The notes under the pieces: model-generated | Database searches by the model: none | Told to the model about the DNA's origin: nothing | What the model saw: only the letters and a program-made list of their open reading frames with translations | Assembly: GCA_001772665.1 (NCBI GenBank) | Contig: MEVH01000015.1 | Span: 13,223 to 50,283, forward strand | Source of the DNA: a candidate division WWE3 bacterium RIFCSPLOWO2_01_FULL_39_13 | GTDB lineage: Bacteria > Patescibacteriota > WWE3 > 2-01-FULL-39-13 | Direction: 5' to 3' | Length of the DNA: 37,061 bases | In this document: piece after piece, positions 1 through 37,061 of the stretch | How positions within the stretch are numbered: position 1 is the stretch's first letter | Layout of the letters: each line of letters opens with the position of its first letter | Made by a program: the position numbers and the translations under genes

Positions 1-1352
1 ACAAAAGATATAAAAAAGAAGTAGAAATCAACTGGTACGAAAAATGCAAAAAGCTGGATTTTAAAAAACTTCCGAATCACGAAACTCTGCCAGAAAATCT
101 TGATAAAACAAAACACCTCCTATTAATTCCTACGGTAAATGAAAGCTTTGAAATTTTAAATGACTCAATAGGAGCAATAACTAAAGCAAATTACCCAATG
201 GAAAATATTGTTTTAGCTATTGGAACCGAAGAAATTGGCAGAGACCAGGTCTCGGATGTGATAAGGAGGCTGAAAGAAAAATATGGTGAAAAACTTCCAA
301 GGATTCTGCATTACATCCACCCAAAAGGAATTCCCGGAGAAATTGTCGGGGTTGCATCTCCGAACCGCGCATGGGCAGCAAAACATGCAGTAGAACAACT
401 TAAAAAGGAGGGTGAAAACATGAATAATTACATTTTCACCACATTTGACTCAGACTGGAGGCTCCATCCAGAATTCCTGCCACGCGTTGCATATGAGTAT
501 CTTACTGACGCAAAAAGATTCAACAGATTTTACGAAACCGTCGTGCATCTTTTCAGCAACAATATTTGGGATGTTCCGATTTTGTCGCGCATAGAAGCAA
601 ACAATGTAACCCTTGGAGTGCTTTCAAACTGGTCGTCAGGACAGCTCTTTGCTACGCCTAAAGAAACTTTCACCTGCTATTCATGCGCACTAGACACCCT
701 GATCACATCTGAGTACTGGGATACAAGATTCATTGACGATACAGTATTTTACTGGAGGGCGTTTAAAGCCCGAAAAGGAGATTTCGGCGACCGGCACTTT
801 TATATCCCAATCTACGGCGACGCAACAGGAGGATCAAACCTGCTGACAGCATACAAGAACTTGTATAAACAACTTGTAAGATGGGGCTGGGGAAGCGTCA
901 CTACTGTTATGGCAATAAAGGCAATTCTTGCTCATGCTGACAATAAGTCCTCTTTATCAGACAGAATTATGTGGATTTATTCAAAAGTCGAGAGGCACCT
1001 TTTCATGCGCACCGCAGTATTTCTTATAACATTTGGCTTTTCAATAATTACGCTCGTGAACGCTGCCTTTAAAAACTCCTCTACTGTTTACGGACTTCCC
1101 CAGCTTATGAGCATAATTCTTACCGGAGGGCTCTTAATGTTCATCCCGGCAACCTACATCCGCCTCAAGCTTTATGAAAACCATCTGCCTAAAAATTTCA
1201 CAAAGGTAAAAAGAATTTTAATGTGGCTTGAAGGTCCGGTAGTAGGGATAAATCTTTTGACTTATTCGTTTATACCATTTGTGTATGCAGAGACAATGAT
1301 GATGCTTGGGAAGCTTCCAAAAGTGACGTTTTATACACCGAAAACAAGGTAG
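1..1352 (+). CDS. Membrane glycosyltransferase family 2 (processive GT2-like), 5'-truncated by the window edge
   Basis: Frame is open from nt 3 (…HLLLIPTVNESFEIL…ANYP), upstream of the tracked Met at 198. It has FDSD (DxD), 'IDD' and QLVRW (QxxRW) motifs and C-terminal TM helices. Confidence 0.85.
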   Translation, partial: KRYKKEVEINWYEKCKKLDFKKLPNHETLPENLDKTKHLLLIPTVNESFEILNDSIGAITKANYPMENIVLAIGTEEIGRDQVSDVIRRLKEKYGEKLPRILHYIHPKGIPGEIVGVASPNRAWAAKHAVEQLKKEGENMNNYIFTTFDSDWRLHPEFLPRVAYEYLTDAKRFNRFYETVVHLFSNNIWDVPILSRIEANNVTLGVLSNWSSGQLFATPKETFTCYSCALDTLITSEYWDTRFIDDTVFYWRAFKARKGDFGDRHFYIPIYGDATGGSNLLTAYKNLYKQLVRWGWGSVTTVMAIKAILAHADNKSSLSDRIMWIYSKVERHLFMRTAVFLITFGFSIITLVNAAFKNSSTVYGLPQLMSIILTGGLLMFIPATYIRLKLYENHLPKNFTKVKRILMWLEGPVVGINLLTYSFIPFVYAETMMMLGKLPKVTFYTPKTR

Positions 1353-1365
1353 TATAATTCAGCCA

Positions 1366-1686
1366 ATGACTCCACTAGCACACCTTTCAAGCAGCCTTCT
1401 AATTTATCAACTACCGCGAGCTTACGCACGCGGTATGCTGTAGCGTCGCTTCGTTCCTTGCATTCCCACCTTCGGTGGAAAAGTAATGCTCGCTTTGCGA
1501 GTTTTATGGCTCAAATCCCTCGACCTTACGGTCGGGGTATTTCGCTCGCATTATAAAGGCGCTGTTCTCTACAACCTCAACTTGCCAACAGGGCTAATCT
1601 TTGTACTGGCGCTTGCCGGATCTTTCGCTCCGGACATTGATGGACTGTCGGATTTCTACGGAGAATTAAGCGCCGAAAAATGGTAA
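1366..1686 (+). pseudogene. Interrupted and truncated YdjM-like metal-dependent membrane hydrolase
   Basis: ATG at 1366 lies 7 nt after TATAAT. Removing the 147-bp insert restores MTPLAHLSSSLLIYKGAVLYNLNLPTGLIFVLALAGSFAPDIDGL (N-terminal His plus the GS..PDID motif). The insert carries an in-frame TAG, and the C-terminal half is missing. Confidence 0.65.
1404..1557. mobile_element. Non-autonomous hairpin-ended element, copy 1 (147-bp core; IS200/IS605-like MITE)
   Basis: 154 nt identical to 25614-25767 except one base (1448 vs 25658). Subterminal hairpins at 1412-1435 and 1517-1537 both have TTAC loops, and TTAT lies at both junctions. Confidence 0.8.
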
Positions 1687-1695
1687 AATCGCATT

Positions 1696-1998
1696 ATGCA
1701 GATAGACTTTATTGACCAGAACAAACTGCGGAGGCAAATTAAATCCATCATCAAAAGCAGTCTTGGGCCTAGCTACAGAGTCTACTTTTTCGGTTCAAGG
1801 GTAAAAGGAAACAATTTAGAAAGATCCGATATAGACATCGCCATTGGTGGACCTCAAAAAGTATCAGCCTCCAAAAGGCTTGACTTGCAGGATCAAATTG
1901 ATAATCTTCCCTATCTTTATAAATTTGATATAGTTGACTTGAATTCTATGCCTAAGGAGTTTTCACAGAAAATTATGATTAATGCTGAGGAGTTCTAA
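1696..1998 (+). CDS. Minimal nucleotidyltransferase (MNT) antitoxin
   Basis: FFGSRVKG…SDIDIAI (GS…DxD) motif and a third Asp in KFDIVD; 100 aa; adjacent to a HEPN gene. Confidence 0.9.
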   Translation: MQIDFIDQNKLRRQIKSIIKSSLGPSYRVYFFGSRVKGNNLERSDIDIAIGGPQKVSASKRLDLQDQIDNLPYLYKFDIVDLNSMPKEFSQKIMINAEEF

Positions 1999-2002
1999 TT
2001 AA

Positions 2003-2371
2003 ATGGAAAAACTAAGTGATTTCTCCAATTCGCTAAACAGACTCGAGGAGGCGCTGAAAGTCGATAAATCAGATATTTCCCGCGATTCTGCAATTAAGAG
2101 GTTTGAGCTGGCTTTCGACTTAGCCTGGAAATGTATTAAAGAATTCTCAAAAGACCAGGGGCTGGAATGTTACTCGCCACGAGACTGTTTTAAAACAGCT
2201 TTCGAGCTGAAGCTTATTGATCATGATGAAAAATGGCTTGAAATGATACAATCTCGCAACGAGTCGGTTCACCTATATAACGAGAAAGGTGCTGAGAATC
2301 TTTTCTCCAAATTACCTGAATTTCTGAACTTGCTTAAAGGACTTAACGAGAACCTGAAATCTCGATACTGA
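2003..2371 (+). CDS. HEPN-domain protein (HI0074 family), toxin partner of MNT
   Basis: RDSAIKRFELAFDLAWK, SPRDCFK and the RNESVHLY (RxxxxH-Y) motif. Confidence 0.9.
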   Translation: MEKLSDFSNSLNRLEEALKVDKSDISRDSAIKRFELAFDLAWKCIKEFSKDQGLECYSPRDCFKTAFELKLIDHDEKWLEMIQSRNESVHLYNEKGAENLFSKLPEFLNLLKGLNENLKSRY

Positions 2372-2440
2372 GCGAACATCCTCTTCTGATGGCATCCAGG
2401 GGGAGAGCTCTGCCCCATACTCTTTGCTATAATCTAGTTA

Positions 2441-3379
2441 GTGATTCTTCAGACTGAAAATAAACTTTACCACTTTGTACGGGCGGTCCGCCCGAGACAG
2501 TGGATTAAAAACGGCGTTGTCTTTGCCCCGATTATTTTTAAAGGAGAGCTTTTTGAGATAGACTTCTTTTTCAGAACAGTACTAGCATTCATATACTTTT
2601 GTGTTATAGCATCAGCAATCTACCTTATCAATGACTGCCGTGATCTTGAAAGCGACAGAGCGCATCCAATCAAAAAAGATAGACCGATAGCTGCAGGAAA
2701 AATAAGTGTAAAAGAGGCATTGACGGCAGGGCTAATAACTTTAGCAACAGCAATCCCATCAGCTTATATTCTTATTGGAAGTTATTTCGGAACGGTTCTG
2801 CTTTTCTACACAATTCTTCAATTCGCCTATATATTCAAGCTTAAAAACATAATAATTGTCGATGCACTGGCAATTGCAACCGGGTTTATTTTGCGCGTTT
2901 TTTCCGGAGCCCTTGCTATTCCTATATCTATCTCATCATGGCTTGTTCTTGCCGTAACGGGTGTCTCGCTTCTTTTGGCATTTGGAAAGCGCCGGGCAGA
3001 AAGAACACTTTTGCAGGCAAAAGGAATTTCCAACGAAAAAACAAGAAAGCTTCTTAAGCATTACCCTGACACTTTGCTGGACTCAATGATTTCGATGTCA
3101 GCATCATTCGCGATTATTACCTATTCTCTTTTCACATTTCAGACTTCTCCTGATAGAGGAATTGGAGTAATCCTTGAGGAATTTCTGCCGTCAACGTTAA
3201 TTGGGGCAAAACTCTTGATGCTTACAATACCTTTTGTCATCTACGGTGTCGCCAGATACCTTTATGTAATTTATGAAAAAAGGCAGGGAGAAAGCCCTGA
3301 AAGGATCTTAATAAGTGACAAGCCTCTGCTGTTTAATACAATTTTGTGGGCTGTAATAGTAATTTTCATTACGAATTAA
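2441..3379 (+). CDS. UbiA-family prenyltransferase (decaprenyl-phosphate phosphoribosyltransferase-like)
   Basis: RPRQWIKN, YLINDCRDLESDRAHPIKKDRPIAAG, GKRRAE motifs; multiple TM helices. Confidence 0.9.
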   Translation: MILQTENKLYHFVRAVRPRQWIKNGVVFAPIIFKGELFEIDFFFRTVLAFIYFCVIASAIYLINDCRDLESDRAHPIKKDRPIAAGKISVKEALTAGLITLATAIPSAYILIGSYFGTVLLFYTILQFAYIFKLKNIIIVDALAIATGFILRVFSGALAIPISISSWLVLAVTGVSLLLAFGKRRAERTLLQAKGISNEKTRKLLKHYPDTLLDSMISMSASFAIITYSLFTFQTSPDRGIGVILEEFLPSTLIGAKLLMLTIPFVIYGVARYLYVIYEKRQGESPERILISDKPLLFNTILWAVIVIFITN

Positions 3380-3401
3380 AAGGAAATCTCGCTGCAATCT
3401 A

Positions 3402-4880
3402 CTATTGTCCAGGTGCGCGCGCTTTCTTGAAAATGTTGGCCATAGAAATTCCAAGAACGACAAGTGCGGCGATGGTCGCGACAGAAAGCGCGCGCACCCT
3501 GCCCTGTGTAGAAATTCCCACAAAGACCAGCAGAAACGCAGTTATCCAGTAAAAAACAGCCACTCTTGTTTTGCTCCAGCCGAATTTCTCTAAAAGAAGA
3601 TGATGCAGGTGCTCTCTGTCTCCCCAGAAAGGCATCTGTCCGCGCCTTATCCTTCTAATAATTGCAAACATTCCATCCAAAAACGGAATCATTAAAACCA
3701 GAAGAGTCGTCGCCACTTTTGTACTTCCGACAATAGACAATGCAGCAATAATCAGACCAGCAGAAGTCGCGCCAAAGCCCCACAAAAGCTTTTGAGGCGG
3801 CCATGTAAAAACAGCCATTCCCAGCCCCGCCCCAGCTGACAGCGTGGCAAGTTTAATAAATACCGCTGCCTGGGGATCTGTTTCAAGTGATCCAAGCATT
3901 AAAACAGCAATAACTATTGACGCTGCAGAAACCAGTCCGGCATATACTCCGTCCGTTCCGTTCGCAAACGACATAAAATTCATAGACCACCACATCCACA
4001 TCACCGCAGCAAGAACTCCAAGATAATAAACCTTATGCTCGCCCATAAAATCAATTACATATTTAAGCCCATCCAGCTTAATTGCCTCGCCAAACGGGTT
4101 TGGAATATAAACTAAAATTATTCCAGACATGACAGTAATAAAAACCGCCAGAATCTGCAAAAACAACCTGGTATAGGGGCTCATATCTCTTTTATCATCT
4201 CTCAGCCCCACGACAACGCAGATTGCTGCTCCGATAAGTATTCCAATAATTCTTTGGCTGGACAATATGGGAAGAATAAAAAGTGCTGGAACTAATATTC
4301 CAAGAAAATACGCCAGCCCCCCGGCGCGCGGAACCGGTTTGGTCAAAAGCATGGCTGGATGTTTGTGAATTAGCGGATCATCCATAAAACCATATTTTTT
4401 TGCAATTTTTATCACTAATGGAACTGCAGCCAGAGTTGTAATAAAAGCAAGCAATACCGGGAATACAATTATCCTGATCCAGACAGGAAGAATGAGTTCA
4501 GAGTGAGAGGTCAGCACTACTATTCGGAGAATATAAAGATTAAAAACTAAATTTATAATAAAAGAGCCTGCTGAATAAAATTTCCCTGCCTGTATATTTC
4601 CGGCCGACTGCACGCGCATCGAGATAACGATATTTGTGATTAAGAGGATAAGCCCCGCAATTAAAACTCCTTGTATAGAATTTTTTGGAGCAAGCTGATA
4701 ATCCCCCCAGGGCATAGAATAAAATAAGGGGATAATTTGGGGGATCCTTGAGAATGAATAATAAACGTAAGAAATGGTCGAAAGACTCACAGCCAAGTTC
4801 ATGATATTTAATATGAGCGATGCTTTATTATTTTTTATCAGGAGCAGGTTGATTTTAGGAAGCTTTAACTTAAAAGCCAT
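3402..4880 (-). CDS. WecA/MraY-family polyprenyl-phosphate sugar-1-phosphate transferase with an extra N-terminal membrane domain
   Basis: PVPRAGG, GLRDD, 'NFMSFANGTDG' and GDREHLHH motifs. About 130 extra N-terminal residues contain IPLFYSMPWG. Confidence 0.85.
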   Translation of the reverse strand: MAFKLKLPKINLLLIKNNKASLILNIMNLAVSLSTISYVYYSFSRIPQIIPLFYSMPWGDYQLAPKNSIQGVLIAGLILLITNIVISMRVQSAGNIQAGKFYSAGSFIINLVFNLYILRIVVLTSHSELILPVWIRIIVFPVLLAFITTLAAVPLVIKIAKKYGFMDDPLIHKHPAMLLTKPVPRAGGLAYFLGILVPALFILPILSSQRIIGILIGAAICVVVGLRDDKRDMSPYTRLFLQILAVFITVMSGIILVYIPNPFGEAIKLDGLKYVIDFMGEHKVYYLGVLAAVMWMWWSMNFMSFANGTDGVYAGLVSAASIVIAVLMLGSLETDPQAAVFIKLATLSAGAGLGMAVFTWPPQKLLWGFGATSAGLIIAALSIVGSTKVATTLLVLMIPFLDGMFAIIRRIRRGQMPFWGDREHLHHLLLEKFGWSKTRVAVFYWITAFLLVFVGISTQGRVRALSVATIAALVVLGISMANIFKKARAPGQ

Positions 4881-4925
4881 TGATATTAATGTACTATCGA
4901 AAGGGTCACATCACAAGTTTAAAGG

Positions 4926-5357
4926 TCACTTCAAAACAATGAGAAAGAGGCTTATTTCAGAATAGGCTAATGAATCGTCTTTCATGCTTACCTCAAGATC
5001 AGCGCTTAACGGATTCATTATCAATTTTGCTTCAACCCCTTTTTCGGCAAGATCATTTGGAACAGCAGCGATTACTTTATAGCTGTCTCCTAGGTATTTC
5101 TCGGGAAGCACATTGTAAAACTTCTCGGTACGGCTTTTTCCAAGATTCAGTTTAAGGCTAATTTCCTCAGCGACATCAACGGCGGGGTTCTTGTTTATAG
5201 CTTTAGTATCAACGACGCCGAGAACGGCAGAGTCAACAGCCAAAGGCATTTGAGGCTGACTCTCCTCGTATCCCTCAAACCAAAAAGTTCCAAGCGGAAG
5301 CGCCAAAAGTACCGCAAGAAAGACTATTAATGCAGACGTATTTATAATTTTCCTCAT
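4926..5357 (-). CDS. Hypothetical protein with N-terminal signal or TM segment
   Basis: 143-aa ORF overlapping the upstream gene's stop by 4 nt; hydrophobic N-terminus. Confidence 0.7.
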   Translation of the reverse strand: MRKIINTSALIVFLAVLLALPLGTFWFEGYEESQPQMPLAVDSAVLGVVDTKAINKNPAVDVAEEISLKLNLGKSRTEKFYNVLPEKYLGDSYKVIAAVPNDLAEKGVEAKLIMNPLSADLEVSMKDDSLAYSEISLFLIVLK

Positions 5358-5995
5358 ACAAGAATCTCCTCTTTTATTTCTTCGAACTTTATTACTTTCG
5401 GCTTTCTTGGACTGTCAGGCTCAAAACTTTTTCGGTCAGTAATAATTTCCTTCTCCAGATCAATTAACAGCATTGCGGAAGACAGAATTGTTACAGTAAA
5501 TGCGCCCCAAAAGAGCAAGTAGCTTGAAAGACCGAAATAAGCCTGAAACCCAAAAATTATCGTCGTGATCCAGGCATACGAAAGCCAGACAAAGGCCTGG
5601 GAAAAAATTATTTCTGTAGCCTCAATTAGTTCACTCATGTCCATTTCAAGAAGCCGAGCCGATAAACGTGGAGAGATATGAGTGTCATGAAAAATGTGAG
5701 CCTTTACTACAACCCATATTAAGCCTGCCACAACGGCTATATACATAAAAAGGGATGAGTATGTGTTAATTTCAATATATTCTGCGGGGGTGGTGAAAAT
5801 GAGGCGGAAGCCCTCTACATTGTAGGAGGCTCCCATATAGTTTGCTAAAAAGACGATTGCTGTAATTTTCACAAATACAAGTAAAACAGCAGGGAAAATG
5901 GCGTAGTCTATAAGTTTTACCAGAGTTTTTGAATACATGGCAGGGAAATATACCTTCCTTGTTCGATCATAGTATGTTTGGTATTTATCCGTCAA
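5354..5995 (-). CDS. Hypothetical integral membrane protein
   Basis: 213-aa ORF with about 4 TM segments; start uncertain (TTG 5995 or ATG 5938). Confidence 0.75.
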   Translation of the reverse strand: MTDKYQTYYDRTRKVYFPAMYSKTLVKLIDYAIFPAVLLVFVKITAIVFLANYMGASYNVEGFRLIFTTPAEYIEINTYSSLFMYIAVVAGLIWVVVKAHIFHDTHISPRLSARLLEMDMSELIEATEIIFSQAFVWLSYAWITTIIFGFQAYFGLSSYLLFWGAFTVTILSSAMLLIDLEKEIITDRKSFEPDSPRKPKVIKFEEIKEEILV

Positions 5996-6042
5996 TACTG
6001 GCGTGAAGGTTTAAGAACCGCCATCTTATCCAGAGCGTCTTT

Positions 6043-7233
6043 TTACTCTACTTTCTCTACATACTGCTCTGAGCCGGATATCCATCCTTCTTTTCCTTCT
6101 TCATAGGGGATCTTATACCAGCCGTTTTTCTCTTCAAGCACTTTGAACGTGGCACCGGTTTCAGCCTTAGAGACCTGCTCTGCAGCAGTGCTTGCATCTA
6201 CTCTTATTCTTAAATAGCCAAGTGAATTTTCTTTTATCTTTACACTAAATCCTGTGCTTGTACCGACTCCGGAAGTTCCAGCCTTTGCCAGTGACTCTTT
6301 TGCGCTGTCGCTTAAATCGGGGCTCTGAGATGATCCAAGATATGCCATAAAAACTTCGCCCTCGAAATTTATGTCCTCAGGCTTTATTTCATTTCCCCCT
6401 TCGTCGTATACTTTGCCGTTATCAGCAATCATATAATTGAATTTTTCAGCTTTGTAGTTTCCAAAAGAAGCCACAGACCGCGTTTTCAGCCAGTAATTAA
6501 TTGCTTTTGCCCACGCCTGTTTATCGGCAAAAGCCGGATCAGATACGCTTGAAAAATTAATAAAGTGGACTCCATTTGCCACACCTTCAATGCTTGTAAC
6601 CTCAGAAGGTATAGGTCTTAAGAACATGTCCACTCTAATGTTGAGATCGTATCCCTGCATAACTTTTACGTCAACTAATTGATCCTCGTATCCATCCTTT
6701 TTAAACATAAGATTGTACTTGTCGTCATCATTTTGTTTTAACAGCTCTTTAGTTTTAAATTTAATGGGAGTTTTCCCAATCTCAACGCCGTCGACGATCA
6801 CAAGAACATCCGATACATCGGGGGACACAACAGAAATAACTTTGTCAGAGCCTCCTGTTTTGGTAAACCATAGATTCTGGCCCGAACTAAAGGAGCTGTT
6901 TACTCCAAGGTCGCGTTTTATGATTGCTGCTGTGCCGGCAGCAGGTTTGATAATTGTAGAATAAGAGCTGTTTTCTCCGTTTATATCAACATCGACTTTG
7001 CCTGTGAAAACCCGTTCTGTATAAACTGGAGTTTCGCCAAGATCCTTTCCATTTATCAGCACTGCAGCCTTGCCATTTTCTGTATCAACGCTTATTGCTG
7101 CGTTGCCGATTTCACCTTTATATGAATTAAAAATCAAAAAGCCGATGGACGCAACCACCGCAATAGATAAAACGATCGTAACGATCTGGTATACATCAAA
7201 TTTCTTCATATGAACAAAGGATACCACATTCAA
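6043..7233 (-). CDS. Membrane-anchored PEGA-domain protein with C-terminal bacterial SH3 domain
   Basis: Two PEGA-like repeats (VLINGKDLGETP; VIVDGVEIGKTP…KDGY) and an SH3b-like end (LRIR…VLEEKNGWYKI…GWI). Start is probably MKKFDV. Confidence 0.8.
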   Translation of the reverse strand: MNVVSFVHMKKFDVYQIVTIVLSIAVVASIGFLIFNSYKGEIGNAAISVDTENGKAAVLINGKDLGETPVYTERVFTGKVDVDINGENSSYSTIIKPAAGTAAIIKRDLGVNSSFSSGQNLWFTKTGGSDKVISVVSPDVSDVLVIVDGVEIGKTPIKFKTKELLKQNDDDKYNLMFKKDGYEDQLVDVKVMQGYDLNIRVDMFLRPIPSEVTSIEGVANGVHFINFSSVSDPAFADKQAWAKAINYWLKTRSVASFGNYKAEKFNYMIADNGKVYDEGGNEIKPEDINFEGEVFMAYLGSSQSPDLSDSAKESLAKAGTSGVGTSTGFSVKIKENSLGYLRIRVDASTAAEQVSKAETGATFKVLEEKNGWYKIPYEEGKEGWISGSEQYVEKVE

Positions 7234-7448
7234 AATCTATAGTGTTATTGTAAATCTGGCTCGAACTAATACTTTTTTGACGACCAGCGGATAACTATTA
7301 CTAGGCTATCCTCTAAAGCTTCCATTGCATGGGGAATGTTAGGATCATAAAATCAACTATCCAACCATGATATTTATCTGAAAAATCTTTTACACTGCCT
7401 GTTTTAATTGTCATCTTGGTATTTTAGTATTATAGACTTCTCAATCGT

Positions 7449-8264
7449 TTAATCTATGCACTTTATAAAGTAACATGTTTTTTCTTTATGCATTTTGTTT
7501 CTTTTAGTGTATTTCGAGATAAAATCCGAGGATTCGATAGAAAACTCTGAGTTTTTTATTTCTTTGACAAACCTGGTGTCTTTCATTGCTGGAATGAAAC
7601 CGTCGGTATAAAGGCATATTAGATCATTAGATTTAAGAGACTCTTCTCCGCACTGGACGAATTTATCAAATCCCTCTCTTCCATCAATTGCTCCATAGCC
7701 TAATGTTTGACCATCTATTTCAAAAGAATTATTTCGGTAATCTTTTCTCCATGCCTTTCTTTCCTCGGGTTTTGTCCAATCATAATGAGCTTTGTAATAT
7801 TCAGCAGAAATATTCACATAAGACTTCAAAGTTGGATGATCGACTAAATCGTCAGAAAAAATTGAAAAGAAACTATCATCCAATACATAATAAATAAGTT
7901 TATCCTTTTTTATAATTATAAGTGCAAATACAACTGCTCCAATTGTAAAAGCATTATTTTCTCGGTTTTTATATAGCTCTGAAGACCTGTTAAATTTCAT
8001 CACTTTCTGATTGATAATCTTCACAGCTCTTTTTATATCAGAAAGCTCCTTTTCTGTATTTTTTAATTCTGAAATAAATGTGCTGCAAATGATTTTGGCG
8101 ACTTCAGCTGAATCAGACGGGCTTGGATAAAGCCCGTCCTGCAGATCATGCGTTATACCATCTGCAACAACAAAAATATTTTCATGATTAGCATAAAAAT
8201 CCTCTTGAGGAAGATAAGGCTTTTCTAAATTGTTTTCGTGGTAAACAAAAAACTTAAGCTTCAT
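7449..8264 (-). CDS. PP2C-family phosphatase-like protein
   Basis: QEDFY, FVVADG, LDDS and LYTDG metal-binding motifs. Start placed at ATG 8264, 7 nt after TATAAT, instead of 8411, which overlaps the neighbouring gene. Confidence 0.75.
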   Translation of the reverse strand: MKLKFFVYHENNLEKPYLPQEDFYANHENIFVVADGITHDLQDGLYPSPSDSAEVAKIICSTFISELKNTEKELSDIKRAVKIINQKVMKFNRSSELYKNRENNAFTIGAVVFALIIIKKDKLIYYVLDDSFFSIFSDDLVDHPTLKSYVNISAEYYKAHYDWTKPEERKAWRKDYRNNSFEIDGQTLGYGAIDGREGFDKFVQCGEESLKSNDLICLYTDGFIPAMKDTRFVKEIKNSEFSIESSDFISKYTKRNKMHKEKTCYFIKCID

Positions 8265-8337
8265 AGGCGGAATTATATCAGCAATCATCCGGTAGCATGT
8301 TCTGAGCCTGCTAAAATCGGGGGCTGATATGGTACAG

Positions 8338-9243
8338 CTAGTCAGGTGCTTCCCTTTTTCTCCACCGGAAGTATCCTGCAGCTTCCGGCATCGATACCGC
8401 TGTAGCGACAATCAAGCCTCCAACTATCTCATTTACCGTTAACCGCTGATTCAAAAAAATCCATCCAAAAGCTGATGCAAAGAGTATTTCGCTCGATAAT
8501 ACTATTGTCCCCAAGTTTAGATCAAAATATTGGAATCCGATAACCAGCAGATAATTAAAGAGAACCAAAAGTCCTCCAGAAATAATAGCTGCTGAAATAG
8601 ATGGGAAAGTCAATTTATCTGCAAAGAAAAGCGACTGCTTAAAGTACATTGCAAAGGCTCCAGATATTACAATTCCTCCAGCCATTGGCACCGCCGCAAT
8701 TATTATCCGATCCATCCTTTCCGCTAAATGTTTTCTAAAACCATTAGAAACTACATCTAACAGTCCAGCCAATAAACCAAGCAGCACACCCCAGTTCAGC
8801 AAGTTACCTGAGAATGGGTTTGAGAACATTATTAGTCCAATAATTGCCAGCATAAGAGAAATGAACTTAAGTTTTGTAAGCTTTTCATTAAATACAAAGG
8901 CACCTATTATCAAACTTGCAGTGAACGCAGCCATATAAAAAGAAAATGTTGCCAAGGCTATCTTTGTAAAGAGAATGGAAAGTGTATAAAAAATTATTCC
9001 AAAAGGGAAAACTACACCAAGGAGTAATGTGTCTTTCGAAAACAGTACTTCTCTCTTTATGGCTGTCTTCTTAAAAAGAAGTACAGCTACCACAAATAGT
9101 GACGCAAGTAAATATCTGAAGAAAATCTGCTGAAAAGAGCCGAGATCTTCGTTTATGATAGTAATCCAGACCCCAAAAGATCCGTAACCGATAGCGCTTA
9201 GCAGTATTGCAACGAAACCTCTGTTTCTTGTTGAAACATTCAC
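8338..9243 (-). CDS. DMT/EamA-family transporter
   Basis: About 10 TM helices in two repeats; FVFNEKLT and IFLNQRLT…GGLI motifs. Confidence 0.85.
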   Translation of the reverse strand: MNVSTRNRGFVAILLSAIGYGSFGVWITIINEDLGSFQQIFFRYLLASLFVVAVLLFKKTAIKREVLFSKDTLLLGVVFPFGIIFYTLSILFTKIALATFSFYMAAFTASLIIGAFVFNEKLTKLKFISLMLAIIGLIMFSNPFSGNLLNWGVLLGLLAGLLDVVSNGFRKHLAERMDRIIIAAVPMAGGIVISGAFAMYFKQSLFFADKLTFPSISAAIISGGLLVLFNYLLVIGFQYFDLNLGTIVLSSEILFASAFGWIFLNQRLTVNEIVGGLIVATAVSMPEAAGYFRWRKREAPD

Positions 9244-9282
9244 CCTCAGATTATATCAGCAGCCGGTACCAATAACTGAAAG

Positions 9283-9343
9283 TGGTGGTGAGGGTGAGAA
9301 TCGGTCGCCACAGGCGACTTTCAGACCGGTGCCATGACTCACC
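9283..9343 (-). pseudogene. Defective tRNA-Phe copy carrying a 15-nt hairpin replacement
   Basis: 21 nt identical to the tRNA-Phe 3' end including CCA, then GTCGCC-ACA-GGCGAC (9304-9318), the anticodon region, and a 13-nt deletion across the acceptor/D-arm. Confidence 0.85.
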
Positions 9344-9370
9344 AATTAACTTATCCTCTACACCTTCTTC

Positions 9371-9446
9371 TGGTGGTGAGGGTGAGAATCGAACTCACAT
9401 AGCCGGTTTTTCAGACCGGTGCCGTGACCAACTTGGCTACCTCACC
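9371..9446 (-). tRNA. tRNA-Phe(GAA)
   Basis: Reverse complement folds as a cloverleaf: GGTGAGG/CCTCACC acceptor, CCGGT-CTGAAAA-ACCGG anticodon arm, TTCGATT T-loop, encoded CCA. Confidence 0.95.
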
Positions 9447-9472
9447 AAAATTTCAAACACATTATTTTATCA

Positions 9473-9644
9473 TGGAGGCCCGTATCGGAATCGGTCGCCA
9501 CAGGCGACTTGCAGACTCATGCCTTACCTCCATCCATTATCTTATCCATCGCTATATCTGGAGGCCCGTATCGGAATCGGTCGCCGTAGGCGACTTGCAG
9601 ACTCATGCCTTACCTCCATCCATTATCTTATCCATCGCTATATC
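9473..9644 (-). repeat. Two tandem 86-bp units, each a partial tRNA-Cys copy with hairpin replacement plus a 33-nt tail
   Basis: Units 9473-9558 and 9559-9644 are identical except the hairpin loop (ACA vs GTA). The third period starts the intact tRNA-Cys at 9645. Confidence 0.92.
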
Positions 9645-9718
9645 TGGAGGCCCGTATCGGAATCGAACCGATGGTGAGAGTTTTGCAGACTCATGCCTTG
9701 CCACTTGGCGAACGGGCC
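9645..9718 (-). tRNA. tRNA-Cys(GCA)
   Basis: GGCCCGT/ACGGGCC acceptor, U73 discriminator, CTGCAAA anticodon loop, ATCGG-TTCGATT-CCGAT T-arm, encoded CCA; 74 nt. Confidence 0.95.
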
Positions 9719-9721
9719 ACA

Positions 9722-9976
9722 CTATAAATTTAAATTATCTCCTAACTTCTTTTTAATTTGCTCCCTTCCTCGTCCACTCTTGATAAACTTTTCTCTTCTT
9801 TCAGCTTCAAACTTTTTTTTATAACATTCAAAATAAATCAACACAGGTTTCTGCCCACGAGTTGTTCTAACCTGACCGTTTAAATGCTCTAGCATCCTCC
9901 TGTCTAAATTATTCGTATATCCATAATAAAACCTGTTATTCTTTTGTCTAAGGACATAGACATAATACATTTTCAC
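9722..9976 (-). CDS. Small standalone GIY-YIG nuclease (UPF0213/Slx1-like)
   Basis: YYVYVL…FYYGYT motifs, LDRRMLEH and AERREKFIKSGRG; 82-84 aa (start GTG 9976 or ATG 9970). Confidence 0.9.
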   Translation of the reverse strand: MKMYYVYVLRQKNNRFYYGYTNNLDRRMLEHLNGQVRTTRGQKPVLIYFECYKKKFEAERREKFIKSGRGREQIKKKLGDNLNL

Positions 9977-9977
9977 C

Positions 9978-10066
9978 GAGACCCGTATCGGAATCGGTCA
10001 CCGTAGGCGACTTGCAGACTCATGCCTTACCACCCTCCTACGGCGGGCATGCTTGGCGAACGAGCC
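9978..10066 (-). pseudogene. Near full-length defective tRNA-Cys copy with two hairpin inserts
   Basis: Colinear with 9645-9718 but has GTCACC-GTA-GGCGAC (9997-10011), a D-loop insert containing CCCTCC-TAC-GGCGGG, acceptor substitutions and no CCA. Confidence 0.85.
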
Positions 10067-10088
10067 AAAGAATCTTTCTTCAAAGGAA

Positions 10089-10097
10089 ATTATACCA
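10089..10097 (-). promoter_or_regulatory. Extended -10 (TGGTATAAT), probably driving the pseudo-tRNA/GIY-YIG/tRNA cluster
   Basis: Perfect TGn-TATAAT about 22 nt upstream of the first tRNA-like copy. Confidence 0.55.
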
Positions 10098-10166
10098 ATT
10101 AAAAGCTTTACTGGACACGCAAACCACGTCTTCGTCTATTCTTTGGGTCTATGATATTATCTTTCT

Positions 10167-11012
10167 GTGGATCTAAAAGAAATTGAGGCAAAATCCATTC
10201 TTGTTAAATCGAATCTTCCTGATACCGATTATGTAATAAATCCATACACTGGATGCAGTTTTGGATGCACTTATTGCTACGCCAGCTTTATGGGCAGGTT
10301 CAACGGAAAAACTTTTGATGACTGGGGGAAATATGTCTTTGCAAAAACCAATGCTCCTAAGCTTCTAGAAAGACAAATCAAAAGTATTAAAAACAAAGGC
10401 AAAGGAAAAACTGTTTTTCTAAGCTCAGTAACGGATCCTTATCAAGGGATAGAGGCTAAATATAAACTCACGCGACAATGTTTACAGACACTTTTCGAAC
10501 ATGACTTTCAAGGACTAGTTGCAATACTTACTAAATCAGATTTAGTTTTAAGGGATTTAAACATCCTCCAAAAGCTACACCATGTGGAGGCTGGATTAAC
10601 TATCACGTCAACTGACGACTCTATTTCAAGGTATTTTGAAAAATATGCTCCCGCAGTGTCTAGAAGACTGAAGGCTTTAGCCACACTTAACAAAGCTAAA
10701 ATTTCTACGTATGCATTTATCGGCCCTTTGCTCCCTCACTATATCAGCAAAGAAAAGGAACTGGACAAACTGCTAAAGGCGATTGCCGACACAGGCACAA
10801 AAGAAGTCTACGTAGAGCATATTAATTTGACCAGTTACATATTGGGAAGACTCAGAAAAGAAATGAAAAATGCCGATCCGAAAATTTTAGACACATTCTA
10901 TAAATCCAAAAACAAAAAATACCAAGAAGAACTGGACAAAATAGTAGAGGATTTGTGTAAGAAGCACAAACTTAAGATTCGTCTAGGGAAAACCATAAAA
11001 CATGGGCAATAG
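10167..11012 (+). CDS. Radical SAM protein (SplB/Rv2578c-like)
   Basis: INPYTGCSFGCTYCYA (CxxxCxxC), SSVTDPYQ and ILTKS motifs. Confidence 0.88.
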   Translation: MDLKEIEAKSILVKSNLPDTDYVINPYTGCSFGCTYCYASFMGRFNGKTFDDWGKYVFAKTNAPKLLERQIKSIKNKGKGKTVFLSSVTDPYQGIEAKYKLTRQCLQTLFEHDFQGLVAILTKSDLVLRDLNILQKLHHVEAGLTITSTDDSISRYFEKYAPAVSRRLKALATLNKAKISTYAFIGPLLPHYISKEKELDKLLKAIADTGTKEVYVEHINLTSYILGRLRKEMKNADPKILDTFYKSKNKKYQEELDKIVEDLCKKHKLKIRLGKTIKHGQ

Positions 11013-11093
11013 AGATAGAATTAATCTAAGTAGAGATTTACTCCTTTCGACTCCTCTTCTTGTCATCCCAATCGCTCAACTGCCAACTACTTA

Positions 11094-11123
11094 TTGACAC
11101 TCTCTGGGTTGGTCTGCTATATT
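11094..11123 (+). promoter_or_regulatory. groESL promoter overlapping a CIRCE-like operator
   Basis: TTGACA-18-TATATT. The same bases read TTGACACTC-N9-GTCTGCTAT, compared with CIRCE TTAGCACTC-N9-GAGTGCTAA. Confidence 0.6.
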
Positions 11124-11209
11124 TTGACCCGATAGTATAAATATTAGTTATTATTTCGAGGATAATTGGCGCTTTCAAAAATCTGAAAACCCCAATTCCA
11201 AAAACAAAT

Positions 11210-11503
11210 ATGAAGATAAAACCTATATCAGATAAGGTCGTTCTTAAACTTTTAGATCCTAAAGAAAAAACCTCAGGAGGAATTTACCTCCCAGACGAAG
11301 CCCAAGAAGAAACACATTTAGCAGAAGTCATAGCAGTCGGCGAAGGAAGATTTTCTGAAAGCGGACAGCTCATAAAACCCGGCGTTAAAAAAGGCCAGAA
11401 AGTCCTTATCAAAGGCAAATGGGCCGGAGACAACGTAACCATAGACGGCGTCGAATACAAAATAGTCAGCGACACCGACATTTTAGCTGTAGTCGAAGAT
11501 TAG
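11210..11503 (+). CDS. groES: Co-chaperonin GroES
   Basis: IKPISDKV, TSGGIYLP, VIAVGEG and DILAVV motifs. Confidence 0.97.
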   Translation: MKIKPISDKVVLKLLDPKEKTSGGIYLPDEAQEETHLAEVIAVGEGRFSESGQLIKPGVKKGQKVLIKGKWAGDNVTIDGVEYKIVSDTDILAVVED

Positions 11504-11581
11504 TTGCTTAGTTTAAAAAATATCAATTAGTTCAAGAAGCTATAGTATTTTTCTCTAACTTCTTGGGATCACAAATAAAAT

Positions 11582-13213
11582 ATGCCAAAACAAATTATAT
11601 ACAAACAGGAAGCCCAGACAAAACTCAAAAAAGGAGTAGACGCAGTTGCAAACGCAGTCGGCGCAACCATGGGTCCGCTCGGTCGGAATGTCGGGTTGGA
11701 AAAAACATGGGGAGCTCCAACTGTAACCCACGATGGCGTAACCGTAGCAAAAGAAATTGAGCTTAAAGACAAATTCGAAAACATTGGGGCAAAGCTCGTT
11801 TTAGAAGCAGCCACCAAAACCAATGATGTTGCAGGCGATGGAACCACTACTGCTATACTTATCGCCCAGGCGCTTGTTGAATCAGGACTCAAAAATGTCG
11901 CAGCAGGAGCCAATCCAATGTTTGTCCGCCGTGGCCTTGAAAAAGCGGTCAAAGAAGTAACTGCAAAAATCAAAGAAATGGCAAAAGATATAAAAGTGGA
12001 TGAACGCACACAGGTAGCAACCAACTCAGCGCAGGATCCGCAGATCGGCAAAATAATCGCCGACGCCATGCAGAAAGTCGGCCCTGACGGCGTAATCACC
12101 ATAGAAGAAGGCCGAAGCCTTGAAATGGAGCTAGAAACCAAAGAAGGAATGAACTTCGACAATGGCTATTTATCGGCATACTTCGTAACTGATCCCGACA
12201 AGATGGTCGCAGAGATTGAAGATGCACATATTCTTATAACTGATAAAAAAATAAGCACCCTTCAGGATCTGGTTCCAATGCTCGAGAATCTCGTTAAGTT
12301 AACGCAGAATCTTGTAATAATTGCAGAGGATATCGAAGGCCAGGCTCTAGCCACTCTAGTAGTCAATAAACTGCGCGGATCTTTAAAGGTTCTTGCGGTA
12401 AAAGCTCCAGGATTCGGCGATAGAAGAAAATCAATGCTTGAAGATATAGCAGCGGTCACCGGCGGGCAACTCATAAGCGATGATGTCGGCAGAAAGCTGG
12501 ATTCTGTGACTATTGAAGATCTCGGCCGTGCAGATAAAGTCATTTCAACCAAAGACGACACAACTATCGTCGGTGGAAAGGGAAACAAAGAATTAATCAA
12601 AGCACGCGAAAATCAGATCAGAAAAGAAATGGATGAATCTACAAGCGACTACGATAAAGAGAAACTGCAAGAAAGACTTGCAAAACTTATAGGAGGAGTC
12701 GCAATAATAAGCGTAGGCGCAGCAACTGAAGCAGAGATGAAAGAGAAAAAGTACCGTGTAGAAGACGCTGTCAATGCCACTCAGGCCGCAGTGGCCGAAG
12801 GCATTGTCCCAGGAGGAGGAGTCGCATTTCTTAAAGCAAGAAGGGTTTTAAACAGCCTTAAGCTTGACAAAGAGGAACAAGTGGGAGTTGAAATCCTTCA
12901 CGAGGCGCTTGAAAAGCCTTTCAGAAAGCTTGCCGAAAATGCCGGTCTTGAGCCCGGAATGTACATAAAAGAGATAGAGGATAATCTTTCTAAAAATATA
13001 GGACTTAATGTAATGACTGGAGTACTTGAAAATATGCTCGAAGCCGGGATAATTGATCCCGCGAAAGTAACCAGAAGCGCGGTGGAAAATGCCGTCAGCG
13101 TTGCTATAAGCATTATTACAACTGATGCATTAATTGCAGATGAACCTCAACCAGAAAAACCCGAACCAGGAGCCGGAGGCGGAATGCCGGGTGGCATGGG
13201 CGGAATGATGTAA
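11582..13213 (+). CDS. groEL: Chaperonin GroEL
   Basis: [18 protein letters not shown] and the GGM tail. Confidence 0.99.
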
Positions 13214-13229
13214 AACTCAGATATCTAAA

Positions 13230-13276
13230 AACTCCCGGAGGTTGTCCGAAAAAGCCTCCGGGGTTGACTCTTTTTT
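13230..13276 (+). terminator. Probable intrinsic terminator between groEL and the convergent PIN gene
   Basis: CCCGGAGG/CCTCCGGG stem followed by a T-run. Confidence 0.55.
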
Positions 13277-13300
13277 CCAACACAAATAATCTATCTATTA

Positions 13301-13744
13301 TTATAATGATATCTTCTTTATTACTGCATCGGGCTCCATTCTGATTACCCCAATTTTGTCAAAATCCTTGTCATATGAAATCACTATCCACTCTCGGCTT
13401 GAAACATTATCTATAGAGGATATTAATGCATCAATATACTTTACAGATTTATCGTTATAGATCCTAAGCGCACCTTCATAGTTGTACTTGTCCACGATAT
13501 CAAGCCCGTGGAGATTATGTATACTTTGAAGCGAGTAAATTACATCTTCTTTTGAAAGCCTGTAAAACGACTTCAGTGTCCAGACTATTTCCGCTAAAAT
13601 AATCCCTGCAGTAACCGATTTAACCTTATTCATTTTAACAAGCTTCAAAAACCCTACACAGTCATTAAACATTCGTGCATCATCTTTTATTATTGTTCTC
13701 AGAAAAATATTAGAGTCAATAAAATAGGTTTTAGACTCTTTCAT
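13301..13744 (-). CDS. PIN-domain (VapC-like) toxin
   Basis: FIDSNIFLR, AEIVW, YIDALI and SYDKDF acidic PIN motifs. Confidence 0.9.
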   Translation of the reverse strand: MKESKTYFIDSNIFLRTIIKDDARMFNDCVGFLKLVKMNKVKSVTAGIILAEIVWTLKSFYRLSKEDVIYSLQSIHNLHGLDIVDKYNYEGALRIYNDKSVKYIDALISSIDNVSSREWIVISYDKDFDKIGVIRMEPDAVIKKISL

Positions 13745-13964
13745 AGTTTTTCTCTAACGATTCTCTCGCCAAAAGGATGGATTTATTTCCTTTCGACTTG
13801 AACTTTCCCGCAATATCAAGGATGTCATGCGTAGGCACAACTTTTATATTCTTCCCAAAAGCCTCTATCTTTACTTTGTCATAAATCTTTATTCCAAGAT
13901 TGTCCCTTATCGTTTTTGGAAGTGTTATCTGTCCTTTTTGAGTAACCGTAGTCACATAAGTCAT
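13731..13964 (-). CDS. AbrB/MazE-family antitoxin
   Basis: VTQKGQITLPKTIRDNLGI; overlaps the PIN gene start. Confidence 0.9.
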   Translation of the reverse strand: MTYVTTVTQKGQITLPKTIRDNLGIKIYDKVKIEAFGKNIKVVPTHDILDIAGKFKSKGNKSILLARESLEKNYERV

Positions 13965-13970
13965 ACCAAC

Positions 13971-13999
13971 ACTATAAGTATTACTGCGACCCTTGTCAA
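13971..13999 (-). promoter_or_regulatory. Sigma70 promoter of the AbrB-PIN operon
   Basis: TTGACA-17-TATAGT, 6 nt before the ATG. Confidence 0.75.
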
Positions 14000-14092
14000 T
14001 ACCGGCTAGCGCAACTGAACAACCTTGAAGCCACAGAGATGCCTAAGTTCTAGACTCACTTTGTGTTAAAATCTCAATATTAAGATTAAGAT

Positions 14093-14818
14093 ATGCTGTC
14101 AGAAATTTTCAATAAATATCACATAGAACTTCTGAACGGGCTTAAGAAACATATTAAAAAAGAAGGATTGCAGAAACCCGAAAGCGGTAATAAGTACATT
14201 GGGACGAAAAGAATTTACTACAACATCAAGACAGAAGTAATAAACAATCTTGTAAAAAACTGGATAAAGGAGCATAAGAATCTTGGGATTTCTGAATACA
14301 CCGAATTGCTGAATTCCCTTTTTAAGGGCGAATCGCACGAGGAGTCTTCATTGGGAGGAAAACTCTTGGGATATCTGCCCAAATTAAGAAGTGAGCTGAA
14401 TCCACAAGCAATTGACAAATGGCTTGACAATGCAGATGGATGGGCAGAGGTGGACTGCATATGCCAGGCAAACTTTACCTCAAAAGAGCTCCTTCAGAAG
14501 TGGATTGAATGGGAAAATCTTATATCTAAATTCTCCACAGATAAAAACGTGCATAAAAAGCGCGCCAGCCTGGTCCTGCTGACAAAGCCAGCAAGACAAT
14601 CAGATGATTCTAGAATATCCAAACTCGCCTTTAAAAACATAGAAAAGCTGAAAGGTGAAAAAGACATTTTGATTACAAAAGCAGTTTCGTGGCTTCTGCG
14701 GGATCTTATAAAAAACCACCGCAGGCAAGTTGAAGACTATCTGTCGAAAAAAGGAGACTCACTTTCCAAAATTGCGGTGCGCGAAACTAAAAAAAAGCTT
14801 TTAACAGGAAGAAAGTGA
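14093..14818 (+). CDS. AlkD-like DNA alkylation repair protein (HEAT-repeat)
   Basis: WAEVD, KRASLV and KAVSWLLR motifs. Confidence 0.82.
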   Translation: MLSEIFNKYHIELLNGLKKHIKKEGLQKPESGNKYIGTKRIYYNIKTEVINNLVKNWIKEHKNLGISEYTELLNSLFKGESHEESSLGGKLLGYLPKLRSELNPQAIDKWLDNADGWAEVDCICQANFTSKELLQKWIEWENLISKFSTDKNVHKKRASLVLLTKPARQSDDSRISKLAFKNIEKLKGEKDILITKAVSWLLRDLIKNHRRQVEDYLSKKGDSLSKIAVRETKKKLLTGRK

Positions 14819-14933
14819 AAAATCCATTGGGACATTCCATCTTCGCGGATTGTAAATACTGCCTTTGAAGTTCGTTTACGACAAACCTCCTCAGCTACAC
14901 ACAAAATATGTCTGCGTGATAAACTTCTTGTAT

Positions 14934-16241
14934 ATGGATCAGGCTGAAAACAAAGTGCAGGATCCAGCTTTTCCTGCCAAAGATATTCCTAAAGAAAACT
15001 CAATGCTGCCGGATATGTCGGGAGAAGACAATGGAAGCAAGGTAAATCAGTCAGAATATGCAGAAAAATTACCATTATTTTCAAGACAGCAAATTAGAAA
15101 GTATATGTCTAAAGCTGTATTACTCTTCTTAATTATTTTTTTAATTCCCGCTGGAATTTTCGCATATAAAAAATTCTGGCCGATGACTCAAACGCCGACT
15201 CCTGCACCACCGCCCGATGAAAATCCAATAATCCCTCCTCCGCCCGAGAAACAACCTGTACTTTTGGCCTATGTGAAAAACCAGAAAGAAATATGGGTTG
15301 CCGACAGCAATGGTGAAAACAAAATAAAAGCTGCTGAGCTTCCCCCAGGATCTCTAAAAACTTTTACAGCTCTAAACTGGAAAGCCAAAGACAAAATCGC
15401 CTATTCAAGCTGTGAAGAAAAAACCGGATGTGACCTTGTCACCATCGATCTTAACGATAAATCAACATCCCTTGAAGACAGAACAAAAGCAACAATAATA
15501 AGAAAATTCACTTTCAGCACTGACGATAATTATTTGGCATACATAACCGATGACACTAAAAATACAAACTTATATCTTAGAACAGGCGCAATAACTTCAA
15601 GTCTGGCATCCTTTAGAACCGCTGTTGACGAAACAAAAGTCAAATCAAGGGTCTTGTTTACAAAAGACAATCAGTACGTTGTCTTTTCAACTCTCCGCAA
15701 AGACCTTATTCCTTCAAAAGAAGATAAAACCAAAATGACAGAACTTATATATCCAATAATTTATGCTTTCAGCCCAAATGGAGCAAAAGTAGACGAGATA
15801 AGAGACGCAGCCGATCCGTTCCTTGTTGAAAACAACCTAATAGGATACACACAATCAGGAAAGTTTTTATACAAAGAAATAGGATCAACCGAATTCTCTG
15901 AAATTACTGAATCATCTGGACTTCAACTGGTGATGTCTCCAGACAAAACCAAAATCGCCTACTGGAAGACAGATGATGAGTTTGCAACCTCTGTAGTCCT
16001 CGGATTATTTGAAACCAAAACAAATATCCACCGCAACATTATAAGGGGGGTAATCCTTCCCGTCTGGCTCAGTGATGATAAATTAATCGGAATAAAAGTA
16101 GACAACTGCATTGGTGAAAGCTGTCTGCTGTACGAATTTAAAACTGCAAGCATTGGAATCATTGATATAAACAACGGAAACATTCAGTTAATTGACCAGG
16201 GCAAATCCATTACCGAGGTTTCAACAAATAATGCCTATTAA
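14934..16241 (+). CDS. Membrane-anchored beta-propeller (TolB-like) protein
   Basis: Single TM segment, Pro-rich linker and PD40-like repeats (FSTDDNYLAY, MSPDKTKIAY). Start placed at ATG 14934. Confidence 0.7.
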   Translation: MDQAENKVQDPAFPAKDIPKENSMLPDMSGEDNGSKVNQSEYAEKLPLFSRQQIRKYMSKAVLLFLIIFLIPAGIFAYKKFWPMTQTPTPAPPPDENPIIPPPPEKQPVLLAYVKNQKEIWVADSNGENKIKAAELPPGSLKTFTALNWKAKDKIAYSSCEEKTGCDLVTIDLNDKSTSLEDRTKATIIRKFTFSTDDNYLAYITDDTKNTNLYLRTGAITSSLASFRTAVDETKVKSRVLFTKDNQYVVFSTLRKDLIPSKEDKTKMTELIYPIIYAFSPNGAKVDEIRDAADPFLVENNLIGYTQSGKFLYKEIGSTEFSEITESSGLQLVMSPDKTKIAYWKTDDEFATSVVLGLFETKTNIHRNIIRGVILPVWLSDDKLIGIKVDNCIGESCLLYEFKTASIGIIDINNGNIQLIDQGKSITEVSTNNAY

Positions 16242-17823
16242 AGAAGAAACAATTGAAGGATCTGCAGGAAGAAGGCATCCTGTTCCGCAAAATGTAATGG
16301 ATGTCGAATTCAAAGTTGTTGGAGACCTGACGGTAAGACAGCTCATGTACCTGTTCGCAGGGATGAGCCTTGCCTACATATTCCATAAATCCGGGCTTCC
16401 TGCATTCTGGAGATGGGTATTTATGCTTCTTATTGGAGGATTATCTGTTGCTGTTGCATTCGTTCCGATACAGGAAAGAAGCCTTGATAAATGGCTTATC
16501 AGTTTTATAAAGGCGATGACCGGTCCTGGGCAGAGAGTCTGGAGAAAATCTTACACTCCTCCCGCATATTTTCTGGCTGACTATGCGCAGATAATTAGAA
16601 ATGAAATTATTACTCTAACACCTGCCAAAAGCCGCAGCAAACTCGACGAATATCTTGGCCAGCTGCCAGAAATCCAAACCGATATAGACAAATATGAAGA
16701 TATGAATCTTAAAAACATACATTCGGCATTTGCAAGCTCAACTGCCGATCTGCCGATTGATATACCTCAATCAGATAGACTCCCAGACATGAGAGGCACC
16801 CCAGCAGTTGCTCTAGAAACCCAAGAGGAACCCGAACCATCTGAACTTCCAGAATTTAAGCTTCCAGGGATAAAAACTTCTGAGGCAAAGACACCCGAAG
16901 TCAAGACTTTGAAACCCGCCAAAAAGAAAATGGATCAGGATGAAATAGAATCAAAGCTTGATTTTATGGAAGGATTCGACAGACGCCCGGTTAAAATCGA
17001 CATTACATCTCCGGGTCCGATAGATAGAGCTTTAGTCAATCTTCCGCCTGAATTAAGGGGAGAAATAAATATAGCCACCAAATCAAAACTTCCCACAACA
17101 ATTCTCACAGAAGATGTAGAAGAAATAAAAAGACAGGAAGACAAGCTTGCAAAACAGGCAGGCGAACTTCTCGAGGTTATGAAGAAGGCGAGAGTACAGC
17201 TTAAATACAGCGCAGACGATCCTTCTCAGAATGAAGGAAGAATAGAATTTTACAGGACAAAATACGAAAACATTTCAAAGGAAAGAGAAAAAATATCAGA
17301 AAAAATAAGCCAGAGCAAAGGAAAAGGCATAGACCAGGATCAGGCAGACAATGTTTCTCTAGAAGTTAAAGACACCGTGAAATCTCTGACAGAAAACAAC
17401 CGTAACCTGAAAAATAAGCTAACACAGATACAATCAGAACTGGATTTTCTTAAAGACAAAGCAAAGCAGATTGAAATGGCAGGAAGTCAAAGCACATCAA
17501 CAACTCCAGCCGACACCGGATCAGGATTAGCTGCTTCTCCAATCGGCTTTAATAATGCCGATCCAAATGTCATTACAGGAATAGTAAAAGGGAGGAGCGG
17601 AGATTTGGTTGAAGGCGCGGTAATTATAATAAAAGACGGTGACGGAGACGTTGTTAGAGCTCTAAAAACAAACAAGCTCGGCCAGTTCAAAACACAGACC
17701 TCTCTGCCAGACGGAAAATACACCATAGAAGTAATAAAAGGCGGAGAGAAGTTTGATATAATCTCGGTTAAAGCCACAGGAAAAAATATTCCACCAGTCT
17801 ATCTTGTTGCAAAAGAGACATAA
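16231..17823 (+). CDS. PrgI-family protein with coiled coil and C-terminal carboxypeptidase-regulatory-like Ig domain
   Basis: HPVPQNVMDVEFKVVGDLTVRQL plus 2 TM helices; C-terminal GIVK…GAVIIIKD…TNKLGQF…DGKYTI. Confidence 0.8.
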   Translation: MPIKEETIEGSAGRRHPVPQNVMDVEFKVVGDLTVRQLMYLFAGMSLAYIFHKSGLPAFWRWVFMLLIGGLSVAVAFVPIQERSLDKWLISFIKAMTGPGQRVWRKSYTPPAYFLADYAQIIRNEIITLTPAKSRSKLDEYLGQLPEIQTDIDKYEDMNLKNIHSAFASSTADLPIDIPQSDRLPDMRGTPAVALETQEEPEPSELPEFKLPGIKTSEAKTPEVKTLKPAKKKMDQDEIESKLDFMEGFDRRPVKIDITSPGPIDRALVNLPPELRGEINIATKSKLPTTILTEDVEEIKRQEDKLAKQAGELLEVMKKARVQLKYSADDPSQNEGRIEFYRTKYENISKEREKISEKISQSKGKGIDQDQADNVSLEVKDTVKSLTENNRNLKNKLTQIQSELDFLKDKAKQIEMAGSQSTSTTPADTGSGLAASPIGFNNADPNVITGIVKGRSGDLVEGAVIIIKDGDGDVVRALKTNKLGQFKTQTSLPDGKYTIEVIKGGEKFDIISVKATGKNIPPVYLVAKET

Positions 17824-18515
17824 TGGCCAGTAAAATCTTGGCGACAACACAGGAACATCTAGACATAGCCGATATAAAAGATAATATTGTTGTATTAAAA
17901 AACGGTGGTGCAGTCATAGTTCTTGAGACAACTGCAATAAACTTCGATCTTCTTTCGCTAAGAGAGCAGGATGCAGCCATCGCTGCCTTCAGCTCACTTT
18001 TGAATTCCCTTTCATTCCCTATACAAATTACAATGAGATCAAAAAGGATGGACATCAGCGACTATCTTGAAAAAGTTAAAGAAGTTGAAGCAAAACAATC
18101 AAGTTCGAAAATAAAAGAGCAAATAGTCGCCTATCGGACATTTATAAAAGATGAGCTTGTAACAAAAGGCGAAGTGCTGGACAAGAAATTTTATGTTTCT
18201 GTTCCTTACAAAACTTTCCTTCCGTCAAGCACGCCTTTTGGCTGGATTGAATCACTAATAGAAGGAAAGAAAAAAGGCCAAGGGAAAATAAATGTTGACA
18301 AAATTCTACAAGAAGCCAAAGCAGATCTTGCTCCAAAAATTGATTTTATGATAAAAGAATTTTCACGAATCGGGATCAAAGCTTTACAGCTTAATACGGC
18401 TGAGCTTATAAAATTGTTCTACGAGATATACAATAGCGAAACTTCGCAGACGCAAAAAATCCGCGGGGATATTAATGAGTATACTTCGGCGCTGGTAGAG
18501 CCAAAAATCGCATAA
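17823..18515 (+). CDS. TraC/VirB4 N-terminal-like protein
   Basis: TQEHLDIADIKDNIVVLK, INFDLLS…EQ and LNSLSFPIQI; lies between PrgI-like and VirB4-like genes. Confidence 0.72.
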   Translation: MASKILATTQEHLDIADIKDNIVVLKNGGAVIVLETTAINFDLLSLREQDAAIAAFSSLLNSLSFPIQITMRSKRMDISDYLEKVKEVEAKQSSSKIKEQIVAYRTFIKDELVTKGEVLDKKFYVSVPYKTFLPSSTPFGWIESLIEGKKKGQGKINVDKILQEAKADLAPKIDFMIKEFSRIGIKALQLNTAELIKLFYEIYNSETSQTQKIRGDINEYTSALVEPKIA

Positions 18516-18516
18516 A

Positions 18517-20967
18517 ATGGGTATAAACCTGCCGTTTTTAAAAAAGAAAGAAAGAAATTCAGATCCAAAGACAGAAAACTCTGCTGGTACTGAAACAAAG
18601 AATTCTGAAAATCCCAACGAATCAAAAGTCGCTGCTGCAGCTTCATCTTTTGTAATGAAGAAAAAGATGGAAAATATTGAAAATGAATCAACTGCTGAAA
18701 GAAAACTGGCAAAAGGAATTCCAAGTGTTCAGGATATCATTGCTCCAAGCGCGATAGAAGTAGATTTCAACTATCTTAAAATCGGCGACAAGTATTTCAG
18801 GACTCTCTTTGTATCAGGCTATCCCCGCTTTGTAGGAGCAAACTGGCTTGAGCCGATAATAAACTTCGACCGCTCCATTAATATCACAATGTTTTATTAT
18901 CCGATTAATGCAAGAAACGTTCTTGACGACCTGAGACGCAAAATTGCAGAAATGGAGGCGACAATCAATATTGCCCGCGAAAAAGGCCGAGTAATCGACC
19001 CGGCTGTCCAAGCTGCCCTCGGTGATGCAAAATCATTACAGGAACAGCTTGTAAAAGGCATAGAAAGGTTCTTCCACTTCTCTTTTTATGTCACGATATC
19101 AGCCGACACGATAGATGAACTTAACAGTGTCACCTATCAGGTTGAATCAACGCTTGGATCCCTTTCTTTAATATCCAAAAAGGCAACGCTTGAAATGGAG
19201 CAGGCTTTTCAGACAAGCATCCCTGTATGCCTCGACAAACTGCAGGTAATCAGGAATATGGATACAACCTCTGTAGCCACAACATTTCCATTTACATCTT
19301 CAGAACTTACCGCCAACGAGGGAATTTTATATGGAGTAAACCAGCACAATGGCTCGCTTGTAATTTTTGACAGGTTTTCGCTTGAGAACGCAAACTCTGT
19401 GATATTTGCAAAATCAGGCGCAGGAAAGTCTTATCTTGTAAAACTAGAGGCTCTCAGGTATCTGCTTTTTGGAGTTGATGTCATTGTAATTGATCCTGAA
19501 ACTGAATACAGACGGCTTTGCGAAGCAGTAGGAGGAGAATATATTGACTTCAACATGAAGAGCAAGGCGAAAATCAATCCTTTTGAACTGCCCGAAACTG
19601 CAGAACAGGAAGATCAGCTTAGTTTAAAGATCCTCAGCCTGCATGCACTTTTAAGAATAATGCTTGGAGATATGTCCCCGTCTGAATCGGCAATACTTGA
19701 CCGCGCCCTTGTAGATACTTACCGTCTGAAGGGGATCACACAGGATCCAACAACACAGAATAGGGAGCCTCCGCTTCTTGAGGATCTCTACAAGGTCCTT
19801 CTGGCCATGGATGAGCCTGAATCGAAGTCTCTTGCCGAAAGAATGGAAAGGTACCTTAAAGGGTCTCTTGCGGGGATTTTTGACCAGCGCTCGAATGTTG
19901 ATTTAGACAACAGCTTTTCTGTGTTCTCAATAAGAAATTTGGAGGATGTTTTAAGGCCTATCGCTATGTTTATGATACTTGATTTTATATGGACGAAAAT
20001 CAAGCATGATATGAAAAAGAGGCTTTTGATACTTGATGAGGCCTGGACTCTTATGAGATACCCAGATTCAGCTGCTTTCGTTTACTCGCTTGCAAAAAGA
20101 GCCAGAAAATACTACCTGGGATTAACAACTGTAACTCAGGATGTTGCTGACTTTCTTAATACCGACTACGGAAAGGCGGTTGTAACAAACTCGTCTATAC
20201 AGATTCTGCTTAAACAGCATCCGGCAGCAATAGATAGAATAGCCGAGGTGTTTTACCTTTCAGAAGGAGAGAAGAATCTTCTTCTTTCAGCTGGAATCGG
20301 AGAGGGCCTCTTTTTTGCAGGTGCAAATCATGTTGCGATTCAGGTAAGGGCATCAGCCCAGGAACATAGGCTTATAACTACAAATCCTGAGGAGCTTTTG
20401 AAAATGAAACGTGAATCTGAAATAGATCCTGAAATTTTAAAATCGGCTCAAAGGACTGGTACTTCCGGGGGAATGCAGGCGACGGCTCCAACAATGACTG
20501 AGACGGAATATCAGACCCCAACTAGTAACGCTGAAATACAGACAGAGGCACCAGAGATACAGCCAGATGTTTCAATGGACCAGACAGAAATTCTGGAATC
20601 TCCAATAGGAGCTCCACAAATTCAGCCTGAAGCGCCGGCGTCTGAAACAGTAGCTCAAAAATGGAGTTCAGCAGCCCAGACTCAGACAGCTCCAATGGCG
20701 CCAAAGAGGCCTGCTCCGCAGCTTCAAAATTTGAAACAGTATCAGAATCAAAACCGTACTCAAACACCACCACGGCCATCACCGGAACAAACCCAGCCGG
20801 ATCCACATTCTCCTGAACCAATCAAGGATCAAGACCCATCAATACCTCCAAAACCAGTACAGAGTCAAACCATACCTCCACAAAGACCCGTAATGCCAAA
20901 TCCCTACTCAACAGGCCTTGACGAACAAGGAGATTTTACAAAAGGAACAATAAATCTGAACCAGTGA
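18517..20967 (+). CDS. VirB4-like (TraE/ConE-type) ATPase with Pro/Gln-rich tail
   Basis: Walker A AKSGAGKS, IDPETEY, Walker B LILDEAW and RARKY…TQD. Confidence 0.9.
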   Translation: MGINLPFLKKKERNSDPKTENSAGTETKNSENPNESKVAAAASSFVMKKKMENIENESTAERKLAKGIPSVQDIIAPSAIEVDFNYLKIGDKYFRTLFVSGYPRFVGANWLEPIINFDRSINITMFYYPINARNVLDDLRRKIAEMEATINIAREKGRVIDPAVQAALGDAKSLQEQLVKGIERFFHFSFYVTISADTIDELNSVTYQVESTLGSLSLISKKATLEMEQAFQTSIPVCLDKLQVIRNMDTTSVATTFPFTSSELTANEGILYGVNQHNGSLVIFDRFSLENANSVIFAKSGAGKSYLVKLEALRYLLFGVDVIVIDPETEYRRLCEAVGGEYIDFNMKSKAKINPFELPETAEQEDQLSLKILSLHALLRIMLGDMSPSESAILDRALVDTYRLKGITQDPTTQNREPPLLEDLYKVLLAMDEPESKSLAERMERYLKGSLAGIFDQRSNVDLDNSFSVFSIRNLEDVLRPIAMFMILDFIWTKIKHDMKKRLLILDEAWTLMRYPDSAAFVYSLAKRARKYYLGLTTVTQDVADFLNTDYGKAVVTNSSIQILLKQHPAAIDRIAEVFYLSEGEKNLLLSAGIGEGLFFAGANHVAIQVRASAQEHRLITTNPEELLKMKRESEIDPEILKSAQRTGTSGGMQATAPTMTETEYQTPTSNAEIQTEAPEIQPDVSMDQTEILESPIGAPQIQPEAPASETVAQKWSSAAQTQTAPMAPKRPAPQLQNLKQYQNQNRTQTPPRPSPEQTQPDPHSPEPIKDQDPSIPPKPVQSQTIPPQRPVMPNPYSTGLDEQGDFTKGTINLNQ

Positions 20968-21130
20968 AACGCTGCCTCAGGATATCAGGGTGATCCCGTT
21001 TACCACAGTCCCTCTTTAACGTTGCCGTCGCAACCTTTTACACGTTTTAATAGTTTTTCAATCACAAGTTTATCTTTAACTAAAGTCAACTTTACTAGAT
21101 TTTTCTTTAATAAGCTTTAAAATCTAACCA

Positions 21131-21829
21131 ATGAGAGAACGAGAAATACATCCAATTCAGGCTGAAGTCCTCAAATTTCTCCTTTTCAAACCAAAAGCCA
21201 GGTATTCAGAACTAAACATTACACGAATCACATCAGACCATTTTAATTTTCACATAAAGCAACTACTAAAAGAGGGTCTTGTAATAAAGACCGAAGACGG
21301 ATTATACGAACTTACTACGACAGGAAAGGAATTTGCAAATCGCTTCGATACACAAAAAGTTGAAATAGAAAGACAAGCTAAGATTGGAGTGTGCATGTTA
21401 TGTAAGCACAACAAACATAATGAGACTTATCTTGTCCAACAGAGACTGAAACAGCCATATTATGGATATTTTGGATTTATCACAGGGAAAATCACATGGG
21501 GCGAAACTGTTTATGAAACTGCTAAAAGGGAACTAAAGGAAGAAACCGGACTTAATGGAAGCCCAAAGCTTGTTGGAATAGAACACAAGATGGATTTTTC
21601 AAAAAAAGACAAAACATTACTAGAAGATAAATTCTTTTTTATAATAAAAGTAGCTAATCTTAATGGGGAACTCGCCGAAGAGTTTGACGGCGGAAAAAAT
21701 ATCTGGATGCCTAAAAAGGAAATACTAAAACTTCCCAATCTATTTCATGATGTCCCGCTTCTTATATCAATGGTCGAAAAAGAGACGATAGAGGTTTTGG
21801 AGAAGAAGTACTACGTCGAAAGTTACTGA
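21131..21829 (+). CDS. Winged-helix plus NUDIX hydrolase fusion
   Basis: N-terminal wHTH (FNFHIKQL…YELTTTG) and the Nudix box GKITWGETVYETAKRELKEETGL. Confidence 0.85.
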   Translation: MREREIHPIQAEVLKFLLFKPKARYSELNITRITSDHFNFHIKQLLKEGLVIKTEDGLYELTTTGKEFANRFDTQKVEIERQAKIGVCMLCKHNKHNETYLVQQRLKQPYYGYFGFITGKITWGETVYETAKRELKEETGLNGSPKLVGIEHKMDFSKKDKTLLEDKFFFIIKVANLNGELAEEFDGGKNIWMPKKEILKLPNLFHDVPLLISMVEKETIEVLEKKYYVESY

Positions 21830-21941
21830 TACTCTATTTAAACTTCTGATAAAAAAATTATCAAAAAACTCAAAAGGGTCAAATGGTAGCACTTCAAAGG
21901 GAACTGTCTAAAACGGAACGGTTCCAAATGTAAACGTAATA

Positions 21942-22466
21942 CTACCCCCACATTGCAATTAAAGAGGGATATCTTTTTATCCTGAGGTGATCCATTAACG
22001 CTAAATTCCAGCCGGTGTGTAGAATCTCATGAGAGTTTAGACTCCATAATGCCACGGTCACACCAACAGGATTTCGGCTCCATGGAACCCTTGTTACCTT
22101 CTTATTTATCTCTGGATCACACAAAAACGTAAACAGCTCACGATTAGCGTTTGCCAGTTCCTTAAGCAACTTTTCTTTCGACATCTCTTTAAAAGCTAAT
22201 GTTTTGACAGATATAGAACCAAACTTTATTTCTCCTGCTTGGGCACCATCCAAGTAACTCCTTTGTACACTTATCTGGTGAGCAACACTCTCTCGAGGAG
22301 TATCAGATTTCGTTTCGAGACTGTCTACCATTCGAAAATCGTACTTATCCTCAGGGATTAGCTCAAAGAAATCGCGGTTGATTCCCCAGCTCCTTAAATA
22401 TGCAGTCCAAAAAGCCAAAGCCCCTGGATCTGTCATCTTTGATGTTTCTAACGTCTTTGTGTCCAT
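21942..22466 (-). CDS. DinB-family protein
   Basis: RESVAH and HEILHTG metal-binding histidines. Confidence 0.75.
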   Translation of the reverse strand: MDTKTLETSKMTDPGALAFWTAYLRSWGINRDFFELIPEDKYDFRMVDSLETKSDTPRESVAHQISVQRSYLDGAQAGEIKFGSISVKTLAFKEMSKEKLLKELANANRELFTFLCDPEINKKVTRVPWSRNPVGVTVALWSLNSHEILHTGWNLALMDHLRIKRYPSLIAMWG

Positions 22467-22485
22467 ATTGCTGCTTTGAACACCC

Positions 22486-23595
22486 CTACCAGTTTGCCTT
22501 CATTGGCATGACGATGTATAAGTAGTGATCTTTGCCTTCGAATTTGAAAAGACCCGGTTTAAGGGGTTCTGAAATTTTAAAGACAAGATCGTCTTCGGTG
22601 GCATTTGCCAGAAATTCAAGCAGATATTTTGCATTAAATGCTATTTCGACCTCTTCGCCGGTGACCTCTGCACTCATTTCGTTGCTGCTGCTCCCAGTTT
22701 CTGTCGGCTGGGATATAGACTCAACAGATCCTTTTTTAACAACAAGCTTTACCATATTACCGCTTTCGCGAGAGAAGATATTGGCAAGCTTAATCCCATT
22801 TTCAAATTCCGATTTGGATATATGAACTTCAGAACTGAATTCTGCAGGAATTATTGACTGATAATCAGGATATTCTCCATCTATTATCCTAAAATGAGCC
22901 TCCATATCGGCTGCTTTCATCGCAACAAGGTTACGCTCCGGATCAACAACCAGGGTTAACTTCTCGTCCTCAGTTACAAACGCCCGCCCGACTTCAATAA
23001 AAGACCTGGCAGGAACAATAAACTCAATTTTCTCAGAAACGCTTTTGCCAAGCTTCATTTTGTACTCCGCCATTCTAAAGCCATCAGTACCAGCAAAAAT
23101 TATTGAGGAGCCTTCTGCCTTGCAGTAAATTCCAGTCAAAACCGGCCTTCCCTCGTCTGATGCAACCGTAAAACCGACAAGCTGGAGAACCTGCGTAAAT
23201 TCCTTTGCGGATAACTCCACCTCTAGACCTTTATCAACAAGATCAATAGTTGGGAATTCCCCGGCGTCTGCTCCTGCAAAACTTGCACTGGATTTATCGG
23301 TATTAACCTTAAAAATCGACCCTTTCAGCTCCGCATCAATTTTTTCCCCAGAAACCTGAGATACAAATTCAGCAAGAAGCCTTGCCGGAACAGCAATTGC
23401 CCCATCGCTGTCAACCTTGGCGCCGATCTTTGCAGTAATTGAAAGCTGCAAACCCGATGCCGTCATGCTAAGCCTTCCCTTTTCGGTCTTGATAAGAACA
23501 TTTGATAAAATGGGCATCGAGGTACGGGAATTAATGGCCTTGCCGACAACATTAAGCCCCTTGAAAAAATTTTCTTTTAGTACAGTAAACTTCAT
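22486..23595 (-). CDS. dnaN: DNA polymerase III beta clamp
   Basis: PILSNVLI, RPVLTG, TDGFRM, FNAKYL and VMPM motifs. Confidence 0.97.
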   Translation of the reverse strand: MKFTVLKENFFKGLNVVGKAINSRTSMPILSNVLIKTEKGRLSMTASGLQLSITAKIGAKVDSDGAIAVPARLLAEFVSQVSGEKIDAELKGSIFKVNTDKSSASFAGADAGEFPTIDLVDKGLEVELSAKEFTQVLQLVGFTVASDEGRPVLTGIYCKAEGSSIIFAGTDGFRMAEYKMKLGKSVSEKIEFIVPARSFIEVGRAFVTEDEKLTLVVDPERNLVAMKAADMEAHFRIIDGEYPDYQSIIPAEFSSEVHISKSEFENGIKLANIFSRESGNMVKLVVKKGSVESISQPTETGSSSNEMSAEVTGEEVEIAFNAKYLLEFLANATEDDLVFKISEPLKPGLFKFEGKDHYLYIVMPMKANW

Positions 23596-23597
23596 AA

Positions 23598-24065
23598 TTA
23601 TTCCTTTGCACCCAGAGATATAATAATCTTCCGGTTAAGCCCCTCCCCTTCGGAATGGGATGAAACCCCTTCAATCTTTGAAATCTTTTCGTGGACAATT
23701 CTTCTCTCAAAACTGTTCATCGGATAAAGTGCGATCTGTTTGCCTATTTCTTTGGCCTTGCTCGCAGCACTTTCTGCCAGATCAGCAAGCTTTTGGTTGC
23801 GCTGTCCGCGGTAATCGGCAATATCAACCATAACTCTCGCTTCGTCTTTGAATTGCTTGTAAACGGCAACATTTATAAAGTGCTGAAGCGCACTAAGATT
23901 TTCTCCTCGGTAGCCTATAAGAAGATTTGCGCTGCCGGTTTCAATATCAGCCTTTAAAACCGACTCGTCTGAGTCATCAAAACTGACCTTAAACTCCATC
24001 TCAAGAAAACTGCCCAAGCTTTCTAAAAGAGAACCAATCATAGACTTAACCCTATCTTTGTCCAT
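23598..24065 (-). CDS. jag: Jag/KhpB RNA-binding protein (KH plus R3H)
   Basis: LIGYRGENLSALQ and PMNSFERRIVH…SEGEG. Confidence 0.92.
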   Translation of the reverse strand: MDKDRVKSMIGSLLESLGSFLEMEFKVSFDDSDESVLKADIETGSANLLIGYRGENLSALQHFINVAVYKQFKDEARVMVDIADYRGQRNQKLADLAESAASKAKEIGKQIALYPMNSFERRIVHEKISKIEGVSSHSEGEGLNRKIIISLGAKE

Positions 24066-24070
24066 ATTTA

Positions 24071-24838
24071 TCAGCTTTGGCCGGCAGGTTTCTTTTTGGC
24101 TAAAGCGTACTGTAAAACTATAAGAAACGTTGACACAAACCAGTATAAAACAAGACCCGACGGAAGCCTAATACCGATAACAAGAGTCATTATCGGCATT
24201 AAATAAGTCATCTGCTGCTGCATATTATACATAACATCGTCTTTTTTGTCAGTGGTATCCTTAACAGGTTTCTCCATTTTTCCTGCAGTTGCCATGGTAT
24301 ATTTTGACATTAGAAACTGAGCCCCAGCCGCAAGAACAGGAAGGACATATACCGGGTCAGGTTTAGCCAGGTTAAGATACAAGAAGGTCGTATTCAGCCG
24401 GGCTCCTTCAGCAAATTTAAGAAAATCCCAGTTGTAAAGAAGTGCATTTATTTCTGCGACGGCAACCCCATTTGCAGCCAGCAGGTTCGTAAAAACCTTA
24501 TACAAAGCCAAAACCACGATAAGCTGTACAATTTGCGGAAGGCATCCAGCAGCAGGATTTATCCCGTGCTCGCGGTAAAGCTCCATTTGCTTTTTGGCAA
24601 AAACCTGTTTGTTTTTATATTTCTTTTTGAGCTTCTCTATTTCGGGCTGAAGAGCCTTCTGTTTCTGCGCCAGTTCTAAAGCAGGCTTTGACAAAGGATA
24701 AGTAACAACGCGGATAACCAGCGTAATAGCAATTATAGCCAAACCGAAATTGCTGAAGAAAAGATGATAGAAAAGAACCAGAATATTAAGTATGGGGATA
24801 TATAAAAGCGTATTCCAGATTTCAGAAAATATATTCAT
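24071..24838 (-). CDS. yidC: Membrane protein insertase YidC (short form)
   Basis: LQPEI, NPAAGCLP and GLVLYW motifs. Confidence 0.95.
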   Translation of the reverse strand: MNIFSEIWNTLLYIPILNILVLFYHLFFSNFGLAIIAITLVIRVVTYPLSKPALELAQKQKALQPEIEKLKKKYKNKQVFAKKQMELYREHGINPAAGCLPQIVQLIVVLALYKVFTNLLAANGVAVAEINALLYNWDFLKFAEGARLNTTFLYLNLAKPDPVYVLPVLAAGAQFLMSKYTMATAGKMEKPVKDTTDKKDDVMYNMQQQMTYLMPIMTLVIGIRLPSGLVLYWFVSTFLIVLQYALAKKKPAGQS

Positions 24839-25095
24839 TATTTAACCGGGTCACATCCTCCCTTAGAAAACGGGTTGCAGCGGATGATCCTCCATATAGA
24901 CATGAATCCTCCCTTTACGATCCCGTATTTTTCCAAAGACTGATATGCATACTCAGAACAACTCGGCTCAAACCGGCAGACTTTTACTCCTAATCCTTTT
25001 AAAACACCGCGATCAAGAGAAATCCACCTCTGATAAAAACGTATCAATTTCTGTATCAATACTTTTGGCGTCAACGGCAATTTTACCATTTTCAT
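24838..25095 (-). CDS. yidD: Membrane protein insertion efficiency factor
   Basis: CRFEPSCSEY…RCNPF…DPV; exact start uncertain because it overlaps rnpA. Confidence 0.92.
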   Translation of the reverse strand: MKMVKLPLTPKVLIQKLIRFYQRWISLDRGVLKGLGVKVCRFEPSCSEYAYQSLEKYGIVKGGFMSIWRIIRCNPFSKGGCDPVK

Positions 25096-25387
25096 TAATC
25101 AGAGTTTTTTTAGGAATAAACACATAATAATAATATTTTGCAAATTTATCGATTTTTTTTCTGACGCTGTCCAGAACCATCCTTCTTATTTTATTCTGCG
25201 TTACAGCTTTTTTGCAAAACCGGTTTGAAGCTATTACAGCAAACTTTTTATCTGCTTGACCCTCGAAGGCTTTTTCGTCTTTGCGAAGATACTTCACAAT
25301 CAGGTGAGAAGCGTGAAAGGTATCTCCACCGTTTAAAACAGCCCTGAAATTATATCTTGTTTTTAAACTGTATTTTCGGTTAAGCAA
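25013..25387 (-). CDS. rnpA: Ribonuclease P protein component
   Basis: Position between rpmH and yidD; divergent RNR motif KKAVTQNKIRR. Confidence 0.8.
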   Translation of the reverse strand: MLNRKYSLKTRYNFRAVLNGGDTFHASHLIVKYLRKDEKAFEGQADKKFAVIASNRFCKKAVTQNKIRRMVLDSVRKKIDKFAKYYYYVFIPKKTLINENGKIAVDAKSIDTEIDTFLSEVDFS

Positions 25388-25401
25388 TGGGAATTGTTAA
25401 C

Positions 25402-25557
25402 TCAAGACTTTTCGCCCCGGTTTATTGCGAGACGAACTCTTCCCCTAGCCCTTCTTCTGCTAAGAACGTTTCGGCCGTTTTTGGTAGACATCCTTTTTAG
25501 GAATCCGTGTTTTCTGTTTCCTTTTTTAACTTTTGGCTGCCAGGTTTTTTTCGGCAT
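25402..25557 (-). CDS. rpmH: 50S ribosomal protein L34 (missing from the ORF track)
   Basis: Manual translation: [51 protein letters not shown]. Confidence 0.97.
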
Positions 25558-25613
25558 ATTAAGATATAAGAAAACACTGCCGAAAACTCAAACTTATCCT
25601 CAGCAGTAGGAAA

Positions 25614-25767
25614 TTATCAACTACCGCGAGCTTACGCACGCGGTATGCTGTAGCGTCACTTCGTTCCTTGCATTCCCACCTTCGGTGGAAAAGTAATGCT
25701 CGCTTTGCGAGTTTTATGGCTCAAATCCCTCGACCTTACGGTCGGGGTATTTCGCTCGCATTATAAA
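25614..25767. mobile_element. Non-autonomous hairpin-ended element, copy 2
   Basis: One mismatch to 1404-1557; same orientation; intergenic between rpmH and dnaA. Confidence 0.8.
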
Positions 25768-25826
25768 ACTACTAACTGGTGGGATTTTAGCACATCCAAT
25801 GGATTATTGGAAAGCGCAGATATCCG

Positions 25827-25856
25827 TGTGGACAAATACTTATTGACTGTGGATAA
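25827..25856. promoter_or_regulatory. DnaA boxes upstream of dnaA
   Basis: TGTGGATAA (25848-25856, perfect) and TGTGGACAA (25827-25835, one mismatch). Confidence 0.75.
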
Positions 25857-25880
25857 GTCTGGGAATAAAATGAACCAGCA

Positions 25881-27290
25881 ATGGAATCCCCAAACTATGC
25901 TGACCTTTGGAATACAGTAAAAGGAGAACTTGAAATTGTATGCAACCCGATGCACTTTAAAACGTATATACCTGGAGTATATATCAAAAATATCGATACA
26001 AACGACAAAATTATTGAAATAACGGCATTAAGCGATCTTCAAAGAAATTTTCTGGAAGACCGGATGTATGGATACCTGAAAAGGATTATTGCCAAAACAA
26101 TCGGTTCAGAATACAGCCTAATATTCAGCATCACCAAGAAGGAGGCCTCAAAGATAGCACTTGATGATCTTGGCCCGCTTTTTAGACAAGATGTTTCGTC
26201 TTTAACAACCGGGCAAATGGTTCAAAACCGTACCGATCTTTCAGAAACCGGACTAAACAGCCAGTATACGTTTGATAGGTTTATTGTCGGCAACAGCAAC
26301 CGGCTGGCATACGCCGTTTCTACAGCAATAGCAGATTCTCCGGGAAAAGTTTACAATCCATTCTTTTTGTATTCCGGCGTCGGAATGGGAAAGACACACC
26401 TGGTACAGGCGATTGGGCATGAGATTCTTAAAAAGCACCCTAATATGACTGTCCTTTATAAAACCGGTGAGCAGTTTTTAAACGAAGTAGTCGAGGCTCT
26501 GCGAAAAGGCAGAGGAGGAAGTGATACGAAAAGGAGCGAATTGAAATCCCGCTACCGCAATACAGATGTATTAATAGTAGACGATATCCACTCAATTGCG
26601 GGAAAAGATACAACCCAAGAAGAATTCTTTCACACGTTTAATGCCCTGCATATGGGGCAGAAGCAGATAATACTAACGTCAGACAGAGCCCCGCATGAAA
26701 TCAGAACGCTTGAAGAAAGGCTTTCGTCAAGATTTGCAAGTGGCATGATTGCCGACATCCAGCCACCTGATGTCGAAACTAGGCTTGCTATTCTTCGCGA
26801 CCGGAATGAAGAAATGAAGCTTCAAGCTTCGGATGAGGTACTCGAATTTATCGCCGGGGTATCTTCTGCCAATATAAGGGAACTCGAAGCAAAGCTTCTT
26901 CAGACAGTCACAACGGCTAAAAGCACTGGACGAGATCTGAACCGCGACACTGCAATATCAATTCTAGGAGAGATCGATAAGAACAAACCAGTTCATATAA
27001 CTCCGAATGTAATAATGAGAGAGGTCGCTAAATATTACGGAGTAACATTAAAAGAACTTAAGGGGCAAAGACGAGTAAAAACTCTTGTTTATCCAAGACA
27101 GATGTGTATGTATATTTTAAAGCACACAGGGAAAATTAATCTTCAGGCTATTGGAGACCTGCTTGGTAATAGAGATCATTCAACAGTCATACACGGAATA
27201 GGGAAAGTTGAAAAGCTTTCAAACAACAATGTATCTATTACCAAAGAGCTTGATCAAATTAAATACGCCATTATTAATGCGAATGAATAA
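25881..27290 (+). CDS. dnaA: Chromosomal replication initiator DnaA
   Basis: YTFDRFIVG, YNPFFLYSGVGMGKTHL, QEEFFHTFN and RDHSTVIH motifs. Confidence 0.99.
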   Translation: MESPNYADLWNTVKGELEIVCNPMHFKTYIPGVYIKNIDTNDKIIEITALSDLQRNFLEDRMYGYLKRIIAKTIGSEYSLIFSITKKEASKIALDDLGPLFRQDVSSLTTGQMVQNRTDLSETGLNSQYTFDRFIVGNSNRLAYAVSTAIADSPGKVYNPFFLYSGVGMGKTHLVQAIGHEILKKHPNMTVLYKTGEQFLNEVVEALRKGRGGSDTKRSELKSRYRNTDVLIVDDIHSIAGKDTTQEEFFHTFNALHMGQKQIILTSDRAPHEIRTLEERLSSRFASGMIADIQPPDVETRLAILRDRNEEMKLQASDEVLEFIAGVSSANIRELEAKLLQTVTTAKSTGRDLNRDTAISILGEIDKNKPVHITPNVIMREVAKYYGVTLKELKGQRRVKTLVYPRQMCMYILKHTGKINLQAIGDLLGNRDHSTVIHGIGKVEKLSNNNVSITKELDQIKYAIINANE

Positions 27291-27630
27291 CCCCTTACTA
27301 TGCCTTGTTGTCCAAATTAATAACAAATTATCCACGGTTCCCTAGATACTTGTTATATATATAAATACAGTAGAAGTATAAGCAGGGAACGTGGGTATGT
27401 TAATAAGTTTAAAATTTATTAATCTTGCAGAAAATTTTCTGTTACCCTCTGTTGATAAATCTGTTTTTCTTTTGAAACATTATCGTCAGACATTTGTCAT
27501 AAGATTTTAACGTAAATATCACCATAGGTGAAAGTTGATAAAGTATACTTATTCGGGTGTTATTTTGTTTATTAATCACATACATATACACAAACGCCTG
27601 TAATAAAATACTAAGTATTCCACGTTAACT
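27291..27630. other. Probable oriC
   Basis: Non-coding AT-rich tract after dnaA with DnaA-box-like sites TTATCCACG (27328-27336) and TGTTGATAA (27450-27458), plus weaker ones. Confidence 0.65.
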
Positions 27631-27775
27631 TGATATAGGACACCGCTCTGCGACCGAGTGTTTGTCCCGATGAAACTGTTGTCTTAGCAGCACTTTTAGA
27701 GCGGTTTACGTTCGCAGCAGGTAAAATACCGCGGCCTTCTTTCTTATCTATTTGATAATGGTAAAATCTATTTGA

Positions 27776-29080
27776 ATGACCAAGATAAAAAAGATTCTTT
27801 TAATCCTTTTAGCATTTGTCCTTTCGCTTGGACTTGTTTTGTCGGGAATATTTTTAATCCGCAAGTATTTATTGCCTCCCTCCGTGCCTCCTGCCGATAT
27901 GAATGTTACGCTTGAATACTGGGGTGTTTTTGAGCCACCGCAGGTTATGTATCCTCTTATTAAGAAATATCAAAAGACCCATCCAAAGGTGACAATCAAT
28001 TACACGCAGAGAACTTTTGAAAATGATTTCTCACGATATAGAGGGACTTTGCTTACCAGGCTGAAGGAAGGTTCCGGGCCAGATATTATGCGTGTCCATT
28101 CGACCTGGATTCCTGCGTTTTACAATGAGCTTAGCCCCGTTGATTCTTCTATATCTTTAGAGGATTTTACTAAAAGGTTTTATCCTGTTGCAAAAGATCA
28201 ATGCGTCACAACAAGCGGACAGATCTTGTGCATTCCTTTGATGTATGACGGCCTGGTTCTTCTTTACAATAGGGATATGTTTAATGCTGAAGGCTTGACT
28301 GTACCGGAATCTTGGGATGAGCTTAGAGAAGATGCGATAAAACTGACCAAGCGTACAAGAGAGCAAGTCACGCGAGGAGGTGCTGCACTTGGGACTGCAT
28401 CCAATGTCTCTAATTCATCAGATATCTTAGGATTAATGCTTTTACAAAGTGGCGTAAAAATCCCAGATGCATTCGACTCGGCTGCTGCAGTTTCGGCTGT
28501 GACCTTCTATACAAATTTTTTCAAGGCTGATAAGGTCTGGGATGATGCTATGCCGGATTCGATTGTTGCTTTCGCAGCCCAAAAGACTGCTATGGCGTTT
28601 GGGAACAGCTGGCAGATCTTGGAAGTTTTATCTCTTAATCCGACTTTGAATTTTGCAGCTGCTCCTGTGCCTCAGCTTCCGAATGCCGATGGGACATTGA
28701 CTAAAGAAACATTGGCATCGTTTTGGGTAGAAACTGTTTCTGCCGATTCTGATCCTGCAAAGAAGAAAGCTGCATGGGATTTTTTGAACTGGCTGAGTCA
28801 GCCCGAACAGCAGGTTATGCTTTATAGCGAGGAATCGAAATACCGGCGTTTCGGCGAAATTTACAGTGATGTTTCTCTAATGGATAATATTAAGACCACC
28901 CCTTATATCGGTGCAATTGTCCAGCAGGCTCCTTGGGCTGTTGCTTTGCAGATCGCTGATCAGTCGGGGAATGATAAATATGTAGATGTAATGAACTGGA
29001 TCATAGATCAGATTCTGGCCGGAAAGGAGCCATTGAAAACCTTGCAGACAGCAAAGCAGAACTATGTGAAGCTCAAATAA
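27776..29080 (+). CDS. Extracellular solute-binding protein (family 1, sugar-type)
   Basis: N-terminal TM segment, GPDI, LLYNRDMF…PESWDEL and AWDFLNWL; no permease genes adjacent. Confidence 0.88.
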   Translation: MTKIKKILLILLAFVLSLGLVLSGIFLIRKYLLPPSVPPADMNVTLEYWGVFEPPQVMYPLIKKYQKTHPKVTINYTQRTFENDFSRYRGTLLTRLKEGSGPDIMRVHSTWIPAFYNELSPVDSSISLEDFTKRFYPVAKDQCVTTSGQILCIPLMYDGLVLLYNRDMFNAEGLTVPESWDELREDAIKLTKRTREQVTRGGAALGTASNVSNSSDILGLMLLQSGVKIPDAFDSAAAVSAVTFYTNFFKADKVWDDAMPDSIVAFAAQKTAMAFGNSWQILEVLSLNPTLNFAAAPVPQLPNADGTLTKETLASFWVETVSADSDPAKKKAAWDFLNWLSQPEQQVMLYSEESKYRRFGEIYSDVSLMDNIKTTPYIGAIVQQAPWAVALQIADQSGNDKYVDVMNWIIDQILAGKEPLKTLQTAKQNYVKLK

Positions 29081-29186
29081 GGATCATCCCGTAACCAGGG
29101 TTACCCCGTTTACCCTCGTCCCTCAAAAATGCTTTCATTCCTATCCGTTTTCATTTGTTTAGAAAAAGTTTAGCTTTGTGTTATTT

Positions 29187-29621
29187 TTATCTGAATAAGG
29201 AGAATTTCTTAGTTATCTCTTTAATCTCATCGGTGCGTCCAAACATGCATATTCCGTAGTACTCCAGGTCGGTTTCATACGTGGAGTTGGTTGTATCCAT
29301 CTGTTCCTGCGATGTCCCAACTGTCATGGTGCTTGTGAAATCAGTAAATTTTATTCCAGAATTTAACGTGGCAATTCTTATATTTCTGATCTGATTTGAG
29401 TTGTTAGCAGAAAGAACGATAAATGGAAAGTGAGATATATTTGGATGGATACCGGAGTCTTTGTCTTTGTACTGCAGAAAGCACATTTTTTCTGGGTTTT
29501 CATATCCTCCCGCCAGCCCTACTGTCATGTGTCCTAACGCATTCATGAGCTTACCCGTTTCTATCTTGCGATTTAACACAGCAGTAAATCTCCATGTGTT
29601 CTCGTCAGGAAGTGATCCCAT
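29187..29621 (-). CDS. DUF2000-family protein
   Basis: GKLMNALGHM, YKDKDSGIHPNISHFPFIVL and ITKKFSLF. Confidence 0.7.
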   Translation of the reverse strand: MGSLPDENTWRFTAVLNRKIETGKLMNALGHMTVGLAGGYENPEKMCFLQYKDKDSGIHPNISHFPFIVLSANNSNQIRNIRIATLNSGIKFTDFTSTMTVGTSQEQMDTTNSTYETDLEYYGICMFGRTDEIKEITKKFSLFR

Positions 29622-29697
29622 TTTAATATTATATTACACATTGCAAAGACAATCATTTATAATACCTGCATAAGTATTTGAATTTCCCGCCCTTTGT

Positions 29698-31971
29698 ATG
29701 GACAAAGTCTACAACCACAAAAAATCAGAACGCAGAATTTACGAGATGTGGGAGAAATCCGGTTATTTTACCCCAAAAATCGATAAATCAAAAAAGCCGT
29801 TTACAATCCTCCTGCCTCTTCCTAATGCAAGCGATCCTATGCATATGGGGCATGCTCTTTTTACCATAGAGGATATACTCGTCAGATGGCACAGAATGAT
29901 GGGTGATCCAACGCTTTGGCTTCCAGGAGGCGACCACGCAGGGATCGAAACCCAGTATGTTTTCGAGAAACACCTGGCAAAAGAAGACCAGAGCCGTTTT
30001 GATTTTGACCGAAACACTTTATACAAGATGATTTCGGAATTTGTAGAAAAAAATAAGGATATTAACCGGGATCAAATGAAACATCTTGGGTTTTCTCTCG
30101 ACTGGACCCGCTACCACTACAGCCTTGAGCCCGAAATTGTTGAGAAGGTTTTAGAGACTTTTCGAAAGCTCCATTCAGACGGTCTGATTTACCGAGGAGA
30201 GCGTCTTGTTAATTACTGCACTAAATGCGGGACTGCATTTTCTGATCTTGAAATTGACCATGTTGAAGAAACTGGTTCCCTTTATTATCTTAATTACGGT
30301 TCTATTCAAATTGCAACTGCGCGTCCTGAAACAATTTTTGCAGATGTGGCAGTAGGAGTTAATCCAACCGACAAGCGCTACAAAAATATTGTCGGCAAAG
30401 AAGCGGTAATTCCTCTTATCAATCGCAAGATACCAATAATTTCCGATGACCTGGTTAAAAAAGATTTTGGAACAGGAGCCCTTAAAATTACTCCAGCTCA
30501 TGATCCAGCGGATTATGAAATCGGGCAGAAGCATAAGCTCCCTATTATTAGATCAATAGATCTAAGCGGAAGGATGATTAATGTCCAAGAAAAATATGCA
30601 GGGATGAAAATTCTCAAAGCACGCGAGGCGGTGCTTGACGATCTTAAAATCGCAGGAAGTCTGGTAAAAATTGAACCGCTTGTTCACACTATCAGCTCCT
30701 GCTATAGGTGCAAAACGACAATAGAGCCAATGCTTATGCCACAGTGGTATGTGAAAACCAAGCCTTTGGCAGAGCCCGCAATCAGGGCCGTTAAAGAGGG
30801 CAAGACAAAAATTGTTCCAAAAAAGCGCTTTGAGAAAATGTATTTCAGATGGATGGAAAATATCACCGACTGGAATATTTCGCGCCAAATCGTATGGGGA
30901 CCGCGGATTCCTGCATGGTACTGCCTGGATTGTAATCCTAATATAGAGATCACTTTTCTGGATAAAAATGGAGGAAAGATCTCCAGAAAATACACAGAAT
31001 TAAAAGGGAGATACACGTTTGCCGAAATAAAAGGAGGACTTCAGTCGCTTACTGCTCCGGTTGAGTCGGAATATTCGTTAAACGATAAAGCTGGCCAAAA
31101 GAGACCGGATGCATGCATACAGTGTGAGAAATGTGGCGGTAAAAACATCCTGCAGGAAACTGATACTTTTGACACATGGTTTTTATCCGGCCAGTGGCCG
31201 GTCACAACTCTCGGATATCCTGATTCAGAGGATTTTAAATATTTCTATCCAACATCAGTTTTAGATACTTTATGGGATATTCTCTTTTTCTGGGTTGCAA
31301 GAATGATAATGTTTGGACTTTATTTAACAGGGAATGTTCCTTTTAAAGTCACCCATATGCATGCCAGGGTTGTTGATGAGAAAGGACAGAAAATGAGTAA
31401 AAGCAAGGGAAATGTGATAAATCCAATTGAGATGGCAGACAAATACGGGGTCGATGCAGTTAGAATGACGCTCATTTACGGAGTTTCTCAGGGCAGCGAC
31501 GTTTCAGTAAGTGACGACAAAATCCGCGCAATGCGAAACTTCGCTAACAAAATCTGGAATATAGGCCGGTATATACTGGGGTCTTTTGACAGAGCTGGGT
31601 ATAAAAGTTATGAGGATGTTCCCTTGTATTCTCCAGACATGGAAGGATTGACAAAAGAGGATAAAGCAATCGTTAAGGATCTTAAAAAACTGATTAAATC
31701 AGTGACAGAGAATCTTAAAAAATTTAGGTTTGATTTTGCTTCAGAAGAAATCTACCAGTTCATCTGGCACAGATTTGCAGATGAGTATCTGGAGTATTCA
31801 AAGGAAAGAGCAGGAAATGGAGATAAAGCCTGCTTGTCAATTCTTTTTCATGTCTACAAAAACTGCCTTAAACTTCTTCATCCTTTTATGCCTTTTGTTA
31901 CCGAAGAAATCTGGGGACAAATTCCGAAAGCAGAAAAGGATCCTCTTATAATTTCGAAATGGCCGAAGTAA
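29698..31971 (+). CDS. valS: Valine--tRNA ligase (no C-terminal coiled coil)
   Basis: HMGH, DHAGIETQ, DWNISRQIVWG, DTFDTWF and KMSKS motifs. Confidence 0.97.
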   Translation: MDKVYNHKKSERRIYEMWEKSGYFTPKIDKSKKPFTILLPLPNASDPMHMGHALFTIEDILVRWHRMMGDPTLWLPGGDHAGIETQYVFEKHLAKEDQSRFDFDRNTLYKMISEFVEKNKDINRDQMKHLGFSLDWTRYHYSLEPEIVEKVLETFRKLHSDGLIYRGERLVNYCTKCGTAFSDLEIDHVEETGSLYYLNYGSIQIATARPETIFADVAVGVNPTDKRYKNIVGKEAVIPLINRKIPIISDDLVKKDFGTGALKITPAHDPADYEIGQKHKLPIIRSIDLSGRMINVQEKYAGMKILKAREAVLDDLKIAGSLVKIEPLVHTISSCYRCKTTIEPMLMPQWYVKTKPLAEPAIRAVKEGKTKIVPKKRFEKMYFRWMENITDWNISRQIVWGPRIPAWYCLDCNPNIEITFLDKNGGKISRKYTELKGRYTFAEIKGGLQSLTAPVESEYSLNDKAGQKRPDACIQCEKCGGKNILQETDTFDTWFLSGQWPVTTLGYPDSEDFKYFYPTSVLDTLWDILFFWVARMIMFGLYLTGNVPFKVTHMHARVVDEKGQKMSKSKGNVINPIEMADKYGVDAVRMTLIYGVSQGSDVSVSDDKIRAMRNFANKIWNIGRYILGSFDRAGYKSYEDVPLYSPDMEGLTKEDKAIVKDLKKLIKSVTENLKKFRFDFASEEIYQFIWHRFADEYLEYSKERAGNGDKACLSILFHVYKNCLKLLHPFMPFVTEEIWGQIPKAEKDPLIISKWPK

Positions 31972-32085
31972 GTCTGTCTTGAGCGTATTCACTTTTTTCT
32001 CCTAATCAGATTTGCAAGCTGCCTCGCGTCGGTCTTTACGAAATGTTGATTCTCTGCTATCTTAATGTAGGTTGTTTAGTTGTCC

Positions 32086-32113
32086 GGGTGAGGTTTCCTC
32101 ACTTTTTCTTTTT
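32086..32113 (+). terminator. Leader hairpin plus U-tract upstream of nusA (rimP-leader-like attenuator)
   Basis: GTGAGG-TTT-CCTCAC-TTTTTCTTTTT, about 30 nt before nusA. Confidence 0.55.
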
Positions 32114-32144
32114 AGAAAGGCAACCACAGTAAAATAACAAAAAT

Positions 32145-33311
32145 ATGCCGATAACAGAGTTTACAGCAGCGCTAAACCAAGTAGCTGCAGAAAGAAATAT
32201 ATCAACAGAAGAAGTAATTGCAACTTTGAAAGAAGCCTTGGTTGCTGCTTACATGAAAGATCATCCTATAGAGGAAGAAGAAATCGAGAAGCTTTCGGCC
32301 GACATAGATTCTGATAGCGGTGAAGTAAAGGTCTTTTTCGACAAAAAAGATGTCACCCCTGCAGGTTTTGGACGCATTGCATCGCAGACAGCCAAGCAGG
32401 TAATACTTCAGAAAATCCGCGAAGCAGAAAAAGAATCAATTGCAAACGAATACCGTGAACTGATCGGAACGATAGTCCCTGGATACATTTTCAGAATAGA
32501 TAAAGACACCGTAATAATGGATGTTGGAAAAACCCAGGGCATTCTCCCCTTTTCAGAGCAGATTCCTAATGAAAGATATTCAGTAAACCAGAAGTATAAA
32601 GTTTTGGTAAAAGAAGTTACAGACAAAGACGAAGGTGGCTCCGCGATAATTCTTTCGAGAAAAGATCCAAGATTTATAGAGGAGCTTTTTAAACAGGAGG
32701 TTCCCGAAATCGAATCTGGTGTTGTAAAAATAGAGGAAATTGCACGCGAGGCGGGAGAAAGAACAAAAGTCGCGGTATCCTCTTCAGATGATAAGGTCGA
32801 CCCGTCAGGGGCATGTATTGGCCAAAGGGGAATACGCGTCCAGGCGGTTACCGACGAGTTAAACGGAGAAAAAATCGACATTATAAATTATCACCCAAGT
32901 CCTGATAAATTTATCGCACTATCCCTTTCACCCGCCCATGTCGTTGACATTATGCTGAACGAAGAAGAGCATAGTGCTGTGGTAATCGTTTCAGAAGATC
33001 AGCTTTCTCTTGCAATAGGAAATCACGGCCAGAATGCCCGTCTGGCTGCAAAACTTACTGGATGGAGGATAAATATCAATGGGCCCGAAGGATCGGAGAA
33101 GAAGACAGAGGGCGAAGGCAAAGAAAAAGATCGGAAGAACAGTAAAGATAAAGCAAAAGATGAAAAAGAAAGCAAATCCAAGACGAAAAAACCCGTCAAG
33201 ACCGCGAAGAAAGAAAAAAAGGGCAAAGATAAACCCAAAAAAGAGGTCTCCGGCACAGACCCCGAGAATAAGCAAAAAGATTCTGAAAACACCGAAGATG
33301 GAAAAGAGTAA
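32145..33311 (+). CDS. nusA: Transcription termination factor NusA
   Basis: FGRIASQTAKQVI, AREAGERTKVAV and LAIGNHGQNARLA; Lys/Glu-rich tail. Confidence 0.97.
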   Translation: MPITEFTAALNQVAAERNISTEEVIATLKEALVAAYMKDHPIEEEEIEKLSADIDSDSGEVKVFFDKKDVTPAGFGRIASQTAKQVILQKIREAEKESIANEYRELIGTIVPGYIFRIDKDTVIMDVGKTQGILPFSEQIPNERYSVNQKYKVLVKEVTDKDEGGSAIILSRKDPRFIEELFKQEVPEIESGVVKIEEIAREAGERTKVAVSSSDDKVDPSGACIGQRGIRVQAVTDELNGEKIDIINYHPSPDKFIALSLSPAHVVDIMLNEEEHSAVVIVSEDQLSLAIGNHGQNARLAAKLTGWRININGPEGSEKKTEGEGKEKDRKNSKDKAKDEKESKSKTKKPVKTAKKEKKGKDKPKKEVSGTDPENKQKDSENTEDGKE

Positions 33312-33319
33312 AGTTCATT

Positions 33320-34846
33320 ATGGTAAAAAAGAAAAGTCAGCAGAAAACAGAAGAAAAGGCTGTCTACAGGCCTCCTATAGTTACGTTAATGGGTCATGTC
33401 GATCATGGCAAAACATCGATTCTTGATGCAGTAAGAAAATCAAAACTAACGTCCCTCGAGTCTGGTGGAATCACCCAACATATTGGTGCCTACACAATTG
33501 AAAACAACGGGAAGAAGATAACTTTTATAGATACTCCGGGACACGAAGCGTTTTCGCAGATGCGCGCCCGCGGAGGAGCTGCTGCAGACATAGTAATACT
33601 TGTCGTTGCAGCTGACGACGGCGTTATGCCACAGACTAAAGAGGCGATAATGCATGCCAAAGCTGCAAATGTTCCAATAATCGTGGCAATTAACAAATGC
33701 GATCTTCCTTCAGCTGATATCATGAGAGTCAAAAGACAGCTGGCTGAAAATAATATCCCAGTTGAGGGCTTTGGGGGTGATGTTGTTGCAGTCGAGGTGT
33801 CTGCGCTGAAAGGCACAGGCATAAATGAGCTTCTTGATGTAATCCTTTTAATTGCTGAAATGAATAAAGACAAACTTTCAGCAGATCCAAACGGAGTTTT
33901 TGAGGCTCTTGTTATCGAGTCGAGGCATGATCCGAAAAAAGGCATAATGGTATCGGCTGTTGTAAAAGATGGGACTCTAAATTTGAGAGATGAAATTTCT
34001 GCAGGAGAAGCAGAAGGCAAGGTTCGGTCTTTATCGAATTCGCTCGGAAAGGTTGTAAAATCGGCTGTTCCAGGTGACGCAGTTGAAATTCTGGGATTTT
34101 CTGACCTTCCGCAGTCTGGGGATGTAATAAAGAAAAATGAAGAGAAAGGTTCAAAATCGAGTCTGGGCAAAGAATCTGAGACATCAGAAATTTCGGGGGC
34201 GATGGAAGCTCCAGTGGCTTCAGAAACTCCGATTGATCCCCTTACCGGCAAGAAAATCCTTAATCTTTTAATAAAAGCTGATACTGCAGGGACATGCGAA
34301 GCAATTGTTTCATCAATAAATAAGCTTAAAGTTGAAGAAGCTATCCCGAATATCCTCTTATCAGGCGCAGGAGATGCCAAAGAGTCAGATGTTCTGCTTG
34401 CTTCGTCAGGAAGAGCAGTAATTATGGCATTTCGCGTAAATGTCCCGGCCTCTGTTTTAGAGCTTGCCAAAAGCCATAAGGTGATAATTCGCGAGCATGA
34501 GATAATTTATGCTCTTATTGAGGAAGTCGAAGACGCACTTCAGGGGGTTCTTGAAATAGAAGAGGCGAAAGTTAAAGGGAAAGGCCTTGTTATAAAAGTT
34601 TTTACACTACCAAAGTCTAACATGAAAGTGGCGGGAACCCTAGTTGAAGGTGGAAGATTCAAGGTCGGATCAAGAATTGGAATATTTAGGGAAGACAACG
34701 AAACTCCAGTTTATGTCTCACGCGTGAAAAGTCTTCATATCGGCGCTGGAGAAGTTAATGAAGCAAAAAAAGGCGAAGAATGCGGAATACTTTTAAAGCC
34801 AGCCATTGACGATATACAGCTAGATGATGTTATTGAGATCCTTTAG
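33320..34846 (+). CDS. infB: Translation initiation factor IF-2 (short form)
   Basis: RPPIVTLMGHVDHGKT, GGITQHIGAY, DTPGHEAF and GEECGI. Confidence 0.97.
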   Translation: MVKKKSQQKTEEKAVYRPPIVTLMGHVDHGKTSILDAVRKSKLTSLESGGITQHIGAYTIENNGKKITFIDTPGHEAFSQMRARGGAAADIVILVVAADDGVMPQTKEAIMHAKAANVPIIVAINKCDLPSADIMRVKRQLAENNIPVEGFGGDVVAVEVSALKGTGINELLDVILLIAEMNKDKLSADPNGVFEALVIESRHDPKKGIMVSAVVKDGTLNLRDEISAGEAEGKVRSLSNSLGKVVKSAVPGDAVEILGFSDLPQSGDVIKKNEEKGSKSSLGKESETSEISGAMEAPVASETPIDPLTGKKILNLLIKADTAGTCEAIVSSINKLKVEEAIPNILLSGAGDAKESDVLLASSGRAVIMAFRVNVPASVLELAKSHKVIIREHEIIYALIEEVEDALQGVLEIEEAKVKGKGLVIKVFTLPKSNMKVAGTLVEGGRFKVGSRIGIFREDNETPVYVSRVKSLHIGAGEVNEAKKGEECGILLKPAIDDIQLDDVIEIL

Positions 34847-34917
34847 AAAATGTTCAGAGAATATTTATAAGTCCTGCGTTGCTTTACTCTCATGTTGCCT
34901 TCGTGTATAGTTTGGGT

Positions 34918-35453
34918 GTGGCACGTAAGAACATAGAAATAGAAATTCAAGTTAAGATAGAGAGGCCAGCACCACTGTTACGATTCTTAAAGGAGAATGG
35001 AATCTTGGTGAAAAGGTGCAGCAAGTAGACACCTATTACACTCCTAAACATAGAGATTTTACTCAAGTCAGGCCGGTTAGTGAATGGCTGCGACTGAGAG
35101 ATTCGGATAGCAGATACTACATTACTTATAAAAACTGGCACCATGAAAAAGATGGAGGAAGTCATCATTGTGATGAATACGAAACCGAAATTGGCAGCCT
35201 TGAGCAGGTGGAAAAGATCTTTAGTGTATTAAACTTTAAAAAATTAGTGTCTGTTGATAAAAAGAGAGAAGTTTGGAATTTTAACGATTACGAAATAGCA
35301 ATTGACGCAGCAAAAAATACAAAACCTCCCGAAATTAAAGACAAAATGATAACTTTTCTGAAATCTTTAAAGATTGGGGAAATTCGAAGGAATTACGTTG
35401 GATATCCTTATCAGTTATTATTTCCCCGGGAGATTGAACATTTCAAGCAATAA
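34918..35453 (+). pseudogene. Frameshifted CYTH-domain (CyaB-like) gene
   Basis: GTG 34918 gives MARKNIEIEIQVKI… ending at TAG. A second frame carries QVDTYY, LRLR, ITYK, EYET and VDKKRE. The shift is near 35000. Confidence 0.7.
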
Positions 35454-35465
35454 TAGGGTAAGTTC

Positions 35466-36734
35466 TCAGACTTTAAACAGTGAAGGAAAGGCTTTGTTTC
35501 CATTTAGGGTTAGTTGCCTTTTTCCCGTATTCTGTACTCTTAGGATGTATTGTTCTAATAGTGGCACTGCAAAGGAATAATTTCCGTTACTATCCCTATA
35601 TAATAATCCTGCTGTAATAAGTCGTCTGAACATTTGACTTACTTGTGATCTTCCAAAGCTTTTTACTTTGCTTTTCTTCGAAATTACAACAATCTCATGA
35701 ACCTTGAACTTTGTTTTTCCTGAATTTGCTATTAGCATAAGTAAATCTCTTTCCCTTTCTGTTGCTCTCGCCCATCTGCCAGCAAAAAAATCGCTGTCCA
35801 GCTTTTGAATAATTGCATCCATAGGTATTGATAATTTTTGACCTGCATTAACTTGTTGTAAGAAAACATCGAAAACTTCTCTACAAATGTATTGTATAAA
35901 GAAAGGGTATCCGCCTGACTGCAACACAATTTCATTTATCGCCTTTTCATTAAATTTCAAAGGATGTTGTGTTTTTTCGATAGGCTTGACGATTGCTTTT
36001 TTGCTTTCTTCGTCCGTGAGTTTTTCCAATATTACTACATGGAATAGTCTTTCTGAGTATGTTCTTGTTTCTACCAAGTTTGCAAGCAACATAGGTAATC
36101 CTGTCAGAACAAGAATAAAAAGTATGTTCTTTTTTTGTATATAGGTGAATACGTCTAGCAATAAAGATAATGGATATTGTTTATCTTCCGAATGATCGCT
36201 TAATGTTTGAGCTTCGTCGTAAGCAAAAACTATACCTTTGACCGTTCGAAGATTTGATATGTGTTGCCAAACCATTTCAAGGGTAGCCTTGAGTTTGTCA
36301 CTAATGAAACCAGGGACATTATTAAAATAAGCTGCAAGGTATGAATAATTTAGAAATATATCATTTGTCTTTTTATCGCTATTAAATCCAATTTAATTCC
36401 TATTAATAGTCCCGATTTTAATATTAGAAGTTATAAGTGCTATATCTGTCAATATACGCATTGCCATGGTTTCTTCGCTAACACTAACACTTTCTGCACA
36501 GTCAGTCCCTGCCCATAGCCAATTTCTCTTGCGTGCAACTGACTTAAGACTTTCTAACAGTACTGTTTTCCCAATCCCTCTTAAACCAGAAATTATTAAA
36601 TTTTTCAAGATGGTGTTTTGTTTAAGTAATCTATCAAATTCTTGAATTTCCAAATTTCTCCCGGCCAAATATGGGGGGGTATGGCCTGCCCCGGGGCGAA
36701 ATGGGTTTTCTAATGTTTCGTTTATGTTAGTCAT
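35466..36734 (-). pseudogene. P-loop ATPase (AAA_16/archaeal-ATPase-like) with C-terminal wHTH, split by one in-frame TAA
   Basis: NPFRPGAG…LAGR, Walker A GLRGIGKT, Walker B YDEAQ and SGGYPFFIQ. Both tracked ORFs are in one frame, and the only stop is at 36393-36395. Confidence 0.8.
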
Positions 36735-36812
36735 TCTTGTAACGTTATATTATTCACTAACGTTAGTCAATGTACTTGCTACATACTAATACGTTCGTAT
36801 AATCTTCGGGGT

Positions 36813-36850
36813 GTTACAGTGCGTTAGTCCATAGGCTAACGCACTGTAAC
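36813..36850. repeat. Perfect 15-bp inverted repeat
   Basis: GTTACAGTGCGTTAG-N8-CTAACGCACTGTAAC. Confidence 0.85.
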
Positions 36851-37061
36851 GTCTGCTGTTTTATGGTCTTTACTATGAACACGTTTACGAGAAGAGAACA
36901 AATAGTTTGTCATCCAAAACCCTGTTTTTCTTACCCTGTTAGATCATATTGTTTGTCATCCAAACTATGAACTATAGATCGCGCAAAACAAAACTGCAGT
37001 TTAGGATAAAATTAATGGATGAAAGATTTCATCCTGTCCAAGGAGGAGTGCAACATACTAT

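What the first reader, a model, noticed from the sequence alone, without database searches (positions are those of the whole stretch)
9283..10097. GIY-YIG nuclease embedded in an array of intact and hairpin-modified tRNA copies: candidate undescribed tRNA-associated element
Seen: on the minus strand, after one extended -10, the order is defective tRNA-Cys, GIY-YIG gene, intact tRNA-Cys, two partial Cys copies, intact tRNA-Phe, defective tRNA-Phe. The nuclease ORF begins within 1-7 nt of the defective copy and ends 3 nt before the intact tRNA, so it is bracketed by a tRNA duplication. All four defective copies carry the same 15-nt hairpin. No integrase or transposase is nearby. Known: GIY-YIG domains occur in homing endonucleases and structure-specific nucleases (Slx1/UPF0213). 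Inference: this is either a selfish nuclease-plus-palindrome element that targets and duplicates tRNA genes, or a system whose tRNA-like RNAs act as guides, decoys or antitoxins. I know of no described system with this layout.
Basis: partly seen in the sequence, partly recalled or inferred. Interest (0 to 1): 0.88.

Follow-up and report, generated by a model that had tools for sequence, protein, structure and literature searches.

The report
Selfish mini-nuclease cassette in tRNA genes
A tiny nuclease gene, a short DNA palindrome and broken copies of the neighbouring tRNA genes form a small, apparently selfish cassette in a tRNA operon, and the same layout recurs beside tRNA genes in many bacterial phyla without, as far as I could find, having been described.

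Summary
On the minus strand the order is: TGGTATAAT, a tRNA-Cys copy with positions 38-55 replaced by a 15-nt GC hairpin, an 82-aa GIY-YIG ORF, intact tRNA-Cys, two 86-nt hairpin-bearing Cys units, intact tRNA-Phe, and a hairpin-bearing Phe copy. Two more such copies follow tRNA-Trp on another contig, with no nuclease gene.

The layout is general. Of 69 homologous ORFs from the same class, 53 have a tRNA within 350 nt. Of 93 from many phyla, 52 do. Every one of these tRNAs is on the same strand; about 4% would be expected by chance. In 58 of 93 testable cases the far side of the ORF carries a partial copy of that same tRNA, and 38 of those 58 have a GC palindrome at the breakpoint.

The genes are multi-copy (up to 15 per ~1 Mb genome) and patchy, and some are decayed or tandemly amplified. 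All 11 family relatives lack one at their Cys/Phe loci.

The protein is a minimal UPF0213/Slx1-type nuclease with its catalytic residues conserved.

Best reading (0.6): a tRNA-gene-targeting selfish cassette, expressed by read-through. The mechanism is inferred. My ten literature searches found no description of it.

The parts
10089..10097 (-). Extended -10 promoter-like motif TGGTATAAT. It is the only such motif upstream of the whole array.
   Evidence: Read. The consensus scan does not list it because there is no -35 hexamer. Relatives G001 and G008 have TATAAT in the same place before tRNA-Cys.
9976..10066 (-). Cys*: a full-length copy of tRNA-Cys that cannot be a tRNA. It has tRNA positions 1-37, then the hairpin, then positions 56-73. 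CGG stands in place of CCA, there are two C-to-T changes in the acceptor stem, and the D-loop carries a 19-nt insert (10051-10033).
   Evidence: reading. blastn-short matches to tRNA-Cys positions 15-36 and 54-68. Not called by ARAGORN or Infernal.
9997..10011 (-). Hairpin 1, GTCGCC-TAC-GGTGAC (one G.T pair).
9722..9970 (-). GIY-YIG nuclease ORF, 82 aa from ATG 9970 (84 aa from GTG 9976). It is a stand-alone UPF0213/Slx1-type domain.
   Evidence: Pfam PF01541, E 7.5e-13. Profile hits to UPF0213 structures 1zg2 (3e-18) and 1ywl (3e-15), then SLX1. Catalytic residues invariant in 24 homologues.
9645..9718 (-). Intact tRNA-Cys(GCA), the only tRNA-Cys in the assembly.
   Evidence: ARAGORN. Rfam tRNA, 55.9 bits.
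9559..9644 (-). Solo unit 1 (86 nt): a spacer, then tRNA-Cys positions about 18-37, then hairpin GTCGCC-TAC-GGCGAC (9580-9594), then positions 56-76 with CCA.
9473..9558 (-). Solo unit 2 (86 nt), the same as unit 1 except that the hairpin loop is TGT (9494-9508).
9371..9446 (-). Intact tRNA-Phe(GAA), the only tRNA-Phe in the assembly.
9283..9343 (-). Phe*: acceptor 5' strand, a D-arm with a 13-nt deletion, the anticodon stem 5' strand and loop, hairpin GTCGCC-TGT-GGCGAC (9304-9318), then tRNA-Phe positions 56-76.

Best explanation
The ORF is an intact, minimal (about 82 aa) Slx1/UPF0213-type GIY-YIG nuclease gene. Together with a short GC palindrome and partial copies of the neighbouring tRNA, it forms a cassette of about 0.4 kb lodged in the tRNA-Cys/tRNA-Phe operon. 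It belongs to a large, multi-copy, patchily distributed family of such cassettes that sit in or beside genes for stable RNAs, mostly tRNAs, always on the same strand.

Proposed working:
1. The cassette has no promoter of its own. It is transcribed by read-through from the tRNA promoter, and the mRNA is freed by the normal tRNA-processing cuts (inferred).
2. The nuclease has no DNA-binding domain. It nicks or cuts tRNA genes or the palindrome by recognising structure (hairpin, cruciform or cloverleaf DNA) rather than a long sequence (inferred from kinship with Slx1).
3. Repair by recombination with a cassette-bearing copy installs palindrome plus ORF, together with a duplication of part of the target. 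One tRNA copy stays intact, so the host survives. The other copy is interrupted by the palindrome (layout shown, process inferred).
4. Recombination between the resulting direct repeats produces solo palindrome-bearing copies, tandem units, and loss of the ORF (products shown, process inferred).

The palindrome and ORF are the travelling part. The tRNA-derived arms are copied from whichever tRNA is hit (shown by comparison).
For: tRNA linkage.
- In the class search, 75 of 134 genomes have a homologue and one genome has up to 10 copies.
- 25 of the first 30 loci have a tRNA within 350 nt.
- Of 69 unique ORFs in 70 loci (the best-scoring part of the hit list), 44 have a tRNA within 100 nt and 53 within 350 nt. 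None has an opposite-strand tRNA within 150 nt.
- In a phylum sample, 147 of 201 genomes have a match, about 510 matches in all and up to 15 per genome. There, 20 of 31 ORFs have a tRNA within 350 nt, all same strand.
- In records from many phyla, 52 of 93 ORFs have one, all same strand.
- In an unbiased census of six single-contig genomes the figure is 16 of 32.
- Chance expectation from the window's own genome is 1.5% of bases within 100 nt of a tRNA and 3.9% within 350 nt.

Target duplication and palindromes.
- The far flank of the ORF holds an exact copy of at least 11 nt of the adjacent tRNA in 58 of 93 usable cases (24/45, 8/12, 26/36). A GC hairpin lies within 6 nt of the breakpoint in 38 of those 58.
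- The reversed-flank control gave 0 of 102.
- GC hairpins occur at 2.43 per kb in the ORF flanks against 0.45 per kb in the rest of the loci.

Moving part versus local arms.
- The same GTCGCC...GGCGAC hairpin sits in Cys, Phe and Trp copies of this genome. In each case the arms match the local tRNA.
- A well-supported protein clade (L023, L024, L032) shares the TCCGCC hairpin and the 37/56 breakpoints at Cys and at Phe genes.
- The stem covaries between lineages: GTCGCC/GGCGAC, TCCGCC/GGCGGA, CCCTGTG/CACAGGG.

Gain in this lineage.
- All 11 family relatives lack a GIY gene within 1.5 kb of their tRNA-Cys and tRNA-Phe.
- G001 and G008 have promoter, tRNA-Cys, a spacer (42 nt in G001, 62 nt in G008) and tRNA-Phe, with no insert and no hairpin copies.
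- The nearest homologues, at 43-57% identity, are in other families and phyla.

Life-cycle signs.
- Copies with internal stops appear in the hit lists.
- Tandem arrays occur in L063, L162, L167 and L251.
- Many copies lie at contig ends.

Active enzyme. Y5, Y15, G17, R25, H29, E60 and K64 are invariant in 24 diverse members.

Other stable-RNA targets. Copies lie inside 23S rRNA (L239, L243), abutting RNase P RNA (L227) and 3' of tmRNA (L231).

Inverted repeats. Among ORFs not next to a tRNA, 20 of 90 are flanked by inverted repeats of at least 10 nt, against 9 of 1051 in mismatched-flank controls.
Against: - No cleavage, mobility or transcript data exist. Every mechanistic step is inferred.
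- An 82-aa domain with no DNA-binding module is not what known homing endonucleases look like.
- The intact tRNA next to the cassette should itself remain a target. The model does not explain how it is spared.
- The samples are best-scoring hits, not random draws. In the unbiased census only half of the genes are tRNA-linked, and one genome (G268) has 0 of 3.
- The 'empty sites' are in other genera, so loss in those lineages cannot be strictly excluded.
- The protein tree is poorly resolved: 32 label changes against a shuffled mean of 37.7, and the minimum of 300 shuffles was also 32.
- No homologue was found in 50,697 phage or 72,556 plasmid records with this query, so no transfer vehicle is known.
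Confidence: 0.6

Rival explanations
1. Domesticated host factor. The small nuclease is a housekeeping protein that is deliberately co-expressed with stable RNAs, for example acting on R-loops or stalled forks at highly transcribed tRNA genes, or on RNA. In this reading the hairpin-bearing tRNA copies are processing or stability elements for its mRNA.
For: - Strand agreement is complete: no opposite-strand tRNA within 150 nt of the 69 ORFs, and 52/52, 20/20 and 16/16 same-strand.
- The ORF start lies within a few nt of the modified copy.
- The catalytic residues are conserved.
- The family is present in 147 of 201 sampled genomes of the phylum.
- A fusion of a bacterial Slx1-like domain to a TrmH-type tRNA methyltransferase is reported (PMC1564403, passages read).
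Against: - Copy number runs from 0 to 15 per genome, and presence is patchy.
- All 11 family relatives lack a GIY gene at these loci.
- Pseudogenes and tandem arrays occur.
- The partial target duplications are typical of insertion events.
- The modified copies do not fold better than shuffles; z-scores range from +0.2 to -1.7.
- A host factor acting in trans would have no need to sit beside each tRNA.
Confidence: 0.15
2. RNA-based system. The hairpin-bearing tRNA-like transcripts are guides, decoys or antitoxins for the nuclease, in the manner of a type III toxin-antitoxin pair with a repeated RNA.
For: - Tandem 86-nt units lie next to the nuclease gene.
- The hairpin stem is kept through compensatory changes between lineages.
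- One copy has a G.T pair.
Against: - The Trp locus has two units but no nuclease gene.
- The retained tRNA part and the hairpin position differ from locus to locus: D-loop, anticodon arm or T-arm.
- Folding energies are not better than shuffles.
- Single mismatches in flank hairpins show no sense-strand wobble bias: 5 G.T against 8 A.C (small numbers).
- The window protein has no PADLOC match.
- A palindrome covaries equally well as DNA.
Confidence: 0.08
3. Scars of ordinary integrase-mediated integration and excision at tRNA genes (att-site remnants), with the GIY-YIG gene a passenger or a coincidence.
For: Partial tRNA copies beside a complete one are the known footprint of integrative elements (PMC9897764, passages read).
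Against: - No integrase or transposase family appears in 13 ORFs over about 14 kb of the window.
- The interval between the tRNA copies is only about 0.3 kb and always holds the same small ORF, in dozens of independent loci.
- Palindromes sit at the breakpoints.
Confidence: 0.03
4. Assembly artefact: the repeats and the tRNA duplication come from mis-joined metagenomic reads.
For: The region is repetitive, and no single Logan contig spans it.
Against: - Contigs from 4 runs bridge every junction with 0 differences and no alternative joints.
- The same architecture is present in well over 100 independent assemblies, including single-contig genomes.
Confidence: 0.02

Closest known systems
SegB and related free-standing GIY-YIG homing endonuclease genes in phage tRNA gene clusters (T4/T6)
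   Same: - It is a GIY-YIG nuclease gene embedded among tRNA genes.
- SegB cleaves within a tRNA gene region and promotes its own inheritance (PMC2330249, abstract from search listing).
- SegB drives tandem segmental amplification of tRNA genes, and across phages it is significantly co-located with tRNAs of many isotypes (PMC13096335, abstract and section 10 read).
   Different: - SegB belongs to the I-TevI/UvrC-like lineage and carries DNA-binding modules (recalled). The protein here is a bare 82-aa Slx1/UPF0213-type domain.
- This family is chromosomal in bacteria, with no hit in 50,697 phage records.
- It comes with partial target duplication and palindromes. Neither is mentioned in the SegB texts I read: the PMC2330249 abstract, and the abstract and section 10 of PMC13096335.
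UPF0213 / bacterial Slx1-like stand-alone GIY-YIG proteins (BH0048, PDB 1zg2; EF2693, PDB 1ywl; E. coli YhbQ by recall)
   Same: - They are the best sequence matches among solved structures.
- They have the same minimal single-domain architecture, described as the minimal variant of the fold (PMC1564403, passages read).
   Different: - The family has no assigned function. The passages I read do not mention adjacency to tRNA genes.
- Whether the structural-genomics proteins themselves sit by tRNA genes was not tested here.
tRNA-targeting integrative elements (prophages, ICEs, genomic islands) that leave one complete and one partial tRNA copy
   Same: [quoted passage not shown] The host tRNA is preserved (PMC9897764, passages read).
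   Different: - Those elements are 9 kb or larger and use tyrosine or serine recombinases. Here the insert is about 0.3 kb with only a GIY-YIG ORF.
- Here the partial copy is interrupted by a palindrome, and either the 5' or the 3' part may be the one duplicated.
GIY-YIG ORFs in rRNA insertion sequences of CPR (candidate phyla radiation) bacteria
   Same: - Small GIY-YIG ORFs lie inside stable-RNA genes of the same phylum (PMC11270868, passages read).
- I found two such copies inside 23S rRNA, L239 and L243.
   Different: [quoted passage not shown] The word tRNA does not occur in its main text.
- The tRNA-linked cassettes are far more numerous in my samples.
REP/RAYT and other palindrome-based mini-elements (MITEs, PATEs of IS200/IS605) - recalled, not tested by any search
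   Same: Short GC-rich palindromes are associated with a single small nuclease gene. ORF-less copies exist.
   Different: - The nuclease here is GIY-YIG, not an HUH/Y1 enzyme.
- There are only 7 palindrome copies in this genome, 6 of them inside tRNA-derived copies, rather than hundreds scattered between genes.

Membership tests
GIY-YIG nuclease superfamily (Pfam PF01541) | The domain model matches above the curated cut-off. | tested here: met
   49 bits against a cut-off of 22.6, E 7.5e-13, profile positions 1-72 of 78.
GIY-YIG nuclease superfamily (Pfam PF01541) | Conserved catalytic residues (two Tyr, Gly, Arg, Glu). | tested here: met
   Y5, Y15, G17, R25, H29, E60 and K64 are invariant in 24 homologues. 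Assigning them to catalytic roles is from recall.
UPF0213 / bacterial Slx1-like clade | Closer to UPF0213 and SLX1 than to the UvrC or I-TevI lineage. | tested here: met
   In the profile search of PDB sequences, 1zg2 scores 3.3e-18 and 1ywl 3e-15, followed by SLX1 chains at 5e-7 to 3e-5. No UvrC or I-TevI chain is among the 7 hits.
UPF0213 / bacterial Slx1-like clade | A stand-alone minimal domain without auxiliary domains. | tested here: met
   82-84 aa, one Pfam domain only. Homologues are 75-108 aa.
UPF0213 / bacterial Slx1-like clade | Lacks the C-terminal Asn of the UvrC/I-TevI lineage (PMC1564403). | tested here: inconclusive
   No invariant Asn follows E60 in alignment A1. No structural alignment to UvrC was made.
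Free-standing homing endonuclease (SegB / I-TevI type) | A catalytic domain joined to a sequence-specific DNA-binding domain. | tested here: not met
   The protein is only a GIY-YIG domain with no further Pfam family. NCBIfam gives no match for the window protein.
Free-standing homing endonuclease (SegB / I-TevI type) | Presence/absence polymorphism at a conserved target. | tested here: met
   All 11 family relatives lack it at tRNA-Cys/Phe. G001 and G008 show the uninterrupted operon. This holds at genus level only, not within a species.
Free-standing homing endonuclease (SegB / I-TevI type) | Cleaves the element-free allele and is copied in by repair. | not testable with these tools
   This needs biochemistry and genetics.
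Integrase-borne tRNA-integrating island | Tyrosine or serine recombinase gene inside the inserted DNA. | tested here: not met
   The insert holds one 82-aa ORF. No recombinase family appears in 13 ORFs of the window from about 3.4 to 17.8 kb.
Type III toxin-antitoxin (ToxIN-like) | A repeat array upstream of an endoribonuclease toxin gene, with the toxin belonging to a known family. | tested here: not met
   The repeats lie downstream of the ORF and of the tRNA. The Trp locus has repeats without a nuclease gene. There is no PADLOC match. The defining layout is recalled.
Functional tRNA (for the four modified copies) | A cloverleaf recognised by tRNA finders. | tested here: not met
   Neither ARAGORN nor Infernal at E up to 1 calls them. 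Positions 38-55 are missing.

The most novel reading that the evidence does not exclude
The minimal UPF0213/Slx1-like GIY-YIG genes are the mobility enzymes of an unrecognised, pan-bacterial class of mobile elements about 300 bp long, with palindromic or inverted-repeat ends. These elements specifically colonise genes for structured RNAs: tRNA, tmRNA, RNase P RNA and 23S rRNA. They find their targets by DNA structure (cloverleaf, cruciform or hairpin) rather than by a long recognition sequence. They regenerate an intact RNA gene by partial target duplication. The solo palindromes in broken tRNA copies are their ORF-less, MITE-like derivatives.
Probability: 0.3. Interest if true: 0.9.

Novelty: new variant of a known kind. 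Interest (0 to 1): 0.8.

Why it matters
- UPF0213 (bacterial Slx1-like) is a very widespread family. Structural-genomics structures have existed for two decades, yet no function is known. A strong, strand-specific link to tRNA and other stable-RNA genes, with target duplications and palindromes, gives it a concrete and testable biological context.
- If the cassettes are mobile, they would be among the smallest autonomous selfish elements known. They would also be a recurrent source of tRNA gene duplication, tRNA pseudogenes and tandem arrays in streamlined genomes.
- They matter for annotation (false or missed tRNAs) and for assembly, since many copies lie at contig ends.
- A structure-guided nuclease aimed at tRNA genes would interest work on recombination and genome stability.
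- Culturable carriers were seen among the Flavobacteriaceae (Zunongwangia pacifica and Mesonia oceanica records). That makes experiments feasible.

Tried and rejected
RNA structure. The six modified copies fold no better than shuffled sequence; z-scores run from +0.22 to -1.74. I therefore built no covariance model.

Wobble test. I looked for RNA-strand selection in the flank hairpins. There were 5 G.T against 8 A.C single mismatches. This is underpowered and gives no support either way.

Synteny through the neighbouring radical-SAM gene. Only 2 of 11 family genomes have the gene, and in neither is it next to tRNAs. I located the tRNA loci directly instead.

Strict search for the '37 / hairpin / 56' form. 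It found only 9 copies in 70 loci. Reading the flanks showed that the breakpoints differ by tRNA type, so I switched to a general test for partial copies.

Hairpin pattern in relatives. The pattern with CGA appended matched 4 of 41 genomes including the window's own, and 2 of 15 in the order. Only the G009 hit is tRNA-Phe-derived. The G027 hits are a repeat with no tRNA-derived sequence that I could recognise. The G022 hit follows tRNA-Ser but shows no recognisable fragment.

GTCT requirement. All three tRNAs that have hairpin copies carry GTCT before the anticodon, but so do 9 of the 45 tRNAs. This is post hoc and was not pursued.

Protein tree by tRNA label. The signal is weak: 32 changes against a shuffled minimum of 32. 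Only the individual starred clades are used.

Phage and plasmid carriers. No tblastn match in either collection.

Defence-system membership. The window protein has no PADLOC hit.

C22 tRNA-like element. It is not a copy of the genome's own tmRNA.

Sequencing runs. No Logan contig spans the entire array.

Literature. Ten searches found no paper describing small UPF0213-type GIY-YIG genes beside bacterial tRNA genes. Subscription journals are not covered.
Full report
**The locus.** The window is contig C15:13223-50283 of an 801-kb, 39% GC, 93%-complete genome. Homologous records named by the tools point to the candidate phyla radiation (CPR, Patescibacteria). Reading the minus strand from 10100 to 9280 gives this order:
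- TGGTATAAT at 10097-10089.
- A 91-nt tRNA-Cys look-alike (Cys*, 10066-9976).
- An ORF from ATG 9970 to the stop at 9724-9722.
- Intact tRNA-Cys(GCA) at 9718-9645.
- Two tandem 86-nt units at 9644-9559 and 9558-9473.
- Intact tRNA-Phe(GAA) at 9446-9371.
- A 61-nt tRNA-Phe look-alike (Phe*, 9343-9283).

ARAGORN and Infernal call only the two intact tRNAs. The hairpin GTCGCC-YRY-GGYGAC occurs four times against 0.02 expected. TRF confirms the 86-nt period.

Aligned by eye with the intact genes, every modified copy keeps the tRNA up to the base after the anticodon (position 37/38). It resumes at position 56 in the T-loop. The 17-18 nt in between are replaced by the 15-nt hairpin. Those nt are the 3' strand of the anticodon stem, the variable loop, the 5' strand of the T stem and UU.

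Cys* also has a 19-nt insert in its D-loop and two C-to-T changes in the acceptor stem. The solo units share a GGTAAGG variant with Cys* (the intact gene has GGCAAGG) but have the intact gene's 3' end.

**The rest of the genome.** With at most one mismatch, the hairpin has 7 sites in the genome; the reversed control pattern has 0. Two of the extra sites lie directly 3' of tRNA-Trp(CCA) on contig C7, between the L33 gene and the secE region. They are tandem 51-nt units built on the same plan: anticodon loop, hairpin, T-loop remainder and acceptor 3' strand with CCA. No nuclease gene is nearby.

blastn-short of all 45 tRNAs against the genome finds partial copies only at these Cys, Phe and Trp loci, plus one short T-arm match on C22. 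So the hairpin is tied to tRNA copies, but not always to a nuclease gene in cis.

The genome has a second small GIY-YIG gene. It lies directly 3' of tRNA-Glu(UUC) on C21, on the same strand. It is flanked by other hairpins and by a repeat of about 10 nt of the tRNA's 3' end.

**The protein.** Pfam gives GIY-YIG with E 7.5e-13. A profile of 24 homologues hits the UPF0213 structures 1zg2 and 1ywl first, then eukaryotic SLX1. Y5, Y15, G17, R25, H29, E60 and K64 are invariant. All homologues start M-[YFW]-x-x-Y, which favours ATG 9970 as the start. There is no second domain. The window protein matches no PADLOC or NCBIfam family.

**Comparative test of the tRNA link.**
- Class search: 75 of 134 genomes have a match, 183 matches in all and up to 10 per genome.
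- I examined the 70 best-scoring loci (30, 40 fetched). Of their 69 unique ORFs, 44 have a tRNA within 100 nt and 53 within 350 nt.
- The tRNA is downstream on the same strand in 35 and upstream on the same strand in 21. None has an opposite-strand tRNA within 150 nt. At least 18 isotypes are involved.
- Phylum sample: 147 of 201 genomes have matches, about 510 in all and up to 15 per genome. Of 31 ORFs in the fetched loci, 20 have a tRNA within 350 nt, all on the same strand.
- A scan of one genome per species gave 141 relatives. The 80 kept come from CPR groups and also from Bacteroidota, Gammaproteobacteria, Thermodesulfobacteriota, Omnitrophota, Marinimicrobia, Planctomycetes, Chloroflexota and others. 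There, 52 of 93 ORFs have a tRNA within 350 nt, all 52 on the same strand.
- These are best-hit samples, so I also took a census of six single-contig genomes. In those, 16 of 32 small GIY-YIG genes are tRNA-linked, all on the same strand: G155 4/13, G268 0/3, G249 2/3, G182 5/7, G322 2/3, G189 3/3.
- In the window's genome only 1.5% of bases lie within 100 nt of a tRNA and 3.9% within 350 nt. Related genomes are not independent, so the binomial figures are only a rough guide.

**The bracketing tRNA duplication is general.** For ORFs with a same-strand tRNA within 150 nt, I tested the 250 nt on the other side of the ORF for an exact word of at least 11 nt from that tRNA. Flanks holding a called tRNA were excluded.
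- Result: 24 of 45 (class), 8 of 12 (phylum) and 26 of 36 (all phyla), 58 of 93 in total.
- A GC hairpin lies within 6 nt of the copy's breakpoint in 13, 5 and 20 of these, 38 of 58 in total.
- Reversed flanks gave 0 of 102.
- GC hairpins are about five times denser in the 150-nt flanks than in the rest of the loci: 2.43 against 0.45 per kb. That comparison partly contrasts intergenic with coding DNA.

Reading the loci shows one plan in two orientations. Either a palindrome-interrupted 5' or whole copy, the ORF and then the intact tRNA; or the intact tRNA, the ORF and then a palindrome-interrupted 3' or whole copy.

The palindrome sits in or replaces different parts of the copy:
- the D-loop or D-arm (L143, L166, L178, L130, L172);
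- the anticodon loop or arm (L153, L128, L124, L026);
- the T-loop or T-arm (L162, L028, L035);
- positions 38-55 (this window, L023, L024, L032).

The same 20-nt palindrome CCTGCCTGCCGGCAGGCAGG recurs in Bacteroidota, Omnitrophota and CPR, with a diverged form in a Marinimicrobia-type record (L162). GTCGCC...GGCGAC also occurs in a gammaproteobacterial and a Saccharibacteria record.

**What moves and what is local.** In this genome one hairpin type sits in Cys, Phe and Trp copies, and the arms match the local tRNA 100% over 17-21 nt. In other genomes, a clade of closely related proteins (L023, L024, L032; SH-aLRT 95) shares the TCCGCC hairpin and the same breakpoints at Cys and at Phe genes.

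Six Gln-linked proteins form a clade (SH-aLRT 99). Small Lys- and Pro-linked clades exist too, including two related copies at tRNA-Pro(CGG) and tRNA-Pro(GGG) of one genome. Overall the tree is weak. I read this as ORF plus palindrome travelling together while the tRNA-derived arms are copied from the target.

**Gain in this lineage.** All 11 other genomes of the family have single tRNA-Cys and tRNA-Phe genes without a GIY gene within 1.5 kb. Two of them (G001, G008) have the same Cys-then-Phe operon behind a TATAAT box, with 42-62 nt between the genes, no insert and no hairpin copies. One relative (G009) keeps a diverged Phe-type hairpin copy about 600 nt downstream of its tRNA-Phe, beyond an intervening gene. 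The window protein's best relatives (43-57% identity) are in other families and phyla.

**Other targets.** In the census, most genes without a tRNA neighbour score lower against the profile, which was built mainly from tRNA-linked members.
- Two lie inside 23S rRNA genes (L239, L243).
- One abuts the 5' end of RNase P RNA (L227).
- One lies about 140 nt 3' of tmRNA (L231).
- All four are on the same strand as the RNA gene.
- Among ORFs not next to a tRNA, 20 of 90 are flanked by inverted repeats of at least 10 nt; the control gave 9 of 1051. A motif resembling CCCCGTGAGATA recurs among them in several phyla.

**Checks on rivals.**
- No integrase or transposase family appears in 13 ORFs over about 14 kb of the window.
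- The modified copies do not fold better than shuffles.
- Hairpin mismatches show no wobble bias.
- There are no phage or plasmid homologues with this query.
- Logan contigs from four runs support each junction of the array with no differences.

**Interpretation.** The evidence best fits a selfish cassette that lives in stable-RNA transcription units. Complete strand agreement, and the ORF start a few nt after the modified copy, suggest expression by read-through and release by tRNA processing. Multi-copy, patchy, decaying and tandemly amplified copies with partial target duplications suggest mobility. Kinship with Slx1 and the lack of a DNA-binding domain suggest recognition of structure, with the palindrome or the tRNA-gene cloverleaf as candidate substrates.

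None of these steps is shown. How the adjacent intact tRNA escapes the nuclease is unexplained.

**Prior knowledge.**
- SegB, a GIY-YIG homing endonuclease in T4/T6 tRNA clusters, is significantly associated with tRNAs across phages and drives tandem amplification (PMC2330249, abstract from listing; PMC13096335, abstract and section 10 read).
- Integrase-made partial tRNA copies are well known (PMC9897764, passages).
- GIY-YIG ORFs in CPR rRNA insertions are reported as sparse. The paper's main text does not contain the word tRNA (PMC11270868, passages).
- The GIY-YIG phylogenomic survey treats bacterial Slx1-like proteins as minimal stand-alone domains and notes a TrmH fusion (PMC1564403, passages).
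- Ten searches found nothing on UPF0213-type genes beside bacterial tRNA genes.

**Verdict.** This is a real and general feature, and not an ordinary one. It is a new variant of the free-standing selfish nuclease gene, and possibly a new class of minimal mobile element. Interest 0.8.

Noticed in passing
G000:C7:54962-55045 (outside the window; locus L008): Two tandem 51-nt hairpin-bearing partial copies of tRNA-Trp(CCA) lie directly 3' of that tRNA, between the L33 gene and the secE region. No GIY-YIG gene is nearby.
   Followed up: yes
G000:C21:3236-3600 (locus L018): The genome's second small GIY-YIG gene (85 aa) lies directly 3' of tRNA-Glu(UUC) on the same strand. It has AT-rich hairpins and a repeat of about 10 nt of the tRNA's 3' end on both sides of the ORF.
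   Followed up: partly
G000:C22:14335-14405, minus strand (locus L007:1809-1878): An orphan tRNA-like element with an acceptor stem, a T-arm and CCA but an odd middle. ARAGORN does not call it. It gives a weak tmRNA-type match (15.7 bits) and is not a copy of the genome's own tmRNA. GC hairpins lie 60-300 nt downstream.
   Followed up: partly
L239 (G268) and L243 (G249): Small GIY-YIG ORFs lie inside 23S rRNA genes on the rRNA strand. They are flanked by inverted repeats of about 13 nt, such as CCCCGCCAATTTA / TAAATTGGCGGGG.
   Followed up: partly
L227/L225 (G155) and L231 (G155): One GIY-YIG ORF abuts the 5' end of RNase P RNA. The Rfam match there spans 651 nt for a 367-position model, so that gene may itself carry an insertion. 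Another GIY-YIG ORF lies about 140 nt 3' of tmRNA. Both are on the same strand as the RNA gene.
   Followed up: partly
L123, L129, L145, L156, L163, L174, L175, L176, L192, L233: In records from several phyla, GIY-YIG ORFs with no tRNA neighbour are closely flanked by a conserved 12-14-nt inverted repeat resembling CCCCGTGAGATA, which looks like terminal inverted repeats. What they are inserted into was not examined.
   Followed up: no
L037, L055, L143, L153, L166, L178, L130, L162, L194, L246: A perfect 20-nt palindrome, CCTGCCTGCCGGCAGGCAGG (with small variants), recurs inside broken tRNA copies next to GIY-YIG ORFs in CPR, Bacteroidota and Omnitrophota records. A diverged form occurs in a Marinimicrobia-type record (L162).
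   Followed up: partly
L167, L251, L063, L162, L121: Tandem arrays of near-identical GIY-YIG units. Examples are four units at a period of about 317 nt in a Saprospiraceae record and two at about 321 nt after tRNA-Pro in G322.
   Followed up: no
L010 and L013 (G027): The hairpin GTCGCCCCAGGCGAC lies inside a repeat of about 200 nt found at two loci of one genome. I could recognise no tRNA-derived sequence in it.
   Followed up: no
L029, L037, L047, L052: Another recurrent palindrome, CCATGAACC-n6-GGTTCATGG, follows tRNA 3' ends or precedes GIY ORFs, sometimes starting within the tRNA's GCCA end.
   Followed up: no
window 13301-13744 (-) and 16192-17823 (+): A PIN-domain protein, and a protein with a PrgI-family region, lie a few kb from the array. 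No link to the finding is apparent.
   Followed up: no

What the first reader, a model, noticed from the sequence alone, without database searches (positions are those of the whole stretch)
9304..10011. The same 17-nt tRNA segment is replaced by the same hairpin in two different tRNA species
Seen on the + strand: in Phe, AATCG[AACTCACATAGCCGGTT]TTTCAGAC becomes AATCG[GTCGCCACAGGCGAC]TTTCAGAC. In Cys, AATCG[AACCGATGGTGAGAGTT]TTGCAGAC becomes AATCG[GTCRCC-NNN-GGCGAC]TTGCAGAC. Both lost segments are 17 nt, read AAC-N11-GTT, and run from just after position 37 to just before C56. Loops are ACA in the Phe copy and Cys unit 1, and GTA in Cys unit 2 and the upstream copy, so loop type follows adjacency, not tRNA identity. 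Inference: random decay cannot give identical junctions in unrelated tRNAs. This points to site-specific cut-and-replace or templated conversion, possibly destroying a nuclease target site.
Basis: partly seen in the sequence, partly recalled or inferred. Interest (0 to 1): 0.8.

Follow-up and report, generated by a model that had tools for sequence, protein, structure and literature searches.

The report
Hairpin-capped tRNA fragments beside a nuclease gene
Partial copies of three tRNA genes in this tiny bacterial genome have a fixed inner stretch swapped for a short GC-rich hairpin, and comparison with relatives ties such copies to a small selfish-looking nuclease gene that sits inside duplicated tRNA genes.

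Summary
Four partial tRNA copies in the window (one Phe, three Cys) carry GTCGCC-N3-GGYGAC exactly between tRNA positions 37 and 56. There were 0 matches in 100 shuffles.

It recurs: two copies behind a tRNA-Trp gene on another contig (left junction one base earlier), and a Phe copy in another genus.

The best lead is the 82-aa GIY-YIG gene, which is wedged between a hairpin-bearing pseudo-tRNA-Cys and the intact tRNA-Cys.
- Of 22 homologous genes examined in the same class, 18 lie within 300 nt of a tRNA gene.
- Thirteen lie just upstream of an intact tRNA. In 11-12 of these, a pseudo-copy of that same tRNA fused to GC-rich hairpins precedes the gene.
- Four other genomes show the same 37|hairpin|56 junction on Cys or Phe. 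Their hairpin sequences differ, with compensatory changes.

I read the copies as ends or footprints of a tRNA-gene-invading nuclease cassette that keeps one intact tRNA. The hairpin removes the conserved T-loop motif from the leftover copies. The mechanism is inferred, not shown.

Against a simple picture: the same hairpin-C56 junction also ends a widespread, structured, nuclease-free element behind at least 12 tRNA types in Saccharibacteria-like genomes.

The parts
9283..9370 (-). Phe partial copy. Reading the minus strand it consists of: 27-nt spacer (9370-9344), tRNA-Phe-like 5' piece ending at position 37 (9343-9319), hairpin GTCGCC-TGT-GGCGAC (9318-9304), and an exact copy of tRNA-Phe C56-A76 (9303-9283).
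   Evidence: BLAST of tRNA-Phe against the genome: 21/21 identity for positions 56-76 and 19/20 for positions 19-38.
9371..9446 (-). Intact tRNA-Phe (GAA)
   Evidence: ARAGORN; Rfam tRNA match on the same locus
9473..9558 (-). Cys unit 1 (86 nt): spacer, tRNA-Cys positions ~20-37, hairpin with loop TGT (9508-9494), exact copy of C56-A76 (9493-9473)
9559..9644 (-). Cys unit 2 (86 nt): same as unit 1 but with loop TAC (hairpin 9594-9580)
9645..9718 (-). Intact tRNA-Cys (GCA)
   Evidence: ARAGORN; Rfam
9722..9970 (-). GIY-YIG nuclease gene, 82 aa from the ATG at 9970. Its stop codon lies 3 nt before tRNA-Cys. Its start lies 7 nt after the pseudo-tRNA.
   Evidence: ORF list. Pfam PF01541, E 7.5e-13. 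Nearest solved structures are UPF0213 proteins 1zg2 and 1ywl. Y5, Y15, G17, R25, H29 and E60 are conserved in at least 22 of 23 homologues.
9978..10066 (-). Pseudo-tRNA-Cys. It has the 5' part to position 37 with an 18-nt D-loop insert (10051-10034, a decayed CCGCC-GTA-GGAGG hairpin). Then come the hairpin GTCGCC-TAC-GGTGAC (10011-9997) and C56 to about position 74 (9996-9978).
   Evidence: A D-loop hairpin at the same place is seen in the G112 cassette.
10089..10097 (-). TGgTATAAT, an extended -10-like box 22 nt upstream of the pseudo-tRNA. It is a candidate promoter for pseudo-tRNA, nuclease gene and tRNA-Cys together.
   Evidence: Read by eye. Not reported by the consensus scan.

Best explanation
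The hairpin-bearing tRNA fragments are the ends and footprints of a small selfish cassette built around a minimal (Slx1/UPF0213-like) GIY-YIG nuclease gene that lives inside duplicated tRNA genes.

In its full form, as at tRNA-Cys here, the order is: native promoter, 5' part of the original tRNA up to position 37, GC-rich hairpin, 3' remnant from C56, nuclease gene, complete tRNA, then one or more downstream units (tRNA ~20-37, hairpin, C56-CCA).

Inferred mechanism:
1. The nuclease, or recombination that it provokes, acts on the tRNA gene.
2. The cassette enters by recombination through the two homology arms, positions 1-37 and 56-76.
3. One intact tRNA is always regenerated.
4. In every leftover copy the stretch holding the conserved T-loop start (G53-T54-T55) is replaced by a stable hairpin, and sometimes the D-loop is disrupted too. 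The leftover copy is then neither a target nor a working tRNA.

The Phe and Trp copies, which have no nuclease gene, would be footprints left after the gene was lost by recombination between the repeated 5' parts.

Shown: the anatomy, the recurrence, and the association with the nuclease gene. Inferred: cleavage, direction of events, and the role of the hairpin.
For: 1. Anatomy in the window. The nuclease ORF lies 7 nt after the hairpin-bearing pseudo-Cys and ends 3 nt before the intact tRNA-Cys.

2. Association.
- Homologues occur in 75 of 134 genomes of the class, up to 10 per genome.
- In the 29 best loci fetched, 22 homologous ORFs were found. Of these, 18 lie within 300 nt of a tRNA gene on the same strand.
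- Thirteen lie 1-65 nt upstream of an intact tRNA. In 11 of the 13, a pseudo-copy of the same tRNA precedes the ORF (local alignment score 25 or more). One further case was recognisable by eye. All 12 are fused to GC-rich hairpins.

3. Same junction elsewhere. 37|hairpin|C56 is found on tRNA-Cys in G044, G065 and G112, and on tRNA-Phe in G131. G065 and G112 also have downstream units. An alignment of 11 copies from 6 genomes shows 98.5% of hairpin cells paired (0 of 500 shuffles reach this), with G-C/U-A/C-G changes at the two outer pairs.

4. The architecture follows the nuclease lineage rather than tRNA identity (a weakly resolved tree).
- Cys, Phe and Cys cassettes group together.
- Asp and Pro cassettes, both with the whole T arm replaced, form a starred pair.
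- The Gln cassettes, with hairpins inserted at 21/22, form a starred group.

5. Where the nuclease gene lies downstream of the tRNA, a hairpin plus a 3'-end copy follows it in 2 of the 4 cases examined, L315 and L317.

6. The pseudo-Phe of G131 keeps the promoter-proximal flank that stands before tRNA-Phe in its congener G133. The intact copy has an unrelated flank. G132 and G133 lack the cassette.

7. Precedent. T4 SegB is a GIY-YIG homing endonuclease whose 27-bp site contains the 11-bp conserved T-psi-C stem-loop motif of tRNA genes (abstract of PMC2330249).

8. Contrast within this genome. tRNA-Ser fragments beside a tyrosine recombinase gene carry no such hairpin.
Against: - The same hairpin directly before C56 ends nuclease-free elements behind at least 12 tRNA types in metagenomes. 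No homologue of the window's GIY-YIG protein was found by tblastn in any of those loci.
- The intact tRNA next to the nuclease gene still carries the presumed target.
- The protein is only the catalytic domain, with no DNA-binding domain. Sequence-specific cutting is therefore doubtful.
- Hairpins of the same family also lie near tRNAs without any pseudo-tRNA (G131) and in unrelated repeats (G136 and the rRNA inserts of G033). They may be independent palindromic elements.
- The 29 loci were the best matches to the window's protein, so the tRNA association may be overstated for the family as a whole.
- No filled and empty allele pair with conserved flanks at base resolution was found.
- The flank comparison for the window's own pseudo-Cys is uninformative.
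- The protein tree is mostly unresolved: 14 of 20 inner branches are open.
Confidence: 0.5

Rival explanations
1. The hairpin plus C56-A76 is the right end (attR-like junction) of small integrative elements that cross over in the T-loop and duplicate the last 21 nt of the tRNA. These would be moved by a recombinase encoded elsewhere. The GIY-YIG gene is only one of several cargoes.
For: - In 22 of 57 metagenome matches, the 21 nt after the hairpin equal the 3' end of a tRNA gene on the same fetched stretch, 140-540 nt upstream where measured.
- Varied cargo lies between tRNA and hairpin: a Ham1 gene in G010, and ORFs in L217 and L232.
- Synteny breaks exactly at the tRNA-Phe 3' end between G010 and G011.
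- G006 has a PIN/MazE pair between tRNA-Cys and an ordinary displaced 3' half that starts at about position 37.
- Tandem arrays occur in L214 and L217.
Against: - No recombinase gene lies in or beside any of these elements. The three tyrosine recombinase genes of this genome are on other contigs.
- The one classical recombinase-linked tRNA island in the genome has fragments without hairpins.
- The model does not explain why the element carries pieces of the very tRNA it sits beside: positions 20-37, positions 44-53, or an antisense copy.
- Hairpins with compensatory changes and a one-strand G.U pair are unusual for double-stranded att arms.
Confidence: 0.2
2. The hairpin-bearing copies work as RNA. 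They could be a tRNA-shaped leader that lets RNase P/Z cut the nuclease mRNA out of the tRNA transcript. Or they could be decoys or pseudo-substrates that bind a tRNA-directed enzyme but cannot be cut or charged.
For: - Pseudo-tRNA, ORF and tRNA are packed with gaps of 7 and 3 nt behind one promoter-like box.
- In the Asp cassette the anticodon arm and the T arm are each replaced by hairpins of equal size, which keeps a cloverleaf outline.
- The nuclease-free Saccharibacteria-type element has two hairpins with compensatory changes. Of 32 predicted pairs in the element, 22 show such changes. A G.U pair is present in 25 of 26 sequences on the tRNA-sense strand only, and each copy is followed by its own terminator-like hairpin.
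- A published note links prokaryotic Slx1-like domains to tRNA metabolism through a TrmH fusion (passage of PMC1564403).
Against: - No expression data. The only RNA run held just tRNA pieces of other organisms.
- The 3' parts of several pseudo-tRNAs are truncated or decayed, so the acceptor stem cannot form.
- The folds of the window copies are no more stable than shuffles for 5 of 6 sequences.
- From recall, GIY-YIG enzymes are known as DNA nucleases.
Confidence: 0.15
3. The hairpins are independent, genome-specific palindromic repeats (REP- or GC-cluster-like). They colonise dead DNA such as tRNA fragments and are homogenised within a genome. Their link to the nuclease gene is indirect.
For: - Each genome has its own hairpin family: 7 sites in G000, 7 in G131 with none in its congeners, and 27 strand-matches in G136 inside a different repeat.
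- The same hairpin lies in inserts of both the 16S and 23S genes of G033.
- In G131, 5 of the 6 other copies lie near tRNA genes without a pseudo-tRNA.
Against: Random colonisation does not give the same two junction bases (after 37, before 56) in six genomes and three tRNA types with different hairpin sequences.
Confidence: 0.1
4. Chance decay, or one recombination between tRNA-Phe and tRNA-Cys through shared short homology.
For: tRNA-Cys and tRNA-Phe are neighbours here and in G001 and G002. They share GTCTG.AA and CGATTC.
Against: 0 matches in 100 shuffles. The pattern recurs on Trp on another contig, in G010, and in four more genomes.
Confidence: 0.02

Closest known systems
Phage T4 SegB, a free-standing GIY-YIG homing endonuclease in the tRNA gene cluster
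   Same: A GIY-YIG nuclease gene placed among tRNA genes. Its recognition site includes the conserved T-psi-C stem-loop motif of tRNA genes. It spreads itself and the neighbouring tRNA genes (abstract of PMC2330249).
   Different: - SegB-type enzymes carry a DNA-binding part (recalled). The window's protein is 82 aa, catalytic domain only, and of the Slx1/UPF0213 branch.
- The setting is a cellular genome, not a phage.
- The tRNA gene is duplicated and the spare copies are capped with hairpins. That is not mentioned in the SegB abstract I read.
Integrative elements that target tRNA genes and leave partial tRNA copies (attL/attR)
   Same: An intact tRNA plus a direct repeat of its 3' part flanking inserted DNA. 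The breakpoints lie in the anticodon loop and T-loop, the classical sublocations. The general point comes from passages of PMC9897764; the sublocation classes are recalled from Williams 2002, which I saw only in that paper's reference list.
   Different: No integrase in or beside the elements. A hairpin replaces tRNA sequence inside the partial copy. PMC9897764 has 0 occurrences of 'hairpin'.
Species-specific palindromic repeats: bacterial REP/MITE, and GC clusters of yeast mitochondria (recalled)
   Same: Short GC-rich perfect palindromes in an AT-rich small genome, multi-copy, genome-specific, and also found inside RNA genes.
   Different: Here they sit at fixed tRNA coordinates and are tied to tRNA-derived arms and often to a nuclease gene.
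Scaffold-plus-3'-guide RNAs: TnpB omega-RNA and Cas12 crRNA handle (recalled)
   Same: A conserved stem with a free loop is followed directly by about 21 nt that match a nearby target. Upstream lies a structured scaffold with compensatory changes.
   Different: No TnpB-type gene above the family cut-off in 0 of 5 genomes that carry the elements.

Membership tests
GIY-YIG nuclease superfamily (Pfam PF01541), Slx1/UPF0213 branch | GIY-YIG domain with the catalytic Tyr, Tyr-x-Gly, Arg, His and Glu | tested here: met
   PF01541 E 7.5e-13, 49 bits against a cut-off of 22.6. PDB UPF0213 proteins 1zg2 (E 8e-8) and 1ywl. Y5, Y15, G17, R25, H29 and E60 are kept in at least 22 of 23 homologues. The assignment of these residues to catalysis is recalled.
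Free-standing GIY-YIG homing endonuclease (Seg/I-Tev type) | Separate DNA-binding domain that gives a long, specific target site | tested here: not met
   82 aa, one Pfam domain covering residues 3-69, no NCBIfam match.
Free-standing GIY-YIG homing endonuclease (Seg/I-Tev type) | Presence/absence polymorphism among close relatives, and multiple copies | tested here: met
   The cassette at tRNA-Phe is in G131 but not in G132 or G133 of the same genus. There are 0 to 10 copies per genome in the class.
Free-standing GIY-YIG homing endonuclease (Seg/I-Tev type) | Cleaves the allele that lacks the gene; gene conversion follows | not testable with these tools
   Needs enzyme assays or crosses.
Integrase-mediated tRNA-gene integrative element | Direct repeat of a tRNA 3' segment flanking inserted DNA, with the tRNA restored | tested here: met
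   Exact 21-nt copies of C56-A76 behind Phe, Cys and Trp, and in 22 of 57 metagenome matches.
Integrase-mediated tRNA-gene integrative element | Tyrosine or serine recombinase gene within or beside the element | tested here: not met
   The only ORF between the repeats is the GIY-YIG gene. The PF00589 genes of the genome are on contigs C5, C16 and C22, not C15 or C7. Serine recombinases were not searched.
TnpB/IS200-IS605 right-end (omega) RNA | A TnpB gene in the element or at least in the genome | tested here: not met
   PF07282: 0 of 5 genomes above the cut-off, while 8 of 14 control genomes ring. TnpA (PF01797) was not searched.
Any Rfam family | Covariance-model match | tested here: not met
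   Apart from the tRNA genes themselves, nothing reached a family's gathering score, and no match overlapped the hairpin-bearing copies or elements. Searched on L001, L006 and L007 at E up to 1 and on five Patescibacteria loci at E up to 0.1.
Type III toxin-antitoxin (tandem RNA repeats plus nuclease) | Tandem RNA repeats directly upstream of an endoribonuclease toxin gene | tested here: inconclusive
   Tandem units exist (2 x 86 nt, 2 x 51 nt), but they lie after the tRNA, not before the nuclease gene. The nuclease belongs to a DNA-nuclease fold.

The most novel reading that the evidence does not exclude
Patescibacteria harbour an undescribed class of selfish element. Minimal Slx1-like GIY-YIG nuclease genes invade tRNA genes, take over their promoter, and bring or regenerate a working tRNA. 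They cap the leftover tRNA pieces with a genome-specific hairpin that removes the conserved T-loop or D-loop motif. From these arose nuclease-free, structured tRNA-3'-end-linked elements that now sit behind a dozen or more tRNA types.
Probability: 0.35. Interest if true: 0.85.

Novelty: new variant of a known kind. Interest (0 to 1): 0.78.

Why it matters
tRNA genes are among the most conserved and essential sequences in a cell. A nuclease cassette that can live inside them without killing the host would be a new way for selfish DNA to persist in very small genomes. It would do so by duplicating the gene and disarming the spare copies in a fixed way.

It would also give a first biological setting for the standalone bacterial Slx1/UPF0213 nucleases, for which I found no functional study in the paper library. 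It would explain why tRNA finders meet odd partial tRNAs in these genomes.

Finally, the work exposes a conserved structured element next to tRNA genes that is not in Rfam. The claim is directly testable with one small protein and a few DNA substrates.

Tried and rejected
- **Viral contigs.** 30 matches to the hairpin-CGANTC pattern, none tRNA-linked, mostly in high-GC coding DNA.
- **Genome collection scan.** 75 were high-GC chance matches. 5 were from low-GC Patescibacteria records and lay beside tRNA genes.
- **TnpB/omega-RNA idea.** No TnpB found.
- **Hammerhead or other known ribozyme or RNA family.** No Rfam match. The core motifs were checked only by eye.
- **Longer-looped versions of the hairpin in the family.** The extra matches in G001, G002 and G009 lie in coding-looking DNA with no tRNA on the fetched stretch.
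- **Copy-number variation.** A near-identical metagenome contig shows one Cys unit instead of two. The contig ends in the repeat, so this may be assembly collapse.
- **RNA evidence.** The only RNA run covered just the tRNA genes, with unlike flanks, so it says nothing about expression.
- **Conserved neighbour proteins of the nuclease-free elements.** None found.
- **Flank comparison for the window's pseudo-Cys against family relatives.** Too diverged to read.
- **Literature.** Six full-text searches found no description of hairpin-substituted tRNA copies or of tRNA-linked UPF0213 genes. Supplements were not available.
- **Tools lost.** The script machine was lost, so a shuffle test of the flank similarities could not be run.
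Full report
**What is in the window**

The window comes from an 801-kb genome in 31 contigs. Both tRNA genes lie on the minus strand: Phe at 9371-9446 and Cys at 9645-9718. Reading that strand, the order is:
1. a TGgTATAAT box (10097-10089, read by eye)
2. a pseudo-tRNA-Cys (10066-9978)
3. an 82-aa GIY-YIG gene (9970-9722; Pfam E 7.5e-13)
4. the intact tRNA-Cys, 3 nt later
5. two 86-nt tandem units (9644-9559 and 9558-9473)
6. a 26-nt spacer
7. tRNA-Phe
8. a Phe partial copy (9370-9283)

In all four partial copies a 15-nt hairpin, GTCGCC-N3-GGYGAC, stands between tRNA position 37 and C56. It replaces the 17 nt A38-T55. The hairpin pattern has 0 matches in 100 shuffles of the window. Contigs from three public DNA runs reproduce the pieces exactly, so this is not an assembly artefact of one data set.

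**Recurrence in this genome and family**

The whole genome has seven sites of the hairpin and none of the reversed control. Four are in the window. Two follow a tRNA-Trp gene on contig C7 as 51-nt tandem units: GAAGAGAA, GTCTCCA, hairpin, then C56-CCA or a truncated version. One, on C22, is in a different setting.

BLAST of all 45 tRNA genes against the genome shows that only Phe, Cys and this Trp have extra exact copies of their last 21 nt. In Trp the left junction is after A36. The right junction is again before C56.

In the family, 2 of 12 genomes have the hairpin-CGA pattern. In G010, a different genus, a diverged Phe copy (..CCTGAAA, hairpin with loop TCT, CGATTCTCAATCACACCACCA) lies about 610 nt behind tRNA-Phe, with a Ham1 gene in between. 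Its congener G011 has different DNA from the base after CCA onwards.

**The nuclease gene is the best lead**

The window's protein has homologues in 75 of 134 genomes of the class, up to 10 per genome. I fetched the 29 best loci and found 22 homologous ORFs. Of these, 18 lie within 300 nt of a tRNA gene on the same strand. From tRNA density I would expect roughly one.

Thirteen ORFs sit 1-65 nt upstream of an intact tRNA, as in the window. In 11 of these 13, a pseudo-copy of the 5' part of the same tRNA stands before the ORF (local score 25 or more). One more (L303) is recognisable by eye. One (L312) has none. All twelve are fused to GC-rich hairpins.

Four genomes show exactly the window's junctions:

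| Genome | tRNA | Hairpin | Other features |
|---|---|---|---|
| G044 | Cys | CCCTGTG-AAA-TCACAGGG | |
| G065 | Cys | TCCGCC-TAT-GGCGGA | downstream unit with the identical hairpin |
| G112 | Cys | TCCGCC-TTC-GGCGGA | a second hairpin, a D-loop hairpin at the same place as the window's D-loop insert, and a downstream unit |
| G131 | Phe | TCCGCC-GTC-GGCGGA | |

Eleven copies from six genomes align as ..CTGNAA|hairpin|CGANTCC. The two outer hairpin pairs change in a compensatory way (G-C, U-A, C-G). In all, 98.5% of cells are paired, which no shuffle in 500 reaches.

**Other breakpoints, same principle**

- In the Asp cassette (G023) and one Pro cassette (G028), the whole T arm (49-65) is replaced by a hairpin. 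Downstream units repeat this.
- In the Gln cassettes, two hairpins are inserted between positions 21 and 22.
- In the His, Val, a further Cys and the other Pro cassette, the break is in the D arm.
- Where the nuclease gene lies downstream of the tRNA, L315 has a 3' remnant with two hairpins inserted in the T-loop after G57. L317 has a hairpin followed by a 16-nt copy of the 3' end. The other two of four cases show nothing clear.

A maximum-likelihood tree of 24 proteins is mostly unresolved. Still, it groups the three Cys/Phe/Cys cassettes, and it gives starred support to the Asp-Pro pair and to the Gln group. The way the tRNA is broken therefore follows the nuclease lineage across tRNA identities.

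In nearly all cases the disrupted part is the conserved T-loop start or the D-loop.

**Direction of events**

In G131 the pseudo-Phe keeps the promoter-proximal flank that precedes tRNA-Phe in congener G133 (TGCTAgAATaGGgGAGTCtTT against TGCTAaAATgGGaGAGTCcTT). The intact copy behind the nuclease gene has an unrelated flank. G132 and G133 have the tRNA without the cassette. This fits entry into the original gene, with the 5' part left behind.

In the window the same test is uninformative. The pseudo-Cys does share GGCTCG with the G009 allele, where the intact copy has GGCCCG.

A simple scheme explains the nuclease-free Phe, Trp and G010 copies. A cassette carrying tRNA 1-37, hairpin and 56-76 recombines with the host gene through either arm. 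Later loss of the nuclease gene, by recombination between the repeated 5' parts, leaves them behind. This scheme is inference.

**What the protein is**

It is a bare catalytic domain. Its nearest solved structures are the UPF0213 proteins 1zg2 and 1ywl. No NCBIfam model names it. The conserved Tyr, Tyr-x-Gly, Arg, His and Glu are kept in at least 22 of 23 homologues.

A 2006 survey calls the prokaryotic Slx1-like proteins the minimal standalone form. It notes one fusion to a TrmH-like tRNA methylase (passages of PMC1564403).

The closest characterised case is T4 SegB, whose 27-bp site includes the 11-bp T-psi-C motif of tRNA genes (abstract of PMC2330249).

**A complication: a nuclease-free family with the same junction**

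I scanned metagenome contigs for the hairpin followed by CGANTC, 12 free bases and CCA. This gave 57 matches in 54 loci. In 22 matches the 21 nt after the hairpin equal the 3' end of a tRNA gene on the same stretch. All 22 are in loci with G+C of 0.55 or below. None of the 18 loci at 0.57 or above qualify. Four of these loci are near-identical to the window's own genome.

The others, mostly Saccharibacteria-like, are a different element found behind Leu, Ala, Lys, Gln, Ser, Ile and Gly tRNAs (12 anticodons). Its order is:
1. the tRNA
2. a terminator-like palindrome
3. a degenerate antisense copy of the tRNA 3' part
4. a sense copy of positions 44-53
5. two hairpins
6. GGUCGCC-N3-GGUGACC
7. C56-CCA

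. In 26 sequences, 22 of 32 predicted pairs show compensatory changes. The last hairpin is invariant, with a G.U pair in 25 of 26.

A covariance model built from these sequences finds a strong match in G065, in the window's class. It also finds six weaker, full-length matches (22-29 bits). Five of the six end with the last 21 nt of the tRNA just upstream. In all six, GGGGTCG..YGACC is the base of a longer arm.

No homologue of the window's GIY-YIG protein (tblastn), no shared neighbour protein and no TnpB accompanies these elements. Rfam has no match. How they relate to the nuclease cassettes is open.

**Hairpins as repeats in their own right**

- G131 has seven TCCGCC-N3-GGCGGA sites; its two congeners have none. 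Five of the six sites outside the cassette lie within about 160 nt downstream of tRNA genes. Four of these five stand in a CCCGAAA-hairpin-TTGAG frame, which also occurs with other stems.
- G136 has 27 strand-matches of the window's hairpin inside an unrelated repeat.
- G033 has it in inserts of both rRNA genes.

The hairpin could therefore be a separate mobile palindrome. That alone would not give identical junction bases in six genomes.

**Verdict**

However, the hairpin is a genome-specific cap on spare tRNA copies, not a conversion of working genes.

Cleavage, the role of the hairpin, and the tie to the nuclease-free elements remain to be shown. I found no description of this in six literature searches; supplements could not be read.

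Noticed in passing
L205-L258, L047, L071, L093, L166 (alignment A1, model R1): A conserved, about 110-nt structured element stands behind many tRNA genes in Saccharibacteria-like genomes. It has two hairpins with compensatory changes, then an invariant hairpin, then an exact 21-nt copy of the tRNA 3' end. It has no Rfam match and no linked protein gene.
   Followed up: partly
G000 contig C21:3236-3600 (locus L323): A second GIY-YIG gene (41% identical) lies 47 nt behind tRNA-Glu(UUC). It is flanked by AT-rich hairpins and short GCGCTGC repeats of the tRNA end. This tRNA-Glu and the nearby tRNA-Lys(UUU) lack an encoded CCA, unlike the other 43 tRNA genes of the genome.
   Followed up: partly
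G000 contig C22:14009-14420 (L007, L276): An odd tRNA-like sequence that ARAGORN does not call (weak tmRNA-clan hit, 15.7 bits). Its T arm equals that of tRNA-Gly. About 250 nt further on lies a cluster of hairpins that includes the window's hairpin. Model R1 gives a weak match, 18 bits.
   Followed up: partly
window 13301-13964, minus strand: A PIN-domain and MazE/AbrB-type toxin-antitoxin pair just after groEL.
   Followed up: yes
L030 (G006) 700-1580: A PIN plus MazE pair is inserted between tRNA-Cys and an ordinary displaced 3' half of tRNA-Cys that starts at about position 37. There is no hairpin. So small cassettes of other kinds also enter this tRNA gene at the anticodon loop.
   Followed up: yes
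L015 and L017 (G033): An identical insert of about 150 nt containing GTCGCC-CCA-GGCGAC is present in both the 23S and the 16S rRNA gene of one genome.
   Followed up: no
L164, L167-L174 (G136): A repeat with iterated tagata-type words on both sides of the same hairpin gives 27 strand-matches in one genome.
   Followed up: no
L344-L354 (G131), L337 (G132): A genus-wide motif, CCCGAAA-hairpin-TTGAG, with varying stems lies downstream or upstream of tRNA genes, next to other hairpins of the ctcacaagt..acttgtgaaag type.
   Followed up: no
G000 contigs C4:522-598 and C7:54887-54961: The genome has two different tRNA-Trp(CCA) genes, which is unusual for an 801-kb genome. Only the C7 copy carries hairpin units.
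   Followed up: no
L358 (G000 C5:22150-23000) and C5:27299-27990: A classical island at tRNA-Ser(GGA). It has a tyrosine recombinase gene beside the tRNA, a decayed full-length tRNA-Ser-like copy, and a short 3'-end copy about 5 kb away, all without GC hairpins.
   Followed up: partly
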